Made by a program: the position numbers and the translations under genes
Origin: Chloroflexota bacterium
GTDB taxonomy: Bacteria > Chloroflexota > UBA11872
Assembly (NCBI GenBank): GCA_026708035.1
Contig: JAPOVQ010000014.1
Span: forward strand, 2,826-66,825
Length of the DNA stretch: 64,000 nucleotides
Direction of reading: 5' to 3'
The notes under the pieces: model-generated
The model's input: the letters and a program-made list of their open reading frames with translations, nothing else
The model's database searches: none
Told to the model about the DNA's origin: nothing
Shown: positions 1 through 64,000 of the stretch, one piece after another
Numbering within the stretch: the stretch's first letter is position 1
Layout of the letters: each line of letters begins with the position of its first letter

Positions 1-479
1 GCCACCGGCACGCCCACGGTCTCGGCGTGAGCCGCGATCTCGCGCGCCGACTGCTCGAACTGATGCCGAAGCTCCGCTAGCGGCCTGGTGGTCACCGGGT
101 ACTCGGGCACGAACGACACCGCGCAGATCTCGTATACGGGCGGCTCGTCCAGCGTCGCGCCCAGGTCCAGGCAGCGCTTGGCGTAGTCGACGGCGTAGCG
201 GCGCTTCGACTCATCGCTCGACGCCAAATCGCGCTCCTCGCCCGCGTGCCAGCCGCCCCAGGCCCCGAGCAGCGAGGGAACGCTCAGCCCCAGGTTCCGC
301 GCCTTGTCGACCACGGCGTAGAACAGCGCCTCGTCGATACGGTCGGGTTCGGCGTCCAGGTCGACGCCGTCGTAGCCTGCCTCGGCCACGGCGCCCAGCA
401 CCGTGTCCGGGTCCTCCCACACCTGTCCGCCGGGGCTGCTCGCCAGCGTCGCCAGCACCACCGAGTACTTCAGCGCCAT
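1..479 (-). CDS. Sugar phosphate isomerase/epimerase (xylose isomerase-like TIM barrel); C-terminal part lies outside the window
   Basis: My reverse-strand translation from the ATG at 477-479 reads MALKYSVVLATLASSPGGQVWEDPDTVLGAVAEAGYDGVDLDAEPDRIDEALFYAVVDKARNLGLSVPSLLGAWGGWHAGEE... and stays open to position 1. The ORF track omits it because there is no stop in the window. Family-level resemblance only. Confidence 0.55.
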   Translation of the reverse strand, partial: MALKYSVVLATLASSPGGQVWEDPDTVLGAVAEAGYDGVDLDAEPDRIDEALFYAVVDKARNLGLSVPSLLGAWGGWHAGEERDLASSDESKRRYAVDYAKRCLDLGATLDEPPVYEICAVSFVPEYPVTTRPLAELRHQFEQSAREIAAHAETVGVPV

Positions 480-482
480 GGC

Positions 483-1172
483 TCAGTGCCCCATCTTGGA
501 GAGCGCCTCGTCCACCGAGGCATTCGGCCCGATCAGCGCGTCCATGGCCGCCCGCTCCGTGACGCGCACGTGCTCGATCTGGGCGGGAAGGTCCGCCGCA
601 GCCGCCAGCGGCACGTTGAGCAGGCCGTTCACGTCGCCGTGGATCAGGTCGCCCGGCTCGACCACCATGCCGTCGATCTCGATCGGAATGTCCATCGTGA
701 TGCGCCGCGGGTTGCCGTGGGAGACCGACGTGCCCGCCGCGAAGCACGGAAAGCGCATCTCGCGCATTTGGTCAATGTCGCGAATGGCGCCGTCGGTGAC
801 GAATGCCACAGCGCCAATGGCGCGGTAGAGCGTGGCGGCATAGTCGCCGAACATTGCGGCGCGCGCCTTGTGCGGGCCGACGTCCTGCACCACGACGATC
901 GCGGGCTTGGGGGCGGCGGCCAGCAGCTCGGCGAACTCCCGCATGCCACGGCCCACCTCGATCGGGCCGGGTCCCGTGGTGTCGATCTGCGCGGTGACGG
1001 CGTAGCCCAACGTCACGCCAAGCTCCGGGTAAATGCAGCGCACCTTCGATCCGGCAAAGCCGACCCGGTGGTCGCGCACGCCCAACTCTTCGATGGCGTT
1101 CGACACCGTGGGGCTGTCGGCGGCCTTCAGCGCGGCAAAGGTGGTTTCGTCGAGCGGCCCGGATACCGACAT
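483..1172 (-). CDS. RraA family protein (4-hydroxy-4-methyl-2-oxoglutarate aldolase / RNase E regulator-like)
   Basis: 229 aa ORF. The segment FGDYAATLYRAIGAVAFVTDGAIRD and the overall length are typical of the RraA/DlpA fold. It lies 3 nt upstream of the next minus-strand gene. Confidence 0.75.
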   Translation of the reverse strand: MSVSGPLDETTFAALKAADSPTVSNAIEELGVRDHRVGFAGSKVRCIYPELGVTLGYAVTAQIDTTGPGPIEVGRGMREFAELLAAAPKPAIVVVQDVGPHKARAAMFGDYAATLYRAIGAVAFVTDGAIRDIDQMREMRFPCFAAGTSVSHGNPRRITMDIPIEIDGMVVEPGDLIHGDVNGLLNVPLAAAADLPAQIEHVRVTERAAMDALIGPNASVDEALSKMGH

Positions 1173-1388
1173 GGCGGCTCCCTCGGTGGGCTGGCGCTGC
1201 GGGTCGATGCTATGCGCGGCGAAGTGTCAGCGTCAACGTGGGGGGCTTTGGCCAGATTGCTTACCTCAGCACTAGTCGGCCGAGTGCGCCGCCAGTCTTC
1301 ACCCTCACCCCGACTCTCTCCCATCCAGGGAGAGGGAGCCGGACCGTGACCCGGCCATGGATCCTCCATGAATTTGCGCCCCATCTCT

Positions 1389-1470
1389 ATCACTCCGAGG
1401 CTCGGCGAGGAATCTAAGGGGCCGGTAGCGGCCACAACGTCCTTAGATTTCTCACTCCGTTCGAAATGAC
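1389..1470. repeat. Inverted pair of about 30-bp REP-like units (...gaggaatctaagg / ccttagatttctc...)
   Basis: atcactccgaggctcggcgaggaatctaagg (1389-1419) and ccttagatttctcactccgttcgaaatgac (1441-1470) are imperfect reverse complements separated by 21 nt. They sit in the 325-bp gap between the RraA-like and PhyH genes. Confidence 0.5.
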
Positions 1471-1497
1471 ATGTCCAGTGGCTCGCCGCGGCCCGTC

Positions 1498-2349
1498 CTA
1501 GTACGCCGCGATGTTGAGGACCGCCTGTTCCTCCGGCGTCAGGGCCTCGATCTGCTCCTGGCTCATGCCGCGGAAATGCGTATTCGGCGGGACCCCGGCT
1601 TCCTGTCCCCAGAGCTTCCGCTCCTCCAGCGACATTTGCGCGCGCATCTCCGGGGGCATGTAGCGATAGGAGTCGTTGAATCCCTTTACCCACCAGCGTT
1701 GGAAGAACAGGATCAGCGAGTAGCGCGGCCCGTCGCCGCGGTTGGTGCCGCCGGTGTGCCACAGGCTGGCGTCCCACATCAGCACCGATCCCGCCGGCGC
1801 CTCGGCGATCTTCCATCCGGGCGGCAGCGACACCGAGTCCTCGGGCGGAATCTCGTTCGTGAGGTGAGACCCCGGCCAGACCACCGGCCCGCCGGTCGTC
1901 GTGGAGAACTCCGTCAGGGCCCAGGCCGCCTGGATGCCCAGCGCATAGTGCCGCCCGCCCACGAACGGCTTGACCGTGAAATCGCTCCAGTCGGCGTGCA
2001 GGTTGCCCCCGAAGCGTTTGTGGTCCTTCTCGCCGGTCGGCATGGGCACGCGAATGGTGACGTCGTGGGCGAACATGTCGTTGCCCAGCACCCGCCGCGC
2101 CACCTCAATCGGGGCCGGGTAGCGCAGCGGCAGGCCGTGGAAGTGCCGGTGCTTGGCCTGCGCGTTGAACACCATCCGCAGGTTGGCGCTCTGCAGGCCG
2201 TATTTGCGCCCGATGGTCTCTTCGGAGGCCAGCGTCTCCTCGATCGCCGCGACCGAGGAGTCAATTTCGTCCTGCGGCAGCACACGCTCCAGGATGGTGT
2301 AGCCGTCGCGCTCGAGCTCGGCTGCGTGCCGCTCGATGTCCCAGCTCAT
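1498..2349 (-). CDS. Phytanoyl-CoA dioxygenase (PhyH) family Fe(II)/2-oxoglutarate oxygenase
   Basis: 283 aa. It has an HxD-type motif (NLHADWS) and a distal His (SLWHTGGTN), in the usual PhyH family layout. Confidence 0.8.
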   Translation of the reverse strand: MSWDIERHAAELERDGYTILERVLPQDEIDSSVAAIEETLASEETIGRKYGLQSANLRMVFNAQAKHRHFHGLPLRYPAPIEVARRVLGNDMFAHDVTIRVPMPTGEKDHKRFGGNLHADWSDFTVKPFVGGRHYALGIQAAWALTEFSTTTGGPVVWPGSHLTNEIPPEDSVSLPPGWKIAEAPAGSVLMWDASLWHTGGTNRGDGPRYSLILFFQRWWVKGFNDSYRYMPPEMRAQMSLEERKLWGQEAGVPPNTHFRGMSQEQIEALTPEEQAVLNIAAY

Positions 2350-2350
2350 G

Positions 2351-3259
2351 TCACCAGATGCGCGCGGCGCGCCGATTCCCTCGATCGGTCATGTCGCCGG
2401 GCACGCCGTAGCGGTGGCGGTAGCGCGTGCGCTCGATCGCCTCGGGCGTGGCCTTGTTCTCCGGGATGTCGCCCGGCCAGCCCTGGCCGCCCAAGTATTG
2501 AAACTCGTCGGACTTGCCGCAGAGCCAGAAATACATCTCGGCGGCGTCCACGCAGTCCCGCATCAGCTCCGAGTGGCGCAAGGTGTCCACCACGAAGTCC
2601 GCGAACTCGATGTCGAAGTGCGGCTCCTGGATCCAGTCGCGCCCGGGGTCCTCCGTGCGCCAGTAGTTGTACTTGAGCAGGTTTCGAATCCCGGTCGGCG
2701 CCGTGCGCGCCCCGCGCCGGTGCCAGATGTTGTAGGACGTGAGGAAGATCGAGCCCGCCGGCGCGGCGGTCAGCACGCTGCCCTTGATCGCGTCGTAGTG
2801 GGCCATGTGCTTCTCGCGCTGGTAAAGGAAGTGCGAGCCCGGCAGCAACTCCGTCGGGCCCATTTCCGGCGGCACGTCCTGCGGGTAGTAGAACACCTGG
2901 AGGTAGTTCACCTCCGGGCCATAGCGTGAGCCGCCGTCCCGGTGCCAGTCCTGCGGATGCCGCGGGGCGGTGCCGCGATGGTTCGACATCAGAACGGGCA
3001 GCGTGAAGTTGTCGCCGAGCAGCGAGCGCACCGCCCCGGCCGCCGCCGGATTGCAGATCACGTTCTCGATGAACCAATCCTCTTCCAGGATCTCCGAAGG
3101 TTCCGAGATCGGATGGTCGTCGAGGTAGGCCATCGCCCGCTGGTTGATCTCGTCCGGCACCACGCCTTCCAGAATCCAGTAGCCGTTGCGGCAGAACCAG
3201 ATCACGTCGTCGTCGGTCATGGTGGGCGCGCAGGAGTAGGTGCGCTTGGTCAGCGTCAT
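2351..3259 (-). CDS. PhyH-like Fe(II)/2OG dioxygenase, paralog B1
   Basis: 302 aa. Motifs DWHRDGG (HxD) and NIWHRR (distal His). Its stop lies 1 nt from the start of the downstream PhyH gene. It is a close paralog of 3821..4726. Confidence 0.75.
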   Translation of the reverse strand: MTLTKRTYSCAPTMTDDDVIWFCRNGYWILEGVVPDEINQRAMAYLDDHPISEPSEILEEDWFIENVICNPAAAGAVRSLLGDNFTLPVLMSNHRGTAPRHPQDWHRDGGSRYGPEVNYLQVFYYPQDVPPEMGPTELLPGSHFLYQREKHMAHYDAIKGSVLTAAPAGSIFLTSYNIWHRRGARTAPTGIRNLLKYNYWRTEDPGRDWIQEPHFDIEFADFVVDTLRHSELMRDCVDAAEMYFWLCGKSDEFQYLGGQGWPGDIPENKATPEAIERTRYRHRYGVPGDMTDRGNRRAARIW

Positions 3260-3624
3260 GCGGTCGCCCTCCGTTCCAGGATGAACTCGCAGGACAGCCC
3301 GTAGGTGCGGCCCTCGTCCATCAGCAGCGACAGCTCGGGGAACTTGACCACGCGCCAGCCGTCGTTGATGGCATCCAGGACGGTCTTATAGGGCCAATCC
3401 TCGGGCGGGGGCAGGGGATAGACCACCTCGCCGTCGCGGATCATGCGCATGCCGACCACGTCCGACACTTCAGAGGTCTTGGCCGCCTGGAGATAGAGCA
3501 GGTCCCAGCGCCGCGGCTTCTCCTTGCCGACGGCGTCCTCCAGCTCGCGCAGGCGCTCCTCGGTCAGCCGCCCTTCGCGCAGCTCGTCGATGCACTGCTG
3601 AACCATCTGCCGCAGGTCCTTCAT
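3256..3624 (-). CDS. Hypothetical 122 aa protein, translationally coupled (ATGA overlap) to PhyH-like B1
   Basis: ORF MKDLRQMVQQCIDELREGRLTEERLRELEDAV.... Its TGA at 3256-3258 overlaps the ATG at 3257-3259 of the next gene. I recognise no family. Confidence 0.5.
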   Translation of the reverse strand: MKDLRQMVQQCIDELREGRLTEERLRELEDAVGKEKPRRWDLLYLQAAKTSEVSDVVGMRMIRDGEVVYPLPPPEDWPYKTVLDAINDGWRVVKFPELSLLMDEGRTYGLSCEFILERRATA

Positions 3625-3750
3625 CAGCAGACCTCCGCCGTTCGCGCCGTGGCGCTCGCGCCTCCCATCCTAGCTCGCGCGTGCCGCATGTTTTTGGAAC
3701 CCCTCGGCAACCCTTCGTCGTTCCCGCGGGAGGAAACCTTTGCGAAATCC

Positions 3751-3803
3751 CTCCGTCATTCCGGCGGAAGCCGGAATCCAGTTCGGTCGAACCTGGAAGT
3801 CGG
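3751..3803. repeat. Palindromic interspersed repeat, family A copy 1 (ctccgtcattccggcggaagccggaatccagttcggtcgaacctggaag)
   Basis: A near-identical copy lies at 40613..40665. The core attccggc-gga-a-gccggaat is a hairpin. Intergenic position. It seeds the spurious ORF 3740..4312 (MRNPSVIPAEAGIQ...). Confidence 0.6.
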
Positions 3804-3820
3804 CGGCGGTTACCCCCACC

Positions 3821-4726
3821 TCATCGGACGCGCCCTGGTGGCCGCTCCCGTCGATCGGTGATGTCGCCCGGCACGCCGTAGCGACGGCGGTATCTGGCAC
3901 GCTCGTCGGTGCCGGGCTCGGGCTTGGTCAGCAAAATGTCCGCGGGCCACGACTGACCGCCCAGATAGTGAAACTCGTCGATCTTTCCGCAGAGCCAGAA
4001 ATACATCTCGGCGGCGTCTACGCAATCTCGGACCCCGTCGGCGAACCGCAGCCCGTCGACAACGAAGTCCGCCGACGCGACGTCGAACTCCGGGTTCACG
4101 ATCCAGTCTCGCTGCGGGTCGGCGGTGCGCCAGTAGTTGTACTTGAGCAAGTGGCGCACGCCGGCCGCCGCCGGCGCCGTGCGGGCCGCCCGGCGGTGCC
4201 AGATGTTGTAGGCGGTGATGAAGATCGAACCGGCCGGCCCGGAGGTGAGCACGCCGCCCTTGATCGCCCCGTAGTGCGCCATGTGCTTTTCCCGCTGGTA
4301 GAGGAAGTGTGAGCCCGGCAGCAGCTCCGTGGGACCCATCTCCGGCGGCACGTCCTGGGGGTAGTAGAAGACCTGCAGGTAGTTGAGCTCCGGGCCATGG
4401 CGTGAGCCGCTGTCCCGGTGCCAATCCTGCGGCTTGGCCGGGCCCCGGCCGCGGTGGTTGGCCATCAGCGTCGGCAGGGCGAAGCCGTCTCCCAGCAGCG
4501 AGCGCACCGCCCCGGCGGCTGCGGGGTTGAGAATCACGCCATCGACGAACCAGTCCTCTCGCAGGATTTCAGTGGGTTCCCCCTTCGTGTTCGACGCCAG
4601 ATAGTCCAGCGCTCGCCGGTTGATCGCGTCCGGCACGGCCGCTTCGAGAATCCAGTAGCCGTTGCGGCAAAACCACACCACGTCCTCATCCGTCATCGCG
4701 GGTTCGCAGGAGTGGGTGCGACTCAT
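3821..4726 (-). CDS. PhyH-like Fe(II)/2OG dioxygenase, paralog B2
   Basis: 301 aa, collinear with 2351..3259 over the full length (same DWHRD, NIWHRR, CVDAAEMYFWLCGK and RYGVPGD blocks). Confidence 0.75.
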   Translation of the reverse strand: MSRTHSCEPAMTDEDVVWFCRNGYWILEAAVPDAINRRALDYLASNTKGEPTEILREDWFVDGVILNPAAAGAVRSLLGDGFALPTLMANHRGRGPAKPQDWHRDSGSRHGPELNYLQVFYYPQDVPPEMGPTELLPGSHFLYQREKHMAHYGAIKGGVLTSGPAGSIFITAYNIWHRRAARTAPAAAGVRHLLKYNYWRTADPQRDWIVNPEFDVASADFVVDGLRFADGVRDCVDAAEMYFWLCGKIDEFHYLGGQSWPADILLTKPEPGTDERARYRRRYGVPGDITDRRERPPGRVR

Positions 4727-4763
4727 GCTGGGCGCCTCCGTCCGCTGGAGTTTGCCGCCGAAC

Positions 4764-6071
4764 CTATGATGCGACGCCGCACCACTCGACGATCGCCAGC
4801 GCGTAGATCTTGGCGGCGTCGATCAGCTCGTCGATCTCCACGTGCTCGTCGGGACCGTGGGCCACCAGCAGGCTCCCCGGGCCGATGGTGATGGCCGGAA
4901 TTCCCGCGCGGTTCAGGAACGCCCCGTCGTCGACGGCGGCGAAGCCGTAGTACGGCGCTTCCGTGCCGAACACGCCGGAGTAGGCCGCTTCGAGGGCCTT
5001 GCAAATTGGCTCGTCCGGCGACACGTCGAACGGCGGCCACCACAGCAGCCACTCGACCTTGGGTGGGTTGTCCCGCAGCCACGAATCCGTGGCCGCCACG
5101 CGCGCGATGTGAGTCTCGATCTCGGCCCTGACGTCCTCCACCGGCTCCTGCGGCGGATGCCAGATGGCGTACTCCACCCGGCTCTCTTCAGAGATCACGA
5201 ACGGCCCGTTCGGACCGCCCTGCACGAGGCCCGGATAGATCGTGAAGTGCCCCGGTCGCTTGAACATCGGGTGCGACTTGGTTTGGCCCCACTCCTCCTC
5301 CAACTGGCGCAAGCCGTCCATGATCAGCTGGGCCTTGTCGATGGAGGACACGCCGATGGCCGCGCCGCCGCCGCCCGCGCGAATCAGCTCGTCGCGCATC
5401 GAGGCGTGCACCGCCCGGCCCTTGATCGTCATCGCCATGTAGAGCAGGCCCGGAGAGGCCGGGATGATGCCCAGGCGGTGGGGCGGGCCCGAGGCCTCGG
5501 CCACGATCGCCGCATCCGCCGTATAGCCGCGCTCGATGGCCGCGCCGGTGCCGGCCTCGGTGTTCATCATCTCCTCGCCGACGACGAACTCGAGGATCAC
5601 GTCGCCCTTCGGGTGCAGGCCCGCCTGCAACACCGCGCGCAACGCCGTCAGCGTGGCGGCGTTGCCGCCCTTCATGTCGCACGAGCCGCGCCCCCAGATC
5701 TTGCCGTCGATGACCTCGCCGCTCCACGGACCGGCCGTGCTCCAGTTGGCGTCCGGTCCGGGAGGGACCACGTCCACGTGACCGTTGAAGAGCAGCGAGC
5801 GGCCACCCCCCACGCCGCGGAGCGTGCCCGCCAGGTTGGCGCGGCCCTCCTCCGCTTCCCACAGATCGGTCTCTAGGCCCGCGGCCTCCATGAGCGGCTG
5901 GCAGAACTCGTTCACGCGGGTCTCGCCGCCGCGCGCCGCCTCCTGGTCGATGCCCGGATAGGTCGGATTCACCGACGGAATGCGGACAGTGTCGATGGTC
6001 ATTTGGACCAGGTCGTCGGCCAGCGCATCCACTTCGGCCAACACACGCTCGCGGATCTGGGGCTCGGTCAT
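4764..6071 (-). CDS. M20 family metallopeptidase (ArgE/DapE/acetylornithine deacetylase-like)
   Basis: Motifs FNGHVDVVP, GRGSCDMKGG and VVGEEMM. I prefer the ATG at 6069-6071 (MTEPQIRE...) because GAGGAG lies 8 nt upstream. The track ORF extends to 6095. Confidence 0.8.
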   Translation of the reverse strand: MTEPQIRERVLAEVDALADDLVQMTIDTVRIPSVNPTYPGIDQEAARGGETRVNEFCQPLMEAAGLETDLWEAEEGRANLAGTLRGVGGGRSLLFNGHVDVVPPGPDANWSTAGPWSGEVIDGKIWGRGSCDMKGGNAATLTALRAVLQAGLHPKGDVILEFVVGEEMMNTEAGTGAAIERGYTADAAIVAEASGPPHRLGIIPASPGLLYMAMTIKGRAVHASMRDELIRAGGGGAAIGVSSIDKAQLIMDGLRQLEEEWGQTKSHPMFKRPGHFTIYPGLVQGGPNGPFVISEESRVEYAIWHPPQEPVEDVRAEIETHIARVAATDSWLRDNPPKVEWLLWWPPFDVSPDEPICKALEAAYSGVFGTEAPYYGFAAVDDGAFLNRAGIPAITIGPGSLLVAHGPDEHVEIDELIDAAKIYALAIVEWCGVAS

Positions 6072-6222
6072 CGCGGTGACTCCTCGGCTCAGCATTTCGT
6101 TGGCCGCATGGTAAGCGCTTGCCGCGCCTGCGAACGTCGATCTTTGGTCTGAATCAGACGGGTGCGCCGGGCGCTACCATCGACGCCCGGCGATTCCTCC
6201 GTGAGCAGAAAGCGAGCGCCAC

Positions 6223-7314
6223 ATGGCTGCCAAGACCATGCCCAGCGACCACGAAGCCCGGTGCCGCGGGCGCTACGAGCTGCCCGGCGTGACGATCCAG
6301 GTCGAGAACACCATCACGCTGATTCCCGAGCAAGACCGCTTCTGTCCGGCCGGATTCCTGTTCAACCTTCGCGATGGCCGCCTGATCACGGGCAACGTTC
6401 CCTCGGAGGACGGCGCGATGACCTGGCGCGCGTCACCGGACGCGGGCCAGACCTGGGAGCCGGCGCCGGCATGGCCGAGTTGGCACGTCTATCAGTTCCC
6501 CGACGGCGAGTTGGTCGGCCTCGAGGGCTCCGAAGAGCCCTGGCTCGGCACGACGGATAGATCGGGCGTGTACCTGGGTCGCGCCTTCCGTTCGACCGAC
6601 GGGGGACAAACGTTTGCCGCGGAGACGGTGGAGATTTCCGGCATTCCGCAGCTCGTCGAAGGTGAGAGCGAGCGCTGGGGATTCCACGTGGACTCCTACG
6701 TCGATCACAACATCGTGGCGCTCGGCGACGGCAGCCTGCTGGCTGGCGCGCACGGGCGATTTACGGGCCATCGCAAGTACAGCACCTATGTGGTGCGCTC
6801 GACGGACCGAGGACGGAGCTGGCACTTCCGCGCCACGGTGGCGTCGGACCTGACGCCGGACGACCACGTGCGGATCGAGGGCTTCGACGAGCCGGCGCTA
6901 CTGACCCTGCCGAACGGCGAAGTGCTGTGCTTCATGCGCAGCGGGGGGCGCTACGACGCGCGCTATTCCCCGCTGTACCTGAGCCGCTCGGCGGACGACG
7001 GGCGCACCTGGAGCGTGGCCGATCCCATTGCCGACCGCGGTGTCTGGCCCAATGCCTGCCGCCTGGACAACGGTGTGCTGGCGGTGATCTACGGACGTCC
7101 GGGCGACTGGCTGGCGTTCAGTCTGGACGATGGCCACACCTGGATCGGGCATTTCTGCCTGCATCTGGGTCCGCAGCCGTGGGACTGTGGCAGCTACGAC
7201 TGGGTCGAGGCGGTCGCCCCTGACACGCTGCTGGCCGCCTACGGTCGCACCGACCCGAATAACCCTCGCATGAGCGAAGTGTCCGGGACATTCATCACCG
7301 TCACCCGCACCTAG
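6223..7314 (+). CDS. BNR/Asp-box repeat protein (sialidase-like beta-propeller), no signal peptide
   Basis: Four Asp-box motifs: STDGGQTF, STDRGRSW, SADDGRTW and SLDDGHTW. 363 aa. Confidence 0.7.
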   Translation: MAAKTMPSDHEARCRGRYELPGVTIQVENTITLIPEQDRFCPAGFLFNLRDGRLITGNVPSEDGAMTWRASPDAGQTWEPAPAWPSWHVYQFPDGELVGLEGSEEPWLGTTDRSGVYLGRAFRSTDGGQTFAAETVEISGIPQLVEGESERWGFHVDSYVDHNIVALGDGSLLAGAHGRFTGHRKYSTYVVRSTDRGRSWHFRATVASDLTPDDHVRIEGFDEPALLTLPNGEVLCFMRSGGRYDARYSPLYLSRSADDGRTWSVADPIADRGVWPNACRLDNGVLAVIYGRPGDWLAFSLDDGHTWIGHFCLHLGPQPWDCGSYDWVEAVAPDTLLAAYGRTDPNNPRMSEVSGTFITVTRT

Positions 7315-7631
7315 CGGAGCCGTCAGCTTGCCCAGTGGCGTCCCGGAAGCGCGCCTGACTAACGCTGCCGGCGGCCGGTGCGCCTGGCTTTTTATTTCGT
7401 AGTCGAAGCAACTGCCCGAACGTGCCAAAAAACCCCCGTCCCAAGGTGGGAGCTTGGTGAAACTCCGACCAATTGCGGACGCCCCAGGGCCGAATTGGAC
7501 GGTTCTAAGTCGGTATCTGGCGTGAATTCCCGCCGTCCACGACATTCGGCACGCGGGCAACATGCAGCGCCCGCATGCCTTACGCTGGCGGCCGCCGGTC
7601 CGTCGTTGATCAACCACAAGGACTCGTGAGC

Positions 7632-8384
7632 ATGGCCGAACTTCGACCGAACCGCATCAAGCGCAAGCTCGCCGAGGGCGGGGTGGCAACCGTTCCGGCT
7701 GGCGTGAATACGCCCGACATGATCGATCTCATGGGGCCGTGGGGGTTCGACGGCTTCTGGATCGAGGCCGAGCACGGGCCGGTGGACTTCGGAGATATCG
7801 CCGACCTCACGCGCGCCTGCGACCTTTGGGGCGTGACGTCGATCGTGCGCGTCAACCGCGTGGAGCCCGGCATCATCTACCGCACCCTCGACCAGGGGGC
7901 ACAGGGCATCGTGGTGCCGCACGTAAATACGGCGGACGAGGCGCGGCAGATCGTCGACGCCGCCAAGTTCGCGCCCATCGGTCATCGCGGCATGTTCGGC
8001 TCGCGCCAGGGCTACGGCGTGGACGACTACCTGAACAAGGCGAACGACGAGACGCTGATCGTGATCCTCGTCGAGGACATTCGCGCGGTCCACAACCTGC
8101 CCGAGCTGCTCGAGGTCGACCACATTGACGTGTTCTTCGTCGCGCCTTCCGACCTGGGCCAGAGCATGGGGATTCTCGATAGCACCGCGCCGGAAATTCG
8201 CGAGCTGACGGAGAAGACGATCCGCCAGATCACCGCCGCCGGTCGGGTGGCGGGCACGCTGGCCTTTTCGTCGGACGCGGCCCACTGGATCGACGTCGGC
8301 GCCCGCTTCCTGCACCCGCCCTGGACGCCCTGGCTGGAGGCTGGGGCGCGGGAGTTTCTCACGAGCGCGGGCAACGCCCCCTAG
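7632..8384 (+). CDS. HpcH/HpaI family class II aldolase (2-keto-3-deoxy-acid aldolase)
   Basis: MAELRPNRIKRKLAEGG..., FWIEAEHGP, VRVN..., GIVVPHVNTADEA and FFVAPSDL are typical of the family. The ATG at 7632 lies inside track ORF 7575..8384. Confidence 0.8.
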   Translation: MAELRPNRIKRKLAEGGVATVPAGVNTPDMIDLMGPWGFDGFWIEAEHGPVDFGDIADLTRACDLWGVTSIVRVNRVEPGIIYRTLDQGAQGIVVPHVNTADEARQIVDAAKFAPIGHRGMFGSRQGYGVDDYLNKANDETLIVILVEDIRAVHNLPELLEVDHIDVFFVAPSDLGQSMGILDSTAPEIRELTEKTIRQITAAGRVAGTLAFSSDAAHWIDVGARFLHPPWTPWLEAGAREFLTSAGNAP

Positions 8385-8425
8385 GGCGGGCGCCGCCGCT
8401 CGGAAGCTCCTATCGATTCGCGCAC

Positions 8426-8456
8426 TCGTAGGGGCGGGTTTCAAACCCGCCCGTCC
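8426..8456. repeat. Palindromic interspersed repeat, family B copy 1 (tcgtaggggcgggtttcaaacccgcccgtcc); possible bidirectional terminator
   Basis: The stem gggcgggt / acccgccc sits between convergent gene ends at 8384(+) and 8483(-). A related copy lies at 41196..41222. Confidence 0.5.
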
Positions 8457-8482
8457 GACCCTCGGTTTGGGGACGTCGGCCG

Positions 8483-9448
8483 CTACGGCACCCGCGCCGC
8501 TGGCCACACCGGGTGCAGGGCATACCAGCTGCGATAGCCGTAGCCGACCATTTCCGTCAGCACATCCGCCATGCGTTGCACGCCTTCCTGCAGGCCGGCG
8601 CTCGAGCGGTCGAGGTCGCGCAGGTGGATGGCGCGCCCGAAGTAGCCCTGCACCCTCCCGTCAGGTAGACGCCGGGTAAAGGCGGGCATCAGCGGCGCGC
8701 CGCTCATGATGCTCAGCAAGGCGGGTCCCTTGGGGAGAATGGCCGTCTCGCCGCACAGCTGCACGGGCACGCCGTCGCCGATGATTACTCGGTCCGCGGC
8801 CAGGCCAACGGCCTCGTTGCGGCGCAGCGCCCGGAGCAGCGGGCGGGCGGCCTCGCGCTCGTCGTGCACCTCGATCTTTGCCTGTCGTCGGATCATCGCG
8901 AAGACACGCCCCAGCCAGTGCGGCCGCAGCCGTTCACCGGCGGACGAGATGGGCGCGTGTCGCCGTCTCAGCTCGCGGGCGGCGATCTCAAAGCTCGCGG
9001 CGTGCATGCTCACGATGATGGCGCCCCGCCCGGCATCGAGCGCCGCCGCCAGCTCCGACGAGTCGATCTCGACGCGGCGGTGGCGTCGCCACCAATCCGG
9101 CCAGAACATGGTGAAGTACTCGACCAGATAGCGGCCGTAGCTGGCGTAGACATCCCCGGCCGCGGCGTGCACCTCTTGCGCCGAGGCCGATGGGCCCATG
9201 GCCACGGACAGGTTGGCGCGAAGCTGCCGCGTTCGACGGCTGCCCCAGGCGTACACGCGGCGTCCCAGCCAGGCGGCAGCCGCATCAACTAGGCGCGCGG
9301 GCAGGATCGCCACGAGCAACGTGATAGCGAGCAGGAGCGCCGTCGCCGAATAGGACACGACCGTCCCGATCCGCTGCACCCCCTGACCGAGGATGTTGCG
9401 AGAGACGATCGCCAGATTCCGCTGCGGAGACTGTTCCGGCACGACCAA
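8483..9448 (-). CDS. Lysophospholipid / lipid A-type (LpxL/HtrB family) acyltransferase
   Basis: 321 aa with an N-terminal TM helix. SMHAASFEI sits where the family HxxxxE/D motif lies, and VGLAADR follows later. Family-level call only. Confidence 0.6.
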   Translation of the reverse strand: MVVPEQSPQRNLAIVSRNILGQGVQRIGTVVSYSATALLLAITLLVAILPARLVDAAAAWLGRRVYAWGSRRTRQLRANLSVAMGPSASAQEVHAAAGDVYASYGRYLVEYFTMFWPDWWRRHRRVEIDSSELAAALDAGRGAIIVSMHAASFEIAARELRRRHAPISSAGERLRPHWLGRVFAMIRRQAKIEVHDEREAARPLLRALRRNEAVGLAADRVIIGDGVPVQLCGETAILPKGPALLSIMSGAPLMPAFTRRLPDGRVQGYFGRAIHLRDLDRSSAGLQEGVQRMADVLTEMVGYGYRSWYALHPVWPAARVP

Positions 9449-9609
9449 AGCGACCTCTGCTGCCTGCTGTGGGCACTTACGTACGGCAACGGCAGAATTT
9501 ACCAGTCCCGCGCGATACTCTCTCGCCTATGCGCCGCGCGACGAGACTGCAGGACACATTCGCATTGGCCAGACGACGGTTTCCCGAATGTCGGTGACTC
9601 GCGCGTTGT

Positions 9610-10635
9610 GTGACCCGACGCGTGCGTAGATTCGACAGCGGTCGTCGAGACACAGGCAAGCGCCGATCGAATGGTCTGCTGAGCAACTCTCGGAGAGCGG
9701 GCTTGGTCGTCGCGTTGGGCTTCCTGTGCCTGGCATGCGGAGAAGCCTCAGCGCCGCCTGTGGCGGCCACGCCAGACGCCTCGCCCGCCACATCTGCGCC
9801 CGCGACCGCGCCAACGCCGACGACCATGGCCAGGCTCGCACCGACACCCACGGTCGAGCCTGAGCCAACGCCTATGCCGGAACCCACGCCGACCTCGACA
9901 CCAGTGCCTACGGCGACGCCCGCGCCGACGCCGGAGCCCACGCCGTCGCCGGAGCCGTCACCCACACCCAGCCCCACGCCGACGCCGGCAGTCACACCAG
10001 CGCCGACGCCCACACTCGAAGCCACGGCGGCCCCGGAGCCCACACCGACACCCGAGCCGTCGCCCACGCCAACGCCGGAACCCACCCCCACGCCCGCGCC
10101 GACCGCGACACCGACGCCCGAACCTACGCCAACGCCCGAACCCACCCCGACTCCGTCGCCGACGCCAACACCGGTACCCACTCCGACACCGACGCCGGAA
10201 CCTACGCCGACTCCCGTGCCCCAACCCACGCCGACGCCCACGCCGGAACCGACGCCGACTCCACAGCCCACTCCGACCCCCGTGCCGCAACCCACCCCAA
10301 CGCCTACGCCCGAGCCCACGCCCACTCCCACCGCGGCGCCAGCCGATCCGGCCTTGGGCGCGACGCTGGTCCGCGCGATTGGCTGCGAGGCGTGCCACAG
10401 CGCCGACGGTTCCGACGGCACCGGGCCCACGTGGCAGGGCGTCTACCTCAGCCGGGTCACGCTGGCCGACGGCTCAACGGTCATCGCCGACGACGCCTAT
10501 CTGCTGCGGGCGATCGTGGACCCCAACGCGGAAGTCGTCGAGGGATACGAAGCGGGCCTGATGCAGGCCGACCTCGACACGTTGCTCTCCCGAGAAGAGC
10601 TGCTGGCGATCGTGGCCTATATCAAGTCGCTGTAG
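9610..10635 (+). CDS. Lipoprotein with a long Pro/Thr/Glu stalk and a C-terminal class I cytochrome c domain
   Basis: Lipobox FLCLAC-G. About 190 aa of PTPEPTPTP repeats. Heme motif GCEACH followed by ...GPTWQGVY...[23 protein letters not shown], which resembles the c domain of caa3 subunit II. GTG start is uncertain. Confidence 0.75.
9760..10350. repeat. Low-complexity coding repeat (Pro/Thr/Glu stalk, cc(n)ac(n)cc(n) periodicity)
   Basis: Reiterated ccgacgcc / gagcccacgcc units. They generate the long spurious antisense ORF 9477..10430 ([11 protein letters not shown]...). Confidence 0.8.
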
Positions 10636-10646
10636 CCCCGACCCGC

Positions 10647-11711
10647 CTACGCGTCGCTGATCGGCAGCGTGATCCGGGCGTTGCCGGCGTGCTGCGAGTG
10701 CAGCGCGGCCAGCAGCACTTCGACGACCTGACGCGAGGTGCGACCGTCCATCGAAGGCCGTCCGCCGTGGTGGATCAGCTGCACCATTTCGTCGACGCAA
10801 CCGGCGATGTGGCCCAGGGTGTACTGGGGTCGGGGAAGGCTGCGCTGATTGAAGTCGCCGCCGTTCTTGACGACGACGGTAGCGTTGCCCGAGTCGTCGA
10901 CGCGCACGATCCCGGCGGTTCCCAAGACCTCCAGCGAGAATACCTGCGGCATGGTTTTGCACATATTCCAGAAGGCGCGCACGCCGTTGTCGAACTCGAC
11001 AACCACTGACATCGCGGGGTCGGTGTCGGGGTCGTGGCCGCCGTCGCTGGCATAGCGCGGGGGGTAGTCCTCGAACCCGGCTTCCGCGATCCCGTAGACC
11101 GCGGTGGGCGTGCCGCCGGCGAACCATAGGATGGTGTCGAACATGTGGGTGCCGTTGCGGAACAGCATCGCGCGCGGACCGCCCTGATTGGCAACAATTC
11201 GTTGCACCTCGCCGATTTCGCCGGACGCGATCACCTCCGCCACCTGCACCCACGGGAACATCCAGCGCCGCGTGTGATCCACCAGCATGGGGACGCCTGC
11301 GGCCTCGACGGCGGCGATCATGCGGTCGGCGTCGGCCAGCGTTGAGGCGATGGGCTTTTCGCAGACAATCCCGCGCACGCCGGCGTCGACCGCGTCGACG
11401 ACGATTTGCGCGTGCCGGTCGTCAGGGGTCGCCACGCTGATCACGTCCAACTGCTCGCGGGCCAGCATTTCGCGGTAGTCGGTGTAGCCGCGCACGTCGG
11501 GCAGCGCGTCGCTCCAGGTGCGGTGAAAGTCGTCCAGCTTCTCGGGCACGATGTCGCACACCGCCACCGGCTCCGTGCCGGCGATGTGGTGATAAGCGGC
11601 GACGTGCGAATGCGGCATATCGAAGCCGGTGCCCGGTCCCGGCCCTGGCGCGGGGCGCTTGGCCCCGATGCCGGTCAGGCCGACCACGCCGGCTCGCAGC
11701 GGATTATTCAT
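10647..11711 (-). CDS. Gfo/Idh/MocA family oxidoreductase
   Basis: N-terminal Rossmann segment (RAGVVGLTGIG), the family signature CEKP (IVCEKPIA), and 354 aa. Confidence 0.85.
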   Translation of the reverse strand: MNNPLRAGVVGLTGIGAKRPAPGPGPGTGFDMPHSHVAAYHHIAGTEPVAVCDIVPEKLDDFHRTWSDALPDVRGYTDYREMLAREQLDVISVATPDDRHAQIVVDAVDAGVRGIVCEKPIASTLADADRMIAAVEAAGVPMLVDHTRRWMFPWVQVAEVIASGEIGEVQRIVANQGGPRAMLFRNGTHMFDTILWFAGGTPTAVYGIAEAGFEDYPPRYASDGGHDPDTDPAMSVVVEFDNGVRAFWNMCKTMPQVFSLEVLGTAGIVRVDDSGNATVVVKNGGDFNQRSLPRPQYTLGHIAGCVDEMVQLIHHGGRPSMDGRTSRQVVEVLLAALHSQHAGNARITLPISDA

Positions 11712-11786
11712 GGAGATTTCCGTCGGTGAGACCGGCGGCGATTGTAGGCGCGTGGCCCACGGCGCGCAGCGGGCGCCGCTAGACGC

Positions 11787-12887
11787 CTACAGCGCGTCGA
11801 TGGCCGCCAGGATGTCGGCGGATGTGATCAAGTCGTAAACGCCGCTGTAAATCGACTTCCAGGCCACGTTCCCGTCGAGATCGACCAGGAATGCCGATCC
11901 CGTGGCGAGGCCGTCGCCGAAGTGATTGAACACGCCGTAGGCCCTGGGCACGTCACCCGCGATGTTGTAGAGCACCGGGAAATCGAGCCCGATTCGCTCA
12001 ATGATGCCGGCGGTGTCTTCCAGCGAGTCGGTGCTGATGGCCAGGATTTCCACGCCGCGCGATTGGAATTCCTGGTAGTTGTTCTGCAGCTCCACGAGCT
12101 GCGTGCGGCAAGCCGTTCACCAGAACGCGCGGTAGAACACCACCACCACCGGCTGCTGTCCCTGGAATGCGCTCAGGGTGTACTGCGGTCCTTGGGCGCT
12201 CGGCAGCGAAAAGTCGACGGCGGCTGCCCTGGCGGGGGCCGGTGCTGACGTCGGGGTCGGGGTTGGCTGCGGTGTGGGCGTCGGTTCCGGCGTAGGGGTC
12301 GGTTGCGGCGTCGGCGTGGACGCAGCCGTCTCGCAAACCACGCCGTCGCCGTCTCGATCCGTCATGTACTCATACGCGGGATGGTCGCTCCTGACCGGGG
12401 CAATCCCGTGCGCGCGCGCTTCGGCGCATGAGATCCGACCGTTGCCGTCGTCGTCATAGAGGTCGAGCGCCGTCGGCGCGGGGGTTGGAGTTGGTGTGGG
12501 TTCCGGAGCGGGCGTGGGCGTCGGCTGCGGCGTTGGCGTCGGCGTGGGTTGGGGTGCGGGCGTCGGAGTCGGCGCCGCCGTCGGTGGCGGCGCTGGAGTG
12601 GACGTGGGTGCGGGCGCCGGGGTCGAGGTCGGTTCGGGAACAGCCGTGGGCGTTGGCGCCGCGGCGATGACTACTACCGGAGTGGGCGCGGGAGTAGCGG
12701 TGGGCGTCGGCGGGCTGGTTGGTGTTGGCGCGGGTGGCGGCGGCGCAGGAGTGTCCGTTGGCGCCGGCGGCGGAGTTGCGGTTGCCGTGGGGGCCACCTC
12801 GGCGGCGGGCTCCACGGGCTCGGCGGCTTCGCCGCACGCAGCCAGGACGACCGCCAACGCGACAACAGCAATGATCCCGACGCGCAC
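11787..12887 (-). CDS. Predicted selenoprotein: lipoprotein with Pro/Thr stalk, Excalibur-like Ca-binding insert and a redoxin (TlpA/ResA/AhpC-TSA superfamily) domain with a U-T-A-C active site (TGA at 12117-12119 read as Sec)
   Basis: Track ORFs 12117..12887 and 11787..12095 are in the same frame. Joined, they read ...[43 protein letters not shown]...FPVLYN...AFLVDLDGN. Lipobox VLAAC-G. GGGAGA lies 6 nt before the GTG at 12887. The paralog has its TGA at the same column. Confidence 0.75.
12086..12102 (-). promoter_or_regulatory. Candidate bacterial SECIS hairpin (GCAGCUC-GUG-GAGCUGC), 14 nt downstream of the UGA at 12117-12119
   Basis: Perfect 7-bp inverted repeat on the mRNA with GU in the apical loop. 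Its position matches bacterial SECIS expectations. The core is conserved in the paralog. Confidence 0.45.
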
Positions 12888-12956
12888 CCGGATTCTCCCG
12901 ACGCTACTTCCCTCGAATTCTACGTCGGAGGCGAGGCCATGGTTTGCCGTGGCTGC

Positions 12957-13514
12957 CTAACAACTGCCCTTTCTAATGAACTCAATGAGCTGACGGATCT
13001 CCTCTTCCGTCAGGTCGGAAAACGCCGGCATGCCATTGCCGCCCTCGGCAAGCTGCGAGCGAATGCGGTCCTCCGGCAGGTCCTCTGGAGTGCGGCAGGC
13101 AAGCGCCGGGCCGATGCCGCCGCTGAGGTCTTCACCGTGGCAGACGGTGCAGCCCTTGGCGATGAAGACCTGATGTCCGGGGGAAAGATCCTCACGAGGG
13201 GGCGGCGTCGGCGTGGGTGTCGGCGTGCCGATCGGGGTCGGTGTCGGGGTTGGAGGGGGTGTGGGAGGTAGCGGGGTGGGCACCTCGTCCGCCGGACGGG
13301 CTGTGGGCGAGGGCTCGAGGGGAGGCGCGATTCGACCCGGTGGGACCATGGCCAGCGAGTGGGCGATGACGGGGGTCGGTTCCGGCGTGGGCACAAGGAG
13401 TGAAAGGCGGCTCGATTCGCCGCAGGCCACGACGCCAACAAGGATTACGCCGCTCAGCAGCGCACATATGGCGCGCCCGAGGCGCGCGGCTCGGCGAGAC
13501 CCGGTGACCTTCAC
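12957..13514 (-). CDS. Monoheme class I cytochrome c lipoprotein with a Pro/Thr stalk
   Basis: Lipobox GVVAC-G. Heme motif GCTVCH. Distal Met in GGNGMPAF. 185 aa. Confidence 0.8.
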
Positions 13515-13566
13515 TTGCCTGCGACGCTCCGCTGAGCGGAGCGGCTCGGATTGCGGCGCCGTCGCT

Positions 13567-14244
13567 CTACAGCTCGTCGATGGCCGCCAGGATGTCGCCC
13601 GACGTGATCAGGTCGTGAACGCCGCTGTAGATCGACTTCCAGGCCAGGTTTCCGTCAAGGTCGACCAGGAACGCCGACCCGGTGGCGAGACCGTCGCCGT
13701 AGAGATTGAAGATCCCGTATTCGCGGGGAACGTTGCCCTCGATGTTGTAGAGCACCGGAAACTGAATGCCGATCCGCTCCACGATGCCGGCGGTGTCTTC
13801 GAGCGAGTCCGTGCTGACGGCGAGGATTTCCACGCCGCGCGCCTGAAACTCTTCGTAGTTCTTTTGCAGCTCCACGAGCTGGGTGCGGCAAGTCCCTCAC
13901 CAGAAGGCGCGGTAGAAGACGACGACCACCGGCTGCTGCCCGGCAAACGAGCTAAGCGTGTACTGCGGGCCCTGGGCGCTCGGCAGCGAGAAGTCCACGG
14001 CGGCCGCCCGCGCCGGGGCCGGCGGCGGGGTCGGCGTGGCGGCCGGCTGTGGCGCCTGCGTGGCAGTCGGCTGCGTCGTTGGCGTGGGCGGAGGCGCGGG
14101 AGTGTCCGTGGCCGTGGGCAGTGCGGGGGCCGCGGTTGCCGCGGGCGCGGCCTCGGCGGCCGGTTCCGGCGGAGCGGTGGTGTCGCCGCACGCCGCTAGG
14201 ACCACCGCCAACGCGATGACCGCGACAATTCCGGCTCGCATCAT
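13567..14244 (-). CDS. Predicted selenoprotein paralog: lipoprotein with a short Pro/Thr/Ala stalk and a redoxin domain with a U-G-T-C active site (TGA at 13897-13899 read as Sec)
   Basis: Track ORFs 13897..14304 and 13567..13875 are in the same frame: ...[43 protein letters not shown].... Likely start is MMRAGIV at 14244, with AGGGAAAG upstream. Lipobox VLAAC-G. Confidence 0.75.
13867..13881 (-). promoter_or_regulatory. Candidate SECIS hairpin (CAGCUC-GUG-GAGCUG) downstream of the UGA at 13897-13899
   Basis: 6-bp perfect stem with the same loop and the same spacing as in the paralog. Confidence 0.4.
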
Positions 14245-14311
14245 GGCTTTCCCTGCGGGTCGCCCCTCGGATTCTACGCCGAGCGCGCGGCCGCGCATTG
14301 TCAATTTGATC

Positions 14312-14878
14312 TCAGGAACTGCGAATAAACTCGATGAGCTGAACGATTTGCTCTTCGGTCAAGTCGGGAAACGGCGGCATGCCGTTGCCGCCCTCGGCGA
14401 GCTGCTGGCGAATGCGCTCCTCGGTTAGATCGTCAACCGTCCGCTCCGCGAGAGCCGGTCCGATGCCGCCGCTCAGGTCTTCGGCGTGGCAGACGGTGCA
14501 GCCATTGGCGATGAAGAGTTGATGGCCGGGGGGCAGGTCGCTGGGCGGCGGCTCCGCCGGAGGCGGCGGGGGCGTCACACCCCCGTCCACGGCCGGTGTC
14601 GGCGTCTCGATCACGACGGGAGTTGGCGCCGCGAGGGTGATCACCGCCTCTGGCGTGCGCGGGGGCGGCGCCGGGGCCAAGTTAGGTGCGGTCCGTCCCG
14701 CTGGGACCATGGCCAGCAGTTGGGCGACGGCCGGGGTCGGTTCAGGGGTGGGCGCGAGACCTGAGAACCTGCCCGATTCGCCGCAGGCCGCGACTACGCC
14801 GGCGAGGATGGCGCCGCCCAGAAACGCGCAAATGGCGCCCCCGAGGCGCGCGATTCGTCGGGACCCGATGACTTGCAT
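14312..14878 (-). CDS. Monoheme class I cytochrome c lipoprotein with a Pro-rich stalk (paralog of 12957..13514)
   Basis: Likely start MQVIGSRRIARLGG at 14878. Lipobox VVAAC-G. Heme motif GCTVCH. Distal Met in GGNGMPPF. The track ORF extends to 14932. Confidence 0.8.
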   Translation of the reverse strand: MQVIGSRRIARLGGAICAFLGGAILAGVVAACGESGRFSGLAPTPEPTPAVAQLLAMVPAGRTAPNLAPAPPPRTPEAVITLAAPTPVVIETPTPAVDGGVTPPPPPAEPPPSDLPPGHQLFIANGCTVCHAEDLSGGIGPALAERTVDDLTEERIRQQLAEGGNGMPPFPDLTEEQIVQLIEFIRSS

Positions 14879-14964
14879 TGACCTGCGTTGCTCCGCTGAA
14901 CGGCGCCGCTCCGATCGCGGCGCCGGCGCCATGGTATTACGTCGGGCGGGTTGCTTCAGCGCGG

Positions 14965-16962
<1,998 letters not shown>

Positions 16963-17105
16963 ACGTCATGCCGCCGTGATGGAGAGGCGCCGACAAGAGG
17001 CTAGGAGCGCCGCCGAAAGCCTGTCAACCGCTTGCCGTGTCGCGCACCTTGCCTCCCGTCGGGCATCATCGGACCTACACCAATTGGCAACGCGTGAAGG
17101 TTGGC

Positions 17106-18026
17106 ATGGCGCACAGTTTCGTCGACGAGAAGCACGCGCTCGCGCTCGAGGATCGCAGCGGGCGGCTGCACGAGCTGCTGGCGCCCGGGGCGCGGTTCGA
17201 GCGCATCGCCAGCGGCCTTGGATTCACCGAAGGCCCGGTCTGGCGCGGCGATCATCTGCTCTTGAGTGACATCCCGAACGACCGCATCTGCCGCTGGCGC
17301 GAGCTGCCGGAAGGCCCCGAGCTCACCACGTTTCGCGCGGGCAGTGGCTCGACCAACGGACTCACGCTGGACCGCGACGGCAATGTCCTGGCCTGCGCCC
17401 ACACCGCGCGAGCGGTGCTGCGCTTCGACGCCAACGCGCAGCCGGATCCCATCGCCGCCTATTTCGAGGGACGGCGGCTCAACAGCCCCAACGATCTCGT
17501 CGTTCGCCGCAACGGCGACATTTACTTCACCGACCCGCCCTATGGCATCGATTCGCTGGGTCCCGACGCCAAGGAGCAACCGGTAAATGGGGTGTATAGA
17601 CTTTCGCCGGACGGCTCGATCGCGCTGGCGACCGATCGGTTCGTGCGACCAAACGGGCTGGCCTTTTCGCCCGATGAATCCGTGCTCTACATCGGCGACT
17701 CGGGCGGACCGCGCGACGTGTGGGCGTTCGACGTGGAGCAAGACGGGTCGCTGACAAACCCACGGCAGTTCGTGGACATGGACGCGCACTCGGCGCCGAA
17801 CAATCCGGACGGAATGAAGTGCGACGCGGAAGGCCGGCTGTGGAGCACGGGTCCGGGAGGCGTTTGGGTCGTTGAGCCGGATGGGACCGTGTTGGGGGTG
17901 ATCGTGACCCCGGCACGCCCTTCGAACCTGGCCTGGGGCGGGCCGGGGTGGAGCACGCTGTTCGTCACCGCGCAGACATCCGTGTATCGCATCGAGACGG
18001 CGGTGCGCGGCCGGTCGGTGCCCTAG
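17106..18026 (+). CDS. SMP-30/gluconolactonase/LRE family protein
   Basis: FTEGPVW, PNDLVVRRNGDIYFTDP, PNGLAFSPDES and PDGMKCDAEGRLW. The ATG at 17106 lies inside track ORF 17037..18026. Confidence 0.8.
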   Translation: MAHSFVDEKHALALEDRSGRLHELLAPGARFERIASGLGFTEGPVWRGDHLLLSDIPNDRICRWRELPEGPELTTFRAGSGSTNGLTLDRDGNVLACAHTARAVLRFDANAQPDPIAAYFEGRRLNSPNDLVVRRNGDIYFTDPPYGIDSLGPDAKEQPVNGVYRLSPDGSIALATDRFVRPNGLAFSPDESVLYIGDSGGPRDVWAFDVEQDGSLTNPRQFVDMDAHSAPNNPDGMKCDAEGRLWSTGPGGVWVVEPDGTVLGVIVTPARPSNLAWGGPGWSTLFVTAQTSVYRIETAVRGRSVP

Positions 18027-18080
18027 CGCCGGGTCCGCCGGTGCTGTCGGCGTCAGGCCGGAGGGAGAGGATGGTGCACG

Positions 18081-18329
18081 ATGACGCCGCCGCTTCGTGT
18101 GCGTGTGCGACCCTACGCGGACCTTGCCCGCTACTTTCCGGGCACCGGCGCGGTGCGGGAGGTTGACGTGCCGGCGGGAGCCACGATCCAGGATCTCCTC
18201 GAACGCTTCGGCGTCGATGCCGAGCCGCGCCTCACGCTTGGCCTGAACGGCGAGCTGGCGCAGCGTGACGCCGCGCTGGCGCCTGGCGACCTGGTCGACA
18301 TCCTCGTCCCGATGTCGGGCGGCATGTAG
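18081..18329 (+). CDS. MoaD/ThiS-family ubiquitin-like sulfur carrier protein ending ...SGG-M
   Basis: 82 aa with the beta-grasp-type pattern (LRVRVRPYADLARYF...VDVPAGATIQDLL...LNGELA...GDLVDILVPMSGGM). Its stop lies 2 nt before the AOR ATG. Confidence 0.7.
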   Translation: MTPPLRVRVRPYADLARYFPGTGAVREVDVPAGATIQDLLERFGVDAEPRLTLGLNGELAQRDAALAPGDLVDILVPMSGGM

Positions 18330-18331
18330 TC

Positions 18332-20197
18332 ATGGCACGCTCCGCCGGCTCGACGCGCCGGCGCTTCCTCCGCGTTGATCTGACCACCGGCCGCGTGCGG
18401 GTCGAGCGACCCGGGCATGACTTCATGCGGCTGCACATGGGCGGGCGCAACGTCATCGCCCACACGCTGCTTTCGGAAGTCCCACCGGGGATCGACGCGT
18501 TCGATTCCGAAAATCGCCTCGTGTTCGCGCTCGGCCCCATCACCGGCGTTTCCGTTCCCGGGGGCAGCCGTCACAGCGTGGGCGCCAAATCGCCGCTCAC
18601 TGGCCTCTTCGGTGAGTCCGAGGCCGGCGGGTATTGGGGCGCCGAGCTCAAGCGGGCCGGCTGGGACGCCATCATCGTGCAGGGGCGGGCGGCGCATCCG
18701 GTATATCTCTGGGTCCACGGCGACGAGGTCGCGCTGCGCGACGCCCGGCCGCTGTGGGGCAAGTTGACTGGACCGGTGGAAGACCGAATCCGGACGGAAC
18801 TCGCCGACCCACAGGTGCGCGTGGCCCAGATCGGTCCTGCCGGCGAGAACCTCGTGCGATTCGCCTGCGTCGTCCACGACCTGAATGAGGTGGCCGGTCG
18901 AACCGGCCTGGGCGCCGTGATGGGATCGAAGAACCTCAAGGCCATTGCCGTGCGCGGCACGCAGCCGGTGTCCGCGGCCGATCCACGGGCGATTGCCGGG
19001 GTGGCGCGCTGGGTGGCCCAGGAGACGCTCGCGCCCGGTGGTGAGCACCATCGGCTCCACACGTGGGGCACCGGCGCCATGGTCAAATCCAAGCTGCTGG
19101 AGGGCCACCTCGTGGCTCACAACTTCCGCGACGGCCGGCTGCCGGGCGGTGACCAGGTGGACGCCCTGGCCATTCAAGATCTCACCGACCACGAGATGGA
19201 TCGCTGCTACGCGTGCTCCGTCCGCTGCAAGAAACGCGTCAGGGTCAGGCGTCCCGACCTCGAGGTCGATCCCAAATACGGCGGTCCGGAGTACGAGACG
19301 ATGGCCGCCATCGGCCCCAACACCGGCGTGGTCGACGTCATGGCCGTCTGCAAGGGCCATGAAATGCTCAACGCGCTGGGCATGGACAGCATTTCCTGCG
19401 GCGCGACGATCGCGTGGGCCATGGAGATGGTCGAGCTCGGCCTGCTGGATGAGCACCGGCTCAACGGCGAGACGCTGCGTTTCGGATCCGCCGACGACTT
19501 GCTGCGCGTGATCGGCAAGATCGCTAGCCGCGAGGGCGTGGGCGACCTGCTGGCCGAGGGCTCGCTGCGAGCGTCGCGCACTCTCGGCGCGGATGCCGAG
19601 GCGAGGGTCGTCCACGTCAAGGGGCTCGAGGTCGCCATGCACGATCCGCGCGCGATGCCCGAGATGCGCCGCAACTACCCGGTCACCCCGACCGGCGGTG
19701 ACCACACCGGCGCCGCGGGCAAGCGCTCCGGAATTCGCAACACGGTCGGTCTATGCCACTTTCTGCAATACGACGAGGCCACGACCCTGAGCCTGCTGAA
19801 CGCAGCCACGGGCTGGGACGTCTCACCGGACGAGCTGCACGCGACCTTCGAGCGCGGCGTCACCATGGCGCGGCTCTTCAACCTCCGCGAAGGACTAAAG
19901 CCGGAAGACGACCGGCTCCCGGACCGCCTGCACGAGCCGCTGCGACAGGGGCCGCTGTACGACCGTCGGCTCAGCCGGGACACCGTCAGGGACGACGTGA
20001 GGGCCTACTATCGCGACCACGGCTGGGACCCGACGACCGGGCGCCCCTATGCCGACACCGTCGAATACCTCGGACTTGGTTCGCTTGCCAAGGCGGCGCA
20101 AGCCACGGAGTTCGTCGCGGAGCGCCGCGAGCCGATTCCGGCCGGACGACGGCCCTACGCGCCACAGCCTGAGGAGGTCGGCGCCATAGGCGAATAG
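18332..20197 (+). CDS. aor: Aldehyde:ferredoxin oxidoreductase family (tungsto/molybdopterin) enzyme
   Basis: 621 aa. The N-terminal block is RFLRVDLTTGRV...GGRNV.... The [4Fe-4S] ligand motif is CYACSVRC plus a later GLCHF. EYETM and DSISCG blocks are also present. Confidence 0.9.
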   Translation: MARSAGSTRRRFLRVDLTTGRVRVERPGHDFMRLHMGGRNVIAHTLLSEVPPGIDAFDSENRLVFALGPITGVSVPGGSRHSVGAKSPLTGLFGESEAGGYWGAELKRAGWDAIIVQGRAAHPVYLWVHGDEVALRDARPLWGKLTGPVEDRIRTELADPQVRVAQIGPAGENLVRFACVVHDLNEVAGRTGLGAVMGSKNLKAIAVRGTQPVSAADPRAIAGVARWVAQETLAPGGEHHRLHTWGTGAMVKSKLLEGHLVAHNFRDGRLPGGDQVDALAIQDLTDHEMDRCYACSVRCKKRVRVRRPDLEVDPKYGGPEYETMAAIGPNTGVVDVMAVCKGHEMLNALGMDSISCGATIAWAMEMVELGLLDEHRLNGETLRFGSADDLLRVIGKIASREGVGDLLAEGSLRASRTLGADAEARVVHVKGLEVAMHDPRAMPEMRRNYPVTPTGGDHTGAAGKRSGIRNTVGLCHFLQYDEATTLSLLNAATGWDVSPDELHATFERGVTMARLFNLREGLKPEDDRLPDRLHEPLRQGPLYDRRLSRDTVRDDVRAYYRDHGWDPTTGRPYADTVEYLGLGSLAKAAQATEFVAERREPIPAGRRPYAPQPEEVGAIGE

Positions 20198-20210
20198 GCG
20201 GCGGCGAGCG

Positions 20211-21260
20211 TTAGTGGTGCACGGTCACCGGCGTGCCGTTCGCACAGAAATCCCACGCCCACTGCGAGTCGTGGAGCCGCATGTTCACGCAACCGGCGCT
20301 ATACACGCTGCCGAACGCGTCATGCCAGTAGGCGTAGTGAAACCCGATCCAGCTTTCGGTGAAATATTGGACGTGCAGCACGTTGGGCACGTCGTACGTC
20401 TTGACCGTGCTGCCGTTGGAAATCAACCTCGCGCGCTCGATCCGCCAGAAAATCTCGAAATCGCCGGGCGGGGTGAAGTCCGGTGGCAGCCCGGTTGAGA
20501 TCAACGCTTCGTATACCGGTTGGTCTTCCGCGAAGAAGGTCGTGACTTGCCGCGTGAGATCGACTTCCGCCCGGCGTTCCGACGGATAAATCGACCGTGT
20601 CGGCCAGTGCGCCGCGTCGTAGGGCGGGGCGATCATTGACTGCCTGACGGGGGCCAAGCGTATCCCGCGCGATTCAGCGACGTATACGCCCACTGGATCT
20701 TGGACGAGGCCTTGAGACGTATCCCGCCAGATTGAGCGGCTGAAGGCCTGGCGCAATCCGCTGGTGGTCTCAGCGCCCCAAAGAACCGGAAAGCCAAACG
20801 CGAAGACACCGCCGCCCTCGCGGAACGGCTCCCAGAACTCAAGATGGACTCCGCGATTCGTCTGCGGAAACCACCACGCGTATTCGTGCGGTTGATCCGC
20901 GGACACCTGTTGCAGCGCCCAGGCGGTTCCCAGGTTAAGTGGGGTGACGCCGAGCGGATCGCGCGTCCAGGCGTCGGTTCGCAGCGCGCCGCGCTCGAAG
21001 TATTGGATCTGCTCGCGACCGTACGTTAGCGGCTCGGTGATCGGCCATCCTATCGACGACTCGCGGCCGTATTGCAGCCACCAGTCAAGGATTCGGCCGG
21101 AAATGTGGTGACCGGTCTCGTGGATGTAGACCACATGGGGGTGGGGCTCAATTGACTCTTCGGCACTGGCCGAAGACACAAGGCCGCCGGCTGCCACGGC
21201 GCCACTGCCGGCCGCTAGCGCAAGCAGCCGGCGTCGCCCGATTCGAGGACCCTGCGGCAA
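20211..21260 (-). CDS. Secreted L,D-transpeptidase (YkuD domain) with LGFP-like repeats
   Basis: Tat-like signal RIGRRRLLALAAGSG. Repeats IGWPITEPL...QYFERGAL and FGFPVLWG.... Catalytic block HYAYWHDAFGSVYSAGCVNM. Confidence 0.75.
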   Translation of the reverse strand: MPQGPRIGRRRLLALAAGSGAVAAGGLVSSASAEESIEPHPHVVYIHETGHHISGRILDWWLQYGRESSIGWPITEPLTYGREQIQYFERGALRTDAWTRDPLGVTPLNLGTAWALQQVSADQPHEYAWWFPQTNRGVHLEFWEPFREGGGVFAFGFPVLWGAETTSGLRQAFSRSIWRDTSQGLVQDPVGVYVAESRGIRLAPVRQSMIAPPYDAAHWPTRSIYPSERRAEVDLTRQVTTFFAEDQPVYEALISTGLPPDFTPPGDFEIFWRIERARLISNGSTVKTYDVPNVLHVQYFTESWIGFHYAYWHDAFGSVYSAGCVNMRLHDSQWAWDFCANGTPVTVHH

Positions 21261-21360
21261 GTCCGTCTACTCCTGCAAACTGCGCGGCTGGCCGATCACG
21301 GCCAGAACGGCAAAGCCCGGTACAAAATGATAACAGGCTCCGCGAAGGACCGGCTTCCGG

Positions 21361-22206
21361 CTAGAACGGCCGATAGGGTCGGGCGCCGCTCTGGTATGCC
21401 CCGGCCAGCGAGTCGCGCGTGAAGTCCTCGGGCACGCGACCGTCCGCCACGTAGCCGTACAGCGCGGCCTTGAAGATGCCCTCCAGCGCCGTCACGATCG
21501 CCAGGGCGAGTCCAACGGTTGCCACGCCCACTGCGATGCCCACCGGAAGACTGACGGCGGCCACCAGGATGGCGGGAAGGGCGCCGATCAGCGCGGCGAC
21601 GAACCCAAGAATGCCGAAGCCGATGTTCGACGTGACCTGCTCGCCCCACGTGCGCTTGAACAGCGAGCCGGAGCTGCGGATCGCCGCGATCGGACCCAGA
21701 CCTTCCGCGACGACGATGGGTACCACGAAGTAGGTCAGATACGCCCAAACGCCACCGATCAGCGAGAGCACGATCTGTCCGAGCATGTTGTCGCGCGACT
21801 GGCTGCGGAGCACCTGCAGGATCAGACCGACGGTCGCAGAAATGAGCGCCCATCCCAGGATCTGGGGGAGGCGCTTGTTCGCCATGCGCAGGCCGTCGCC
21901 GACCGTCGGATCGCCGCCGGCCAGGCGAATCATCGCGGCCCCGATGAGCGCCGAGTTGAAATAGATGACGACGAACGCCAAGAGGAAGTAGGTCACGGCC
22001 AGCAGCGCGATGTCCACTTCGGAAGCACCGGACCCGGCCAGGCGGTCCACGGTGCCGAGGCCGGACCCAACGCCCATCATCAGCCCGGCCAGAATCACCA
22101 GGGCCACGGTCGACATCACGGGAAACAGCACGAGTTCCCGGTCCTTCTTGAGGACCGCCCAGCTCATCTTGATGAGCTCCCACGTGCGCCCAATGGTTTG
22201 GAACAT
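21361..22206 (-). CDS. Polytopic membrane protein (DUF6159-like)
   Basis: 281 aa with about 6 predicted TM helices. The N-terminus MFQTIGRTWELIKMSWAVLKKDRELVLFP resembles that family. Recalled from memory, not searched. Confidence 0.55.
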   Translation of the reverse strand: MFQTIGRTWELIKMSWAVLKKDRELVLFPVMSTVALVILAGLMMGVGSGLGTVDRLAGSGASEVDIALLAVTYFLLAFVVIYFNSALIGAAMIRLAGGDPTVGDGLRMANKRLPQILGWALISATVGLILQVLRSQSRDNMLGQIVLSLIGGVWAYLTYFVVPIVVAEGLGPIAAIRSSGSLFKRTWGEQVTSNIGFGILGFVAALIGALPAILVAAVSLPVGIAVGVATVGLALAIVTALEGIFKAALYGYVADGRVPEDFTRDSLAGAYQSGARPYRPF

Positions 22207-22334
22207 GTCTCAGCCCGCCGTGCGAATCAATTGACTAAGGATAAGACTTCCGACTCGTCATGTGCGATTTGCGGCTGAAATGCAGCGGACCCGGGCGGCG
22301 CGAACGCCACCCGGGCCCGCGGTCGTCGCCGCGC

Positions 22335-22436
22335 CTAGGCCGAGACCTCGGACGCCGATTCGCGACGCAGCCGATGCGTGACAAGCGCCGCTGCGGCCGC
22401 GATCGCCAGCACGAGCACCGCCACCTTCTTCTTCAC
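22335..22436 (-). CDS. Candidate 33 aa single-TM micro-protein (VKKKVAVLVLAIAAAAALVTHRLRRESASEVSA)
   Basis: GGAGG lies 6 nt upstream of the GTG at 22434-22436. A GC-rich hairpin (gcccgggtggcg-ttcg-cgccgcccgggt on the mRNA) follows the TAG. It lies in a 396-bp gap that is otherwise unexplained. Confidence 0.3.
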   Translation of the reverse strand: MKKKVAVLVLAIAAAAALVTHRLRRESASEVSA

Positions 22437-22602
22437 CGCACACCTCCATCGCCGAGCCGCCTGCCGTGGCGGCCAGCAGTCTCCCTCAACCCTACGCCCA
22501 CGCGCGGCGCGGCACCGTGGCGAAGGGCACATACGCGCCGACGGTTCGCGGTCGGGCGACCCGCTACGCTGCGCACGGCGGCCACGGCCCTGGGAGAACG
22601 GC

Positions 22603-23457
22603 ATGCGCGTTGGATCGGGTGACTTCACCTACGACTATGTAGACGGCTGGCTCAAGCTCCCGCCCGACTGGAGCCTGGGCTGGATCGGCAGCATTGCCAC
22701 GGACCGCTTTGGCCACGTCTTCTGCTTCAATCGCGGCACGCGTCCCATGACGGTGCTTGGTCGTGAAGGCGAGGTCATCGGCCACTGGGGCGACGCGGAG
22801 CTCTGCTACGCCCACGGCGTCTTCATGGACCGCCACGAGCGGCTCTGGCTCACCGATCAGCTCGCGCACGTGGTCTGGATCTACGGCACCGACGGCACAC
22901 TGCAGGGCCGCCTGGGCTACCCGTATGTGACCAGCGAATCCGCCGGATTGTTCAATCAGCCCACGAACACCTTTGTCACCGACGACGGCGAAATCTTCGT
23001 CTCCGACGGCTATGGGGATACCAAGTGCCACCGGTTCGATGCCGCCGGACGGCACCTCCTGACCTGGGGCGAACGCGGGACCGGGCCGGGCCAGTTCGCG
23101 CTGCCGCACGGCATCTGGGTGACGCGGGACGACCGGGTGCTGGTGGCCGACCGCGAGAACGACCGCATCCAGGTCTTCGATCGCGATGGGGCCTACGTCA
23201 CCGAATGGGGCGATATCCCGCTGCCGAGCGACTTCTACGTCGACGAGGACCGTGGCGCCATTTTTGTCAGCGAGCTCAATCGCGGCATCACAATCTTCGA
23301 TTTCGACGGCAAGGTGATCACACGCTGGGCCCAGGAACGCATCCCGCCGGGTCGGATCGGTGGACCGCACGGCATCTGGGTGGACGACCAGGGCGCGATA
23401 TACGTGGGCGAAGTCGGAGCCGACAGCTACCTGCACAAGTGGGTGCCCGCGCGTTAG
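22603..23457 (+). CDS. NHL repeat beta-propeller protein
   Basis: Repeats LWLTDQLAHVVWIYGTDG, IFVSDGYGDTKCHRFDAAG, VLVADRENDRIQVFDRDG and IFVSELNRGITIFDFDG. The ATG at 22603 lies inside track ORF 22378..23457. Confidence 0.7.
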   Translation: MRVGSGDFTYDYVDGWLKLPPDWSLGWIGSIATDRFGHVFCFNRGTRPMTVLGREGEVIGHWGDAELCYAHGVFMDRHERLWLTDQLAHVVWIYGTDGTLQGRLGYPYVTSESAGLFNQPTNTFVTDDGEIFVSDGYGDTKCHRFDAAGRHLLTWGERGTGPGQFALPHGIWVTRDDRVLVADRENDRIQVFDRDGAYVTEWGDIPLPSDFYVDEDRGAIFVSELNRGITIFDFDGKVITRWAQERIPPGRIGGPHGIWVDDQGAIYVGEVGADSYLHKWVPAR

Positions 23458-23533
23458 CGCACCGGAGCCTCGGCTGACCGGCAAGCCTGGCGTGAGGCGC
23501 TAGGCTCGGGAGTCGCCCGCTTCAGGGGTCTGC

Positions 23534-24517
23534 ATGTCCGCCGACATTCGTGTGCGCAACCTGGTCAAGCACTACCAGGTCGCTGATCGTGAGGGCGGCC
23601 TGCGTGAGTCCTTGCGCAGCGTCGTGCGACGCCGCCATCGGTCCGTTCGCGCCGTCGACGACATCACCTTCGACGTGCAGCCCGGCGAAATCGTCGGCTT
23701 CCTTGGGCCCAACGGCGCGGGGAAGACCACGGCGCTCAAGCTGCTGAGCGGGCTGCTGCATCCGACGGACGGCGAGGCGGCGGTGCTGGGCTTCACGCCG
23801 TGGGAACGCCGGCGCGAGTTCCTGTCGCAGATCACGCTTATCATGGGGCAGCGCCAGCAGCTCTACTGGGATCTGCCGGCCCTGGACACATTCCTCGTCA
23901 ACAAAGCCGTGTTCGGCTTGCAGGACGCCGCCTACCAGGAGTCGGTCGACTTGCTCGTCGATCTGCTGGATCTCGACGAGGTGCTCACCAAGCCCGTGCG
24001 TCAGCTCTCCCTTGGCGAGCGAATGAAGGCCGAGCTGGCGGCCGGCCTCTTGCACCGTCCGAGGGTCTTGTTTCTCGACGAGCCGACCATCGGGCTCGAC
24101 GTCACCATGCAGCAGCGCATCCGCGACTTCGTCACGCGCTACAACGCCACTACCGGCGCCACGATTCTGCTCACCAGCCACTACATGGCCGACGTGAAGG
24201 CGCTGGCCGAGCGCGTGGTGGTGATCGACCACGGAAAGCTGCTCTATGACGGCCCGCTCTCCGGTCTGATCGACCGCTACGCCCCCCACAAGACCATCAC
24301 GCTGCACCTCGAGCGCCCGGTCAATCGTGCGGATGTCTCGGCCTACGGCGAGGTCGTTTCGGCCGACGACGTGCAAGTCAGCGTGCGCACCGACAAGGCG
24401 CAGGCAGCCTCGGTGACGGCCCGCATGCTGGCGGAGTTGCCGGTGGCCGACCTGAGCGTCGAGGACCCGCCCCTGGAGTACGTCATCGACCAGGTCTTCC
24501 ACCGGCGGGAGTCGTGA
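23534..24517 (+). CDS. ABC transporter ATP-binding protein (uncharacterised ABC-2 type system)
   Basis: Walker A GPNGAGKTT, signature LSLGERMK, Walker B LFLDEPT. The C-terminal extension is typical of the COG4586-like group. Confidence 0.9.
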   Translation: MSADIRVRNLVKHYQVADREGGLRESLRSVVRRRHRSVRAVDDITFDVQPGEIVGFLGPNGAGKTTALKLLSGLLHPTDGEAAVLGFTPWERRREFLSQITLIMGQRQQLYWDLPALDTFLVNKAVFGLQDAAYQESVDLLVDLLDLDEVLTKPVRQLSLGERMKAELAAGLLHRPRVLFLDEPTIGLDVTMQQRIRDFVTRYNATTGATILLTSHYMADVKALAERVVVIDHGKLLYDGPLSGLIDRYAPHKTITLHLERPVNRADVSAYGEVVSADDVQVSVRTDKAQAASVTARMLAELPVADLSVEDPPLEYVIDQVFHRRES

Positions 24518-25317
24518 TGCGCTCCCGCACGCTGGCGGGATTCGCGTCGCTGCTGCGCGCAGAGTTGGCGGACCTCTTCCAGTACCGCATCGAGATGTTC
24601 CTGTACGGCCTCTGGCAAGTGGTCAACCCCATCATCTACCTGGTCATCTGGTCAACCGTTGTCGGCAGCGGAGACATTGCCGGCTACGACCGCGACGACT
24701 TCGTCCTCTACTACCTGGTGTTCATGGCCGTGTCGCACCTCACCCTGGCCATCGAGGTCTACACCATGGCGCCCAGCATCCAGACCGGAAGGCTCTCCCC
24801 GCACCTGCTGCGCCCGCTGCATCCCTTCTGGCGCGCGGGGGCTCTCAACATTGCCTACAAGGCCGTGAACCTGATGTTTCTCGTGCCCATCTGGGTCGGG
24901 CTGGCGCTGATTCTCCGCCCAGCCTTCGAGCCGGATTGGCTAGGCATTGCGCTCTTCCTGCCGTCCATGGTCATGGCGGCCTCGATCTCGTTCCTCATCG
25001 GGTCGTGCTTCGCCATGTTCGCGTTCTGGACCACGCGCTCGATGTCGTTCTGGGATATCTGGATGAGCCTGACCCTCCTGCTCGGCGGCCAGGTTGCGCC
25101 CGTGGCCGTGCTTCCCGGCGTGCTGCAGCAGGCCGCCGTGATGCTGCCGATGCGCTACACGGTCGGATTCCCCATCGAGGTGGTGCTGGGACGTGTCCAG
25201 GGCGCGGAGCTTGCCGCGGGACTGGCGATCCAGGCCGGATGGACGGTGGCCGCCATGGCGGCCTTTGTCGTGCTCTGGCGAGCCGGCGTCAAGCGCTATG
25301 GGGCGGTGGGCGCATGA
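24514..25317 (+). CDS. ABC-2 family permease component 1
   Basis: 267 aa with about 6 TM helices. Its start overlaps the ATPase stop (GTGA). Confidence 0.75.
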   Translation: MMRSRTLAGFASLLRAELADLFQYRIEMFLYGLWQVVNPIIYLVIWSTVVGSGDIAGYDRDDFVLYYLVFMAVSHLTLAIEVYTMAPSIQTGRLSPHLLRPLHPFWRAGALNIAYKAVNLMFLVPIWVGLALILRPAFEPDWLGIALFLPSMVMAASISFLIGSCFAMFAFWTTRSMSFWDIWMSLTLLLGGQVAPVAVLPGVLQQAAVMLPMRYTVGFPIEVVLGRVQGAELAAGLAIQAGWTVAAMAAFVVLWRAGVKRYGAVGA

Positions 25318-26105
25318 TCGGGCGCCTCGCCCGCATTGCGGGGGCGTACTTTCGCTCGGCGCTGCAGGAGGAGTTTGCCTACCGCGGCGACTTGTTCGGC
25401 AACGTCATCCGCAGCGTGCTCAATCTCGGAACCGCCATCGGCGGCGTGATCGTGATCTTTACCCACACCGAGACGCTGGGCGGCTGGACCCTGGGACAGA
25501 CGCTTTCGCTGCTGGGGATATTCGTGTTCGTCAACGGGTTCGTGGCGATGTTCATGTCGCCGAGCCTCAACCGGGTCGTCGAGGAAGTGCGCGAGGGCAC
25601 GTTCGACTACGTGCTGATGAAGCCCGTGCCGGCGCTACTTCTGGCCAGCGCGCGGCGCTTTGCCGTCTGGCACGTCTCCGACATCGTGCTCGGGGCCATC
25701 GTGCTCGGCGTGGCGCTGGCCGGCCTCGACGTGCGCGCGTCCGGCTGGGGCGTGGTGCTGTTCGTGGCGCTGCTGGCTTGCGGTGTCGCGATCGTCTACG
25801 CCATCTGGCTGGCGTTGACCACGCTGGTGTTCTGGTTCGTGCGCGTGGCCAACGTCACCATGATCTTCAACCTGTTCTTCCAGACCGGCCGCTACCCCAT
25901 CGAGGTCTACCCGTTCTGGCTGCGCCAACTGCTGACCTTCGTATTCCCGGTGGCGTTTGTCACCACGGTGCCGGCGCAGGCCGTGACCGGGCGCGACCCA
26001 TCGTGGCTGGTATGGGTCGCGCCCGTCATCGCCGTCGTCGCGCTGCTGGCGGCCACGAGATTCTGGCGCTTCGGACTCAGCCGCTACACCAGCGCCTCGA
26101 GCTAG
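25314..26105 (+). CDS. ABC-2 family permease component 2
   Basis: MIGRLARIAGAYFRSALQEEFAYRGD... with about 6 TM helices. The ATG at 25314 overlaps the upstream TGA (ATGA). The track ORF 24936..26105 is an over-extension in the same frame. Confidence 0.75.
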   Translation: MIGRLARIAGAYFRSALQEEFAYRGDLFGNVIRSVLNLGTAIGGVIVIFTHTETLGGWTLGQTLSLLGIFVFVNGFVAMFMSPSLNRVVEEVREGTFDYVLMKPVPALLLASARRFAVWHVSDIVLGAIVLGVALAGLDVRASGWGVVLFVALLACGVAIVYAIWLALTTLVFWFVRVANVTMIFNLFFQTGRYPIEVYPFWLRQLLTFVFPVAFVTTVPAQAVTGRDPSWLVWVAPVIAVVALLAATRFWRFGLSRYTSASS

Positions 26106-27796
26106 GACGCGCGCCGCCGCCGCACCGCGCGCACGCCGGCAATCAGGACTGCCACCACGACCAGGATCGGTCCGCCGATGATGGCGATGGTGAGTCCGGC
26201 GTCGGCGGCCCACTGGGCGAAGCGACCCAGCCGATCGACGCTCTCGCGGGCCGTTGAACCGGGGTTCCAGACATCGCGGTCGGCCACGTCCTCCGGCAGC
26301 ACCGTCAGGAACGTGGTGCTTGTGTTGTCGACGTCGGCGCGGTCCGGCTCGTCGGACGTGATCGTCGTGTCGGTCTGCAGCCGCCCCGAGTCGGCCTCCA
26401 CCCGCGCCACGTAGGTCACGAGGTCGGACAAGCCTGGGGCAATCCGCGGAAACTCCCACACGATCGTGTTGCGCGCGTCGTCAAATCGTCCGCCGCCGTC
26501 GGCGCGTACAAACTGCATGCCGTCGGACAGGCGCTCCTCGAGGCGCACGCTGCGGGCGTCGGTGTTGCCGGAGTTGCGGTACTCCAGGGTGTAGGCCACG
26601 TCCCGCCCGACAGGCACGGCGGCCGGACCGTCCTTGAAGATGGCCAGGTCCACGTGGAACGTCAGCGTGGCCTCGACGCGGTTGTTGGCGCCGTCGCTCT
26701 CCGGGCTGGATGTCGAGACCTCGGCGCGCGCCTGCATGTCAAGCGCCTCGCTCTCGAGCCTGACGTCGCTGCTGAGGAAGCGCGCCTCGCCCGGGCCGAG
26801 CCGGTCGATCGTCCACGACACCGTATGCGCGGCTGCGCTGTAGACGCCGCCGTCACTCGCGGCCAGGAAGATCATGCCCGGGTCCAGCCGATCGACGACC
26901 TCCACCTGCTTGAGGTCCACCGTGCCCTCGTTCCACACCGACAGGCTGAGGCTCGTGGAGTCATGCATTCGGAAGTGGCTGGGGACCTCGCGCATCACGA
27001 TCAAGTCCGCTGCCGGATGCAGGCGCAGCACGATCGTCGCCAGCGAGGTTTGGTTGGTCAGCACGTTGAGCTGGCCCTGAAGCACCTCGATGCGCTCACG
27101 CACATCCGTGAGCTCGCGCTGCACCTCAATGGTGTCCTGCACGCTCTGTGCCCGGGTCAGAATGTCCAGCAGCTGCTGCTCCGCGGCGGTGGCGTTGCGC
27201 AGCCGGGCGGTCAGGTCGGTGTACTGCGCCGTGACGTCCTGGCTGCGGATGTCCTCGTCGATCACCTCGGCGCCGACATTGCGCAGCGCGGCCAGCGTGG
27301 CATCGAAAGTGGCGACGGGCACGCGCACGGTGATGGTGCTCACGCGCCGCGGGTCGTCCTGCTGGATGTTGGATGCGGCGACGAACGCTCCGGAGATGCC
27401 CGCCACGATGTCTTCGACCTGGGTCACCGCGTCTGCAAGCTCGGCGACGACGACGCTCAGAGTGCCGGTCCGGATGATCTGGCGCTCGACCACGCCGCTT
27501 TCGAGTGACATCGGCGCGCTGTCGAGCGACTGCGGCGCGGCTGCCGCCGGCATTGCCGCCGGTGCCGGCGCGGCCGTCACCATCCGCTCCACCACGACCT
27601 CGACCGGCACCTCTTTGATGACCTCGACGGGCACCTCGCGCACGACCATGGCCTCCGATTCGGCAGCCATGGCCATTGCCGGCTCGGCCATCGCTCGGTC
27701 GTCGAAGTCAAGCGATTCGGCTGAGCTCTCGGCCTCGCCGCACGCCGTAAGCGCAAAGACGATCAGAACGATGAATGCCGCTCGAAAGCGCTGCAT
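26102..27796 (-). CDS. Lipoprotein with a DUF4349-like domain, DUF11-type repeat domains and a C-terminal TM anchor
   Basis: Likely start MQRFRAAFIVLIVFALTAC-G. The coiled segment ...TAQYTDLTARLRNATAAEQQLLDIL...ELTDVRERIEVLQGQLN is typical of DUF4349. Two beta-rich repeats follow (VEVVDRLDPGMIFLAASDGG and VRLEERLSDGMQFVRADGGG). The tail is hydrophobic then basic: TIAIIGGPILVVVAVLIAGVRAVRRRR. Confidence 0.7.
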   Translation of the reverse strand: MQRFRAAFIVLIVFALTACGEAESSAESLDFDDRAMAEPAMAMAAESEAMVVREVPVEVIKEVPVEVVVERMVTAAPAPAAMPAAAAPQSLDSAPMSLESGVVERQIIRTGTLSVVVAELADAVTQVEDIVAGISGAFVAASNIQQDDPRRVSTITVRVPVATFDATLAALRNVGAEVIDEDIRSQDVTAQYTDLTARLRNATAAEQQLLDILTRAQSVQDTIEVQRELTDVRERIEVLQGQLNVLTNQTSLATIVLRLHPAADLIVMREVPSHFRMHDSTSLSLSVWNEGTVDLKQVEVVDRLDPGMIFLAASDGGVYSAAAHTVSWTIDRLGPGEARFLSSDVRLESEALDMQARAEVSTSSPESDGANNRVEATLTFHVDLAIFKDGPAAVPVGRDVAYTLEYRNSGNTDARSVRLEERLSDGMQFVRADGGGRFDDARNTIVWEFPRIAPGLSDLVTYVARVEADSGRLQTDTTITSDEPDRADVDNTSTTFLTVLPEDVADRDVWNPGSTARESVDRLGRFAQWAADAGLTIAIIGGPILVVVAVLIAGVRAVRRRRAS

Positions 27797-27928
27797 GGAG
27801 ACTTCCCATCGTGTCGAGACGATCATCCGGTCCTTAAACACTACGCGCAGCGGAAACGAAACGTTCCCTCTCGGCTCAGCGAATTCGCGGACGTAGCCAG
27901 CGGGACGGTCCGAGGGCGACCCGATCGG

Positions 27929-30385
27929 TTAGTCGGAATCTCCGTCGCGGCCGTCCGCCAGCCGAGCCACGTGCAGCAGCTCCACGTCGTCCTTCATGCG
28001 CATCACGATCACGCCCGCGGCGGTACGGCTGAGCGGCCGCACTCCCTTTAGGCTGCAGCGAATCACCTGCCCGTCGGACGAAACCAGTACGATCTCCTCG
28101 TCCGGGCTGAGCAACGTGCGAGCGTCCGCAACGGGGCCAGTCTTCTCGTTGAGGCCTATCGCGCGCAGGCCTCGTCCGCCAGGGCCTTGAGGACGGTGCA
28201 AGAGAAGTCGGAACTCCGACACACGAGTCTTTTTGCCGTAGCCGTTGCGGGTAACCAGCAGCACGTAGGCGTCCTGGCGCGCCAAGTCCATGGCTGCGAT
28301 CTCATCGTCCTTAGCGAGCCTGATGGCGCGCACCCCGCCGCTCGTGCGGCCGCTGGCGCGCACAGCTTCGAGACGAAATCGAATAGCCATCCCCTGCCGC
28401 GTGAAGAACATCACGCTGTCTTCTTCGGTGGCCAGGCGCACCCAGGCCAGCTCGTCGTCGGGATCTACTCTCATGGCCAGCAGGCCGTTACTGCGTACGG
28501 TGACGAACTGGGTAAGCGGGCTGCGCTTGACCTTGCCGCGGCGTGTTCCGAACACCAGGTCCTCGCCCGCCTCGAAGTTTGGAATGGCCAGGACGGCCGT
28601 GGCCGTTTCGCCCTGCTCGATGGGCAGCAGGTTGATCACGTTGATGCCCTGCGCGTCGCGGCCGTGCTGGGGAATTTCATAAGTCCGCAGCCGGTAGACC
28701 TTGCCGCGGTTGGTGAAGAACAGCAGGTAGTCGTGCGAGTTGGTGATTAGGAAGTGCTCGACGATCCCGCCCGCCTTGCTGCGGAAGCCGATGATTCCGC
28801 GACCGCCGCGGCCCTGGCGGCGGTAGGCGGTCGCTTGCACTCGCTTGACATAACCATTGGACGACAGCGTAACCAGGCAATCCTCGTCGGCCACCAGGTC
28901 GGCGTCCGAGAAATCGCCGCTCGCGCCGGCCAGGATCTCGGTGCGGCGCTCGTCGCCGAAGCGATCCACCACCTCGCGGGTTTCGGTCCGAATGATCTCC
29001 CGCACACGGTTGGCGTCGGCCAGGATGTCCTCCAGGTCGGCGATCTCGGCCCGCACGGCCTCAAGCTCATCAAGGATGCGCTGCCGCTCCAGTCGCACCA
29101 ACCGGCGCAGCTGCATGTCGAGAATCGCGTTGGCCTGCGTCTCGGAAAGTTCGAATCGACGCATGAGCTCGTTTCGTGCGGATTCCGTGTCGGCGGCGGC
29201 GCGAATGCACTCGATTACGTCGTCGATGTTGTCCAGCGCGATGACGTAGCCCTCGAGCAGGTGCTCCCGGACGCGAGCCTTTTTGAGATCGAATTCCGTC
29301 CGCCGGCGGATCACATCCTTCCGGTGCTCGATGAATAGCTCGATCATGCGCTTGAGCGTCAGCTGCTCGGGCCGACCGTCGACCAGGGCCAGCATGTTGA
29401 TGCTGAAGGTGGATTGCAGCGACGTGTGCTTGTAGAGCTGGTTGAGCACGGCCGAGGGCCGGGCGTCACGCTTCAACTCGATCACCGCACGCATGCCGTG
29501 GCGGTCGGACTCGTCGCGGATGTCCGAGATTCCCTCGATGGTGCTGTTGCGCACCAGGCCCGCGATCCGCTCGATCAGCGTGGCCTTGTTGACCATGTAG
29601 GGCAGCTCGGTGACGACCAAGGCCATGCGCTCGCCGCGGACCTCTTCGATCGTGACCCGGGCCCGCACCACCACGCGACCCCGGCCCTGCCGATAGGTGT
29701 CCTGGATGTCCTCGGCGCCGACGATGATCGCCGCCGTTGGGAAATCCGGTCCCTTCACGAACTTCATCAGGTCGTCGCGGCTCGTGTCTGGTTCGTCGAG
29801 CAGGTGCTGGATCGCCCGGCCCACCTCGCGCAGGTTGTGCGGCGGGATGCTCGTGGCCATCCCGACGGCAATGCCCGTCGAGCCGTTCAGCAACAGATTG
29901 GGCACCACGGCCGGCAGGACTTCCGGCATTTCGGCCGTCCCGTCAAAATTCTCGACGAAGTTCACTGTGTCGCGATCGATTTCGTCCAGCATCTCGGCCG
30001 ACACCGCCGTCAGCCGGGTCTCGGTGTACCGCATGGCGGCAGCCGGATCGCCGTCCACCGAGCCGAAGTTGCCTTGGCCGTCCACGAGCGGGTAGCGCAG
30101 CGAAAACGGCTGCGCCATGCGCACCAGCGTGTCGTACAGCGCGCCGTCGCCGTGGGGGTGATATTTCCCCATCGTGTCGCCCACCACGCGCGCCGCCTTG
30201 CGAAATCCCGCGTTGGGCGCCGCCCCTAGCTCGTCCATCGAATAGAGGAGCCGGCGTTGCACCGGCTTGAGCCCGTCGCGCACGTCGGGAATGGCGCGCG
30301 CCATGATGGTGCTCATGGCGTAGTCGATGTACGAGGCTTCCATCTCCTCGGCGAGCTCGATGGGCATGAGGCGGTCGTCGGTCAC
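27929..30385 (-). CDS. gyrA: DNA gyrase subunit A
   Basis: 818 aa. Blocks DGLKPVQRR and AAMRYTE. The GyrA-box-like [10 protein letters not shown] favours gyrase over topo IV. GTG start abuts the moaC stop. Confidence 0.95.
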
Positions 30386-30898
30386 TTAGCTCTCCCTCAC
30401 CGGCTGCTCGGCGGCCTGAAAGTCGCCGCTCGCGCCACCGGACTTTTGTATGAGGCGCACGTCGCGCACGGTCATCGCGCGGTCGACGGCTTTGCACATG
30501 TCGTAGACCGTCAGCGCGGCGACGGTGACGGCGGTCAAGGCCTCCATCTCCACGCCCGTGCGGGCAGTGGTGCGCACCGTGGCTTCGATGGCCAGCCCCG
30601 GCGGGTCCTCCGCGGGATCGATGGCCAGGTCAATGCCGCTCAGCGGCAGCGGGTGGCACAGCGGAATGAGGTCCGGCGTGCGCTTGGCCGCCATGATCCC
30701 GGCCACCCGCGCCACGCCCACGACATCGCCCTTTGGCAACGACGACTCGCGGCCGTCCAACTGCGCGCGAATCATGGCCAGCGTTTCGGGCTGCATCTCG
30801 ATTCGCGCCGCCGCCACCGCCACGCGGTCGGTCTCTGGTTTTGCGCCGACATCCACCATGCGCGGAGCCCCGGCACCGTCGAAGTGCGTCAGCCCCAT
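30386..30898 (-). CDS. moaC: Cyclic pyranopterin monophosphate synthase MoaC
   Basis: MGLTHFD...MVDVGAK...DLIPLCHPL...[19 protein letters not shown]. The ATG at 30896-30898 gives the typical length of about 170 aa. The track ORF extends to 31057. Confidence 0.9.
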
Positions 30899-31244
30899 GC
30901 GTGCTTGGTGGACTCCCTTGGACGCGATGAACCGGCCGAATTCTCCCGGGACCAATTCTATCAGGTTGGCCGCGGAAATCGGCATCGCCCGGCGCTTGGC
31001 GGCGGCGCCGCGCACGAGAGCCGGAGGCGACGATTGGCGGCCTGGCGGCGAGCCCATGAATTGTCGGGATTTTGTTGCTGCAAACGCCCCCGTAGGCGGT
31101 GCGGGTCACCTTCCCAGGTCCGCATGGCGTAACTCGGAAAGCCGGATGCTCACCGCTGCCGGCGGCCCGAGGGTCGTACGCCCCGCCGCGACGCGGGCGG
31201 TCCTAGCGGGCGGCTCGGGAACGCGTGTGGTCGGCAGGCCCGCG

Positions 31245-31274
31245 TTGACACGCCGACGGCGCGCTACCTAGCAT
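31245..31274 (+). promoter_or_regulatory. Candidate sigma-70-type promoter (TTGACA - 18 nt - TAGCAT)
   Basis: TTGACA at 31245-31250 and TAGCAT at 31269-31274, about 19 nt upstream of the ATG at 31293. Sequence match only. Confidence 0.35.
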
Positions 31275-31292
31275 CCGCGTGGGACTCAGGCG

Positions 31293-31505
31293 ATGGCGCA
31301 CATGCACGACGACACAAACGACCAGACCGATCGCCCACAGGGCGGGTCCATTGTCGGCCAGAGCGGACAGGGCGTTGTCGGCTACGCGCTGGTCGCCGTG
31401 GCATTCGTAGTCGTGCTGGTTCTGGTAATGACGACCCTGGGCGATAGCATTGGGGAGGGTCTCGACAGCCTGTTGGAGACCATCTCCCAGCCATTCACGA
31501 GCTAG
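31293..31505 (+). CDS. Flp/Fap-type pilin-like small membrane protein
   Basis: 70 aa. GQGVVGYALVAVAFVVVLVLVMTTLGDSIGEGLDSLL resembles the Flp G/xxxxEY prepilin motif followed by a hydrophobic helix, but with Gly where the conserved Glu is expected. Confidence 0.4.
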   Translation: MAHMHDDTNDQTDRPQGGSIVGQSGQGVVGYALVAVAFVVVLVLVMTTLGDSIGEGLDSLLETISQPFTS

Positions 31506-31509
31506 CGGC

Positions 31510-34014
<2,505 letters not shown>

Positions 34015-34075
34015 CCCAGACCGGCGGCGCGTCCGGGGCGGGTCAGGCGCCTCGAAGCTGAAGCCAGTTGGCGAG

Positions 34076-34780
34076 ATGGCCCGGGCTCTCGGGCGCGGGC
34101 TTGCGGACATCATCTTCCCGCCCGTCTGCGCCGGGTGCGGAGCGCTTGGCGACGGCATTTGCGACGTTTGCCTTTCTCAGCTCGAACCCCTACCGCGTCC
34201 CTGCTGCCGCCAGTGCAATCGGAGGCTGGAACACGGTGACCAGTGCGCCGCATGCCGTCACCAGCAACGGCGAATCGACCAGGTGTTCGTGCGCTATCCG
34301 TACGAGACGCCCGTGCGCGATGCGATTCTGCGCCTCAAGTTTCGCAACAAGCGATACCTCGCCGGGGCGCTGGCACGGGTCGCGGCGGAGGCGCTGTCCA
34401 GCCCGCCGGATATCGATGCGCTCGTTCCGATTCCGCTGGGTCCCGCGCGAGAACGTGAGCGCGGCTTCAACCAAAGCGCGCTCATCGCGGCTCAATTGAC
34501 CGAAATGCTGGCGGTGCCGGTGCTGGACCAGCATCTAATCCGCCACCGCGATACGGTTCCCCAGACCTCGCTGGTGCGGGAAGCCCGCTGGCGAAACGTG
34601 ATTGGCGCGTTCACCTGCCTGCACAACCTGAGCGGCGCCCGTGTGCTGCTCGTCGACGATGTGGCGGCAACCGGAGCAACGCTCGATGCCGCGGCCCGAG
34701 CGCTGCGACGTCGCGGCGCGACCTGGGTTGGGGCGGTGGTGGCGGCGCGACCGCCGCCGGATCGCCCGCTCGCGCCATGA
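34076..34780 (+). CDS. ComF family protein (phosphoribosyltransferase domain)
   Basis: N-terminal Cys-rich zinc-finger-like region (PPVCAGCG...CDVC...CCRQC...CAAC). The PRT motif is VLLVDDVAATGATL. Confidence 0.8.
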   Translation: MARALGRGLADIIFPPVCAGCGALGDGICDVCLSQLEPLPRPCCRQCNRRLEHGDQCAACRHQQRRIDQVFVRYPYETPVRDAILRLKFRNKRYLAGALARVAAEALSSPPDIDALVPIPLGPARERERGFNQSALIAAQLTEMLAVPVLDQHLIRHRDTVPQTSLVREARWRNVIGAFTCLHNLSGARVLLVDDVAATGATLDAAARALRRRGATWVGAVVAARPPPDRPLAP

Positions 34781-34874
34781 AGCCATCTATCCACACCCTG
34801 TTGATATACTCCGCGGTCTAACTCCGGGGGGCGTGCGGCCATAACTCTTTGCCGCGACCCGCGTTTCAGACTGT

Positions 34875-35765
34875 GTGATGCCTGTGCGTGACCTCCTTGC
34901 CGGCCGTCGGCGCGGTGGCGTCCCAGCCGATCTCTGGGTCACGTGCCGCAAGTGCGGCGCCATGCATTACCGTCCGGAGTTCGAGGCGGGGCTGCACGTG
35001 TGCACCCGCTGCAACTACCACGACCGCCTGACGGTCGGCCAGAGGCTTGATCTCCTCTTGGACGACGCCGAGGGCTTCCGGGAATTGGCGGCGGATGTGC
35101 TGACGTCCGATCCGCTCAACTTCTCCAGGCCAAGCGGGCGCTACCCAGACCGCGTGGCCAAAGCCCAGGCTTCCACCGGGCGCTCCGAGGCCGTCGTGTG
35201 CGGCGTGGGGCACATCCAGGGCCACGAGGTGGCGGTGGGAGTCATGGAATTCGGCTTCATCGCCGGCAGCATGGGCGGGGCCGCCGGTGAGCGCATCGCC
35301 CGGCTCTTCGAGCTTGCTCAGGAACGGCGCATTCCGCTGGTGATGGTGACCTCGTCCGGCGGCGCCCGGCAGGACGAAGGTGTCTTTGCCTTGATGCAGA
35401 TGGCAAAGACAACCGCCGCCGCCGCGCGTCTTGCCGCTGCCGGGGTGCCCTATATCGCACTCATGGCAGATCCCACCCTGGCCGGCGTGACGGCCAGCTT
35501 CGCGGCAGTTGCCGACATCATCATTGGCGAGCCGGGCGCCACGATTCGCTTCGCGGGCTCGCGCGTCGTGCAAGGGACGCTGAGCCGCCGGGCGCAGGCC
35601 GACGACCACACCGCCGAGTGGGTGCTTCGGCGTGGCATGCTCGACGCGGTCGTTCCTCGGCGCGACCAGCGCCGCACGATCGGCCGACTCATCGAGCTGT
35701 TGGCGCCCGCCCAGGCGTCTCTGCCCGCCGAGGTTGTTGACGCGGCCCGCACGCGGCTGGGCTAG
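34875..35765 (+). CDS. accD: Acetyl-CoA carboxylase carboxyltransferase subunit beta
   Basis: Zn-ribbon CRKCGAMHYRPEFEAGLHVCTRCNYH, followed by the GFIAGSMG carboxyltransferase core. Confidence 0.9.
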   Translation: MMPVRDLLAGRRRGGVPADLWVTCRKCGAMHYRPEFEAGLHVCTRCNYHDRLTVGQRLDLLLDDAEGFRELAADVLTSDPLNFSRPSGRYPDRVAKAQASTGRSEAVVCGVGHIQGHEVAVGVMEFGFIAGSMGGAAGERIARLFELAQERRIPLVMVTSSGGARQDEGVFALMQMAKTTAAAARLAAAGVPYIALMADPTLAGVTASFAAVADIIIGEPGATIRFAGSRVVQGTLSRRAQADDHTAEWVLRRGMLDAVVPRRDQRRTIGRLIELLAPAQASLPAEVVDAARTRLG

Positions 35766-35777
35766 CGAGCGCCGGCC

Positions 35778-36788
35778 ATGCTGGACTTCGAGCGCGACCT
35801 CGACGAGTTGCGGAGCCGCATCGCGGAGCTTGAAGCGGAGAGCGATGTGGATTCCGCGTCGGACGTGCTGCGGCAGCTTGAGCTGATGCAGCTCGAGCTT
35901 GAGGCGCGTACCGCCGACGTGTTTTCTCGACTGACGCCCTGGCAGCGGGTACAGCTGGCCCGCCATCGCGATCGGCCCCACACGCTTGACTTCATCGAGC
36001 GCATGATCGACGGCTTCGTCGAGTTGCACGGCGATCGGCGCCACGGCGACGACATGGCCGTCGTTGGCGGCGTGGGTTCGCTGCACGAGCGGCGGGTCGT
36101 GGTGGTCGGTCATCAGAAGGGTCGTGACACTCGCCAGAATGTCGAGCGAAACTTTGGCATGGCCCACCCCGAGGGCTATCGCAAGGCCATCCGGCTATTC
36201 AAGCTGGCCGCGCGGTTTGGTCTCCCGGTCATCACCTTGCTCGACACGCCAGGGGCCGGGCCGGCGTTGGAGGATGAGGAGCGTGGCCAGTCGTGGGCCA
36301 TCGCCGAGAGCATGGCCGTTATGGCGCGTCTGGAGACGCCCATCATCGTCGCGGTCATTGGCGAAGGCGGCAGCGGCGGCGCCCTGGCGATGGGCGTTGG
36401 CGATCGCATCTTGATGCTGGAACACGCCATCTACTCCGTGGCCTCGCCGGAGGCCGCGGCCGCGATCATTTGGCGGGACTCGAAGTTCGCGGAGCGCGCC
36501 GCCGAAGCCCTTGGACTGACCTCGGATGTGCTCTACGCGGCGGATCTCATCGACCGCATCGTCCCCGAACCGCCCGGCGGCGCCCACCGCGACTACGACG
36601 CCACTGCCGAGAATCTCAAGGCGGTGCTCGTCGACGCGCTGGATGAGCTTCAGGCCATCGCGCCCGCCGACCTGGTCGCTGAGCGGTACGCCAAGTTTCG
36701 CGCGATGAGCGCCCACGTGGAGTCGACGCCGGACGATGCGGTGGTCGACGGTGCAGGCGTCGTGCCGGAGAACCGTCACGGCCTATAG
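35778..36788 (+). CDS. accA: Acetyl-CoA carboxylase carboxyltransferase subunit alpha
   Basis: MLDFERDLDELRSRIAELE..., RPHTLDFI, LLDTPGAGP and VIGEGGSGGALA. Confidence 0.9.
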   Translation: MLDFERDLDELRSRIAELEAESDVDSASDVLRQLELMQLELEARTADVFSRLTPWQRVQLARHRDRPHTLDFIERMIDGFVELHGDRRHGDDMAVVGGVGSLHERRVVVVGHQKGRDTRQNVERNFGMAHPEGYRKAIRLFKLAARFGLPVITLLDTPGAGPALEDEERGQSWAIAESMAVMARLETPIIVAVIGEGGSGGALAMGVGDRILMLEHAIYSVASPEAAAAIIWRDSKFAERAAEALGLTSDVLYAADLIDRIVPEPPGGAHRDYDATAENLKAVLVDALDELQAIAPADLVAERYAKFRAMSAHVESTPDDAVVDGAGVVPENRHGL

Positions 36789-36839
36789 CCCTTCGACGCG
36801 TTGCCGACGGCCCGGACGGCGCCCGCGTATTGAGTTGCC

Positions 36840-37709
36840 GTGCTAAACGTCCGTCGGACGGCCGTGCTGGCCGGACTCAGTGCCCTCGGGCTGGTGGCTC
36901 GCTCGGTCGCGCAAGCGTCCGACGCGGTGGCGGCGCCGGTAGCCGTGCCGCTTGCGCGGCTGCCGCGGGCGCTCGACGGGCTGACGATCCAAGTAGTGTC
37001 CGACCTTCATGTGCGCTCGCCGCGCACGCCCAGCTTGAATGCCTTGCGCCGGCTCGCCGGTACCCGCCCGGATTTCCTGTTCGCCTGCGGCGACCTCAGC
37101 GACCGGGTTGACGCCGCGCCGTTCGTGGCCGAGGCGCTGGCGGCGATTGAGCCCGTGCACGGCGCCTATGCGGTCTGGGGGAATCACGACCTGTTCGTAT
37201 CCCGTGCGGCGACCGACCCGGCGTGGATCGGCTATCGCACCCAGCCGCTGGGATTCATACGGCAGGCGTGTCAGGCGCAGGGCGTCACGGTGCTCGACAA
37301 CGCGCACGCGCGCCACCGGATTGGCGGCGCGGAGTTGGCCATTGTTGGCATCGGTGACGCGACCCATCGGGGCGACGACGCGGCGCGTGCCTTTGATGGT
37401 GTCGACGAGGACGCCTTCACCCTTTTGCTGACGCACAATCCCGACGCCGTACCGCGCCTCGGGGAAGCGCGGGTGGACCTCGTGGTGTGCGGGCATACCC
37501 ACGGCGGGCAAATTGTGCCCCCGCTCATGTCTGCCCCGATGACCAGTACGCGCTCGCCGCTTCCCAGGGCCAGCGGGCTGATGCACATCGACGGCCGGCT
37601 CGTGTATATCACTCGTGGGGTCGGCACGGTCGGAATTCCCATGCGAGTGAATGCGCCGGCGGAACTACCGCGGCTGACGCTGGTTCGCGTGGCTGAGCCC
37701 GCCCGGTAG
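36840..37709 (+). CDS. Metallophosphoesterase (calcineurin-like, YkuE-type) with signal/TM N-terminus
   Basis: VVSDLHV, CGDLSD, WGNHD and CGHTHGGQI. Confidence 0.75.
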   Translation: MLNVRRTAVLAGLSALGLVARSVAQASDAVAAPVAVPLARLPRALDGLTIQVVSDLHVRSPRTPSLNALRRLAGTRPDFLFACGDLSDRVDAAPFVAEALAAIEPVHGAYAVWGNHDLFVSRAATDPAWIGYRTQPLGFIRQACQAQGVTVLDNAHARHRIGGAELAIVGIGDATHRGDDAARAFDGVDEDAFTLLLTHNPDAVPRLGEARVDLVVCGHTHGGQIVPPLMSAPMTSTRSPLPRASGLMHIDGRLVYITRGVGTVGIPMRVNAPAELPRLTLVRVAEPAR

Positions 37710-37829
37710 GCTTGACGTTGTACTCCGGCCCCTTAGGGGCGCCCCTTGTGGACGCCCGTCCGGCGGTCTTGCACGATCGGTCGCCGGGTGCGTGGTTCAC
37801 CGAGCGCCGCGGAGAAACAGGAGTCACTG

Positions 37830-38603
37830 ATGGACCTTGGCCTTAATGACCGCGTCGCGCTCGTCACCGGTGGGAGCCGCGGCATTGGCCGGGCGATCGC
37901 TCACGGGCTCGCGGCCGAAGGCTGCGACGTGGCCATCGTCGCGCGCGGCGGGGATGACCTGCGCCGCACGGCTGCCGAGATCTCGGCGCTTGGGGTTCGC
38001 GCACACTCGCTCTCGCTGGACATGCGCGACGCCGCGGCGCCGGCGCAGGCCGTCGGGCGCACGGTGGCCGAGCTCGGCGGCATCAGCGTATTGGTCAACA
38101 ACGTCGGCGGCTCGATGGGCGACAGCGACTTTGCGACGGGCACCGACGACCAGTGGTCCGCGACGTTCGACGTCAACCTGAGCGCCGCCGTTCGAGCCAG
38201 TCGCGCGGCGGTGCCGCTCATGAAGGCTGCCGGCTGGGGCCGCATCGTGCACATCACGTCCGTCTACGGGCGCGAGGGTGGCGGCCCTCCCGCCTACAAC
38301 GCCGCGAAGTCGGCGATGAACAGCCTGGCGACGTCGATGGCGCGCGAGTTGGCGCCATTCGGCATCACGGTCAATGCCGTGGCGCCGGGATCGATCGTGT
38401 TTCCGGGCGGCGGCTGGGAGCGGCGCCAGCGCCGCGATCCGGAGGGAATCGCGGCGTTCGTCGAGCGCGACATGCCCATGGGACGATTTGGCCGTCCCGA
38501 GGAAGTGGCCGCGGTGGTGGCGTTCCTCGCCTCGGAACAGGCCAGTCTCGTCACCGGCGCCTGCATCAACGTAGACGGCGGGCAGTCCCGCTCGAATATC
38601 TAG
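37830..38603 (+). CDS. SDR family oxidoreductase (FabG-like)
   Basis: TGGSRGIGRAIA, catalytic YNAAK, and PGSIVFPG. The ATG at 37830 lies inside track ORF 37746..38603. Confidence 0.85.
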   Translation: MDLGLNDRVALVTGGSRGIGRAIAHGLAAEGCDVAIVARGGDDLRRTAAEISALGVRAHSLSLDMRDAAAPAQAVGRTVAELGGISVLVNNVGGSMGDSDFATGTDDQWSATFDVNLSAAVRASRAAVPLMKAAGWGRIVHITSVYGREGGGPPAYNAAKSAMNSLATSMARELAPFGITVNAVAPGSIVFPGGGWERRQRRDPEGIAAFVERDMPMGRFGRPEEVAAVVAFLASEQASLVTGACINVDGGQSRSNI

Positions 38604-39544
38604 CCCGCGGGGTCCGACGCCTCATCGAGCCGCGCGACCTCCTCCGCCGTCAGTTCCCAGGCGGCGGCGTCGAGGTATGCGTCGAGCTGCTCGGTGGTGT
38701 CCGGTCCGGCGATGGCCGTCGCCACCTCGGGACGCGAGATCACCCAACGAATGGCCACCGCGGTTGGGTGGCGACCGTGGGCGGCGCCAATCTCGCGCAG
38801 TGCGTCGATGACCCGCTGCGCCCGGTCGGTGAGAACTGATTCCATCTCGTATGGCGGTTGTCGCTCCCACAGCGTGCCCGCAGGGGCCGGCTGCGCCCGT
38901 TGCAGGTCGCCACTGAGCACGCCCACGGCCAGCGGCGAGAAGGCCATCACCCCGATGCCGAACTCCCTGCAGAACGGGAACAGCTCTTGCTCGGGATCAC
39001 GACACAGCAGGCTGTACTGGTTTTGCGTGGTGATGAAGCCGGGCGCGACCGCCCGATCGGCCATCCAGAGCGCCTGGCACGCCTCCCATGCCTGATAGCT
39101 GGAGACGCCCCAATAGCGGGTCTTGCCGCTGGCCACGACATCCGTCATGGCTCGCACCGTCTCCTCTAGGGGCGTGGTTTGATCCCGCCAGTGGACGATG
39201 TAGATGTCCACGTGGTCGGTCTGGAGCCGGCGCAGGCTGCGGTCGATCTCACGCAAGATGTGGTACCGCGAGCTGCCGATGTCGTTCGGCCCTTCTCCCA
39301 CGATCGACGTCACCTTGGTGGTGATGACCAGCTCGTCGCGCTGTCCCGGCAGCACACGCCCGAGGACCTGCTCGCCGATTCCGCCCACGTAGGTGTTGGC
39401 GCAGTCAATGAAGTTGACGCCTTTGTCGATCGCGTGCCGGATGATGCGCTCCATCAGGTCCTGGTCCGTCATGCCGCGGAATCCGCATCCCAGCGCGATC
39501 CGGGACACCTTGAGCCCCGAACGGCCCATGTTCACGTACTCCAT
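38600..39544 (-). CDS. Aldo/keto reductase
   Basis: MEYVNMGRSGLKVSRIALGCG... and DCANTY... The start at 39544 is preferred over 39571 by family N-terminus. Its stop shares a CTAG with the convergent SDR gene. Confidence 0.85.
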   Translation of the reverse strand: MEYVNMGRSGLKVSRIALGCGFRGMTDQDLMERIIRHAIDKGVNFIDCANTYVGGIGEQVLGRVLPGQRDELVITTKVTSIVGEGPNDIGSSRYHILREIDRSLRRLQTDHVDIYIVHWRDQTTPLEETVRAMTDVVASGKTRYWGVSSYQAWEACQALWMADRAVAPGFITTQNQYSLLCRDPEQELFPFCREFGIGVMAFSPLAVGVLSGDLQRAQPAPAGTLWERQPPYEMESVLTDRAQRVIDALREIGAAHGRHPTAVAIRWVISRPEVATAIAGPDTTEQLDAYLDAAAWELTAEEVARLDEASDPAG

Positions 39545-39666
39545 CGGGCTCAACTCCTTGCTGGTCACCACCCTGCGGCGGCGATGATGCCACTCTCGGA
39601 GCGCCCGTGCGCAGACGACGCCTATAATCAGCCGCCGCCAGCCTGCACCACCGCTTGGACTCCTCG

Positions 39667-40593
39667 ATGACGACGTTTCAGTCCCGTATTCACGGGGTGA
39701 TTCCGGCGCTGCTGACGCCGCTCCACGCCGACTTCACCGCGGACGAGGCCGCGCTGCGGCGCCTGATCCGGCGCGTCGTCGATGCCGGCTGCCACGGGAT
39801 CGTGGTGCTGGGGACGACCGGCGAGTTTGCCTCCATCGACGACGCGGATCGCGAGGTGGTCATTCGAGCGGCCGTTGACGAGGTCACTGGCGACGTCCCG
39901 GTCATCGTGGCGTGCGGCCAGCCAAACGTGAGACGGACCCATGAGCAGCTTCGCGCGGCCGGCGACTTTGGCGCCGACGGCGTGCTCGTCAATCCGCCGT
40001 TCTACTTTGAAATGACGCAGGACGAGCTGGTGGGCTATTTCGACGGCGTCGTGCGCGAGTCCCCCGTTCCCGTGCTGCTCTACAACATCCCGCGCATGAC
40101 CGGTGTGCCGGCCGATCCGGCAACGCTGCCCCGGCTGCGCGACGTCGGCGTGCAGGGCACCAAGGACAGCTCGGGCTCCGTATCGAATGTAATGAGCTAT
40201 CTGGCCGCCACCCGCGGTGGTCCCGAATTCCGAGTGATCGTGGGCGGTGACGTGACGTTCCTGCACGCCCTCATTTCCGGCGCGGCGGCCACCACCGGCA
40301 TGACGCCAAACGTTGCGCCGCAGCTGAACCTGGAAATCTACGAGGCCTGGCGCGTCGGCGACCTCGAGGCTGCGGCGGCCGCACAGAACCGCACCAACGA
40401 ATTCCTGGAGATCTTTCAGTCCCGGCCGGGGTTCGGCCACGCCGTTGCCAAGGGACTGCTGAGCCGCGTCGGCGTCATGGAGCGGTGGGTGGCGCCGCCG
40501 AAGACTTCACTCGACGACGCCCAAATCGCCGCAGCCTTTGAATCGCTCAAGTCCTATTTGCCCGAGTTCGCGCCGACCGCCGTCCCGGCGTAG
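39667..40593 (+). CDS. DapA/N-acetylneuraminate lyase family class I aldolase
   Basis: IPALLTP, GTTGEF, LLYNIP, and the Schiff-base Lys context GTKDSSG. Confidence 0.8.
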   Translation: MTTFQSRIHGVIPALLTPLHADFTADEAALRRLIRRVVDAGCHGIVVLGTTGEFASIDDADREVVIRAAVDEVTGDVPVIVACGQPNVRRTHEQLRAAGDFGADGVLVNPPFYFEMTQDELVGYFDGVVRESPVPVLLYNIPRMTGVPADPATLPRLRDVGVQGTKDSSGSVSNVMSYLAATRGGPEFRVIVGGDVTFLHALISGAAATTGMTPNVAPQLNLEIYEAWRVGDLEAAAAAQNRTNEFLEIFQSRPGFGHAVAKGLLSRVGVMERWVAPPKTSLDDAQIAAAFESLKSYLPEFAPTAVPA

Positions 40594-40612
40594 GGAGACC
40601 TCGCCGGTACGT

Positions 40613-40665
40613 CTCCGTCATTCCGGCGGATGCCGGAATCCAGTCCGGTCGAACCTGAAGCCGCC
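40613..40665. repeat. Palindromic interspersed repeat, family A copy 2
   Basis: ctccgtcattccggcggatgccggaatccagtccggtcgaacctgaagccgcc, near-identical to 3751..3803. Confidence 0.6.
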
Positions 40666-40739
40666 CTGGGTGCTTGGTGCGGAACCAGATTGAGACTCAC
40701 TTGTTCAGGACTACACCAAGGTCTCTGTAGGTGGGTCGC

Positions 40740-41144
40740 TTAGGCTGGCGGTCCCACCGGCGAGCCGTCGTCGCGCCTGCCCCGAATCGGGCCCGGGCGC
40801 ACCCGCTTGGCGGTCAGCGCGCCGACCGCCGTTGCCGCCTTCGGGGAGGCTCCAGCTTGGCGCACGATCGTGGTGGTGGATTCCAAGACGTGGTGATAGT
40901 GCGCGTCGCCCTCGGCCGCGGGCGCCCCGGGCGTGTCGGCCAGCCAGATCTTGGCCAGGCGTTCCGATAGCAGCTCCGCCAGCACGGTGAAGTCTCGTGC
41001 CAGCCGCGCCTCGGTGGACTCGGCGGTCGCGGCGGGGGCCGAGTGCCCGCGCCGAACCCGTGAAGCCAGCCAAACCGTGCACGTCCCGACAATCAGTCCG
41101 GCGGCGACGCCGCTGACGAGAGCGGCTGCGAGTGAGGCGGTCAT
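40740..41144 (-). CDS. Hypothetical membrane-anchored protein
   Basis: 134 aa ORF with an N-terminal TM helix (LAAALVSGVAAGLIVGTCTVWLA). I recognise no family. The overlapping alternative ORFs make this call weak. Confidence 0.35.
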   Translation of the reverse strand: MTASLAAALVSGVAAGLIVGTCTVWLASRVRRGHSAPAATAESTEARLARDFTVLAELLSERLAKIWLADTPGAPAAEGDAHYHHVLESTTTIVRQAGASPKAATAVGALTAKRVRPGPIRGRRDDGSPVGPPA

Positions 41145-41195
41145 GGCGCCAGTCTAAGCGAGCGGAGACCGCGATATGCGCTCATGCTGCCGGTC

Positions 41196-41222
41196 TCGTA
41201 GGGGCGGTTCGCGAAGCGCCCT
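41196..41222. repeat. Palindromic interspersed repeat, family B copy 2 (tcgtaggggcggttcgcgaagcgccct)
   Basis: Shares the tcgtaggggcgg head with 8426..8456. It is followed by a near-perfect palindrome. Confidence 0.45.
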
Positions 41223-41284
41223 TCGTGCATTCGTGGGTGGACCCCTCCAGGCGTTGCCCAGTCGATTGCGAAGTGTCCATCTCT

Positions 41285-41302
41285 GTCAAGACAGTTCTTG
41301 AC
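41285..41302 (+). promoter_or_regulatory. Inverted repeat gtcaaga-cagt-tcttgac overlapping a TTGACT -35-like hexamer; candidate antitoxin operator/promoter
   Basis: It lies about 50 bp upstream of the antitoxin ATG. TTGACT (41298-41303) is followed by 17 nt and then GATGCT. GAGGAGG lies before the ATG at 41351. Confidence 0.3.
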
Positions 41303-41350
41303 TGGATGCTCGGCTCGGCAGATGCTGAAGACAACCCGTGAGGAGGTTGA

Positions 41351-41584
41351 ATGATGGTTAAGCCGCGCGTGAAGTTCTCTAGCCAGGCCGACCCGGAATT
41401 GCTGGCGGCGATGCGTCAGATCGCGCGCAACGACTGCCGCCACTTCCAGGCCGTGTTGGAAGACGCCATGACCCACTACATCGAAAGCCGGGCGAGCCAG
41501 CGGGTCCGGCCCGAGGTCATGGCGCACTTCCAGGCGAGCCTTGAAAAGAATCGGCGACTCGGGGAGTTGCTGGGCAAATCGTGA
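41351..41584 (+). CDS. Ribbon-helix-helix-type antitoxin (partner of Doc)
   Basis: 77 aa. The beta-strand/helix/helix pattern VKFSSQADPELLAAMRQIA...FQAVLEDAMTHYI fits RHH. It has a strong SD, and its stop overlaps the GTG of the downstream Doc gene. Confidence 0.6.
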   Translation: MMVKPRVKFSSQADPELLAAMRQIARNDCRHFQAVLEDAMTHYIESRASQRVRPEVMAHFQASLEKNRRLGELLGKS

Positions 41585-41967
41585 CCAGTAACTTTCCGAC
41601 GGTCGAGGAAGTCGTGGCGATCCATGACATTGCCGTCGACGAATTCGGCGGCTCCTTGGGGCTTCGTGATGCGGGCGCCTTGGAGTCCGCCATCATGCGC
41701 CCGCAGCTGGGCTACTACGACGGAGTCCTCGACGAGGCCGCCGCGCTCCTGGAAAGCCTGGCCATGAATCACCCCTTCGTGGACGGCAACAAGCGCACGG
41801 CCTTCTTCGCAACCGACACGTTTCTGCGCAAGAACGGCCGTTTCATCGATTGCGACAACGATGAGGCCTACGCCTTCATCATGCAGTTGTTCGCCACGAA
41901 CTCATTCCGCTTTGCCCAGCTGCGCGAGTGGCTCGAGGAGAAGGTCAGGCCGTTCAGGGAGCCTTGA
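41581..41967 (+). CDS. doc: Doc (death-on-curing) Fic-family toxin
   Basis: 128 aa with the diagnostic HPFVDGNKRTAF motif. Confidence 0.85.
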   Translation: MTSNFPTVEEVVAIHDIAVDEFGGSLGLRDAGALESAIMRPQLGYYDGVLDEAAALLESLAMNHPFVDGNKRTAFFATDTFLRKNGRFIDCDNDEAYAFIMQLFATNSFRFAQLREWLEEKVRPFREP

Positions 41968-42044
41968 TTGCCGCGCCCGGCCAGCGGGTCTGCCAAGCGT
42001 TCCGACCCCGGCACGACGCCTGAGATTGGGTTAGGTCCGGCGGC

Positions 42045-43214
42045 CTACCATCGGGAGGACTCCTCCGCGTAGACGTGGTCGGGCAGGCGGTAGGTGATGC
42101 CGGTCTCGTCAAAATTCGACACGTCGAGCAGGGCCGTCATCTGGTTCTCGTTGCGCAGGCGACCCTTGAACAGCTTGGTCATGACGCGGTTGTATCGACT
42201 CTGCATCCGGAACCACCACAGGACGCCCGGCGTGGGATATCGGGGGTATTTGAGGTGGTTGGCGAGTTCGGTGCCGATGAGCGCGCGCGACACCTGGAAT
42301 ATGTACCGGGCAAGCTTCTCCCGGGCGTCCGACTCGGTGATGCCGGCGATGAGCGGCGCTGAGTTGACCAGTGAATGCGCCAGAGCAACGGACTCGTAGT
42401 CGGGATCTGGCTCACAAATACCGCCGATTTTGAATAGTTCCAGAGCACTCTGTTCGTCTTGAAATAGAATCGACTCCGGAATGCCCATCAGGTATCCCGA
42501 ATAGCGCCAGACCTGCATAAAGCTGGCCCGCTCTTCGTCATCGAACTTGGCTCCAAGGCTCTTGAGGTGCTTCAAGAGTCGTGCCGAGAACGCCGTAATG
42601 GCATAGCCCACGTGGGCGGCGCTGATGGGGATTCCCCAAGCTTCCGAGCTCCAATCGTCGGAGCCATCCAAGAGCCGTCGGACCATGGCGTGAATGAGCC
42701 GAATGCGTACCGAGAGTTTCCAACCGTCGCTATCCCGCTCCATGCCGCCCGGGAAGAAGATTTCGACCATGTGGCGATTGTTCTGTCGCAGTCGCCTGAC
42801 GCCCTGATCGCGCAGCCTTCCGGTGATGAAGAACGATTTGGCGATGTTGGTGGAGAAGCCTTCGACGAGCGTGCCGCCGACCATTGCCCCCAAGACCAAC
42901 TGTGAGTTTCGATGAAACATGCGGACTCCAGGGGCAAATCCTTCAAGATCGACCCAATCAGGCACGTTTTCACACGACCGAAAAAACTCCCGCAGCGCGG
43001 CCGGCGCCTCACGCAGCGCGCGCTGGTCCCGGCCATCCATTCCGATCTGGATGAACCTGCCCAGCTTGGCTTGCCCCAGGGGAGCAAGCTCGTCCATCAT
43101 CGCATCGGCTTCCGGGTCGCCGATCAATGTGTGCGCGATGTAGTTGTCGGCTAGCTCTGGCGCTAGTTTTCGAGCCCTTGCATAACCTGCGTGGTAGTCG
43201 GAGGGGAATTCCAT
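42045..43214 (-). CDS. MpaB/DUF2236-family oxygenase-like protein
   Basis: 389 aa. The blocks FHRNSQLVLGAMVGG, RLRQNNRHMVEIF and VRIRLIHAMVRR resemble the family. Recalled from memory, not searched. Confidence 0.65.
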   Translation of the reverse strand: MEFPSDYHAGYARARKLAPELADNYIAHTLIGDPEADAMMDELAPLGQAKLGRFIQIGMDGRDQRALREAPAALREFFRSCENVPDWVDLEGFAPGVRMFHRNSQLVLGAMVGGTLVEGFSTNIAKSFFITGRLRDQGVRRLRQNNRHMVEIFFPGGMERDSDGWKLSVRIRLIHAMVRRLLDGSDDWSSEAWGIPISAAHVGYAITAFSARLLKHLKSLGAKFDDEERASFMQVWRYSGYLMGIPESILFQDEQSALELFKIGGICEPDPDYESVALAHSLVNSAPLIAGITESDAREKLARYIFQVSRALIGTELANHLKYPRYPTPGVLWWFRMQSRYNRVMTKLFKGRLRNENQMTALLDVSNFDETGITYRLPDHVYAEESSRW

Positions 43215-43259
43215 TTGCGCGTATGCCTCGACCTTAACCCAGGGCCTGCTTGGGGAAAG

Positions 43260-45539
43260 TCACCCGTCTTCGGCTTCGACTCGCAAGTCTGGAAGCCACC
43301 GCAGCCATGACGGCAAATACCAGTTTCCCTTGCCCAGCACCGCCATGCTCGCCGGCACCAATACCGACCGCACCAGCGTCGCGTCGAGCAGCACGGCCAC
43401 CGCAAGGCCGAATCCGACAAGCTGATTCACCACGGTCTCGCCGGCGGCGAATGCGCCGAATACGGCGACCATGATGAGGGCGGCGCCGGTGATCATGCGG
43501 CCCGTGGACTCGAGGCCGTACGCCACGGCCTGCAGGTTGTCCTGGGACTCGTCATAGCGTTCGCGAATTCGGCTGAGCAGGAAGACGTGGTAGTCCATCG
43601 AGAGCCCGAAGAGGATGGAAAACAGGAAGAGGGGAATCCAGGCGTCGATCACCTCCGCTTCCTGGAAGCCGAAGAAATCTCGGGCGATCCCCCGCTGAAA
43701 GACCAACACCAGCAGACCATATGCGGTGCCGACCGAGAGCAAATTCATAATGATGGCTTTGAGCGGAATCACGATCGACCGGAAGACCAGCATCAGGATG
43801 ATGAAGCTGGAGCCAAGCACGAACGCGAAGACTACTGGCGTGAACACGTCGACGATGCCGAAGAAGTCGGCGGCCTCGGCGGTTGCGCCCCCTACGTAGA
43901 CCTCCGCGGGCACCCCTTCGAACGCCCCGGCCACGTGCACGTCGCGGATCGTCGCCATTTTTTCGGTGGCTTCGCGGCTGTTGGGTTTGCCGGGAAATGG
44001 CAACGTGAGCAGTGCGAGATCGCCGGCGGCATTGACTTCAGGCTCCGCGGGCGGGACGGGGAAGGCGGGGTCCTCTGCCAGCGACTGTCGGAGGCGCGCG
44101 ATCGCCGCTTGCACGGCAGGGCTGCCGATGTCTCCGTCGATGACGATCTCGGCGGGGCTGAGAATCCCGGCTGGGCTGACGTCACCGAAGGAAAACTCCT
44201 CTTCGAAGACGATGAACGCTTCCCGGGTCTGCGCGCGCTCGGGAAAGGTGTTGACATCGTTGAGCCCGGTCTTGATGCCGAAATAGAACGACGTGAGCAC
44301 GATCATCGGAATGCCGATGATGAGAATGCTCACCACGGGGAAGCGAGTGACGGCACGGGTGATGGTGATCCAGAAGCCGCGGCCAGTCGTCTCGGTATTC
44401 CGCAACGAGAATCGGGACAGGAAGGGAATGGTCAGAAAGTCGACCCGAGGACCAAGGATCGCCAGCAGGGCGGGCAGGAGCGTGAGAGTGGCCGCGAGCG
44501 CTGTGACCACCACCAGAATGGCGCCCAGCCCCAGCGACTGGAAGAACGACACCGGCACGATGAACATGCCGATAAGCGCGATCACAACCGTCGTGCCGCT
44601 GAACAACACGGTGCGCCCCGCCGTGTCTCCTGCTTTGGCCACGGCCTCGAGTGTGCCGAGCCCCCGACTCAACTCTTCCCTGAAGCGCGACACGATTAGC
44701 AGCGAGTAGTCGATGCCCACCGCGAGGCCGATCATCGTGATGATCATAGTGACGAAGAAGATCAACTCAAAGGCCTGCCCGATCACCCCCACGGCGGCAA
44801 GCGCCATGGCGATGGCGACAATGGCCATGCCCAGCGGGAGCAGGGTGGCGGCCACGGCGCCGAAGAGCACCAACAGGATGATCAGGGCGATCGGAACGCC
44901 GAAGCGTTCGCCTTGCTCAAGGTCGTGCGCGCTCAGCTCGTTGTTCTCAAAGGCCACGCTGGCGTCGCCCCCGATGAGCACACGGAAATCATCCGCCGCG
45001 TTGGCTTCCCGGACGACGTGGATGAGCTCCTCGACGTTGGCGGTCGCCTCGTCCGAGTCGCCGGCCAGCGTGTAGTGCATCAGAACGGTCCGTTGGCTGC
45101 CGGAAACAAGAATGGAGAGCAGCTGTTCGAGCTGTTCCGGAGGAATGAGGGCGCTGAACGCGACAGCTTGATAGTAGTGGGAAAATGGCTGTCCGCTAAT
45201 CTGCTGTCCATCTATTCCACCGGAGATTATCTCGCTGCCTAGCGAGACGATATCTTGATGAACCTGATCCACTTTTGCTCGGAATGCGGCATCATCTACT
45301 GTCAAAGAATCCGACTGTATAATGACAATTTCGGCCAAGGCTCTGGGGCCGCGCAATCGTTCTTCGAGCAATGCAGCGGCGCGCTCGGATTCGTATCTAT
45401 CGGCCAGCCGTAAGTCTGTGGTCGTTGCGCTTGCCAAAAGTGTCTGGACCAATATGCCAGCAACAAGGAATAGAGCGCCCCAAATCCCGATAGTTACCCA
45501 AGGTCTTCGCGCACTGATGCGAGCGAGAGTTTCAGTCAC
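43260..45539 (-). CDS. MMPL family (RND superfamily) transporter
   Basis: 759 aa. Two blocks of about 6 TM helices each follow a soluble loop. Typical MMPL segments such as DYSLLIVSRFREEL and DYHVFLLSRIRE are present. Confidence 0.85.
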   Translation of the reverse strand: MTETLARISARRPWVTIGIWGALFLVAGILVQTLLASATTTDLRLADRYESERAAALLEERLRGPRALAEIVIIQSDSLTVDDAAFRAKVDQVHQDIVSLGSEIISGGIDGQQISGQPFSHYYQAVAFSALIPPEQLEQLLSILVSGSQRTVLMHYTLAGDSDEATANVEELIHVVREANAADDFRVLIGGDASVAFENNELSAHDLEQGERFGVPIALIILLVLFGAVAATLLPLGMAIVAIAMALAAVGVIGQAFELIFFVTMIITMIGLAVGIDYSLLIVSRFREELSRGLGTLEAVAKAGDTAGRTVLFSGTTVVIALIGMFIVPVSFFQSLGLGAILVVVTALAATLTLLPALLAILGPRVDFLTIPFLSRFSLRNTETTGRGFWITITRAVTRFPVVSILIIGIPMIVLTSFYFGIKTGLNDVNTFPERAQTREAFIVFEEEFSFGDVSPAGILSPAEIVIDGDIGSPAVQAAIARLRQSLAEDPAFPVPPAEPEVNAAGDLALLTLPFPGKPNSREATEKMATIRDVHVAGAFEGVPAEVYVGGATAEAADFFGIVDVFTPVVFAFVLGSSFIILMLVFRSIVIPLKAIIMNLLSVGTAYGLLVLVFQRGIARDFFGFQEAEVIDAWIPLFLFSILFGLSMDYHVFLLSRIRERYDESQDNLQAVAYGLESTGRMITGAALIMVAVFGAFAAGETVVNQLVGFGLAVAVLLDATLVRSVLVPASMAVLGKGNWYLPSWLRWLPDLRVEAEDG

Positions 45540-45786
45540 GTTGGAGACCTCATAAAGCGGATGCTTGCGCCGGATTTGGCGCGGTGCTGCTCGTCGGTCG
45601 CGGCCACGTTAGGCGACTCTACCACAGAGCCTCCGAGTTTCCCTATCAGTACAAACTTACCGACGATGTCACGGTCCGCAGCAGATCGGGCGCAAAAGGT
45701 CGCAGCCTGGTGATGCATTGGACCACTGCGAATGTTTGGACGTTGGGGCGCTGGAGCGATGCGCAAGGGGCGCTCACGCGCGGAGG

Positions 45787-45860
45787 TGGGCGCGATAGGA
45801 CTCGAACCTATGACCTCGCGGATGTGAACCGCGCGCTCTGACCAGCTGAGCTACGCGCCC
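45787..45860 (-). tRNA. tRNA-Val (anticodon CAC)
   Basis: The reverse complement folds as a cloverleaf. Acceptor GGGCGCG/CGCGCCC, D arm GCTC-AGCTGGTCA-GAGC, anticodon arm CGCGG-TTCACAT-CCGCG, T arm ATAGG-TTCGAGT-CCTAT. CCA is not encoded. Confidence 0.9.
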
Positions 45861-45869
45861 GTGAGCGAG

Positions 45870-47159
45870 TCATGGTATCAGCGTGGCCGGTTGGGACAGC
45901 AGCAGCATTTCTCGCTCGTCCAGGGCGATCACGGACACCGGATCGCCGGCTTTGATCACGGCGCCTTCGGCTAGCACCGCCAGGCCGTTGCCCTGGGTCA
46001 TCGAGGTCAGGCGGAACGAATCTTGCTCACCGGCGGGCGCGCACACGAGCTCGTCGCCCTCTCGGCGCACGGTCACCCGCACGTAGGTACGCTTTCCGCT
46101 GGAACTGCGCATAGGCTCCAGGGCGCGTGGTTGAACCATGGGATTCACCAGGCGCGAGTGCCCCATCAGCTTGAGCAGCGCGGGACGCACGAACAGCTCG
46201 AAGCAGACCATGCTCGACACGGGGTTCCCGGGCAGGCCGATCACGGGCGTGCCGTCGATTTCCCCGAAGGCCAGGGGCTTCCCGGGTCGCATGTTGATCT
46301 GCCAGAAGTTCATGCGTCCGGCCGAGGCGATCACGTCTCGCACCAAGTCGTAGTCGCCCATCGACACGCCGCCAATGGTGACCAAGAGGTCGGCGTCGCG
46401 GCCATGCCGGATGGCGGCGCGCAGGCCGGCCTCGGTGTCGGGGGCGATCGGGAGGCGCTCGGCAATTGCGCCGTAGCGCCGTGCAAGCGCGGTCAGGCCC
46501 CACGCATTGCTATTGCGCACCTGCCCCGGAGCGATCGGATCGCCGACCTCCACGATTTCATCGCCGGTCGGAAGGATTGCGACTCGGGCGCGCGGGTGGA
46601 CGCGAACCTCGGTGACGTCCACCGAAGCCAGCACGCCGACGTGGGCGGCGTCCAGCAGGCGGCCCTCCGGAGCGACGACATCGCCCTTGGCGACATCGCC
46701 CCCGCGCCGTCGAATGTTCTCGCCCGGCTCGGCGGTTTCCAGGACACGAACCTCGCCGTTGGCCTCCCCTGACTCTTGGGCCCAGTGCACGCCGTCCGTG
46801 TCCTCGAACGGAAGCACGGCATCGGCGCCCGGCGGAATGGGCGCCCCCGTCATGATCCGCGCCGCGGTTTCCGGCTCGACGTGCACTTCGCCCGCTTGGC
46901 CTGCGGCGACCTCACCGACCACGCGCAGCGACACGCCGGCATCCGCCCGCGCACTCGCGACGTCCGCCGCCCGCAGGGCGTATCCGTCAAAGGCCGAGTT
47001 GTCGAATCCAGGCACGTCGACCTGGGAGGTCACGTCTTCCGCGGTAACCAGCCCGTGAACCTCGGCGAGACCCAACGAAACCGGGGCCAGCGGCTTCACG
47101 GCGGCCAGAATGCGCGTGCGCGCCTCGTCAACGGACAGAAACGTGTCGGTGCCGGGCAC
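45870..47159 (-). CDS. moeA: Molybdopterin molybdotransferase MoeA
   Basis: 429 aa. VPGFDNSAFDGYA, the ...GGVSMGDYD... block, and LPGNPVS. Confidence 0.9.
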   Translation of the reverse strand: MPGTDTFLSVDEARTRILAAVKPLAPVSLGLAEVHGLVTAEDVTSQVDVPGFDNSAFDGYALRAADVASARADAGVSLRVVGEVAAGQAGEVHVEPETAARIMTGAPIPPGADAVLPFEDTDGVHWAQESGEANGEVRVLETAEPGENIRRRGGDVAKGDVVAPEGRLLDAAHVGVLASVDVTEVRVHPRARVAILPTGDEIVEVGDPIAPGQVRNSNAWGLTALARRYGAIAERLPIAPDTEAGLRAAIRHGRDADLLVTIGGVSMGDYDLVRDVIASAGRMNFWQINMRPGKPLAFGEIDGTPVIGLPGNPVSSMVCFELFVRPALLKLMGHSRLVNPMVQPRALEPMRSSSGKRTYVRVTVRREGDELVCAPAGEQDSFRLTSMTQGNGLAVLAEGAVIKAGDPVSVIALDEREMLLLSQPATLIP

Positions 47160-47237
47160 TGTCCCAGAGTCTGCGGCTTGCTGCGTCCACCAGTTTAGAC
47201 CCCGACGCCTCGCCTATGCTTGAGCAAAGGAGCGCAC

Positions 47238-47675
47238 ATGCCCGGCAACACAGGATGCGCGCGCGGCCATGCCACATTCGATCACACGGCGGACATCGGG
47301 CTCGAGGCGTGGGGGCCGTCATTCGGCGAGGCGCTTGCCGAGGCAGGACTGGGCCTCCAGGCCATCGTGCTTCACGGCGGCACCGTTCGCGCCCGGGATA
47401 CGCGAACGTTTCGGGTCGCCGCCGAGGATGCGGGCGCACTCGTGGTGGCCTGGCTCAGCGAGCTGCTCTATGCCTTGGATGTTAATGGTTGGCTGTCGGC
47501 GAGCTTTGAGGTTTCAGTCGACGAAGGATTCCGGCTCTCCGCCACCGCCCATGGCGAGACGCTTGACGAAGCGCATCATCTACTCGGCGTGGGTGTGAAA
47601 GCCGTGAGCTACCACGAGCTGGCCGTGCAGTGTGAATCGGACGCCGTGCGCATCCGGGTGATCGTGGATGTCTAG
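47238..47675 (+). CDS. Archease (RtcB activator)
   Basis: FDHTADIGLEAWG at the N-terminus and VKAVSYHELAV near the C-terminus. It sits immediately upstream of rtcB. Confidence 0.8.
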   Translation: MPGNTGCARGHATFDHTADIGLEAWGPSFGEALAEAGLGLQAIVLHGGTVRARDTRTFRVAAEDAGALVVAWLSELLYALDVNGWLSASFEVSVDEGFRLSATAHGETLDEAHHLLGVGVKAVSYHELAVQCESDAVRIRVIVDV

Positions 47676-47687
47676 CCTGAGGTCGCC

Positions 47688-49202
47688 GTGAGCGCGTCGC
47701 GCCGCCGGAAGCGCCCGCGCGGGCGGGGGGCGGGGCCGCCGGCATCGGGCCCCGACGCCTCGCAGCTCGAGCGCCTCGACCAGTTCCGCTGGCAGATTCC
47801 GACGAGCTACAAGGCCGGAATGCGAGTGCCGGGCGTCATCTACTCGTCCGAAACCATGCTTCCGACGGTCTTATCCGACAAACCCCTGGAGCAGCTGGCC
47901 AACGTCACGTTCCTGCCCGGGATCGTCGGGCACGCCTTGGCCATGCCGGACGTGCATTGGGGCTACGGGTTTCCCGTCGGCGGCGTGGCGGCGACGGATG
48001 TGCGCGACGGCGTGATATCGCCGGGAGGCATCGGGTTTGACATCAACTGCGGCGTGCGGCTCATTCGTACGAACCTCACCGAGGGAGAGCTCCGCCCACG
48101 TCTCAAGGACGCGCTGGACGCACTGTTCCGCGCCGTGCCTGCCGGCATGGGGACCAAGGGCCGCATCCGCCTGACGCACAAGAACATGGATCGGGTGCTG
48201 CGCCGCGGCGCCGCGTGGGCCGTCGACCAAGGGCTCGGCTGGCCCGAGGACCTCGAGGTTGCCGAGGAGGGCGGCGCCCTTGCCGGGGCCGATCCCAAGG
48301 CGGTGTCGGCGCGGGCCAAAGAGCGCGGCGCCGGCCAACTCGGCACCCTGGGCTCGGGGAATCACTTCCTGGAGTTGCAGGTCGTCGATGAGGTATTCGA
48401 TCCATCCGCCGCGTCGGCGCTTGGGATCGAGCAGCCGGGAACCGTCGTCGTCTTCCTGCACACCGGTTCCCGTGGCTGCGGCCACCAGATCTGCCAGGAC
48501 TACTTGCAGACATTCGCCCAGGCGCCGTCGAGTCGCGCGATCGAGTTGCCCGATCGCCAGCTGGCGTGCGCCCCCTTGCGCTCGCCGGAAGGGCAGGACT
48601 ACCTGGCGGCCATGGCGTGCGGCGCGAACTTCGCCTGGGCGAATCGACAGGCGATCACGCACTGGACGCGCGAGGCGCTCTCGGGTGTATTTGGCCGCTC
48701 GGCGCGATCACTCGGCATGGAGGTGGTGTACGACGTGGCGCACAACATCGCGAAAATCGAAGAGCACGTCGTTGACGGTGAGGTGCGCCGCGTCTGCGTG
48801 CACCGCAAGGGCGCCACGCGCGCTTTCCCACCCGGACACCCTGAGCTTCCGAGCAAATACCGGGACGTCGGGCAACCGGTGTTCATCCCTGGCGACATGG
48901 GGCGGGCGTCCTATGTGGCCGTCGGCACGGCGGGCGCGATGGAGCAGTCCTTCGGCTCCACCTGTCACGGCGCCGGCCGCGTCCTCAGCCGCTCCGCGGC
49001 GCGCCGGCGGCTACGAGGGGTGAACATGGTCGAGCGGCTTGCCGCCTTGGGCGTCGGCGTTCGCGCGCGCAATCCTCGGCTGCTCAGCGAAGAAGCTCCC
49101 GACGCCTACAAGAACGTGACCGATGTGACCGCCATCACCCACGGCGCGGGAATCTCCCGCAATGTGGCCCGGCTGCGGCCCGTGGGCGTGATCAAAGGCT
49201 AG
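47688..49202 (+). CDS. rtcB: RNA 3'-phosphate ligase RtcB
   Basis: GMRVPG, MPDVHWGYGFPVGG, GFDINCGVR, LGSGNHFLE, AHN and CHGAGR. GTG start with an Arg-rich N-terminal extension. Confidence 0.9.
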   Translation: MSASRRRKRPRGRGAGPPASGPDASQLERLDQFRWQIPTSYKAGMRVPGVIYSSETMLPTVLSDKPLEQLANVTFLPGIVGHALAMPDVHWGYGFPVGGVAATDVRDGVISPGGIGFDINCGVRLIRTNLTEGELRPRLKDALDALFRAVPAGMGTKGRIRLTHKNMDRVLRRGAAWAVDQGLGWPEDLEVAEEGGALAGADPKAVSARAKERGAGQLGTLGSGNHFLELQVVDEVFDPSAASALGIEQPGTVVVFLHTGSRGCGHQICQDYLQTFAQAPSSRAIELPDRQLACAPLRSPEGQDYLAAMACGANFAWANRQAITHWTREALSGVFGRSARSLGMEVVYDVAHNIAKIEEHVVDGEVRRVCVHRKGATRAFPPGHPELPSKYRDVGQPVFIPGDMGRASYVAVGTAGAMEQSFGSTCHGAGRVLSRSAARRRLRGVNMVERLAALGVGVRARNPRLLSEEAPDAYKNVTDVTAITHGAGISRNVARLRPVGVIKG

Positions 49203-49300
49203 CGTCGAGGGCGCTGCCAGTGCGCCCGAATCGGCCGGTCGCGACCTGATGGCATCGTCACATATTGGCGGGTGGGCAAGGTCGAATCGCCACCGGCCTC

Positions 49301-49309
49301 TGCTATAGT
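49301..49309 (+). promoter_or_regulatory. Candidate extended -10 promoter element (TGcTATAGT)
   Basis: TGCTATAGT at 49301-49309, about 35 nt upstream of the micro-ORF ATG at 49344. There is no good -35. Confidence 0.3.
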
Positions 49310-49343
49310 CGAATGCAGCGGACGAGGGCGAAGGTGCTTTCAG

Positions 49344-49451
49344 ATGATCAAACGCATCGGTATTCTCACGGCGATCATTGGGGTGGTCGCAGTGGCATTC
49401 CGGGCTGTTCGGAAGATGATGGGCGGAGGGGAAGCCGAAGAGGCCGCTTAG
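49344..49451 (+). CDS. Candidate 35 aa single-TM micro-protein (MIKRIGILTAIIGVVAVAFRAVRKMMGGGEAEEAA)
   Basis: ATG preceded by AGGTG at 7 nt. Too short for the ORF track. Its architecture resembles the micro-ORF at 22335..22436. Confidence 0.3.
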   Translation: MIKRIGILTAIIGVVAVAFRAVRKMMGGGEAEEAA

Positions 49452-49530
49452 GCCGAGACCTCGCTGGCCCACAGCGATCCTGGCGCCCTTCACGGGCGCC
49501 ACGTTCGTGTGAGCGCCCACCGCACCGCAT

Positions 49531-49602
49531 TCCTCGGTAGCTCAATGGTAGAGCGTGCGGCTGTTAACCGCAGGGTTGCAGGTTCGAGTCCTGCCCGAGG
49601 AG
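49531..49602 (+). tRNA. tRNA-Asn (anticodon GTT)
   Basis: Cloverleaf fold. Acceptor TCCTCGG/CCGAGGA, D arm GCTC-AATGGTA-GAGC, anticodon arm TGCGG-CTGTTAA-CCGCA, T arm GCAGG-TTCGAGT-CCTGC. CCA is not encoded. Confidence 0.9.
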
Positions 49603-49696
49603 CCGATTGCCCGAGCCTGCTTCCTGGTGCCCCACTCGGCTGAATCGCCAGGCGCAATCGACAGTCCTTGGGCGATCCCATGCTTGCGACCTGCTG

Positions 49697-51250
49697 CTAG
49701 TCGAGCGCCCTGAAGTTCACGCCGAGCGCAGCAAGGTGCTCGATGTTGGTGTTCAGCCGCCGGTGAAACCCACCAAGGCTCCGACGGGCTCTAGGCGACC
49801 AGGCGACTTCCGACAAGGCCAATGCCCTCGGAAACGTCATGTATTCCACGTGTTCGGGTGTACTGATGAACTCCGTCCAGACGTTGCCCTGAGCGCCGAG
49901 GATGTGCCGGGCCTCCCGCTCCGTCAGCTCATCCGGAATTGGTTCGAACCCATACACGGCGTCCAGCGGGATTGGGTGGCCGAAGCGGCCGGCCAGCGGC
50001 TCGACGGCGGGATCGCCTTGGTAGTAGTCGAAGTAAACGTAGTCCCTGGGCGTCATGATGACGTCGTGCCCCTGCCGCGCCGCTTCAACGCCGCCGCTCA
50101 TGCCGCGCCATGACATGACGGTGGCGTTCGGCGCGAGCCCGCCCTCCAGGATTTCATCCCAGCCGATGAGGCGGCGACCGCTGGCATTGAGGAAGGTTTC
50201 GATGCGCCTGATGAACCAGCTCTGTAGCTCGTCCTCATCGGCCAGTCCCTCACGCTGGATGACCTCCTGCGCGAGGCGGCTCGCCTGCCACTGATCCTTG
50301 GGTACTTCGTCGGCGCCGATGTGAATGTACTCGCTGGGAAACAGCTGCATGACCTCAGTGAGCACGTCTTCCAGGAAGCCAAACGTGGCATCTGAGGGCG
50401 AGTAGATGTCTTTCTTGATTCCCCAACTCACCGGCACTTCGAAGGGCCCGGGATGGCACCCGTATTCGGGATAGGCGGCCAATGCGGCCGTGGAATGGCC
50501 CGGCATTTCGATCTCGGGAATGACCGTCACAAATCGCTCGGCGGCGTAGTCCAGTACCTCCCGAATCTCATCCTGCGTGTAGAAACCTCCGTGCGGAATG
50601 CCGTCACCGCCGTAGGTCTTGAGGTTGTTTCCGATCATCGTCTCGCTTCGCCAAGCACCCACTTCCGTCAAGCGTGGATAGGCGTCGATCTCGATGCGCC
50701 AGCCGTGGTCATCCGTCAGATGCCAATGGAAGCGGTTGAACTTGTAGCGTGACATCAGATCGATGAAGCGCTTCACAAACCTGACCTCGAAGAAGTGCCG
50801 GCTCACGTCCAGCATCAACCCGCGGTAGCGAAAGCGCGGGTAGTCCAGGACTTCGACGGCGGGAAGGCTCCAATCGACGTCTGGGCGGATGCATTCGTTC
50901 TCCACCTCGGGCGGAAGCAATTGCCGGATCGATTGGAACGCGTAGAACAGCGCCGCGGCGTCGGCGGCCTGAATCCGAACGCCGTCGGGGCTCACCGCGA
51001 GACGGTAGCCTTCCGGAGGCAGCGACGCGTCCGATGCAATCACAACGTCCGCCGGCCCATGCGATACCACCGGCAGCCCCAGGCCCGTCGTGGCGCGAAG
51101 CCGTTGCACTTCTCGCGTGGCAACCGGCTCGAAGCTCGCGTCCGCCAGGTGGATGGTTGTGGAGGGCCCGAGCCGAAATCGTCCCGCGAGAGATCTGATT
51201 TCGGCCGGGGCCGGAATGATGGCGATTGCGTCGGGATCGTGCATGACCAT
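49697..51250 (-). CDS. Beta-N-acetylhexosaminidase (GH20)
   Basis: GLMLDVSRHF, FHWHLTDDHGWRIE and HIGADEV (catalytic D-E pair context). 517 aa with no obvious signal peptide. Confidence 0.85.
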   Translation of the reverse strand: MVMHDPDAIAIIPAPAEIRSLAGRFRLGPSTTIHLADASFEPVATREVQRLRATTGLGLPVVSHGPADVVIASDASLPPEGYRLAVSPDGVRIQAADAAALFYAFQSIRQLLPPEVENECIRPDVDWSLPAVEVLDYPRFRYRGLMLDVSRHFFEVRFVKRFIDLMSRYKFNRFHWHLTDDHGWRIEIDAYPRLTEVGAWRSETMIGNNLKTYGGDGIPHGGFYTQDEIREVLDYAAERFVTVIPEIEMPGHSTAALAAYPEYGCHPGPFEVPVSWGIKKDIYSPSDATFGFLEDVLTEVMQLFPSEYIHIGADEVPKDQWQASRLAQEVIQREGLADEDELQSWFIRRIETFLNASGRRLIGWDEILEGGLAPNATVMSWRGMSGGVEAARQGHDVIMTPRDYVYFDYYQGDPAVEPLAGRFGHPIPLDAVYGFEPIPDELTEREARHILGAQGNVWTEFISTPEHVEYMTFPRALALSEVAWSPRARRSLGGFHRRLNTNIEHLAALGVNFRALD

Positions 51251-51507
51251 CGAGTTTAACCGGCTAGCGGTGCACTCCCCGCAATTCCCACGCGCGGTCG
51301 TCTCATCCGGCGGGCGCCCCCGTCGTGAGGACGGGAGGTGTCGCTTGACGGAACCGTCTGTGCCGCTGAATCTGGAGCCTCACGATATCGGTGCTATCGG
51401 CCGCGGGCTCGCCTCGTACAGGGGAAGGCAAGGGATCCGGTGAATGCAGAAATGACAGCAAGACCGACGACGCGGCTCGAATCTCGATCCAGACTGGGGG
51501 CTCACCG

Positions 51508-53115
51508 ATGATCATCGCCGAACGTCACCCAACGCCTGGGCAGATCAGCATCCTGCCGGATGGCCGCTGCATGAGCGCGTCCACGCGGGGCAAGGTACTG
51601 CATTCCTCGCTCGAGTCCGGCGCCTTTGACGACCCATGGGTTCCCGAATTCCTCACCGTCAAGTATGGGCGGGGGCGGCCGATTGAGTGGGAGAGTCGCC
51701 AGGTCATCATGGAGCTTCCCATGGGCCTGGGTTGCTGGGAGGGGTGCATTAACTTCGTTGACCGCGAGGGCGCAATCCACCTATTTGGCATGCGGTTCCT
51801 GAAGTGGCCCGAAGATCGCGAGGACCCCAAGCTCCACGAGCAGCGCACCGACGTGTACCACGTCGTGTCCCGCGACGGCGGCGCCACGTGGGAGGGACCG
51901 GTTCGACTCGACTACGGCGAGGAATTCACCGCGGCGATCATGAACGTCGTCCACTTGACGAACGGTCGAATCGTGCTGCCGCTGGAGTACTTCGACGTCG
52001 AACGCGCCGTCGGCAAGTACGTCTCCAAATCGTGTTACTCCGACGACGGCGGACGCACCTGGCGGCATGACTCCACCCACCTGCCGGTCGAGTCCGGCGG
52101 CCAGCACAGCCACTCAGGTGCCGTCGAGCCGGTGGTGGCCGAGCTCGACGGCGGCCGCGTGTGGATGCTGATTCGCACGCAACTCGGGTGCTTCTACGAG
52201 TCCTTCTCCGACGACGGACGGATCTGGTCGCCGCCCGAGCCCTCGCGCTTCAAGGGGTCCAGCTCGCCCGGCGAGGCCCTGCGACTGCGTGACGGGCGGC
52301 TGCTGTTCGTGTGGACGAACGGGATTGGGCCGCCCTTTGCCTCCGACATGCTGGCCGAGTGGACCGAATATCCCACCGAATCCTGGTGCCGCCAGGTATT
52401 CAACGTCGCGGTCTCGCACGACAACGGCGCGACGTGGCGCGGCTATCGCGAGATCGTTCGGACGATTGGGCACGAGCCGGACGGCGCACGAGTTGGGTAC
52501 CCGCGGTTTGCCGAGCTGCCCGAGGGTGATGTCCTGGTGCAGTTCGGCCATCATTCGGGCGGTGAGCGGGCAGACTGCCAGTACGTTTACGTCGACCCCG
52601 ATCGTCTGGATGAGACCAGCGATCGCGAGGACTTCGACAACGGGCTGGCGGGCTGGTCGTTCACCCGTGCGACAGCCGTGCAAACGGTGACGCTCGATGA
52701 AGAGCACGCGCTGCGGCTGCAGTGCGACGGCGAGGGCCTGCTCGGGGCCGAGCGCAACTTCCCCTTCGCCGTGCGCGGCAGATTGAGCTTCGAGTTGCGG
52801 CGCGACGCGTCCTCGGCGGGCGTGGACCTGGTGCTCGACGAGACCTATTGGGACCCCAGGGATCGCCGAACGAACGGGGCCATTGACATCGGCCTGGACG
52901 CCGACCTCGTGCCCTCCGATTTGTGGGTGCCCGTGACGGTTTCCTGGAATGTCGCCGAGGAGACGGCTGAACTGTCTGTTGGCGACCGGCAGCGCCGGAT
53001 TCCGATTGAACACGCGCCCTTGGGAATCTGCTATCTCACGTTCTACGGTCGGACGCCCGACGCGGAGAGCGGCGCTACCCTGGTTCGCCGGCTCGAGGCG
53101 GTGGTCGAGGACTAG
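51508..53115 (+). CDS. BNR/Asp-box repeat protein (sialidase-like propeller) with an extra C-terminal beta domain
   Basis: Asp-boxes SRDGGATW, SDDGGRTW, SDDGRIW and SHDNGATW. The ATG at 51508 lies inside track ORF 51391..53115. Confidence 0.7.
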   Translation: MIIAERHPTPGQISILPDGRCMSASTRGKVLHSSLESGAFDDPWVPEFLTVKYGRGRPIEWESRQVIMELPMGLGCWEGCINFVDREGAIHLFGMRFLKWPEDREDPKLHEQRTDVYHVVSRDGGATWEGPVRLDYGEEFTAAIMNVVHLTNGRIVLPLEYFDVERAVGKYVSKSCYSDDGGRTWRHDSTHLPVESGGQHSHSGAVEPVVAELDGGRVWMLIRTQLGCFYESFSDDGRIWSPPEPSRFKGSSSPGEALRLRDGRLLFVWTNGIGPPFASDMLAEWTEYPTESWCRQVFNVAVSHDNGATWRGYREIVRTIGHEPDGARVGYPRFAELPEGDVLVQFGHHSGGERADCQYVYVDPDRLDETSDREDFDNGLAGWSFTRATAVQTVTLDEEHALRLQCDGEGLLGAERNFPFAVRGRLSFELRRDASSAGVDLVLDETYWDPRDRRTNGAIDIGLDADLVPSDLWVPVTVSWNVAEETAELSVGDRQRRIPIEHAPLGICYLTFYGRTPDAESGATLVRRLEAVVED

Positions 53116-53159
53116 CCCGGAAATTCTGCGGCGACAGCCGAGCCAGCCGGCACGACGCG

Positions 53160-53190
53160 AAGCGGCGGGGGTGATTCACCCCCGCCGCTT
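53160..53190. terminator. Strong GC hairpin between convergent genes (aagcggcggggg-tgattca-cccccgccgctt)
   Basis: 12-bp perfect stem located between the + gene end at 53115 and the - gene end at 53232. There is no clear U-tract. Confidence 0.5.
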
Positions 53191-53231
53191 GCGTTGGTGA
53201 GCGACCCGTCTACCGGGGCGCTCGCCAGGGC

Positions 53232-55268
53232 CTACCCGACGTAGTCCCTACCGGACCAGCGCGGGTCGAGCCACACGCGGTGGGTGGGTCTGCGCGCCGG
53301 AATCGCGTAGTTGTTCATCCACCACGGTCCGCTCACGCGTCGGTGGTAGAGGAAGAGCAGCGAGTGCTTCCACAACTGTCCGGCGATCATGGTCCCGCGA
53401 CCATGCAGGTAGCGGGAGATCTCGATCCACGCCTCCTTCAGCGCCGCCTTGTTCGGAGCGTCGAACGCCACCTGATAGAGCGCGTCGATCTCCGGGAAGC
53501 AGTCGTGGTGGTAGTTGTAGCCGTTCGGCCAGATGTTGTCGCACCCCATCCGCCGAAACGCATCGCCCACGTCCTGCGAGCCGCCCAGGTTGGCCACGAC
53601 CATCTCGTTGGCCCCGGTCTCCCACAGGTGCTCGACCACCACGGCGCGGTCGACCCTTTCGAACTCGACCTTCAGGCCCATGTCGAGCCAGTTCGCCATC
53701 AGCGCGAGGTCTTGCGGGCGCGGCGCGAACCACCCCAGCCATGTCAGCGTGTCGTCCGTGTTCCAGCCAGACTCCTCGAGCAGGGCCTTGGCCCCCTCCG
53801 GGTCGTATGGCAACGCCCGATAGGCGTCCATCGGCACGTCCTGCATGAACCGGATGTGGCTGAAGTGGTAGTCGTCCACGAACAGCGTGCCGGCCATGAT
53901 GTTGTTGGCGATCGACACGCGATCGGCCCCGATCACCATCGCCTCGGTCATCAGCGAGACGTTCACGTCCGGCCACTTCTCCGCAAAGATTCTGTGGTTG
54001 AGGAAAATCAAGCTCGCGAACGGCGATCGCATGGGCTGCGCCTGCATGTGCGGCATGCCGGCCAGGCGCGCATAGGCCTCGACGCTGCTGGTGCGCAGGA
54101 AGTCGAGCTCGCCCGCCTCCGTCGCGGCGTCGAGCGCCGACGGGTCGCCATAGCGCACGATGTAGCGGTCCACCCACGGCGCACCGTAGGGATAGTCGTC
54201 GTTGCGGCTCAGCTCGGCGAACTGCTGGTCGACGTAGCGCTCGAACTTGAACGGCCCATTGCCGACCGGTTGCAGCGCCATCGTGTCGAACGCCGTGGCC
54301 GGTTCCAGCGCCTCATAGATGTGCTTGGGCATGGGCTGCATGGGGTTCGGGCTCGCCCAGAAGGGCTCCTGCACGCCGTCGGTGGTGAGCTGGATCGTCA
54401 TGTTGTCGATCTTCTTCACCCCGCCGGTGTCTTCGATGTTGTCGGTCGGGTTCTCAGCCCACGCCTTGAACCCCTTCAGCTGTTCGAGCTGCCGGGAGCC
54501 ATATCCCACGCCCCAGTCGGGGTGCGTGACGATGTGGAACGTGTACATGAAGTCGTCCGCCGTCACCGGCTTGCCGTCATGGAAGGTGAAGCGCTCGTCG
54601 AGGTGGAAGATGTAGGACTCTTCCGGCGCCACCTCTTCGAAGGACTTGGCCACGCCATCGCCGAAGCGAGTCTCGAGGCTCGCGAACGGCCCGTCGCCCC
54701 AGCTGGCGCCGTGGATCAGTGAGGTGCCGACCTCGACGTTGACGATGGCCTGGTCGCTGGAGATCTGCGTGTAGCTGTTGAAGCTGGCGCCGGCGATCCC
54801 GCCGCCCCAGCTGACTCTCAGGTCCCCGCCGTATACCGGCTGACCGGCCTGCACGGACGTTGGACGCTCGACGATCTTCTCTTTCTCAATGACCTTCTCG
54901 ACCTCGACCGTCACGACCTTCTCGACTTCGACGACCTTCTCGACCTCAACCGTGACGACCTTCTCGACCTCGACCACCTTCTCGATCGTGACTGGAACTT
55001 CCTTGATGACCTGCTGAACGATCGCCTGCGTTACGACCTTCTCGACCGGGACTTCCTTGACGACCTCCTTGGTCACCACGGACTCGACCGGGACCTCCTT
55101 GACCACTTCCTTGGTCACGATGGTCTCGACCGGGACCTCTTTGATCACTTCCTGGGTGACGATGCGCTCGACGACCTGCGCCTCGCCACATGCCGCGAGC
55201 ACGGCCGCACCCGCTGCTCCAAATAGACCCGCACTCGCTCCCCGAATGAGGTTTCGGCGGGTCATCAT
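53232..55268 (-). CDS. ABC transporter substrate-binding lipoprotein, family 5 (peptide/oligosaccharide type), with a K-E-V repeat stalk
   Basis: Tat-like signal plus lipobox (MMTRRNLIRGASAGLFGAAGAAVLAAC-G). About 100 aa of VTKEVVKEVPVE / VEKVVTVEVEK repeats are followed by an SBP_bac_5-like body. Confidence 0.85.
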   Translation of the reverse strand: MMTRRNLIRGASAGLFGAAGAAVLAACGEAQVVERIVTQEVIKEVPVETIVTKEVVKEVPVESVVTKEVVKEVPVEKVVTQAIVQQVIKEVPVTIEKVVEVEKVVTVEVEKVVEVEKVVTVEVEKVIEKEKIVERPTSVQAGQPVYGGDLRVSWGGGIAGASFNSYTQISSDQAIVNVEVGTSLIHGASWGDGPFASLETRFGDGVAKSFEEVAPEESYIFHLDERFTFHDGKPVTADDFMYTFHIVTHPDWGVGYGSRQLEQLKGFKAWAENPTDNIEDTGGVKKIDNMTIQLTTDGVQEPFWASPNPMQPMPKHIYEALEPATAFDTMALQPVGNGPFKFERYVDQQFAELSRNDDYPYGAPWVDRYIVRYGDPSALDAATEAGELDFLRTSSVEAYARLAGMPHMQAQPMRSPFASLIFLNHRIFAEKWPDVNVSLMTEAMVIGADRVSIANNIMAGTLFVDDYHFSHIRFMQDVPMDAYRALPYDPEGAKALLEESGWNTDDTLTWLGWFAPRPQDLALMANWLDMGLKVEFERVDRAVVVEHLWETGANEMVVANLGGSQDVGDAFRRMGCDNIWPNGYNYHHDCFPEIDALYQVAFDAPNKAALKEAWIEISRYLHGRGTMIAGQLWKHSLLFLYHRRVSGPWWMNNYAIPARRPTHRVWLDPRWSGRDYVG
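54868..55182. repeat. In-frame tandem coding repeats (K/E/V stalk) in SBP 1
   Basis: Reiterated gaccttctcgacctcgacc / cttccttgaccac units are visible in the DNA. Confidence 0.8.
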
Positions 55269-55613
55269 TTTCTTTCCGACTTCAAGCATCTGTAGTCCCT
55301 CCCCTGGTTAGGTGCTGTGAAAAAGTCAGTGTCCGACCACGGTCCCAACGGTTATCCGCGTTTGAGTTTGGACCTCCTCCCTTCAGTCAATCGGCGGTTG
55401 ACCGCGGAACTGTGTGCGTTGGAGGAGTGGTGTACGGGCAAGGCATGACACGTAGGCTTGCCCGGCTTGACCGAAATGGTCACGGTTCGGTCGGATGGCG
55501 TGCGGCTTCGCCTGCTCGTCGGATTACGCACATCCAGCATGCACTGGCCCAACGTATGCCCGCACTTTCAGGCACCGTAGTTTAGAAAGCCGAATCTCGT
55601 CAACAACGCCGAA

Positions 55614-55641
55614 GAGCCGGCGGTCATTCGACCGCCGGCTC
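55614..55641 (-). terminator. Hairpin terminator candidate downstream of SBP 2 (gagccggcggtc-loop-gaccgccggctc)
   Basis: 12-bp perfect stem about 50 nt after the stop at 55692. On the mRNA it is followed by uucggcguuguu. Confidence 0.5.
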
Positions 55642-55691
55642 CTCGATCTGGGCTCATGCCGCCGCGCGGTGCGGCGGCATCGCGGTAGGCG

Positions 55692-57665
55692 CTACCGTTC
55701 TTCCCAGTAGTCGTCCAGCCACACCCGCTCGATCGGCGAGTGCACCGGCATGGCGTAGAACTGCATGTAGAACGCGCCCTGCAGACGCCTGTGATACAGG
55801 TTCCGCAGCGAGCCTCGCCATAGCAGCCCGGCCACCATGTTGCCCTTGGAGTGGAGTCGCGTCGCGAATTCGATCCATCGCTCGCGCAGCGCCTCGTTGT
55901 TCTCCGCCGCGAACATGTCGGCGTACGCCTCGTCGATCCACGGGCGGTTGATGTTCGAGTGGTTCCAGCCACCGAGCTCGTACACCCGGTCGCTGCACAC
56001 GCGCAGGCACGCGTCTACCACGGCTTGGTCGCCGCCCATGTTGGCGAGGACCAGGTCGTGCACCCGCTCCTGGTACAGCTTCTCGATCACCGCCGAGCCG
56101 TCGACCAGGAAGAACTCAACCTTGATGCCCACCTGCTCCCAGTAGTTCTTGAGTGCCAGGTCCGTCGGCGTCGGCGGCCCCCACTTGATCCACTGAATCT
56201 CCTTCTCGGAGTCCCACTGGGCCTCTTCGACCAGAGCGCGCGCCGCGTCCGGGTCGTAGGGCATGGCGCGGAACGTGCCTTCCGGCGGGTCCTGCATCAG
56301 CGCCACGTGCTCGAAGATGTAGTCCGAGATGAACAGCGTGCCCGCGTGGAGCTCGTTGTTGATCGTGTCCCGGTCCACCGCCCGCACCATGGCCTCGATC
56401 ATCAGCGACTGCTGCTCGAGGGTCATGTCCGAGAAGATCTCGGCGCTCTGGTTGAGGAACACGTGCCCGCCGAACGGCGAGCGCTGCGGAAACGGCCGCA
56501 GGTGCCCCAGGCTCGCAAGGCGCTGGAAGGCCTCGATGTTGCTCGCCCGGTGGAAGTCCTGCTCGCCGGCCTCCATGGCCGCGTCCAGCGCGTTCCGCTC
56601 GCCGTAGCGGACCACGTAGTCGTTGACGTACGGCGTGCCGTAGGCGAAGTCCTTGTGCGCCGTCATGTCGGCGAACTGCTGAGTAACGTAGCGCTCCCAG
56701 ATCATCGGGCCGTTGCCCAGCGGATTCAGTGCCCGCGTCTCGATCGCCGTCGCCGGGTCGAGACCCGCGTAGTGGTGCCGGGCCATCGGCGGCAGGTGCC
56801 AGTCGCGGCTCGCCCACCAAGCCGAATCGGGCCGGTCGATCGCGATCTGCACGGTCATCTCGTCGATCTTCGTCAGACCGGGAACGTCCTCCACGTTGTC
56901 CGTGGGGTTCTCGCCCCAGGCCTCGGCGCCCTCGATTCGGCCCCAGGCCTTCTTGTGCTGGCCCGAGCCGTAGTTCTTGTCCAGCCCCATCTTGGCGCCG
57001 AACAGCACGTCGTCGGCCGTCAACGGCACCTGGTCGTGCCACGTGACGTCGGGGTTGATGTGGAAGTTGTAGACGCGGGCGCGCTCGACCTCGTCCCAAC
57101 TGTTGGCCACGCCCTTGTCCCACTCACCCGTCATGGCCGGCGTGTCACCCGGGCCCCAGGTGTCGCCATACCACAGGGGCAGGAACACATAGTCGGTGAT
57201 GTAGGCCTGCGAGCTGCTGACCTGCTTGAGCGGGTTGAAGATGTCCTGGTGGTTCGGGCCGCTGCCGCTGTGATTCAGCGTGCCGCCGCTGATCGGACCC
57301 TCAGGAATCATCATCTCGGCCGTGACTTCCTTGATGACCTCGACTTCCTTCGTCACGATCTTCTCGACCTCGACGGCGACTTCCTTGATGACCTCAACTT
57401 CCTTGACGACCTCGGTGGTCACCAGCTTCTCGACCGGAACTTCCTTGACGACTTCCTTGGTCACGACCGTCTCGACCGGAACTTCCTTGACCACTTCCTT
57501 GGTCACGACCGTCTCGACCGGGACTTCCTTGATGACTTCCTTGGTCACGACCTGCGTTTCACCGCACGCCGCCAACACGGCTGCCCCGGCTGCGCCAAAC
57601 ATCCCGGCAGCTGCGCCCTTGAGGACGCGCCGTCGCGAGACGCCCGCGCGAATGTGATGGCTCAT
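55692..57665 (-). CDS. ABC transporter substrate-binding lipoprotein, family 5, paralog with a K-E-V repeat stalk
   Basis: Tat-like signal plus lipobox (RRRVLKGAAAGMFGAAGAAVLAAC-G). The repeats are TKEVIKEVPVETVVTKEVVKEVPVE.... The body is collinear with 53232..55268. Confidence 0.85.
   Translation of the reverse strand: MSHHIRAGVSRRRVLKGAAAGMFGAAGAAVLAACGETQVVTKEVIKEVPVETVVTKEVVKEVPVETVVTKEVVKEVPVEKLVTTEVVKEVEVIKEVAVEVEKIVTKEVEVIKEVTAEMMIPEGPISGGTLNHSGSGPNHQDIFNPLKQVSSSQAYITDYVFLPLWYGDTWGPGDTPAMTGEWDKGVANSWDEVERARVYNFHINPDVTWHDQVPLTADDVLFGAKMGLDKNYGSGQHKKAWGRIEGAEAWGENPTDNVEDVPGLTKIDEMTVQIAIDRPDSAWWASRDWHLPPMARHHYAGLDPATAIETRALNPLGNGPMIWERYVTQQFADMTAHKDFAYGTPYVNDYVVRYGERNALDAAMEAGEQDFHRASNIEAFQRLASLGHLRPFPQRSPFGGHVFLNQSAEIFSDMTLEQQSLMIEAMVRAVDRDTINNELHAGTLFISDYIFEHVALMQDPPEGTFRAMPYDPDAARALVEEAQWDSEKEIQWIKWGPPTPTDLALKNYWEQVGIKVEFFLVDGSAVIEKLYQERVHDLVLANMGGDQAVVDACLRVCSDRVYELGGWNHSNINRPWIDEAYADMFAAENNEALRERWIEFATRLHSKGNMVAGLLWRGSLRNLYHRRLQGAFYMQFYAMPVHSPIERVWLDDYWEER
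57321..57556. repeat. In-frame tandem coding repeats (K/E/V stalk) in SBP 2
   Basis: A unit of about 39 nt, cttccttgaccacttccttggtcacgaccgtctcgaccgg, is repeated. Confidence 0.8.
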
Positions 57666-57824
57666 ACGTGTGCCCTCCCCGATTGGCCGGCCTGGCGACG
57701 GGACAAAAAACCCACCCCAGCGTATCCGGCGCCTGTCGGTGGACTATACCGCTGCGGATTCTCTCTGGTCCAGAGCGTCAAGCCAGCCGCGCCTTTCGCA
57801 TCCGCCCCGCGTCCGCGGCTCGAT

Positions 57825-58730
57825 TTAGGGGCTGGAGCAGTCCGCGGTCACCGCCGTTTGGCCGCTCCAGACCAACGCAACTTGCTTCGCGGCGCACGCC
57901 ACGGATGCCGGCGCGCTGTCGCGCGAGCTCAGCTCAAACGTCCACCGGCCCGTGTAGCCGATCTGGCGAAGCGTGGACACCAGTTCGTCCCAGTCGATGT
58001 GGCCGGCGCCCGGCACCCAATGCCGGTCGTCAAGGCCATCGGTGTCCTGCAGGTGTGTCGCAATCAACCGCTCGCCCGCGGCGCGCGCCTCTGACGCCGG
58101 ATTGAGCCCGTTGACCACCGCGTGACCGGTGTCAAGGCAAATGCCGACCGTCGCCGGATACGGCTCGATCAACGCTCGCAACTGCTCCATCCGGCAGAGC
58201 GGGCGCGGGGTGCCGCGCTCCATGAGGTTTTCGCAGGCGATCCGCAGACCCAGGCGATCGGCGATTGGATAGAGCTCGTCGAGCGACCGGCGGGCCGCAT
58301 CGTTGGCCGCTTCGACGTTGATCGCGTTGGCCGCCTCGTCGTTGTACGCGCTGCCCGTCGGGTGAACCACCACCACCTCACCGCCGAGGTCGGCATAGGG
58401 GGCGAGCCATGCGGCGACTTCGTACACCGAGAGGCGCCGCTCGAGTTCATCCACCGCCGCAAGGTTGACCGTCGGGGTAAGCGGCGCGTGCATCGTGGTC
58501 GGCTGAACCTTGGCCGCCTCCAATGCCGACCGAGCGTTTCTCCGCATGTCATCGGAAATCAGGGGGCACAGCGGCGGCCAGAACTCGATCGCCTCGAAGC
58601 CTGCCGCGGTCACTTCCGCGAGCGCTTGGGTGAGCGTGGTAGTCGGCACTTCGCCCCACATGCTCGTCGCAAGGGAAAACCGGGGAAGTCGTTGGCGTTC
58701 GTGCATGAGTCGCATTCCTGAAAACTCCAT
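57825..58730 (-). CDS. Sugar phosphate isomerase/epimerase (xylose isomerase-like TIM barrel)
   Basis: ...FSLATSMWGEVPTTTLTQALAEVTAAGFEAIEFWP...VVVHP...CENL...CLDTGHA.... Start candidates are 58730, 58715 and 58706. The track ORF to 58988 looks over-extended. Confidence 0.7.
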   Translation of the reverse strand: MEFSGMRLMHERQRLPRFSLATSMWGEVPTTTLTQALAEVTAAGFEAIEFWPPLCPLISDDMRRNARSALEAAKVQPTTMHAPLTPTVNLAAVDELERRLSVYEVAAWLAPYADLGGEVVVVHPTGSAYNDEAANAINVEAANDAARRSLDELYPIADRLGLRIACENLMERGTPRPLCRMEQLRALIEPYPATVGICLDTGHAVVNGLNPASEARAAGERLIATHLQDTDGLDDRHWVPGAGHIDWDELVSTLRQIGYTGRWTFELSSRDSAPASVACAAKQVALVWSGQTAVTADCSSP

Positions 58731-59245
58731 AGCCGTTATAGCAGCGCCCGTGGCCAGGGCGGGAATTGAACGGGACGAATCTTGTCGAAGGATCAACAAC
58801 GTTGAGGCTGCGCTTGGCTCGTTGACACCTGGCGTTTGTTGCGGTCCGCTCCGCCCGCGAGCCGACCGGCCTTGGTTTCGACCGAGCCTGGCGACCGCTG
58901 GATTCCCAAGATGCCCCGATGCCAACGCGACCAAACCGTAACTGACGGCACTTCGATTCGCAGGGTGCGGTGCGCCAGCACCGATCACGCGCCGCGCGTA
59001 TCATTCCAGCGCGGTGGTGCGTTGAGGGAAGGCCAACGAATGCTCCGCCAGACCCGGCAGGCAACTGTCATGCCACTGGCGTGCCGCGCCTCTGGCCTAC
59101 GCCATGGATCGCGCGCCGCCCGGGCCAGGCCCGTCACCGCATCTCTGGGCACGGCGTCCAGCGCAAGTGACCGTCGCGTGGCGAGACCTTGGATGTGGTC
59201 GGCAGCGGCCTATCAGGCCTCTGCGTCGGCTAAGGAAAGAGTCGA

Positions 59246-60343
59246 TTGCAGCTGTCGCTGAGAAACGTCGGGATCCTCACGGCGGGCGGCGACAGCCCGG
59301 GACTGAACGTGGCCATTCGCGGTGTCGGCAAGACCGCGATTCAACAGTTCGGCATGCGCGTTGTCGGTTTTCGCGATGGATTCCGCGGGCTCATGGAAAA
59401 CCGGTTCATCGAGCTCAACAACGACAACCTCTCCGGAATCTTGACGCTTGGCGGAACGATGCTCGGGGCAAGCCGCGACAAGCCGCATCGCATGCCCGTA
59501 GCCGGGCGCAAGGCGAATATGACCGACATCATGGTCGAGAATTTCGAGAAACATCGCTTGGACGCGCTCGTCTGCCTGGGTGGCGGGGGCACGCAAGCCA
59601 GCGCCTACCGGTTGCTTCGCAAGGGTCTGCGGATCGTCACCCTGCCGAAGACCATCGACAATGACGTTGCCGGAACGGATGTGAGCATCGGGTTCAACAC
59701 GGCGCTGACGATTGCCACCGAGGCCATTGACCGCCTGCACAGCACGGCGCATAGCCATCATCGAATCATCGTCGTGGAGACGATGGGTCACAACACCGGC
59801 TGGCTCGCCCTTGGCGCGGGCCTCGCCGCCGGCGCGGACGTGATCCTCATCCCCGAGATTCCCTACGACATCGAGAAGATCGCGGAAGCGATCCGCCGCC
59901 GCAGCCTGGGCGGTCGCGGATTCAGCATCGTCGCGGTTTCGGAAGGGGCGCGGCCGCTTGGAAGCTCTTCGGGCAAGGAACGCGGCAACGGCAACGCTGC
60001 CGGCGGACGACGCAATGGGCACGGCGACTCACTTGGCGCGCACTCGCAGCAGGTTGCCCGCCAGCTCGAAGAGTTGACCGGGCTGGAATCGCGATTGACG
60101 ATCTTGGGTCACGTGCAGCGCGGCGGAACGCCATCGCCCTTCGACCGGGTATTGGCCACTCACCTCGGCACCGCCTGCGCGCGATATGTGGCCGATGGCG
60201 TCACCGGCAGCATGATCGGCGTGCACGGCGAAGAGGTGGCGCCGGTCGACCTCGCCGACGTTGCCGGCGAACGCAAAACCGTGCCGCTGGATCATCACTG
60301 GGTTTCCGCCGCGCGCGACACCGGGGTCGAGCTGGGGGACTAG
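59246..60343 (+). CDS. pfk: 6-phosphofructokinase (PfkA family)
   Basis: [45 protein letters not shown] and [11 protein letters not shown] start per the track. Confidence 0.85.
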
Positions 60344-60370
60344 AAGTCGCTGCCGCGCCGCAGCGCGATC

Positions 60371-61078
60371 TCAGGCGATGTCCGCGATCACTTCCTCGAT
60401 GCGCCCGCGGATGGACTCGAAGGTCTGCGTAATTGGTCCGCGCGCGTCCACCACGTCGAAGCTATGGATACCGGCCAGCTCGCGAAGTTGCCGGATCATG
60501 TCCGTCTGGTAGGCGATATAGGTCGAATGCGGATCGGTTCCCTTCAGAAAGTCTTGCCCCGATTCCCAGTAGTCGATGTTTCCGGCGTGCAGGGCGCGCG
60601 GCAGGAGCTGATCCACATCGACATCGAGATAAATCACTTTGTCAGGGATCGGGGCGAACGAATAGAGCCCGTCCATCCACTCACGCGGCATGCCTCGCAC
60701 ACCCGCCCGCGCGATGAGCGAGTAGAAGTAGCGGTCGGCGAGCACCACCATTCCGGCGCGGGCCGACGGCAGGATCACCCGCTCCAGGCGGTCGCAGAAG
60801 TCGGTGGCGTAAAACAGGTTGAGCGTCACGGCGTCCAACCGGTGCCCCGTCTTGGCCCGGTCAATGCCGCGCCCGGCCAGGTCGGAGCGGGTGAGTCCGG
60901 TATCCACGGCTGGAACTCCCATGTCCTCCAGCCACTCCTTGATCAGCCGGATATGGGTCGAACGTCCGGCGCCGTCGGGGCCTTCGAAAACGATGATGCG
61001 ACCCAGCACCTCGCGGTCGTGCCATCCGGTAGGCGGCTCCCCATAGAAGCGCAACACGCGCGCCTGCCGGTTTCTCAT
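60371..61078 (-). CDS. Thymidylate kinase-like P-loop kinase, paralog B
   Basis: P-loop FEGPDGAGRST. DRY-type motif LADRYFYS. 235 aa. Confidence 0.7.
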   Translation of the reverse strand: MRNRQARVLRFYGEPPTGWHDREVLGRIIVFEGPDGAGRSTHIRLIKEWLEDMGVPAVDTGLTRSDLAGRGIDRAKTGHRLDAVTLNLFYATDFCDRLERVILPSARAGMVVLADRYFYSLIARAGVRGMPREWMDGLYSFAPIPDKVIYLDVDVDQLLPRALHAGNIDYWESGQDFLKGTDPHSTYIAYQTDMIRQLRELAGIHSFDVVDARGPITQTFESIRGRIEEVIADIA

Positions 61079-61833
61079 CGTCGGGCGCCGAGCGTGTCCA
61101 GGTAACGCCCCGTGAGTCCCGATGTCGTGAGGGCGTCCGCCAGGCCGCCGTCTTGAATCTTGAGCGCCCCGCCGACGTGGGGCTCAACAAGCTCGCGGAC
61201 TTTGTGCTGCTGCTCGGTGGGCGGGGCGGTCGCATCGATGGAGATCAGCCCAAACTCATCAAGCATCCGCTCGTATTCGGTTTGGATCATGCCTTGAAAC
61301 GCCTGGAACGACCGGTTGAGATCGCTGCTCAGGCCGAGGTCCATGCCGGCTTCGTAGTACTTCAGCCGCGCACGACCGTCCTCGATTCGTCGAATTGCCT
61401 CCGGCAATGGAACGTCGAAGTAGAACGCCATGGTCGGCTTCGGGGCGAAGGCGTAGAGGTGGCGCAGCCAAACGGGGTTGACACCGCGGGCGGCGTCACG
61501 CGCGAACGCCGTATAGATATAGCGGTCGGCAAGCACCGTGGCCCCGGCCTGGAGCGCCGGGATGATCTGCTCGTGGACCCGGTTTGCCAGGTCCGCGCAG
61601 TGGATGAGACTGAACGTCATGGGGGAAAACAAGCGACGCCGTTTTCCTCGGCGCGTGGTACCGCGGACGATCGGCGACGAATTCCACTCGCTGGACACCA
61701 CCAGCACGCCGCGGCTGGTCAGCCACTTGTGGAGCAGGTCGAGCTGCGTGCTCTTGCCGGAGCCGTCGATCCCTTCCACAACGAACAAGCGCCCCGGAAA
61801 CGGTCCGGGCTGCATGCCGTCGTCGTCCGACAT
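61075..61833 (-). CDS. Thymidylate kinase-like P-loop kinase, paralog A
   Basis: P-loop VEGIDGSGKSTQ and LADRYIYT. Its stop overlaps the start of paralog B (ATGA at 61075-61078). The start at 61833 (MSDDDGMQPG...) is preferred; the track ORF extends to 61977. Confidence 0.7.
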   Translation of the reverse strand: MSDDDGMQPGPFPGRLFVVEGIDGSGKSTQLDLLHKWLTSRGVLVVSSEWNSSPIVRGTTRRGKRRRLFSPMTFSLIHCADLANRVHEQIIPALQAGATVLADRYIYTAFARDAARGVNPVWLRHLYAFAPKPTMAFYFDVPLPEAIRRIEDGRARLKYYEAGMDLGLSSDLNRSFQAFQGMIQTEYERMLDEFGLISIDATAPPTEQQHKVRELVEPHVGGALKIQDGGLADALTTSGLTGRYLDTLGARR

Positions 61834-62075
61834 CACCGGCGCGCGGCGGCTCGACGGCGCGGGTGAGCCACCGTCCGACGGGCCGTCGGCTCCTTCGGCG
61901 CTGGCTGCACGCCCCGTGCCTCGGCGACTTCGCGCCACCCATGCCCGCAAGAGGCCAGCGAGTCCGGCGAGTCTCACGGCGTGGTCCTCGAAGGGCGGCG
62001 TGGGGCTTATATGATAGTCGGCCCGCGCTGACAGATCGGGGTGCAGAGAGGCTTCGTGCGGTTCATGCTTGAGCT

Positions 62076-63557
62076 GTGCCGGTGACTCCCAACCGCGTGA
62101 CGCGCGAGCGTGAGCACAAGCTCGGCATCGACCCGCTCGTCGACCTGAACCTTGACCAAGCGCTGGCCGTATACGTGACGCGCCCGCACGAACCTCGGCA
62201 GCTGGTCACGACCTACCACGACACCGCCGATCTGCGACTCCTCCGCTGGGGCTGCACGTTGCGATATCGCGTCGGCGAGGGGTGGCTGGTCAAGCTCCCG
62301 GTGCTCGACGACGGCACCGCCCTCGCGCGTGACGAGGTTCGGGTGGACGGCGCGGCCGACGCCCCGCCGCCCCACGCGCTTACGATCGTGCGGCCATTCA
62401 CTCGCGCGCGTCCGATCATCCCGCTGGTTCGCCTGGAAACGACGCGCCGGTCCACCGATGTGGCCGACCCGCAGGGGCGTCAACTTGCCGAGATCTCCGA
62501 GGACGCCGTGACGGCCTATGCCGGCGGCGCGCTGGCCAAGCAGTTTCGGGAAGTTGAAGTTGAGCTGCGTCCAGACGTTTCCGAAGCAGTCGTTCGGGAC
62601 GTCGTGACACGGCTACAGACGGCCGGCGCCACCGTTCCGATTCGCGTGCCCAAGCTGCGGCGGGCGATCGAGGCCGACGCCGCCGCTTCGCCGGAAGTGA
62701 CTGTTTCCCGGCTGGGCGTCCACGCCACGGCGGCCGATGTGATTCGGGCCGCGTTCGCCGAGGTCACGAGGCGACTGGTGCTCGCGCTGCCGGGGGTGGT
62801 GCTCGACGAAGACCCCGAAGCCGTGCACCAGGCCCGCGTCGCCACCCGTCGCCTGCGCTCCAACATGCGCACGTTTGGACCGCTCTTGGACGAGGCGTGG
62901 CGGCGCGCGCTGGGCGACGAGTTGCGCTGGCTGGCCGGGCTCATGCAGCCGATTCGCGACGCCGACGTGATGCTCGAGACGCTCGAGGCGGCGGCTCGCA
63001 CGCTGGACCCGTCGCGCACGACTCCCGAGCCGGTGCTCGCGCGACTGCTCGTCGAGCGGCAGGGGGCGCGGGAAGAGCTCCTCGCCATGCTCCAAAGCGA
63101 GCGTACCGACCAGTTGCTCGATCGCGTGATCGCCGCGTCAGCCTCTCCCCAGGTACGTGACGATGTGCGAGATATGGCGCCGCGCGAACTTCGGTCCCTC
63201 GCGCGACGGGCTGAGGAACGCCTGGGCCGCGCGGCGTCAAAGGTTGACGCCGCCACCAGCCCCGACGAGCTGCATCGCATGCGCATCGCGGCCAAGCGCG
63301 CGCGCTATGCCGCCGAGGCGGTGGAACGCTTTGGGGGCAAACCGGTGAAGCGCCTGGCGCGCCGTCTCGCCGCGCTCCAGGATGTCCTGGGTGACTACAA
63401 CGACGCGGTGGTCGCGGCTGAGTGGCTGCGAGCCCGACCCATGGCCGACCCCGCGGCTGCGTTCGAGGCTGGGGAACTGGCGGGCACGCTCGACGCCATG
63501 ACCCGCGTCCACGCCGGCGGCGTGCCAAGAGCGCTGCGACGAGCGGGTCTGATCTAA
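62076..63557 (+). CDS. CYTH (triphosphate tunnel metalloenzyme) + CHAD domain protein
   Basis: The N-terminal E-x-E-x-K-type start (REREHKL) and the strand pattern fit CYTH. The C-terminal helical repeats with VHQARVATRRLRS and MRIAAKRARYAAE fit CHAD. Confidence 0.8.
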   Translation: MPVTPNRVTREREHKLGIDPLVDLNLDQALAVYVTRPHEPRQLVTTYHDTADLRLLRWGCTLRYRVGEGWLVKLPVLDDGTALARDEVRVDGAADAPPPHALTIVRPFTRARPIIPLVRLETTRRSTDVADPQGRQLAEISEDAVTAYAGGALAKQFREVEVELRPDVSEAVVRDVVTRLQTAGATVPIRVPKLRRAIEADAAASPEVTVSRLGVHATAADVIRAAFAEVTRRLVLALPGVVLDEDPEAVHQARVATRRLRSNMRTFGPLLDEAWRRALGDELRWLAGLMQPIRDADVMLETLEAAARTLDPSRTTPEPVLARLLVERQGAREELLAMLQSERTDQLLDRVIAASASPQVRDDVRDMAPRELRSLARRAEERLGRAASKVDAATSPDELHRMRIAAKRARYAAEAVERFGGKPVKRLARRLAALQDVLGDYNDAVVAAEWLRARPMADPAAAFEAGELAGTLDAMTRVHAGGVPRALRRAGLI

Positions 63558-63652
63558 GCGCAGCGAAGCTCGGTCGGACGCGGCGAGGGTCGGTGGCCGA
63601 GCGCGGTCAGCGCGCGTGTGGCTGCGTTCGCCGCTCCAGCTCTATCGATGGC

Positions 63653-63999
63653 TCACGGGCGCCGGCGACTCTGAAAGGCCCCGGTGATCAGGACGACCGG
63701 AGTCAACGCAACCAGTGTGAGACCCACCCATAGGTCGGCCAATAGCACCGGCCAGCTCCAGCCGCTTGCGAAGAGCTTCCAGACGGACTCCAGTTTGCTC
63801 CGTGTTGGCTCGGGCGCGCCGTAGGCTGCGAACTCAAGATCTTGGTCCGGAAACGCCGGTGCTCCGTTGATCCAGAGGGCCCCATCGTCGTATCGATTCA
63901 CTCTCGTTGCTACAACCCGGAGTTCGGCGTCCGGCTCGACGTCGGCGACGAGCTCTAGTGCCAGCCGCTGGCCCTCGGGCTCGACAATCGCAGGAACAA
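63653..63999 (-). CDS. Hypothetical protein with a C-terminal TM segment; N-terminus may lie outside the window
   Basis: The frame of track ORF 63653..63901 stays open upstream to the window edge (my translation: ...LELVADVEPDAELRVVATRVNRYDDGALWING...). I recognise no family. Confidence 0.3.
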   Translation of the reverse strand, partial: VPAIVEPEGQRLALELVADVEPDAELRVVATRVNRYDDGALWINGAPAFPDQDLEFAAYGAPEPTRSKLESVWKLFASGWSWPVLLADLWVGLTLVALTPVVLITGAFQSRRRP

Positions 64000-64000
64000 G

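Follow-up and report, generated by a model that had tools for sequence, protein, structure and literature searches.

The window, a 64,000-nucleotide stretch of DNA from a Chloroflexota bacterium, carries on its minus strand two redoxin genes, each of which has a gene for a c-type cytochrome upstream. Gene 1 and its paralogue each contain a single in-frame TGA, located within FYRAFW-[TGA]-x-x-C.

11787..12887, minus strand: predicted selenoprotein gene 1, 366 codons as a single reading frame through the TGA; lipoprotein signal, Pro/Thr-rich stalk with an Excalibur domain, and Prx-like UxxC domain
12834..12887, minus strand: signal peptide of gene 1 with lipobox L-A-A-C, read from the sequence
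12330..12431, minus strand: Excalibur calcium-binding domain in the stalk of copy 1 but not of copy 2 (Pfam PF05901, E 8.6e-10, residues 153-186)
11859..12224, minus strand: AhpC-TSA (peroxiredoxin-fold) domain of gene 1, spanning the TGA (Pfam PF00578, E 1.5e-28, residues 222-343)
12117..12119, minus strand: predicted Sec codon of gene 1, an in-frame TGA in the motif W-U-T-A-C
12086..12102, minus strand: SECIS-like hairpin of gene 1, GCAGCUC-GUG-GAGCUGC; it begins 15 nt past the UGA, and its loop begins 21 nt past it
12957..13514, minus strand: mono-haem c-type cytochrome (CxxCH), immediately upstream of gene 1; it has a lipobox-like signal (VVAC) and a linker rich in Pro and Thr (Pfam Cytochrome_CBB3, E 2.7e-12)
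13567..14244, minus strand: predicted selenoprotein gene 2, paralogous to gene 1; short stalk; start ATG at 14244 or 14241
13897..13899, minus strand: predicted Sec codon of gene 2, an in-frame TGA in the motif W-U-G-T-C
13867..13881, minus strand: SECIS-like hairpin of the paralogue, CAGCUC-GUG-GAGCUG
14312..14932, minus strand: second mono-haem c-type cytochrome, upstream of gene 2, with a likely start at ATG 14878 (Pfam Cytochrome_CBB3, E 1e-11)

Reading frame and architecture of the two loci

The open reading frame finder breaks gene 1 into two pieces, 12117..12887 and 11787..12095. The 21 nt joining them are in frame and encode T-A-C-R-T-Q-L, and the minus-strand frame continues past the TGA to a TAG at 11787. 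The split, its coordinates, and the shared frame of the pieces, as given in the preliminary description, were all confirmed; reading the minus-strand frame also located the TGA of the paralogue (13897-13899) in the matching column, as had been described. The start codon of gene 1 is a GTG at 12887 with GGGAG upstream. The 12 nt that precede the internal GTG at 12095 (CGCACGCAGCTC) contain no Shine-Dalgarno-like purine run, in agreement with the proposal that the downstream piece has no ribosome-binding site of its own. In many orthologues, the codon matching this GTG is GGN, which cannot serve as a start.

In Pfam searches of both proteins, U was written as C. The paralogue, like gene 1, matches AhpC-TSA (E 9.3e-29). 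The idea that gene 1 encodes a stalked lipoprotein held up: a lipobox and a Pro/Thr-rich stalk can be read in the sequence, and the signal recurs among orthologues. The signal of copy 2 ends in ...ALAVVLAAC, and both copies, which match the lipobox pattern [LVI][ASTVI][GAS]C, are predicted to be lipoproteins. Among orthologues, 39 of 76 N-termini match the strict pattern; by eye, nearly all orthologues show a hydrophobic stretch with A-C-G/S after it.

Alignments with peroxiredoxins place the TGA opposite the Thr of T-x-x-C and the second Cys opposite the peroxidatic Cys, the arrangement by which the published Prx-like UxxC family is delimited. The active-site Pro, Thr, and Arg of peroxiredoxins are missing; where AhpE and an actinobacterial Prx have them, the window protein has Arg, Sec, and Gly, respectively. 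A structural model of a Cys orthologue (P0179), which serves as a proxy for the window protein, has a mean pLDDT of 89 and finds its best fold match in AhpE; comparison with M. tuberculosis AhpE gave a target-normalised TM score of 0.91 and an rmsd of 1.7 Å. The active-site context had been assigned to redoxins of the TlpA/ResA/AhpC-TSA superfamily. The AhpC-TSA match and the alignment with WCxxC bear out this assignment in part, but the fold is nearer to peroxiredoxins than to TlpA/ResA. A canonical peroxiredoxin (AhpE/BCP/PrxQ) was considered and rejected: the modelled fold would agree, but the P-x-x-x-T/S-x-x-C motif and the catalytic Arg are absent.

Conservation of the TGA and of a downstream hairpin

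The TGA column was compared in 92 homologous loci from other assemblies (39–94% identity), comprising 12 Chloroflexota/Dehalococcoidia genome loci (46–94%) and 80 marine metagenome loci (39–88%). The codon is TGA in 12/12 of the former and 80/80 of the latter and, because it is TGA in all 92, its retention is far above chance. Complete chromosomes with the TGA form include OZ253558.1, OZ244789.1, CBDEVI010000002.1, OZ252238.1, and OZ241880.1. Both flanks of the TGA are under purifying selection in the frame of the gene (dN/dS < 0.3), with dN/dS of 0.03–0.13 over the 36 codons before it and 0.11–0.26 over the 109 codons after it. An identical C-terminal piece is present on eight contigs; the four listed represent four independent samples, all with the matching split, and an assembly error, which the preliminary description had named as a possible source of the TGA, is excluded.

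Some homologues have Cys in this column, among them a form on a 2.23-Mb contig (ERZ25069326 ctg78828). When the exact C-terminal 109 residues were used as query, C-x-x-C occupied the TGA column in 36 full-length proteins among the best 149 representatives of 50%-identity clusters (e.g., FYRAYWCSACRRQL and FYRAFWCTNCREQL). Alignment with B. subtilis ResA (PDB 1ST9; BLASTP E 1e-13) sets the TGA opposite the first Cys of WCEPC. The ResA alignment and the CxxC relatives both bear out the original suggestion that the TGA takes the place of the first Cys in the redox motif. The gene for the Cys orthologue P0179 lies in a neighbourhood of TyrRS, aminotransferase, redoxin, and DUF1015, as is seen around distant TGA forms.

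A hairpin with a stem of 5–7 bp follows the UGA, and synonymous covariation retains its pairing. Across 65 distinct sequences, pairing holds in 89.9% of cells, compared with at most 50.8% when the partners are slid by 1–3 columns. Pair 27/37 is A-U in 37 sequences, G-C in 20, and G-U in 8, and is broken in none. RNAalifold independently recovers the identical helix. The stem is largely dictated by the conserved peptide Q-L-x-E/K-L, and codon choice was examined in 33 low-GC3 genes. The Glu/Lys codon of the stem is GAG or AAG in 33/33, against 32% G-ending elsewhere in the same genes, and the first stem Leu is CTN in 33/33, against a 30% share of TTR among Leu codons elsewhere; the second stem Leu is CTG or TTG in 29/33. 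The third base of the Gln codon and the first base of the Leu codon covary inside each GC class (Fisher 9e-5 and 3e-7), with P-values that overstate independence because the sequences used are mutually related. Two Cys-form genes do not have the hairpin codon pattern. The apical loop starts with G in 66 of 67 distinct sequences, and the next base is U or G.

The hairpins described here resemble bacterial SECIS elements (E. coli fdhF type; bSECISearch consensus) in their position immediately 3′ of the UGA and within the coding sequence, and in a loop that opens ∼21 nt past the UGA with G and then U or G, but differ in that the stem is very short (5–7 bp) and the bulged U is absent. Rfam returned no SECIS or tRNA-Sec match (gathering thresholds for the whole window; E up to 10 for 11700-14400). 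The preliminary description had recommended a SECIS search over 12060-12119; what emerged is a SECIS-like hairpin, conserved with covariation and codon bias, that matches no Rfam model. The 76 nt after each TGA are no more stable than shuffled sequences (z = −0.23 and +0.65). The hairpin is evident solely through comparative analysis and not through folding of single sequences. Taken from sequence comparison, it has the features of a bacterial SECIS element, and we infer a role in binding SelB.

Decoding of the UGA

It is highly probable, in our view, that neither locus is split: each would encode one selenoprotein, exported and anchored by lipid, with the UGA read as Sec via the SECIS-like hairpin. 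No selA, selB, selD, or tRNA-Sec was found within the 64-kb window (selA and selB were sought by Pfam, in the window only). In 166 sequence records (165 fetched loci and the window; 1.06 Mb), ARAGORN yielded no tRNA-Sec, and a tblastn search with the E. coli protein yielded no SelD. As a protein query, E. coli SelD retrieved Enterobacteria only among the 120 matches listed, a tblastn search of a plasmid collection yielded no Chloroflexi SelD, and SelD of Anaerolinea (PMC4561486 supplement) retrieved only Anaerolineae-like proteins. Cultured Chloroflexi (Anaerolinea, Caldilinea, and Dehalogenimonas) have SelA, a Sec-containing SelD, and 5–7 selenoproteins each (PMC4561486 supplement).

The sequence evidence presented here fits Sec and Cys at the UGA alike. 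Insertion of Cys would involve a selC* tRNA-Cys (UCA anticodon, tRNA-Sec-like) working with a SelB-type factor at the hairpin, and the product would carry C-x-x-C. Systems of selC* tRNA-Cys(UCA), selB*, and cysS* have been described, with a tRNA that suppresses UGA with Cys in E. coli, and unusual 8/4 tRNA-Sec structures occur in Chloroflexi (PMC5389517). However, selC* systems have been reported in Deltaproteobacteria and in a small number of further groups that do not include Chloroflexi, and the complete Sec apparatus is always present alongside them (PMC5389517). Furthermore, a Cys product needs only TGC or TGT, yet all 92 loci have TGA, and the orthologues with a Cys codon have no hairpin. 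We regard decoding as Cys as very unlikely. It is likewise hard to credit that the TGA is a real stop, which would leave either two polypeptides, the stalk being exported and the C-terminal fragment staying in the cytoplasm, or a pseudogene or assembly artefact. Gene callers annotate a stop in every public record found, which is the truncation that had been foreseen for standard callers, and in-frame GTG and TTG codons occur soon after the TGA. Such a break would, however, interrupt the redox motif of a single thioredoxin-fold domain, across which the AhpC-TSA match runs; the earlier judgement that a split into two genes at the active site is implausible is well founded. A signal peptide is present on the first piece alone, which would put the halves in different compartments, and the internal GTG has no ribosome-binding site and is GGN in many orthologues. 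Decay is excluded by the purifying selection acting on the TGA and both flanks across 39–94% identity, and the agreement of independent assemblies argues against an artefact.

Genome-wide reassignment of UGA (to Trp or Gly, for example) or near-cognate read-through in the absence of a dedicated signal would also carry translation across the codon, but its probability is negligible. Codes of this kind occur in other bacterial lineages, and TGA is a less-used stop in the window, ending 13 of 47 genes versus 29 for TAG. It is nevertheless an ordinary stop in those 13, closing the complete MoeA and ClpB genes, as well as those for an MMPL transporter and an ABC ATPase, at their expected ends. Trp or Gly at the redoxin codon would destroy a redox motif in which relatives have Cys. 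When the window was scanned for frames crossing a TGA with coding-like GC3, no other convincing frame, and no further selenoprotein candidate, emerged beyond the two redoxins; the remaining hits were rejected as adjacent genes or antisense frames.

Proposed function and relation to known families

If the two genes encode selenoproteins, the UGA would be translated by virtue of the short hairpin 15 nt downstream, which would act as a bacterial SECIS and recruit SelB with Sec-tRNA(Sec), so that Sec becomes the first residue of U-x-x-C. The predicted product consists of a lipoprotein signal, a long Pro/Thr-rich stalk (with Excalibur in copy 1), and a domain of peroxiredoxin fold in which a thioredoxin-type U-x-x-C takes the place of the lost Pro/Thr/Arg active site. 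The signal, stalk, and UxxC domain together point to action outside the cytoplasmic membrane. There, the target of the selenol would be a substrate disulfide or a peroxide, and the resulting intermediate would be resolved, as a selenylsulfide, by the Cys three positions further on. The activity of the protein would be that of a thiol/selenol-disulfide oxidoreductase or of a GPx-like peroxidase.

In this lineage, each copy may cooperate with the membrane-tethered c-type cytochrome encoded ahead of its gene. A cytochrome c neighbour is present at 9/9 close loci versus 0/45 distant loci, and pairing with cytochrome c was rejected as a family-wide trait; since the neighbour is limited to the close clade, it has little bearing on the function of the whole family. 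The neighbours of distant orthologues (TyrRS, class-V aminotransferase, and DUF1015) give no hint of function. The duplicated cassette of lipoprotein cytochrome c and lipoprotein UxxC protein in sponge-associated Chloroflexota might be a new extracytoplasmic redox module with the cytochrome as direct electron partner, a suggestion that we consider unlikely. Mitochondrial Erv1 hands electrons to cytochrome c and, by analogy, a thiol/selenol oxidation pathway could feed the respiratory chain. A module of this type would differ from a ResA-like helper in cytochrome maturation.

In the public protein collections searched, all close relatives appear as two fragments broken at the TGA and labelled "hypothetical" or "peroxiredoxin," and no NCBIfam model scores up to its cutoff. 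A clade of predicted exported selenoproteins is therefore mis-annotated in those collections, and the error touches the whole clade, in marine and sponge-associated Chloroflexota. The TGA in all 92 loci, the small covarying hairpin, and the Cys orthologues that share a neighbourhood and have no hairpin make this a clean natural test case, both for the minimal requirements of a bacterial SECIS and for the retention of Sec over Cys in an extracellular redox enzyme. General knowledge of selenoproteins is left unchanged by two redoxin genes.

Among proteins of solved structure, the best sequence match is the 1-Cys peroxiredoxin AhpE (Rv2238c; PDB 1XXU and 4X0X; E ∼1e-9). AhpE has P-x-x-x-T-x-x-C where the window protein has R-A-F-W-U-T-A-C, its catalytic Arg (NRGTF) corresponds to Gly here (TGSAF), and it is cytoplasmic, whereas the protein described here has an export signal. 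ResA, TlpA, and CcmG resemble it in being membrane-tethered and extracytoplasmic (as is predicted here) and in having a motif of the W-C-x-x-C type; the likeness to ResA extends to the c-type cytochrome genes that adjoin the gene here. Membership of the ResA or TlpA families was rejected, with NCBIfam scores of 52 bits against a cutoff of 170 for ResA and 27.9 against 230 for TlpA. No ccdA, resB, or resC was found among the window genes scanned, and the adjacent genes are structural genes for c-type cytochromes only. The SelL-related proteins (NF040769) share a peroxiredoxin scaffold with C/U-x-x-C/U and the absence of other peroxiredoxin catalytic residues, and the family motif FYRGxWCxxCRxQL is present in many Cys relatives; the NF040769 score is 49.9 bits against a cutoff of 120. 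The same combination of scaffold, C/U-x-x-C/U, and absent catalytic residues is a feature of the PRX_like2 group (CDD cd02970), another candidate relative.

The closest correspondence is with the Prx-like pfam00578 UxxC proteins, an established family of predicted selenoproteins (PMC1088965, PMC2398784, PMC13188914), and the preliminary description was right to treat redoxin/Prx-like UxxC proteins as an established class. Zhang and Gladyshev named the family "Prx-like protein" in their Sargasso Sea study and "Prx-like 1" in their GOS study; it is plentiful in marine metagenomes, its function is a predicted one (PMC1088965, PMC2398784, PMC13188914), and its exemplar is WP_010940744.1 from Geobacter. 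Shared with the genes described here are pfam00578, distant homology to peroxiredoxins, and a thioredoxin-like U-x-x-C where selenoprotein Prx has T-x-x-U. In the parts of these papers covered by a term-based search, no mention was found of a lipoprotein signal with a Pro/Thr stalk, of c-type cytochromes as partners, or of a clade in Chloroflexota/Dehalococcoidia. Judged by its published description, both genes fit the Prx-like thiol:disulfide oxidoreductase (UxxC) family; the selenoprotein type is already known, and the two genes would be further members of it.

Reading frame and conservation of the in-frame TGA

The redoxin genes and their neighbors in the window are:

14932..14312, minus strand, cytochrome c (mono-haem CxxCH), before redoxin 2
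14244..13567, minus strand, redoxin 2, TGA at 13899..13897 (motif W-[TGA]-GTC)
13514..12957, minus strand, cytochrome c (mono-haem CxxCH), before redoxin 1
12887..11787, minus strand, redoxin 1, TGA at 12119..12117
11711..10647, minus strand, GFO/IDH/MocA oxidoreductase, after redoxin 1

Redoxin 1 is a single frame that opens with GTG at 12887, closes with TAG at 11787, and has one in-frame TGA, at which the ORF finder splits it into exactly the halves reported in the preliminary description; the split-gene observation is confirmed. The paralog said to carry TGA in the same column was found, with its break, 1.8 kb upstream. Both genes end in TAG. Over the redoxin-domain coding region (the final 444 nt, from 12230 in copy 1 and 14010 in copy 2 to the stop codons), about one position in six differs. 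When the TGA was written as Cys, Pfam AhpC-TSA spanned the break (E = 1.5e-28 for copy 1, 9.3e-29 for copy 2) and Pfam Redoxin also matched.

Among 5.8 billion predicted proteins, relatives of at least 45% identity were present solely as halves (C-terminal pieces of 92–108 residues and N-terminal pieces ending ...FW), which bears out the suspicion that gene callers truncate such genes; full-length relatives in the same search reached at most 39% identity. At the DNA level, TGA stood in the motif FYRA[FY]W-*-x-x-C in 12/12 Chloroflexota/Dehalococcoidia species genomes (46–94% identity) and in 80/80 marine metagenome loci (39–88% identity). The C-terminal piece of the window gene recurs on eight contigs; four of these, each from an independent sample, share its layout, so an assembly error, named at the outset as a possible refutation, is excluded. 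Compared with nine relatives, dN/dS was 0.03–0.13 over the 36 codons upstream of the TGA and 0.11–0.26 over the 109 codons downstream; both sides are translated in this frame. The TGA is conserved and no accident. Two related metagenome contigs (L155 and L157) have a second in-frame stop, TAA replacing the CAA Gln codon five codons past the TGA (TFCRR*LGKLQ), on the 5' side of the hairpin described below; a pseudogene, a sequencing error, or some other cause may lie behind it.

HMMER was run against 1.84 billion cluster representatives with exactly the 109 residues that follow the TGA as query, and 149 of the best 150 matches were read. Fragments of at most 140 residues that begin at or just after the motif, i.e., further truncated forms, made up 74 of the 149. 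The anticipated Cys at the TGA column was present in 36 full-length C-x-x-C representatives (e.g., FYRAYWCSACRRQL, FYRAFWCTNCREQL, FYRGxWCxxCRxQL); nine had S-x-x-C, two had T-x-x-C, and 28 were unclassified by motif pattern. The neighborhood of TyrRS, a 366-residue class-V aminotransferase, the redoxin, and DUF1015 on the opposite strand is common to distant TGA forms and the Cys form P0179 (loci L016, L147, L111, L106, L145, and L166), which makes P0179 a positional ortholog. At L166 and L132 a second, uninterrupted AhpC-TSA paralog adjoins the first; that of L166 reads as a C-x-x-C lipoprotein.

A SECIS-like hairpin and the meaning of UGA

A SECIS-like hairpin lies downstream of the TGA. 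If numbering begins at the U of UGA, bases 18–24 pair with 28–34 (GCAGCUC-GUG-GAGCUGC in copy 1), so that the stem begins 15 nt and the loop 21 nt past the UGA. Pairing held in 89.9% of cells in 65 distinct sequences, versus at most 50.8% with partners shifted by one to three columns, and RNAalifold independently yielded the same core helix. The pair between base 3 of the Gln codon and base 1 of the second Leu codon, both synonymous sites, is A-U in 37 cases, G-C in 20, G-U in 8, and A-C in none. This association is present within both low-GC3 genes (Fisher, 9e-5) and high-GC3 genes (Fisher, 3e-7), values that overstate independence because the sequences share kinship, and GC content was rejected as its cause. 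In 33 low-GC3 genes, stem codon choice also runs counter to usage in the rest of the same genes:

Codon choice in the hairpin stem of 33 low-GC3 genes
Glu/Lys codon: GAG or AAG in 33/33; elsewhere G-ending codons are 32% of Glu/Lys codons
First Leu codon: CTN in 33/33; elsewhere TTR is 30% of Leu codons
Second Leu codon: CTG or TTG in 29/33; elsewhere 35% of Leu codons

The loop opens with G in 66/67 distinct sequences. The stem codon pattern is broken in two Cys-form genes (CAG TTG AAC GAA CTT and CAA CTA GAG GAT CTA). By the standard of bacterial SECIS elements, as in E. coli fdhF and the bSECISearch consensus, the hairpin has a typical position, a typical loop, and an unusually short stem. 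None of the Rfam models fits the hairpin.

UGA is the ordinary stop of 13/47 window genes, including complete MoeA and ClpB, which excludes a changed genetic code. Stop usage in these 47 heuristic genes is TAG 29, TGA 13, and TAA 4, at a genome GC of 66.8%; TGA normally prevails at such a GC content, and the dominance of TAG is unusual. Recoding of UGA to Sec by a SECIS-type mechanism is, we predict, very probable, and the overall selenoprotein call draws support from TGA conservation, the Cys relatives, and the hairpin. True termination at the UGA, as the gene callers have it, is set against translation of both flanks and is highly improbable. Insertion of Cys, the residue of the full-length C-x-x-C relatives, is given equally little weight, and other explanations take up the small remainder.

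No selA, selB, selD, or tRNA-Sec was found in the 64-kb window, nor tRNA-Sec or SelD in 1.06 Mb of fetched homologous loci plus window. The Sec trait is documented within the phylum: the supplement of PMC4561486 lists SelA, a Sec-containing SelD, and 5–7 selenoproteins each for Anaerolinea thermophila, Caldilinea aerophila, and Dehalogenimonas lykanthroporepellens. Unusual tRNA-Sec structures are on record for Chloroflexi (PMC5389517). Among the matches listed from the public protein collection, Anaerolineae SelD entries are mostly 313–329 residues long, without the N-terminal active-site segment, consistent with their being systematically cut short at a Sec codon of their own.

Gene surroundings

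The minus-strand order is acetyl-CoA synthetase, cytochrome c, redoxin 2, cytochrome c, redoxin 1, and GFO/IDH/MocA oxidoreductase. Positions 11787-14932 (-) hold a tandem duplication of a [lipoprotein cytochrome c + UxxC redoxin] cassette; both cytochromes have a lipobox-like signal and a Pro/Thr-rich linker. Intergenic gaps are 52–75 nt, and a consensus scan of the region found no terminator-like site in them, its only match (13446-13464) lying within a cytochrome c gene. The cassette was kept in 9/9 loci of the close, sponge-associated clade and missing in 45/45 distant TGA orthologs, so it is a lineage feature and cytochrome c pairing was rejected as a family trait. Neither ccdA nor resBC was among the scanned window genes.

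A third c-type cytochrome (9610-10635, +), convergent with the GFO/IDH/MocA gene, has a very long Pro/Thr/Glu-rich linker and long, spurious Gly/Val-rich ORFs in its antisense frames. Elsewhere in the window are:

18081-20197 (+), ThiS/MoaD-like small protein directly upstream of the gene for an aldehyde:ferredoxin oxidoreductase (AFOR)
30386-31057, MoaC
41351-41967 (+), small ORF with a 4-nt overlap with a Fic/DOC-family gene, toxin-antitoxin-like layout
45870-47159, MoeA
47220-49202 (+), archease and RtcB RNA ligase pair, located between tRNA-Val (45785-45860) and tRNA-Asn (49531-49604)
60371-61977 (-), tandem thymidylate-kinase-like genes, 4-nt overlap

Architecture and comparison with known families

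Copy 1 has a lipoprotein-type signal and a Pro/Thr-rich stalk of ~200 residues with an Excalibur calcium-binding domain, in keeping with its earlier description as a stalked lipoprotein; stalk and domain are consistent with an extracytoplasmic location. The strict lipobox pattern occurs in 39/76 ortholog N-termini; judged by eye, nearly all show a hydrophobic segment that leads into A-C-G/S and then into a low-complexity linker, whose length varies.

The closest solved structures are those of AhpE from M. tuberculosis (E about 1e-9) and ResA from B. subtilis (E about 2e-8). The AlphaFold model of P0179 (mean pLDDT 89; at least 95 over the domain) matches AhpE with a target-normalized TM of 0.91, and ResA-like proteins rank below it. 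In the model, the first Cys directly precedes a helix and the second lies in its first turn. The TGA corresponds to the Thr of the P-x-x-x-T-x-x-C of AhpE and actinobacterial peroxiredoxins and the next Cys to their peroxidatic Cys. Their Pro is replaced by Arg and their catalytic Arg by Gly; in ResA, the first Cys of WCEPC occupies the TGA column. The protein is a peroxiredoxin scaffold with a thioredoxin-type U-x-x-C, and a canonical peroxiredoxin is ruled out. All NCBIfam families scored below cutoff (ResA, 52 bits versus 170; SelL-related, 49.9 versus 120; WAxxUGC, 31 versus 300).

Redoxin/Prx-like UxxC selenoproteins are, as the preliminary description held, an established class. The "Prx-like" family was described from the Sargasso Sea (PMC1088965), "Prx-like 1" comprises 225 sequences in GOS data (PMC2398784), and a 2026 review grades the family "predicted with high confidence" (PMC13188914). 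The genes here share both its stated characters, pfam00578 and the thioredoxin-type U-x-x-C motif. To this family they add a Chloroflexota/Dehalococcoidia clade with TGA in 92/92 homologous loci sampled, a lipoprotein architecture, a defined hairpin backed by covariation, same-neighborhood Cys orthologs without the hairpin, and a cytochrome c cassette in a sponge-associated lineage. Their main value is as an annotation correction and a clean natural test case for Sec/Cys and SECIS.

Follow-up and report, generated by a model that had tools for sequence, protein, structure and literature searches.

A stretch of DNA of 64,000 nucleotides (hereafter the window) encodes, twice in succession, a c-type cytochrome followed by a selenocysteine (Sec)-containing redoxin, and the question raised by this locus is whether the two proteins form a dedicated couple or are neighbours by gene order only. 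The four genes were found on the minus strand where an earlier note had placed them, in the order acetyl-CoA synthetase (acs), cyt c A, Sec-redoxin A, cyt c B, Sec-redoxin B and Gfo/Idh/MocA oxidoreductase (GFO). As that note had also described, the first module lies directly downstream of acs (14965–16962, minus strand), the older syntenic partner of the cyt c gene, which adjoins cyt c A. The product of the GFO gene (10647–11711, minus strand) is probably cytoplasmic, and this gene was the redoxin's most widely conserved neighbour in the survey of related loci. The plus strand (9610–10635) carries a further cytochrome c lipoprotein gene, convergent on the GFO gene; its product is not orthologous to the other two and has a PT stalk of ~200 aa. 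None of the window's three cytochrome c genes is more than 5.3 kb away from the redoxins. The host is a sponge-associated Chloroflexota genome.

Gene products and duplication of the module

Cyt c A (14312–14878, minus strand; 188 aa) is a monohaem class I c-type cytochrome lipoprotein with a VAAC lipobox, a Pro-rich stalk of ~80 aa, a CTVCH haem-binding motif (14486–14500, minus strand) and a Met ligand in NGMPPF. Its start at 14878 was backed by the alignment with the start of cyt c B and by a GGAG upstream of both. The paralogous cyt c B (12957–13514, minus strand; 185 aa) has a VVAC lipobox, CTVCH at 13137–13151 (minus strand) and two additional Cys residues, in ALACRT and the C-terminal KGSC. 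Both copies carry the features of class I c-type cytochromes, namely a single CTVCH, the Met ligand in NGMP(P/A)F and the Pfam domain, matching PF13442 (45.7 and 47.3 bits, cut-off 27) and PF00034 (32.6 bits for cyt c A) above the gathering scores. Cyt c A could be aligned with cytochrome c6 (3dmi), the nearest structure, CxxCH and Met ligand included. Bacillus c550 (CccA), the lipoprotein c551 (CccB) and cyanobacterial or algal cytochrome c6 likewise have one CxxCH and a Met ligand in G-N-x-M-P-x-F, and these small class I cytochromes of monoderms and c6 are also alike in their ~75-aa domain and outer-face tethering. The window cytochromes differ from them in their long, partly conserved Pro-rich stalk, in the two extra cysteines of the B copies and in their scores, which fell below the cut-offs of the nearest NCBIfam models, c550 and c551. 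Membership of the Bacillus-type c550/c551 families was rejected on these scores (NF045773, 35.3 bits against 125; NF045774, 30.2 against 118).

Sec-redoxin A (13567–14244, minus strand; paralogue group R1, U-G-T-C) and Sec-redoxin B (11787–12887, minus strand; group R3, U-T-A-C) each consist of a predicted signal peptide with the lipobox L-A-A-C, a stalk and an AhpC/TSA-fold domain. The stalk is ~60 aa long in redoxin A and ~200 aa in redoxin B, where it is more than a spacer since it holds an Excalibur calcium-binding domain (12330–12467, minus strand; PF05901, 39.3 bits, above the cut-off). The stalks of the four products are 28–36% Pro, with Thr and Ala, and together with the lipobox in each they agree, by pattern, with the earlier description of exported lipoproteins. 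The redoxins are by the same pattern extracytoplasmic and membrane-anchored, and both proteins of each unit are predicted to be lipoproteins held by their stalks at the outer face of the cytoplasmic membrane.

In a global DNA alignment, modules A and B were collinear through the 5′ leader, signal peptides, cytochrome domains, spacer and redoxin domains, the conserved blocks having 42–53 matches per 60 columns, a resemblance far beyond chance. The 5′ leader of module A (14879–14932, minus strand) aligned with its copy in module B (13515–13566, minus strand) at 47 of 60 columns. Between A and B, the redoxin domains gave a dS of 0.59 and the cytochrome domains one of 0.67, and the similarity of the two values fits a single duplication of the whole segment. 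The corresponding dN/dS values were 0.15 for the whole redoxin domain, spanning the TGA codon, and 0.19 for the cytochromes. The spacers quoted in the earlier note do exist and resemble each other: element A, ctcggcGTAGAATccgagg (14265–14283, minus strand), and element B, tccgacGTAGAATtcgagg (12911–12929, minus strand), which stand ahead of redoxins A and B, respectively, have cGTAGAAT(c/t)CGAGG in common. Element A is a candidate -10-like cis element and gave no call in a strict sigma-70 scan. The element was kept ahead of every redoxin paralogue of the window clade, and the conserved GTAGAAT before each of them is consistent with separate transcription.

Related genomes pointed to the same repeat unit. 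Remnants of the 3′ end of a second cytochrome precede the second redoxin in three loci (L011, L012 and L016), and in a fourth (L018) the second cytochrome is a 5′-deleted copy; these remnants indicate that the ancestral unit was cyt c plus redoxin. The redoxin copies sorted into orthologous paralogue groups (R1, R2 and R3) across species, and the tandem duplication is old, in a clade of sponge-associated Chloroflexota. The proposal that the whole module was duplicated is upheld by the collinear alignment, the similar dS values and the cytochrome remnants, and the two-gene segment was almost certainly duplicated in tandem.

Selenocysteine codons and the redoxin family

The in-frame TGA codons are located at 13897–13899 (redoxin A, in FW-U-GTC-R) and 12117–12119 (redoxin B, in FW-U-TAC-R), both on the minus strand. 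Both window genes have TGA at the CxxC position, as do all redoxin genes of 37 close loci and 47 of 50 relatives farther off, the other three having Cys. Cys was seen in the Sec column of 3gl3 (the first Cys of the DsbE CxxC), P0061, P0064, L046, L064 and L069. SECIS-like hairpins follow the codons on the same strand, (C)CAGCUC-GUG-GAGCUG(C) in redoxin A (13866–13882, starting 15 nt after the UGA) and GCAGCUC-GUG-GAGCUGC in redoxin B (12086–12102). As in bacterial SECIS elements, the hairpin stands a short way behind the UGA and its apical loop, GUG, contains G; its stem is 6–7 bp long and begins 14–15 nt past the codon. Hairpin B was present in both the MFE and centroid structures (-26.6 kcal/mol for the 63-nt context). 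Across the hairpin alignment 95.4% of cells were paired and compensatory changes occurred at three of seven pairs; 11 double-sided changes were observed against 1.8 expected, and the covariation score was reached by none of 500 shuffles. The hairpin is encoded within the conserved peptide QLVELQ, and a G:C to A:U swap in it was made by two synonymous codons.

Genuine stops, with the genes split or decayed and not encoding selenoproteins, would agree with the splitting of all database homologues into N- and C-terminal fragments at the TGA by gene callers, with the lack of a SECIS match for the hairpin in an Rfam search and with the finding of none of selA, selB, selD or tRNA-Sec (selC) within the 64-kb window. 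They would not agree with the reading frame, amino acid conservation and GC3 that run on past the TGA in ~70 genes from several phyla, with Cys in the same column of relatives, with the compensatory changes in the hairpin after the codon, or with a dN/dS of 0.15 over the whole redoxin domain including it. Genuine stops are thus extremely improbable, and the TGA is very probably read as Sec.

Both redoxins matched PF00578 and PF08534 above the gathering score, the former at 100.3 and 99.7 bits (cut-off 26; E = 1e-28). In PDB profile searches 2ywn and AhpE (4xih/1xxu) matched best, at E = 1e-14; DsbE (3gl3) matched at 2e-9 and ResA at 2e-7 to 2e-11, and no NCBIfam model scored above its cut-off, the best being SelL_rel_redox (52 bits against 120). 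By fold profile the redoxins are closer to BCP/AhpE-type peroxiredoxins than to ResA. The earlier description of them as Sec (UxxC) proteins of thioredoxin fold was borne out, and they are no less similar to ResA/DsbE/TlpA than to peroxiredoxins. A family of ‘Prx-like thiol:disulfide oxidoreductase’ selenoproteins with PF00578 and UxxC or UxxU, predicted by comparative genomics and also having Cys homologues, is listed in reviews (PMC9312934, PMC13188914). Judged by their sequences, the window redoxins are members of this already catalogued family (PF00578, UxxC), with the same AhpC/TSA fold, Sec first in UxxC, SECIS just downstream and Cys homologues. They differ from it as stalked lipoproteins with tandem paralogues, and in an invariant active-site/SECIS block, FYRAFW-U-xxC-RxQLVELQ, and a GDGLATGS loop that is invariant in the subfamily. 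This loop stands where the cis-Pro loop is usual, G-M-P-T of DsbE aligning with G-L-A-T of the redoxin, and the catalytic geometry may therefore differ from that of ResA/TlpA.

Conservation of the cytochrome–redoxin pair

In total ~170 related loci were compared, with a forward survey from redoxin homologues (79 genome loci plus ENA loci) and a reverse survey from cytochrome homologues (80 metagenome loci). Within the window clade, cyt c A and the R1 redoxin were kept together in all 14 loci. The second cytochrome was intact in only five of the 14, the rest having lost it or retaining 3′ remnants; despite this loss, all redoxin paralogues keep TGA and SECIS, and some loci have three redoxins behind a single cytochrome. 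In the sister clade (~50–55% identity), a cytochrome upstream of the redoxin was absent, the redoxin adjoined GFO, and 10 of 15 informative loci had a gene for a different cytochrome c lipoprotein two genes downstream. Neither a neighbouring cytochrome c of the window types nor any small same-strand cytochrome c gene adjoining the redoxin was found among five Cys forms and 54 distant Sec relatives, a sample biased to Sec forms with the same SECIS because the genome scan required the peptide CR[TV]QLVEL. The nearest outgroup cytochromes (L096, L098 and L099) had acs upstream and were without a redoxin. In both survey directions, the gene couple was confined to close relatives.

The separate acs–cyt c and redoxin–GFO adjacencies in relatives indicate that the junction joins two blocks of greater age and was later duplicated. 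The comparison shows these syntenic blocks abutting in the window clade alone; the junction pair was duplicated there once or twice, and the extra cytochrome afterwards decayed in most lineages, with every redoxin paralogue kept under purifying selection. At the level of gene order, the comparison shows the pairing as a young, lineage-specific accident rather than a conserved two-protein machine. The earlier interpretation thus stood in part. The duplication, the lipoproteins and the Sec thioredoxin fold were retained, but the ‘fixed pairing’ failed with the loss of cyt c B in most clade loci and the missing partner in the sister clade and the distant and Cys forms. The dedicated functional couple rested on that pairing and is left unsupported. 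Missing linkage in other genomes, which the note had itself named as evidence against its reading, was largely what the survey found, and the Cys-form redoxins, for which it had raised the same question, did not pair with cyt c in any of the five cases. Nothing found in a literature search spoke against its statement that it knew of no characterised system in which a Sec-containing lipoprotein of TlpA type is paired with a cytochrome c of its own.

Cytochrome and redoxin could be functionally unrelated altogether, their blocks having chanced to abut and a segmental duplication having copied the junction. The acs–cyt c and redoxin–GFO arrangements that lack the other partner, the repeated decay of cyt c B and the conserved upstream element that each redoxin has of its own all agree with this. 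It is harder to reconcile with the retention of cyt c A beside R1 throughout the clade, with the purifying selection on cyt c B where present (dN/dS 0.19), with the occurrence of three different cytochrome c lipoprotein types near redoxins in two clades, and with the extra Cys pair gained by cyt c B copies, a potential target for a thiol-disulfide enzyme. Complete independence of the two proteins is possible but unlikely.

A dedicated redox couple would pass electrons from the selenol/thiol pair of the redoxin to a haem c of high potential and from there to the respiratory chain, as in a Mia40/Erv1-like thiol-oxidation relay, or would use the cytochrome to feed a Sec peroxide or thiol reductase. 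The adjacency of cyt c A and R1 within the clade, the duplication of the pair as a unit and the stalk-tethering of both proteins on the same membrane face speak for it, and Sec tolerates one-electron chemistry better than Cys. Joint action of a cytochrome c and a thiol-disulfide protein at the outside of an energy-transducing membrane has precedents in the mitochondrial Mia40/Erv1-to-cytochrome c relay and in Sco–cytochrome c fusions, with flavin in Erv1 and copper in Sco as mediators. However, the module encodes no flavin or metal mediator and the window nothing comparable, and the comparison across loci lends no support to an obligatory couple. The pairing is also missing outside one clade, the extra cytochrome was lost repeatedly while the redoxins were kept, and the catalytic residues of peroxiredoxins are missing. 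From the typical potentials of His/Met class I cytochromes and dithiol/selenosulfide couples, such a cytochrome should be much too strong an oxidant to reduce a selenosulfide, and the note's second reading, taken with the cytochrome as reductant, would be thermodynamically unattractive. A dedicated redox couple is accordingly improbable.

Candidate roles of the redoxins

The redoxins share overall fold and domain length with peroxiredoxins (BCP/PrxQ, AhpE) and the Sec-containing PrxU, but PxxxTxxC reads R-AFW-U-GT-C in them, with Arg for Pro, and the invariant LATGS loop has Gly where peroxiredoxins have their catalytic Arg. Within PxxxTxxC, Sec takes the place of the Thr and the Cys downstream of it falls on the peroxidatic Cys, whereas true Sec-peroxiredoxins have Sec at the peroxidatic position (TxxU). 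A catalytic peroxiredoxin was rejected on this basis. ResA of Bacillus subtilis, CcmG/DsbE and TlpA are membrane-anchored extracytoplasmic thiol-disulfide reductases for the maturation of cytochrome c and CuA. The window redoxins are likewise extracytoplasmic, membrane-tethered and of thioredoxin fold, with an N-terminal nucleophile in the xxC motif, and ResA/DsbE were among their best PDB and NCBIfam sequence matches. Unlike that group, they have Sec for Cys, lack the cis-Pro loop and scored below the cut-offs (PRK03147, 52.1 bits against 170; NF047696, 25.5 against 230), and membership of the ResA/TlpA family was not supported. None of ccdA, dsbD, resB or resC was found within the 64-kb window, and linkage to ccdA/dsbD or resB/resC (ccsBA) was seen neither there nor in ~40 related loci.

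In a TlpA/Sco-like role, the redoxins would maintain the reduced state of Cys ligands in a copper chaperone or in oxidase subunit II (CuA), the cytochromes being unrelated respiratory carriers. Extracytoplasmic tethering, the weak similarity to TlpA (25.5 bits) and one N-terminal fragment auto-named SCO1/SenC by JGI fit this role, but the TlpA score is far under the cut-off of 230 bits, the motif is UxxC instead of the CxxxC plus distal His of Sco, and sco, pcuAC and cox genes were absent from the window and every related locus. Such a role is very improbable; Sco itself was rejected on its motif and on the lack of any Sco match in Pfam or NCBIfam.

Taken together, the sequence features suggest that the redoxins are probably envelope thiol-disulfide (selenosulfide) exchange enzymes and not peroxidases. 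The selenolate would attack a disulfide in the substrate, or an oxidised Cys pair, and the mixed selenosulfide would be resolved by the Cys three residues downstream; the resulting Se–S bond would be re-reduced by a membrane electron transporter of the CcdA/DsbD type. In DsbD/ScsB envelope reducing pathways the DsbD alpha domain feeds CcmG, DsbC, TlpA and envelope peroxiredoxins. Distant Sec relatives were found fused to a DsbD_N domain, which assigns the superfamily to reductive thiol chemistry of the envelope; the window proteins are without DsbD_N and have no DsbD/CcdA gene nearby, and the connection is one of homology at 35–43% identity only. The neighbouring cytochromes would be at most facultative clients, for example in a ResA-like reduction of the apocytochrome CxxCH before haem attachment, and not obligatory 1:1 redox partners. 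Any direct functional link between a redoxin and the adjacent cytochrome is doubtful, and the link to cytochrome c is most likely facultative at most. Some functional association may exist, given the three cytochrome genes within 5.3 kb in the window and the downstream cytochrome of the sister clade. As a whole, this explanation is held with modest confidence, a shade better than even. Among the redoxin paralogues, the xx dipeptide (GT, TT or TA), the stalk length and the domains vary, which suggests different clients or a different reach.

Organization of the duplicated module and its cytochromes

The minus strand of the window (G+C content 66.8%) was found to carry acs, encoding acetyl-CoA synthetase (14965-16962), followed by cyt c A (14312-14878), redoxin A (13567-14244), cyt c B (12957-13514), redoxin B (11787-12887) and a Gfo/Idh/MocA oxidoreductase gene, GFO (10647-11711). 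Cyt c A and B exceeded the gathering scores of PF13442/PF00034 and redoxins A and B those of PF00578/PF08534. All four products exhibited a signal peptide and lipobox (VAAC in cyt c A, VVAC in cyt c B, LAAC in both redoxins), as recognized by sequence pattern, followed by a stalk of 28-36% Pro that was also rich in Thr and Ala. In a global alignment, modules A and B (each cyt c plus redoxin) were collinear from the 5' leader across both genes, with the spacers 14265-14283 and 12911-12929 falling within the alignment. The redoxin-domain pair gave a dS of 0.59 and a dN/dS of 0.15, and the cytochrome-domain pair 0.67 and 0.19, respectively; both pairs are under purifying selection. The tandem two-gene module of Pro/Thr-stalked lipoproteins described in the earlier note was therefore confirmed by the gene positions, the collinear alignment and the similar dS values. 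Relatives of the window genes belonged to MAGs of Chloroflexota, and record titles show that many of these had been binned from marine sponges.

Cyt c A and B are class I monohaem cytochromes in which haem is bound at CxxCH and the Met ligand is in G-N-G-M-P-x-F. Their closest matches were cytochrome c6 (3dmi) and the Bacillus c550/c551 models, at scores below the cut-offs of these models. The B-type cytochromes have two extra Cys residues that were absent from all A-type copies; this pair could form a disulfide or be the target of a thiol-disulfide enzyme. In the window copy (12957-13136, minus strand) and at two related loci (L013:8470-9039 and L014:8485-9039; L and P numbers denote related loci and proteins from the database surveys), the extra Cys were in ALAC-RT and a C-terminal KGSC or GYC, and at L019 (~8596) in PPC-RQ and IAC-IR. 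The cytochrome stalk includes a conserved segment, LAMVPxGRTAP. The stalk regions (14560-14780 and 13200-13420, minus strand) were not purely of low complexity, as PTPEPTPxVAQLLAMVPxGRTAPxL...RTPEAV..APTPxVIETP was kept between paralogues and species.

A third, non-orthologous cytochrome c lipoprotein (CEACH) is encoded at 9610-10635 (plus strand), convergent on GFO. It has a PT-repeat stalk of ~200 aa and was conserved in all loci of the window clade. The 64-kb window has three cytochrome c genes in all, and these fit in one stretch of 5.3 kb. The opposite-strand ORFs at 9477-10430 (minus), 12496-12960 (plus) and 13213-14199 (plus) encode GVGVG-type repeats that mirror the coding of the Pro/Thr stalks and are artefacts; at L001, the gene caller had annotated such an ORF instead of the real N-terminus.

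Selenocysteine decoding and the redoxin family

Both redoxin ORFs have an in-frame TGA at the first position of the xxC motif, at 13897-13899 in redoxin A (FYRAFW-U-GTC-R) and at 12117-12119 in redoxin B (FYRAFW-U-TAC-R), each on the minus strand. In a collection of 5.8 billion proteins, every close homologue was split into an N-terminal fragment of ~110 aa and a C-terminal fragment of 102 aa, the split being at one TGA position everywhere because the gene callers had stopped there. Reading through the TGA gave an uninterrupted, conserved protein for both window redoxins and for all redoxin genes of 37 close loci. More distant relatives were sought in one genome per GTDB species, with a pattern that itself required CR[TV]QLVEL. 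The W-U-xxC-R-(T/V)-QLVEL block was present with TGA in 47 of 50 such relatives, which span Acidobacteriota, Gemmatimonadota, Dehalococcoidia, Binatia and other groups, and with Cys in the same column in the other three. Additional Cys forms were found by an exhaustive protein search with the 109-aa C-terminal redoxin fragment.

A hairpin, (G)CAGCUC-GUG-GAGCUG(C), starts 14-15 nt after the UGA, its sequence being the coding sequence of the peptide QLVELQ. Across 72 distinct sequences, 95.4% of cells were paired and three of the seven pairs had changes on both sides. In nine distinct sequences a G:C pair was swapped for A:U through two synonymous changes, CAG to CAA and CUG to UUG. The covariation score was reached by none of 500 shuffles. 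Support for the hairpin comes from comparison and not from folding energy, as single-sequence folding of the post-UGA regions gave unremarkable z-scores (-0.27 to -1.64). No SECIS or other Rfam family was detected at the TGA sites, either at gathering thresholds across the whole window or at E <= 10 in the region; the sole match, cow-rumen-1 (E = 2.6), was dismissed as chance. The Sec machinery genes selA, selB, selC and selD were not found within the 64-kb window. Taken together, the redoxin TGAs are very likely decoded as Sec.

The redoxin domain matched PF00578 at 1e-28 and was below every NCBIfam cut-off, the top NCBIfam matches being SelL-related redox protein, ResA, BCP and PrxU. When solved structures were searched with a single redoxin sequence, DsbE (3gl3), AhpE and ResA were returned; with the family profile, BCP-like 2ywn and AhpE came first and ResA after. 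Compared with the PxxxTxxC motif of peroxiredoxins, Sec replaces the Thr and the downstream Cys is at the position of the peroxidatic Cys, with Arg in place of the motif Pro and Gly in place of the catalytic Arg. As they lack the catalytic Pro, Thr and Arg, the redoxins were rejected as peroxiredoxins. In the DsbE alignment, Sec is opposite the first, nucleophilic Cys of CGPC, but the cis-Pro is replaced by Ala, which lies in an invariant GDGLATGS loop. A Prx-like thiol:disulfide oxidoreductase selenoprotein family has been predicted with high confidence, with its function given as unknown (PMC9312934, PMC13188914). Within this predicted family, the redoxins form a stalked, multi-paralogue and Chloroflexota-specific branch of new members.

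The distant relatives of ~300 aa were fusions of a Sec-redoxin to a DsbD_N domain. They were widespread in L040-L089, from Acidobacteriota, Gemmatimonadota, Dehalococcoidia, Binatia and others (for example, L053:8001-9005 and L056:8001-8897; L046 is a Cys form), and have in common a 13-residue peptide and the same peptide-encoded SECIS hairpin. At three Dehalococcoidia loci (L036:7476-8435, L037 and L038), a same-frame ORF directly upstream of the Sec-redoxin fragment also had an AhpC/TSA domain, suggesting either one redoxin with two tandem domains or a pair of neighbouring paralogues. Low-GC Cys-form relatives at L093:5001-7330 were tandem lipoprotein paralogues of 205 and 338 aa, with stalks rich in Asp/Thr/Ser rather than Pro/Thr and an acidic repeat protein between them. 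Within the Pro/Thr stalk of redoxin B there is an Excalibur calcium-binding domain (PF05901, DxDxDGxxCE type; 12330-12467, minus strand), which was also seen in the orthologous R3 copies of L011 and L012.

Gene neighbourhoods of the redoxins and cytochromes

From the window clade, 14 loci (the window, L011-L019, L090, L091, L094 and L095) were compared, with redoxin identities of 72-95%. Each locus had acs, cyt c A, two or three Sec-redoxin paralogues, GFO and the convergent third cytochrome. A neighbour-joining tree resolved three orthologous redoxin groups, R1 (UGTC, including redoxin A), R2 (UTTC) and R3 (UTAC, including redoxin B); three copies were present in L016, L094 and L095. Only five of these loci, namely the window, L013, L014, L019 and L090, had an intact second cytochrome. 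Its last 17-25 residues were still encoded ahead of the second redoxin at L011, L012 and L016, as exemplified by DLAETRIGRLIAFIGRP, set against its 17-residue counterpart, and at L018 it had lost its 5' half, including the haem site. From these remnants and deletions, the ancestral repeat unit was cyt c plus redoxin, in agreement with the earlier note. Every redoxin copy of the clade retained the TGA and the hairpin. Comparison of the loci shows that the extra cytochrome decayed repeatedly while the redoxin copies were retained.

In the sister clade (L020-L035 and L003-L010; redoxin identity ~50-55%), a single Sec-redoxin lipoprotein was followed 71 nt downstream by the orthologous GFO, and no cytochrome was found upstream of the redoxin. 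A different cytochrome c lipoprotein, of the CAQCH type, came after GFO in 10 of the 15 informative GTDB loci. The three cytochrome types had no homologue at any of 54 more distant loci. ORFs bearing CxxCH were present within 5 kb at 17 of the 54, and none of these was a small neighbour of the redoxin on the same strand. The five Cys-form relatives (L046, L064, L069, P0061/L092 and P0064/L093) also had no cytochrome neighbour. The linkage of cyt c to redoxin homologues is thus not conserved beyond the window clade, and these five Cys-containing relatives do not pair with cyt c either. The earlier note had taken the fixed pairing to suggest a functional couple and had offered absence of conserved linkage in other genomes as one refutation; that absence is largely what the neighbourhoods revealed, and the proposal of a dedicated cyt c-redoxin couple fails on it.

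From the cytochrome side, a word-indexed search with the cytochrome domain returned four proteins, all from one syntenic locus. When metagenomes were scanned with an A- and B-type cytochrome alignment, 80 loci were obtained (32-65% identity). When their six-frame translations, with TGA read through, were searched with the redoxin profile, a same-strand neighbouring redoxin was found at none of the 80. Of the loci with sufficient flanking sequence, the three nearest (L096, L098 and L099; 60-65% identity) had the orthologous acs immediately upstream of the cytochrome and no redoxin, and at L099 the gene after the cytochrome was an epimerase. These neighbourhoods indicate that acs-cyt c and redoxin-GFO are two older syntenic blocks. 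The cyt c/redoxin boundary is the point where the blocks meet, is particular to the window clade and was copied by the tandem duplication. The negative pairing result shows that two genes that look inseparable, and were even duplicated together, may have come to lie side by side only recently, where two older blocks met, and is a caution against inferring partnership from one genome.

GFO, although the most conserved neighbour, was rejected as a mechanistic partner of the redoxin, as its N-terminus is a Rossmann GxGxxG without an export signal; inherited synteny is the best account of its linkage to the redoxin. At ten metagenome loci (L123, L126, L127, L134, L137, L140, L150, L158, L165 and L172), a distant AMP-binding/acyl-CoA-synthetase-like ORF was directly upstream of the cytochrome relative, sometimes overlapping it, which recalls the acs-cyt c adjacency of the window.

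Predicted function and upstream elements

Based on the pattern-recognized export signals and lipoboxes, the UxxC on a Trx/Prx fold, the absence of peroxiredoxin catalytic residues and the DsbD alpha-domain fusions in relatives, the redoxins are predicted to be envelope thiol-disulfide exchange enzymes. The selenolate would attack a disulfide, the downstream Cys would resolve the mixed selenosulfide and a CcdA/DsbD-type transporter would recycle the redoxin. As the paralogues vary in their xx dipeptide and stalk, they may serve different clients or differ in reach. Cytochromes are possible clients, either because the redoxins would reduce the apocytochrome CxxCH as ResA does or because they would handle the two extra Cys of the B-type copies; an obligatory partnership is not seen in the comparative data. 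If this conservative reading is right, the genes add a well-documented, membrane-tethered and multi-paralogue branch to a selenoprotein family without known function, and sponge-associated Chloroflexota spend selenium on envelope thiol chemistry. Experimental handles are provided by the compact SECIS encoded by RTQLVELQ, common across phyla, the natural Cys forms and the DsbD_N fusions.

A true link between cyt c and redoxin retains a small residual probability, given the strict adjacency of cyt c A and R1 in one clade and the nearness of other cytochrome c lipoproteins. On general redox grounds, a selenosulfide is not expected to be reduced by a His/Met class I cytochrome, which should be far too oxidising, so any direct electron transfer would run from redoxin to haem. 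Sco-cytochrome c fusions are reportedly a precedent for joint action of a thiol-disulfide protein and a cytochrome c. It is quite improbable that an extracytoplasmic Sec-redoxin/cytochrome couple was recruited, whether as a thiol-oxidation relay that needs no flavin and would send single electrons from the selenol/thiol pair through haem c to the respiratory chain, or as a cytochrome-specific maturation and repair factor, in which the redoxin would act on CxxCH and the extra Cys pair of the B-type cytochromes. If such a couple were true, the recurrent nearness of three cytochrome c lipoprotein types to redoxins in two clades would be functional, not accidental. No genes for cytochrome c maturation, oxidase or copper chaperones were found elsewhere in the 64-kb window.

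The resemblance between the two cyt c/redoxin spacers pointed out earlier is real and belongs to an element, cGTAGAAT(c/t)(t/c)gaGGG, located 30-40 nt before the start of every redoxin paralogue of the clade (GTAGAAT at 14271-14277 and 12917-12923, minus strand; also in L011-L019). It looks like a -10 box with a short leader and is ranked as a candidate only, because a strict sigma-70/terminator scan called no promoter in the spacers. The same scan gave one terminator-like site, in the signal-peptide coding region of cyt c B, which is fewer than expected by chance. A conserved TGACAA/GGCAAA box was observed ~22 nt further upstream; the GTAGAAT and TGACAA elements may represent an unusually spaced promoter or the site of a regulator. 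If GTAGAAT is a promoter element, the redoxins would not be obligatorily co-transcribed with the cytochromes.

On the plus strand, 18027-20197 encodes a small ThiS-like protein and, after it, an aldehyde:ferredoxin oxidoreductase of the tungstopterin type (AFOR_N/AFOR_C). These genes adjoin an SMP-30/gluconolactonase gene and acs, an arrangement that was syntenic in all close relatives.

What the first reader, a model, noticed from the sequence alone, without database searches (positions are those of the whole stretch)
13567..14244. Predicted selenoprotein 2: the paralog carries TGA at the identical active-site column (U-G-T-C)
Track ORFs 13897..14304 and 13567..13875 are in one frame and join as ...[13 protein letters not shown]-[TGA at 13897-13899][31 protein letters not shown].... 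The flanking residues, including the resolving Cys three positions later, match paralog 1. The two residues between Sec and Cys differ (TA versus GT) and many synonymous positions differ. So the TGA has been kept through divergence of the two copies, which argues for a functional codon and against a recent nonsense mutation.
Basis: partly seen in the sequence, partly recalled or inferred. Interest (0 to 1): 0.75.

Follow-up and report, generated by a model that had tools for sequence, protein, structure and literature searches.

The report
Selenocysteine thioredoxin-like lipoprotein gene, paralog 2
The in-frame TGA is real and almost certainly encodes selenocysteine in the active site of a membrane-anchored, peroxiredoxin-like thiol-disulfide oxidoreductase of a Chloroflexota bacterium; this selenoprotein family is already known, but databases annotate this gene as two fragments.

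Summary
On the minus strand, 14244/14241..13567 is one gene interrupted only by TGA at 13899-13897. Read through, it encodes a lipoprotein with a Pro/Thr-rich linker and an AhpC/TSA domain (E 9e-29) that spans the TGA. All 28 copies found in the window and 14 related Chloroflexota genomes or contigs (44-95% identity) carry TGA at this codon, never TAA or TAG. An ordinary stop 70 nt upstream alternates between TGA and TAG in the same genomes. The 109 codons after the TGA are under purifying selection (dN/dS 0.20, GC3 0.86), including the seven codons before any possible restart. Distant homologs have Cys in this column (FYRxxWCxxCRxQL). A conserved hairpin with a GUG loop lies 21 nt after the UGA and shows one compensatory pair. 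The Sec aligns with the first Cys of the WCxxC motif of ResA/DsbE and with the Thr of Prx PxxxTxxC. The gene therefore belongs to the published "Prx-like thiol:disulfide oxidoreductase" UxxC selenoproteins and is not a true peroxiredoxin. Untested: the Sec machinery, which is absent from the window, and actual selenium insertion. Verdict: a new member of a known kind.

The parts
13567..14244 (-). Complete gene of paralog 2, a 225-codon (or 224-codon) selenolipoprotein. The start is ATG 14244 or, more likely, ATG 14241. The stop is TAG 13569-13567.
   Evidence: a single frame with one TGA. (the AhpC-TSA domain spans the TGA). (start codon aligned with the orthologs).
13897..13899 (-). In-frame UGA, the predicted selenocysteine codon (U in FW-U-GTC).
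   Evidence: TGA in 28 of 28 copies. Cys in this column in Acidobacteriota homologs and in most full-length representative clusters.
13888..13890 (-). Cys codon of the UxxC motif (TGC). It corresponds to the second Cys of WCxxC and to the peroxidatic Cys position of Prx.
   Evidence: alignments to 3gl3 DsbE and to AhpE. The codon varies TGC/TGT among copies.
13866..13882 (-). SECIS-like hairpin: C-CAGCUC-GUG-GAGCUG-C. It has 6 bp in this paralog, with a C-C mismatch at the seventh pair. The loop GUG is at 13875-13873, and 21 nt separate the UGA from the loop.
   Evidence: all six pairs are kept in 20 distinct sequences, and pair 21-31 is G-C in 17 and A-U in 3, never changed on one side only; energy is -6.7 to -7.4 kcal/mol, just short of the -7.5 of the published model.
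14188..14244 (-). Lipoprotein signal peptide [19 protein letters not shown], with lipobox LAAC.
   Evidence: The same lipobox occurs in nearly all N-terminal fragments in the database.
13639..14004 (-). AhpC/TSA (Redoxin) thioredoxin-fold domain, residues 81-202, spanning the UGA.
   Evidence: PF00578 E 9.3e-29 and PF08534 E 7.4e-19.
11787..12887 (-). Paralog 1, with motif U-TA-C. UGA is at 12119-12117 and the 7-bp hairpin is at 12102-12086. An Excalibur domain sits in the linker.
   Evidence: hairpin energy is -10.1 kcal/mol and meets the bSECIS model.
14312..14932 (-). Monohaem c-type cytochrome lipoprotein gene (CTVCH) immediately upstream of paralog 2. A second one (12957..13514) lies upstream of paralog 1.
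   Evidence: PF13442, PF00034; the cyt c - PrxU synteny is conserved.

Best explanation
13567..14244 (minus strand) is one intact gene for a selenocysteine-containing lipoprotein, and its internal UGA (13899-13897) is decoded as Sec.

Shown:
- The protein has a lipoprotein signal peptide (lipobox LAAC), a Pro/Thr-rich linker of about 60 residues, and a thioredoxin-fold AhpC/TSA domain with the motif FW-U-G-T-C.
- The Sec occupies the position of the N-terminal nucleophilic Cys of the WCxxC motif of ResA, DsbE and TlpA-type oxidoreductases.
- The Cys three residues later occupies the peroxidatic-Cys position of Prx, while the Pro, Thr and Arg of the Prx catalytic site are missing.

Inferred mechanism:
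- SelB with Sec-tRNA(Sec) is recruited by the short hairpin CAGCUC-GUG-GAGCUG, 21 nt after the UGA.
- The protein is exported and lipid-anchored on the outer face of the membrane.
- The selenolate attacks a substrate disulfide (or a sulfenate or peroxide). The resulting selenenylsulfide is resolved by the Cys at +3, giving an intramolecular Se-S bond.
- That bond is re-reduced by a CcdA/DsbD-type transmembrane route.

The conserved pairing with a monohaem cytochrome c lipoprotein gene suggests a ResA/TlpA-like role in keeping the CxxCH cysteines of that cytochrome, or of other respiratory components, reduced. I put this specific role at about 0.35. The gene is a member of the published 'Prx-like thiol:disulfide oxidoreductase' (UxxC) group of bacterial selenoproteins.
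For: - Frame and motif.
- Domain: Pfam AhpC-TSA E 9e-29, spanning the TGA.
- Database homologs: every close homolog is split exactly here. There are 25 C-terminal fragments of 102-113 aa and 27 N-terminal fragments that all end in VVFYRAFW.
- Conservation of the codon: 28 copies in the window plus 14 Chloroflexota genomes or contigs all have TGA, down to 44-56% identity.
- Control stops: the terminal stops of these genes are TAG or TAA. The upstream cyt c stop is TGA in 6 and TAG in 4 of the same genomes. TGA ends 10 of 45 other genes in the window.
- Coding constraint: dN/dS is 0.20 downstream, with p 6e-8. Codons +3 to +6 vary only synonymously, and they lie before any possible restart codon. 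GC3 is 0.86.
- Cys in the Sec column: FWCPFC in Acidobacteriota. Among the 60 representative clusters that cover the site, most have FYRxxWCxxCRxQL, and 82 of the best 150 clusters begin just after the site.
- Hairpin: it is conserved, with one compensatory G-C to A-U change and no one-sided change. The paralog 1 hairpin meets the published bSECIS constraints (constraints from PMC13188914).
- Active-site alignment to DsbE 3gl3 and to AhpE.
- Lipobox.
- The family is described in PMC1088965, PMC1794560 and PMC13188914.
- Sec use and tRNA-Sec are reported for Chloroflexi.
- Distant Cys homologs are fused to DsbD_N and SurA_N domains.
Against: - No selA, selB, selD or tRNA-Sec was found in the 64-kb window or in the fetched flanks. 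The Sec-decoding trait of this organism therefore remains unverified.
- The paralog 2 hairpin has only 6 bp and an energy of -6.7 to -7.4 kcal/mol, just under the -7.5 threshold of the model. About 10.6% of all TGA triplets in the window have a hairpin that meets the model.
- Folding of the single sequence is no better than shuffled controls.
- No Rfam SECIS family matches.
- All NCBIfam hits, including the selenoprotein-specific models, fall below their cut-offs.
- The physiological substrate and the link to cytochrome c rest on gene neighbourhood only.
Confidence: 0.82

Rival explanations
1. The UGA is decoded, but not as selenocysteine. It could be read as Cys by a tRNA-Cys(UCA) or selC*-type system, or as Trp or another residue by near-cognate read-through or a suppressor tRNA.
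For: All the comparative evidence (conserved TGA, constraint downstream, Cys in homologs) fits any sense decoding equally well. selC* tRNA-Cys(UCA) systems that translate Sec codons as Cys exist in some anaerobic bacteria (PMC5389517). The Sec machinery was not found here. Two database representatives show W in this column, which may reflect gene calling with an alternative genetic code.
Against: TGA is a normal stop in this genome: it ends 10 of 45 genes, and it alternates with TAG at the cyt c stop. General reassignment is therefore excluded. selC* systems were reported only in Firmicutes, Thermodesulfobacteria, Nitrospirae and Proteobacteria that also carry the full Sec machinery. A position-specific hairpin with a G-first loop at bSECIS spacing is what SelB-type recoding needs. 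If Cys were the product, TGC or TGT would be expected to replace TGA in at least some of the 28 copies.
Confidence: 0.06
2. It is a selenoprotein, but it works as an extracytoplasmic peroxidase that reduces H2O2, organic peroxides or sulfenic acids. In this reading it is peroxiredoxin-like or GPx-like and not a disulfide reductase, possibly with the neighbouring cytochrome c as its redox partner.
For: The best Pfam match is AhpC/TSA. The PDB matches include AhpE, BCP and 2-Cys Prx, and the second Cys sits at the peroxidatic position. Selenols react quickly with peroxides (general knowledge of GPx and Sec-Prx). The conserved cyt c neighbour could donate electrons.
Against: The Prx catalytic Pro, Thr and Arg are absent: the motif is FYRAFWUGTC and GLATGSAF replaces the Arg-containing motif. 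The WCxxC-type motif and the top NCBIfam and PDB hits (ResA, DsbE) point to disulfide exchange. Distant homologs are fused to DsbD_N and SurA_N. The published family is classed as a thiol:disulfide oxidoreductase and not as a Prx.
Confidence: 0.22
3. The TGA is a true stop. Either the locus is a pseudogene, or it consists of two separately translated genes: an N-terminal lipoprotein fragment and a 102-aa C-terminal protein that starts at GTG 13875, as the databases annotate it.
For: Gene callers and GenBank annotate it this way, for example MCY3912399.1 'hypothetical protein'. The GTG at 13875 is a possible start codon.
Against: TGA is invariant in 28 copies across an old duplication and many species, and is never TAA or TAG. 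The seven codons between the TGA and the GTG are conserved as protein, with synonymous variation only. The domain and its active-site motif would be cut in two, and the C-terminal part has no signal peptide while the N-terminal part is exported. There is purifying selection on both sides. The GTG is the loop of the conserved hairpin and has no Shine-Dalgarno sequence in front of it.
Confidence: 0.02
4. The TGA is a sequencing or assembly error for TGC or TGT.
For: None beyond the general possibility in metagenome-derived sequence.
Against: The same codon appears in 28 copies from independent assemblies, including complete chromosomes, and in both window paralogs.
Confidence: 0.003

Closest known systems
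Prx-like thiol:disulfide oxidoreductase selenoproteins (Zhang, Gladyshev and co-workers; PF00578; UxxC or UxxU; reference WP_010940744.1 of Geobacter; abundant in the Sargasso Sea and GOS data)
   Same: It has an AhpC/TSA-fold domain. A thioredoxin-like UxxC motif stands where Sec-Prx has TxxU. Cys homologs carry CxxC. A small G-containing hairpin follows the UGA.
   Different: This clade is from Chloroflexota. Its members are lipoproteins with long Pro/Thr linkers, occur as 2-3 tandem paralogs, and are paired with cytochrome c genes. Direct similarity to the reference sequence was not tested. No NCBIfam selenoprotein model reaches its cut-off.
ResA / TlpA / CcmG (DsbE) extracytoplasmic thiol-disulfide oxidoreductases of cytochrome c and oxidase maturation
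   Same: It has the thioredoxin fold and a membrane-anchored extracytoplasmic location. The W-C/U-x-x-C motif aligns residue for residue with 3gl3 DsbE. ResA is the best NCBIfam hit, and the gene lies next to c-type cytochrome genes.
   Different: It scores 51 bits against the ResA cut-off of 170, has Sec in place of Cys, and is closer to AhpC/TSA than to the Thioredoxin/Redoxin TlpA models. No ccsBA, resBC or ccdA genes lie nearby.
Sec-containing peroxiredoxin PrxU (Eubacterium acidaminophilum type, PxxxTxxU)
   Same: It belongs to the same Pfam family and is also a selenoprotein.
   Different: In PrxU the Sec is the peroxidatic residue (TxxU). Here the Sec replaces the Thr three residues earlier, a Cys sits at the peroxidatic position, and the Pro and Arg are missing. 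The NCBIfam peroxi_PrxU score is 41 bits against a cut-off of 270.
SelL / Prx-like2 group (NCBIfam NF040769, SelL-related redox protein) and the cd02970 'peroxiredoxin-like family' UxxS selenoproteins
   Same: These are Prx-like folds with a redox motif at the same place, and the N-terminal half matches (E 2.7e-13).
   Different: The score is 50 bits against a cut-off of 120 and covers only profile positions 3-81 of 173. The motif here is UxxC, not UxxU or UxxS.
Rcas_1661 family thioredoxin-like (seleno)lipoprotein (NF041057, named after a Roseiflexus locus)
   Same: It is a Chloroflexi-associated thioredoxin-like lipoprotein family that has Sec forms. The signal peptide to active-site region gives a weak match (E 2e-8).
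   Different: The score is 34 bits against a cut-off of 190, so this is a different family.
Mycobacterium tuberculosis AhpE (1xxu, 1xvw), a one-Cys Prx
   Same: It is among the best solved-structure matches over the whole domain (E 4e-9 to 1e-8).
   Different: AhpE has FFPLAFTGIC with Thr and the catalytic Arg. Here the Thr is replaced by Sec and the Arg is absent.

Membership tests
Bacterial selenoprotein gene (Sec-encoding UGA) | In-frame TGA conserved among orthologs and paralogs, followed by a continuing conserved frame | tested here: met
   28 of 28 copies have TGA, with 109 (or 112) open codons after it.
Bacterial selenoprotein gene (Sec-encoding UGA) | Cys-containing homologs with Cys aligned to the TGA | tested here: met
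   L010 and L011 have FWCPFC. P0053-55 have CPIC. Most of the 60 full-length representative clusters have WCxxC.
Bacterial selenoprotein gene (Sec-encoding UGA) | Purifying selection on the sequence downstream of the TGA | tested here: met
   dN/dS is 0.20 and pooled pN/pS is 0.27. Fisher p is 6e-8. GC3 is 0.86.
Bacterial selenoprotein gene (Sec-encoding UGA) | bSECIS element: a 3-9 nt loop with G in its first two positions, a 4-16 bp stem, 16-37 nt from the UGA, and MFE <= -7.5 kcal/mol (PMC13188914) | tested here: inconclusive
   The loop (GUG), the 21-nt spacing and the 6-bp stem fit, but the energy is -6.7 to -7.4 for paralog 2. Paralog 1 (7 bp, -10.1) meets all criteria. About 10.6% of random TGA triplets also pass. 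Conservation and one compensatory pair support the hairpin.
Bacterial selenoprotein gene (Sec-encoding UGA) | selA, selB, selD and tRNA-Sec present in the same genome | not testable with these tools
   None were found in the window or the fetched flanks.
Bacterial selenoprotein gene (Sec-encoding UGA) | Selenium actually incorporated at the UGA | not testable with these tools
   This needs 75Se labelling or mass spectrometry.
Prx-like thiol:disulfide oxidoreductase selenoprotein family | AhpC/TSA (PF00578) domain containing the Sec | tested here: met
   PF00578 E 9.3e-29, residues 81-202, with the Sec at residue 116.
Prx-like thiol:disulfide oxidoreductase selenoprotein family | Thioredoxin-like UxxC motif in place of the Prx TxxC/TxxU motif | tested here: met
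   U aligns with the Thr of AhpE FTGIC and with the first Cys of DsbE WCGPC. The family definition is in PMC1088965.
Prx-like thiol:disulfide oxidoreductase selenoprotein family | Significant direct similarity to a reference member (WP_010940744.1) | not tested
   The reference sequence could not be fetched with the tools.
Canonical peroxiredoxin (AhpC, BCP, AhpE, PrxU) | Catalytic PxxxT/SxxC(U) motif plus the conserved Arg | tested here: not met
   The motif is FYRAFWUGTC, with Pro replaced by Arg and Thr by Sec. GLATGSAF aligns where AhpE has GIANRGTF, so the Arg is absent. NCBIfam Prx models score 29-44 bits against cut-offs of 140-301.
ResA / TlpA / CcmG | Score above the curated family cut-off | tested here: not met
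   ResA scores 51.3 against 170, TlpA 25.5 against 230, and StoA 29.6 against 210.
NCBIfam selenoprotein models (SelL_rel_redox, WAxxUGC_long, Rcas_1661_fam_Se) | Score above the curated cut-off | tested here: not met
   The scores are 49.9 against 120, 38.8 against 300, and 33.9 against 190.
Bacterial lipoprotein | N-terminal signal peptide ending in a lipobox [LVI][ASTVI][GAS]C | tested here: met
   The signal peptide is [20 protein letters not shown]. It is conserved in the orthologous N-terminal fragments. This was judged by pattern only, because no dedicated predictor was available.

The most novel reading that the evidence does not exclude
The conserved cassette of a monohaem cytochrome c lipoprotein and a UxxC selenolipoprotein, duplicated 2-3 times, could be a previously undescribed extracytoplasmic redox module. 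In it, a haem protein and a selenenylsulfide protein would exchange electrons directly. Examples would be a respiratory-chain-coupled selenoperoxidase, or a selenium-dependent system for cytochrome maturation or repair. On this reading it would be more than one further UxxC oxidoreductase.
Probability: 0.1. Interest if true: 0.65.

Novelty: new member of a known kind. Interest (0 to 1): 0.4.

Why it matters
The gene is mis-annotated everywhere it was found. It appears as a 'hypothetical protein' N-terminal fragment plus a 102-aa 'peroxiredoxin' fragment. Recognising it restores 2-3 selenoproteins per genome in a clade of uncultured Chloroflexota, and it implies that these organisms depend on selenium. 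It also adds lipid-anchored, extracytoplasmic members to the Prx-like UxxC family, and their conserved cytochrome c neighbours give a testable hint about a family whose physiological function is still unknown. The principle itself is established: Sec replaces the nucleophilic Cys of a CxxC thioredoxin-fold protein. A specialist would therefore find this useful but not surprising.

Tried and rejected
- Single-sequence RNA folding of the 60 nt after each UGA gave z-scores of +0.55 and -0.58, which is not informative. The argument rests on comparative evidence instead.
- Rfam gave no SECIS or tRNA-Sec match at the gathering threshold on the whole window, or at E <= 10 on 11700-14400.
- ARAGORN found only tRNA-Val and tRNA-Asn in the window. 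The one hit in the loci is a 94-nt 'tRNA-Phe' in L002, antisense inside the GFO/IDH/MocA gene, which I judged a false positive.
- A Pfam survey of 40 window ORFs looking for selA, selB and selD found none.
- A GC3-based scan for further in-frame TGA genes in the window found only paralog 2. The other two hits are an ordinary gene junction at 485 and an antisense artefact at 46770.
No fold search was therefore done.
- The outer helix that RNAalifold proposed (columns 11-15 with 62-66) was not adopted, because it closes a 46-nt multiloop and has broken pairs.
- A search of the protein database with E. coli SelD or SelB was considered and dropped. The hits would be dominated by close relatives of the query and could not be tied to this lineage.
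- A sigma-70-type promoter scan of 11600-15200 found nothing.

Full report
**Observation**

On the minus strand, the ORF that ends in ...[13 protein letters not shown] is followed by TGA at 13899-13897. The same frame then continues as [31 protein letters not shown]... for 109 codons, to TAG at 13569-13567.

There is one small correction. Alignment of the upstream region with nine orthologous loci places the start at the codon before CGN(Arg). In the window this is the second ATG, at 14241, and it follows a GGAG-like motif.

**What the protein is**

With the TGA replaced by Cys for searching, the 225-residue product has three parts:
- a lipoprotein signal peptide, [19 protein letters not shown], with lipobox LAAC;
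- a Pro/Thr/Ala-rich linker;
- an AhpC/TSA domain at residues 81-202 (PF00578 E 9.3e-29; Redoxin E 7.4e-19), which spans the TGA.

Paralog 1 is built the same way, with a longer linker that contains an Excalibur calcium-binding domain.

**Is the TGA a conserved sense codon?**

- In the 5.8-billion-protein collection, every close relative is split at exactly this point. There are 25 C-terminal fragments of 102-113 aa, all beginning at the internal GTG or ATG. There are 27 N-terminal fragments, all ending in VVFYRAFW.
- In one-genome-per-species contigs, nine Chloroflexota MAGs carry a syntenic locus with two or three tandem copies. Five more distant contigs were fetched through the fragments.
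- Together with the window this gives 28 copies, with 44-95% protein identity to paralog 2. All 28 have TGA, and none has TAA, TAG, TGC or TGT.
- The 21 copies in the window and the nine MAGs have exactly 109 open codons after the TGA and no indels.
- Copies cluster by motif type (UGTC, UTTC, UTAC) and not by genome. The duplication is therefore older than these species, and each lineage has kept the TGA independently.
- Genuine stops behave differently. The terminal stop of these genes is TAG in 20 copies and TAA in one. The stop of the cytochrome c gene about 70 nt upstream is TGA in six of the same genomes and TAG in four.
- TGA also ends 10 of 45 other genes in the window, so the genetic code as a whole is not reassigned.

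**Coding constraint**

- Between the two window paralogs, Nei-Gojobori dS is 0.51 and dN is 0.10 downstream of the TGA (ratio 0.20). Upstream, dS is 1.11 and dN is 0.04 (ratio 0.04).
- The excess of synonymous change is significant on both sides (p 6e-8 and 7e-9).
- Pooled over 210 pairs, pN/pS is 0.27 downstream and 0.07 upstream.
- GC at third codon positions is 0.86 downstream, against 0.67 for the window as a whole.
- The seven codons between the TGA and the first possible restart codon (GTG 13875) are conserved as x-x-C-R-T-Q-L. They show synonymous changes: TGC/TGT, CGC/CGT, ACC/ACG and CAG/CAA. Translation therefore runs through the TGA in this frame.
- A separately initiated C-terminal protein would also lack a signal peptide, while the N-terminal half is exported.

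**Cys/Sec pair**

- Acidobacteriota homologs (28-29% identity) read VFYRAFWCPFCARQL. More distant full-length database homologs read HCPIC.
- An exhaustive HMMER search of 1.84 billion cluster representatives, using the 109 C-terminal residues, found 544 relatives.
- Of the best 150, 60 cover the site, and most of these read FYRxxWCxxCRxQL.
- Another 82 of the 150 begin within a few residues after the site, which is the signature of further TGA-split genes.

**Recoding signal**

- All 28 copies have the hairpin (G/C)CAGCUC-GUG-GAGCUGC, with 21 nt between the UGA and the loop. The loop is GUU in one copy.
- In 20 distinct sequences, six pairs are always formed. Pair 21-31 is G-C in 17 sequences and A-U in 3 (L002, and the L012/L016 clade). 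It is never changed on one side only, and sliding the partner strand abolishes pairing.
- Third positions of codons +7 to +10 are invariant.
- The published bacterial SECIS model requires a 3-9 nt loop with G in its first two positions, a 4-16 bp stem, 16-37 nt spacing and MFE <= -7.5 kcal/mol (PMC13188914).
- Paralog 1 (7 bp, -10.1 kcal/mol) meets this model. Paralog 2 (6 bp, -6.7 to -7.4 kcal/mol) narrowly misses the energy criterion.
- The model is permissive, since 10.6% of all TGA triplets in the window pass it. Single-sequence folding is unremarkable, and Rfam has no matching family.
- The hairpin is therefore supporting evidence and not decisive evidence.

**Active site and family**

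- Against solved structures, the Sec aligns with the first Cys of the WCGPC motif of a DsbE-type protein (3gl3). It also aligns with the Thr of the FTGIC (PxxxTxxC) motif of M. tuberculosis AhpE.
- The Cys at +3 aligns with the second Cys of CxxC and with the peroxidatic Cys of Prx. The Prx Pro and Arg are absent.
- That family is listed as 'Prx-like thiol:disulfide oxidoreductase', PF00578, UxxC/UxxU, 'predicted with high confidence' (PMC13188914; PMC1794560).
- NCBIfam gives only sub-threshold hits: ResA 51/170, SelL-related 50/120, WAxxUGC 39/300, Rcas_1661 (seleno)lipoprotein 34/190 and PrxU 41/270. The clade is therefore not covered by a curated model.
- GenBank calls the N-terminal fragment a hypothetical protein.

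**Context**

- The order Acs - cyt c - PrxU - [cyt c] - PrxU(-PrxU) - GFO/IDH/MocA oxidoreductase - (cyt c lipoprotein on the opposite strand) - acyltransferase is conserved in all nine MAGs. The second cyt c is complete in the window, L002 and L005, a remnant in L008 and L009, and absent elsewhere.
- Cytochrome c genes also flank more distant homologs (L015, L016), and the GFO gene follows in L012, L016 and L017.
- The cytochromes are monohaem (CTVCH) lipoproteins.
- Distant Cys homologs occur fused to DsbD_N and SurA_N domains or as tandem domains. This fits extracytoplasmic thiol-disulfide chemistry.
- The rest of the window is ordinary chromosome: gyrA, a Clp ATPase, accA/accD, moaC, moeA, a tungsten-type aldehyde oxidoreductase and peptide-binding proteins.

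**Mechanism**

Shown: this is a single translated frame with a conserved UGA in the position of the nucleophilic Cys of a thioredoxin-fold CxxC motif, in a lipoprotein.

Inferred from established knowledge of SelB/SECIS recoding and of thioredoxin-fold selenoproteins:
- SelB with Sec-tRNA(Sec) binds the hairpin and inserts Sec.
- The anchored domain uses the selenolate to attack a substrate disulfide, and the Cys at +3 resolves the mixed selenenylsulfide.
- The Se-S form is recycled by a CcdA/DsbD-type route.

A ResA/TlpA-like role towards the co-encoded cytochrome c is my best guess for the substrate (about 0.35). A peroxidase role is the main functional rival (about 0.22).

**What remains open**

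- No selA, selB, selD or tRNA-Sec lies in the window or in the fetched flanks, and whole genomes of the lineage could not be scanned.
- At phylum level, Sec use, tRNA-Sec and selenoproteins are documented for Chloroflexi, and NCBIfam holds a Chloroflexi-named selenolipoprotein family.
- Decoding of the UGA as Cys or another residue is not formally excluded (about 0.06).

**Verdict**

The gene is a genuine but unannotated member of a known selenoprotein family. Its clade-specific features are the lipid anchor, the tandem paralogs and the cytochrome c partner. Interest is moderate.

Noticed in passing
window 12330-12431 (minus strand), inside paralog 1: Paralog 1 carries an Excalibur calcium-binding domain (PF05901, E 8.6e-10, residues 153-186) inside its Pro/Thr-rich linker, between the lipid anchor and the redox domain. 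Paralog 2 lacks it.
   Followed up: no
window 14271-14277 (minus strand); the same position in L001-L009: An invariant GTAGAAT motif lies about 30 nt upstream of the PrxU start codon in all ten genomes, in an otherwise variable spacer between cyt c and PrxU. It resembles a -10 box. The TTGACA-like element upstream is 22 nt away, too far for a standard sigma-70 promoter, and the promoter scan reported nothing.
   Followed up: partly
window 9610-10635 (+), 12957-13514 (-), 14312-14932 (-): Three monohaem c-type cytochrome lipoproteins lie within 5 kb. Each has a lipobox and a Pro/Thr-rich linker, and the linker of the first is about 200 residues of PTPEPTP-type repeats.
   Followed up: partly
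L001-L009, L017: The copy number of the cassette varies between genomes. There are two PrxU copies in most genomes and three (UGTC, UTTC, UTAC) in L006 and L017. The second cyt c is complete, a remnant (L008 5137-5271, L009 6567-6785) or absent.
   Followed up: partly
proteins P0075 and P0099: Two representative database proteins read VF(F/Y)RGHF-W-GICRAQL, with Trp in the Sec/Cys column. They may be TGA codons translated as Trp by a gene caller that used an alternative genetic code, and so may be further hidden Sec forms.
   Followed up: no
window 13525-13543 (minus strand): A perfect 8-bp inverted repeat, CGCTCCGC-TCA-GCGGAGCG, lies between the stop of paralog 2 and the start of the next cyt c gene. 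No T-run follows it, so it is not a canonical intrinsic terminator.
   Followed up: no
L002 9032-9125 (minus strand): ARAGORN calls a 94-nt 'tRNA-Phe' here. It lies antisense inside the GFO/IDH/MocA coding region and is probably a false positive.
   Followed up: partly
window 18027-20197, 30386-31105, 45870-47213: A tungsten or molybdenum-type aldehyde:ferredoxin oxidoreductase is preceded by a ThiS/MoaD-like ORF, and MoaC and MoeA genes lie elsewhere in the window. RtcB with archease is at 47199-49202, and a Fic/DOC gene is at 41545-41967.
   Followed up: no
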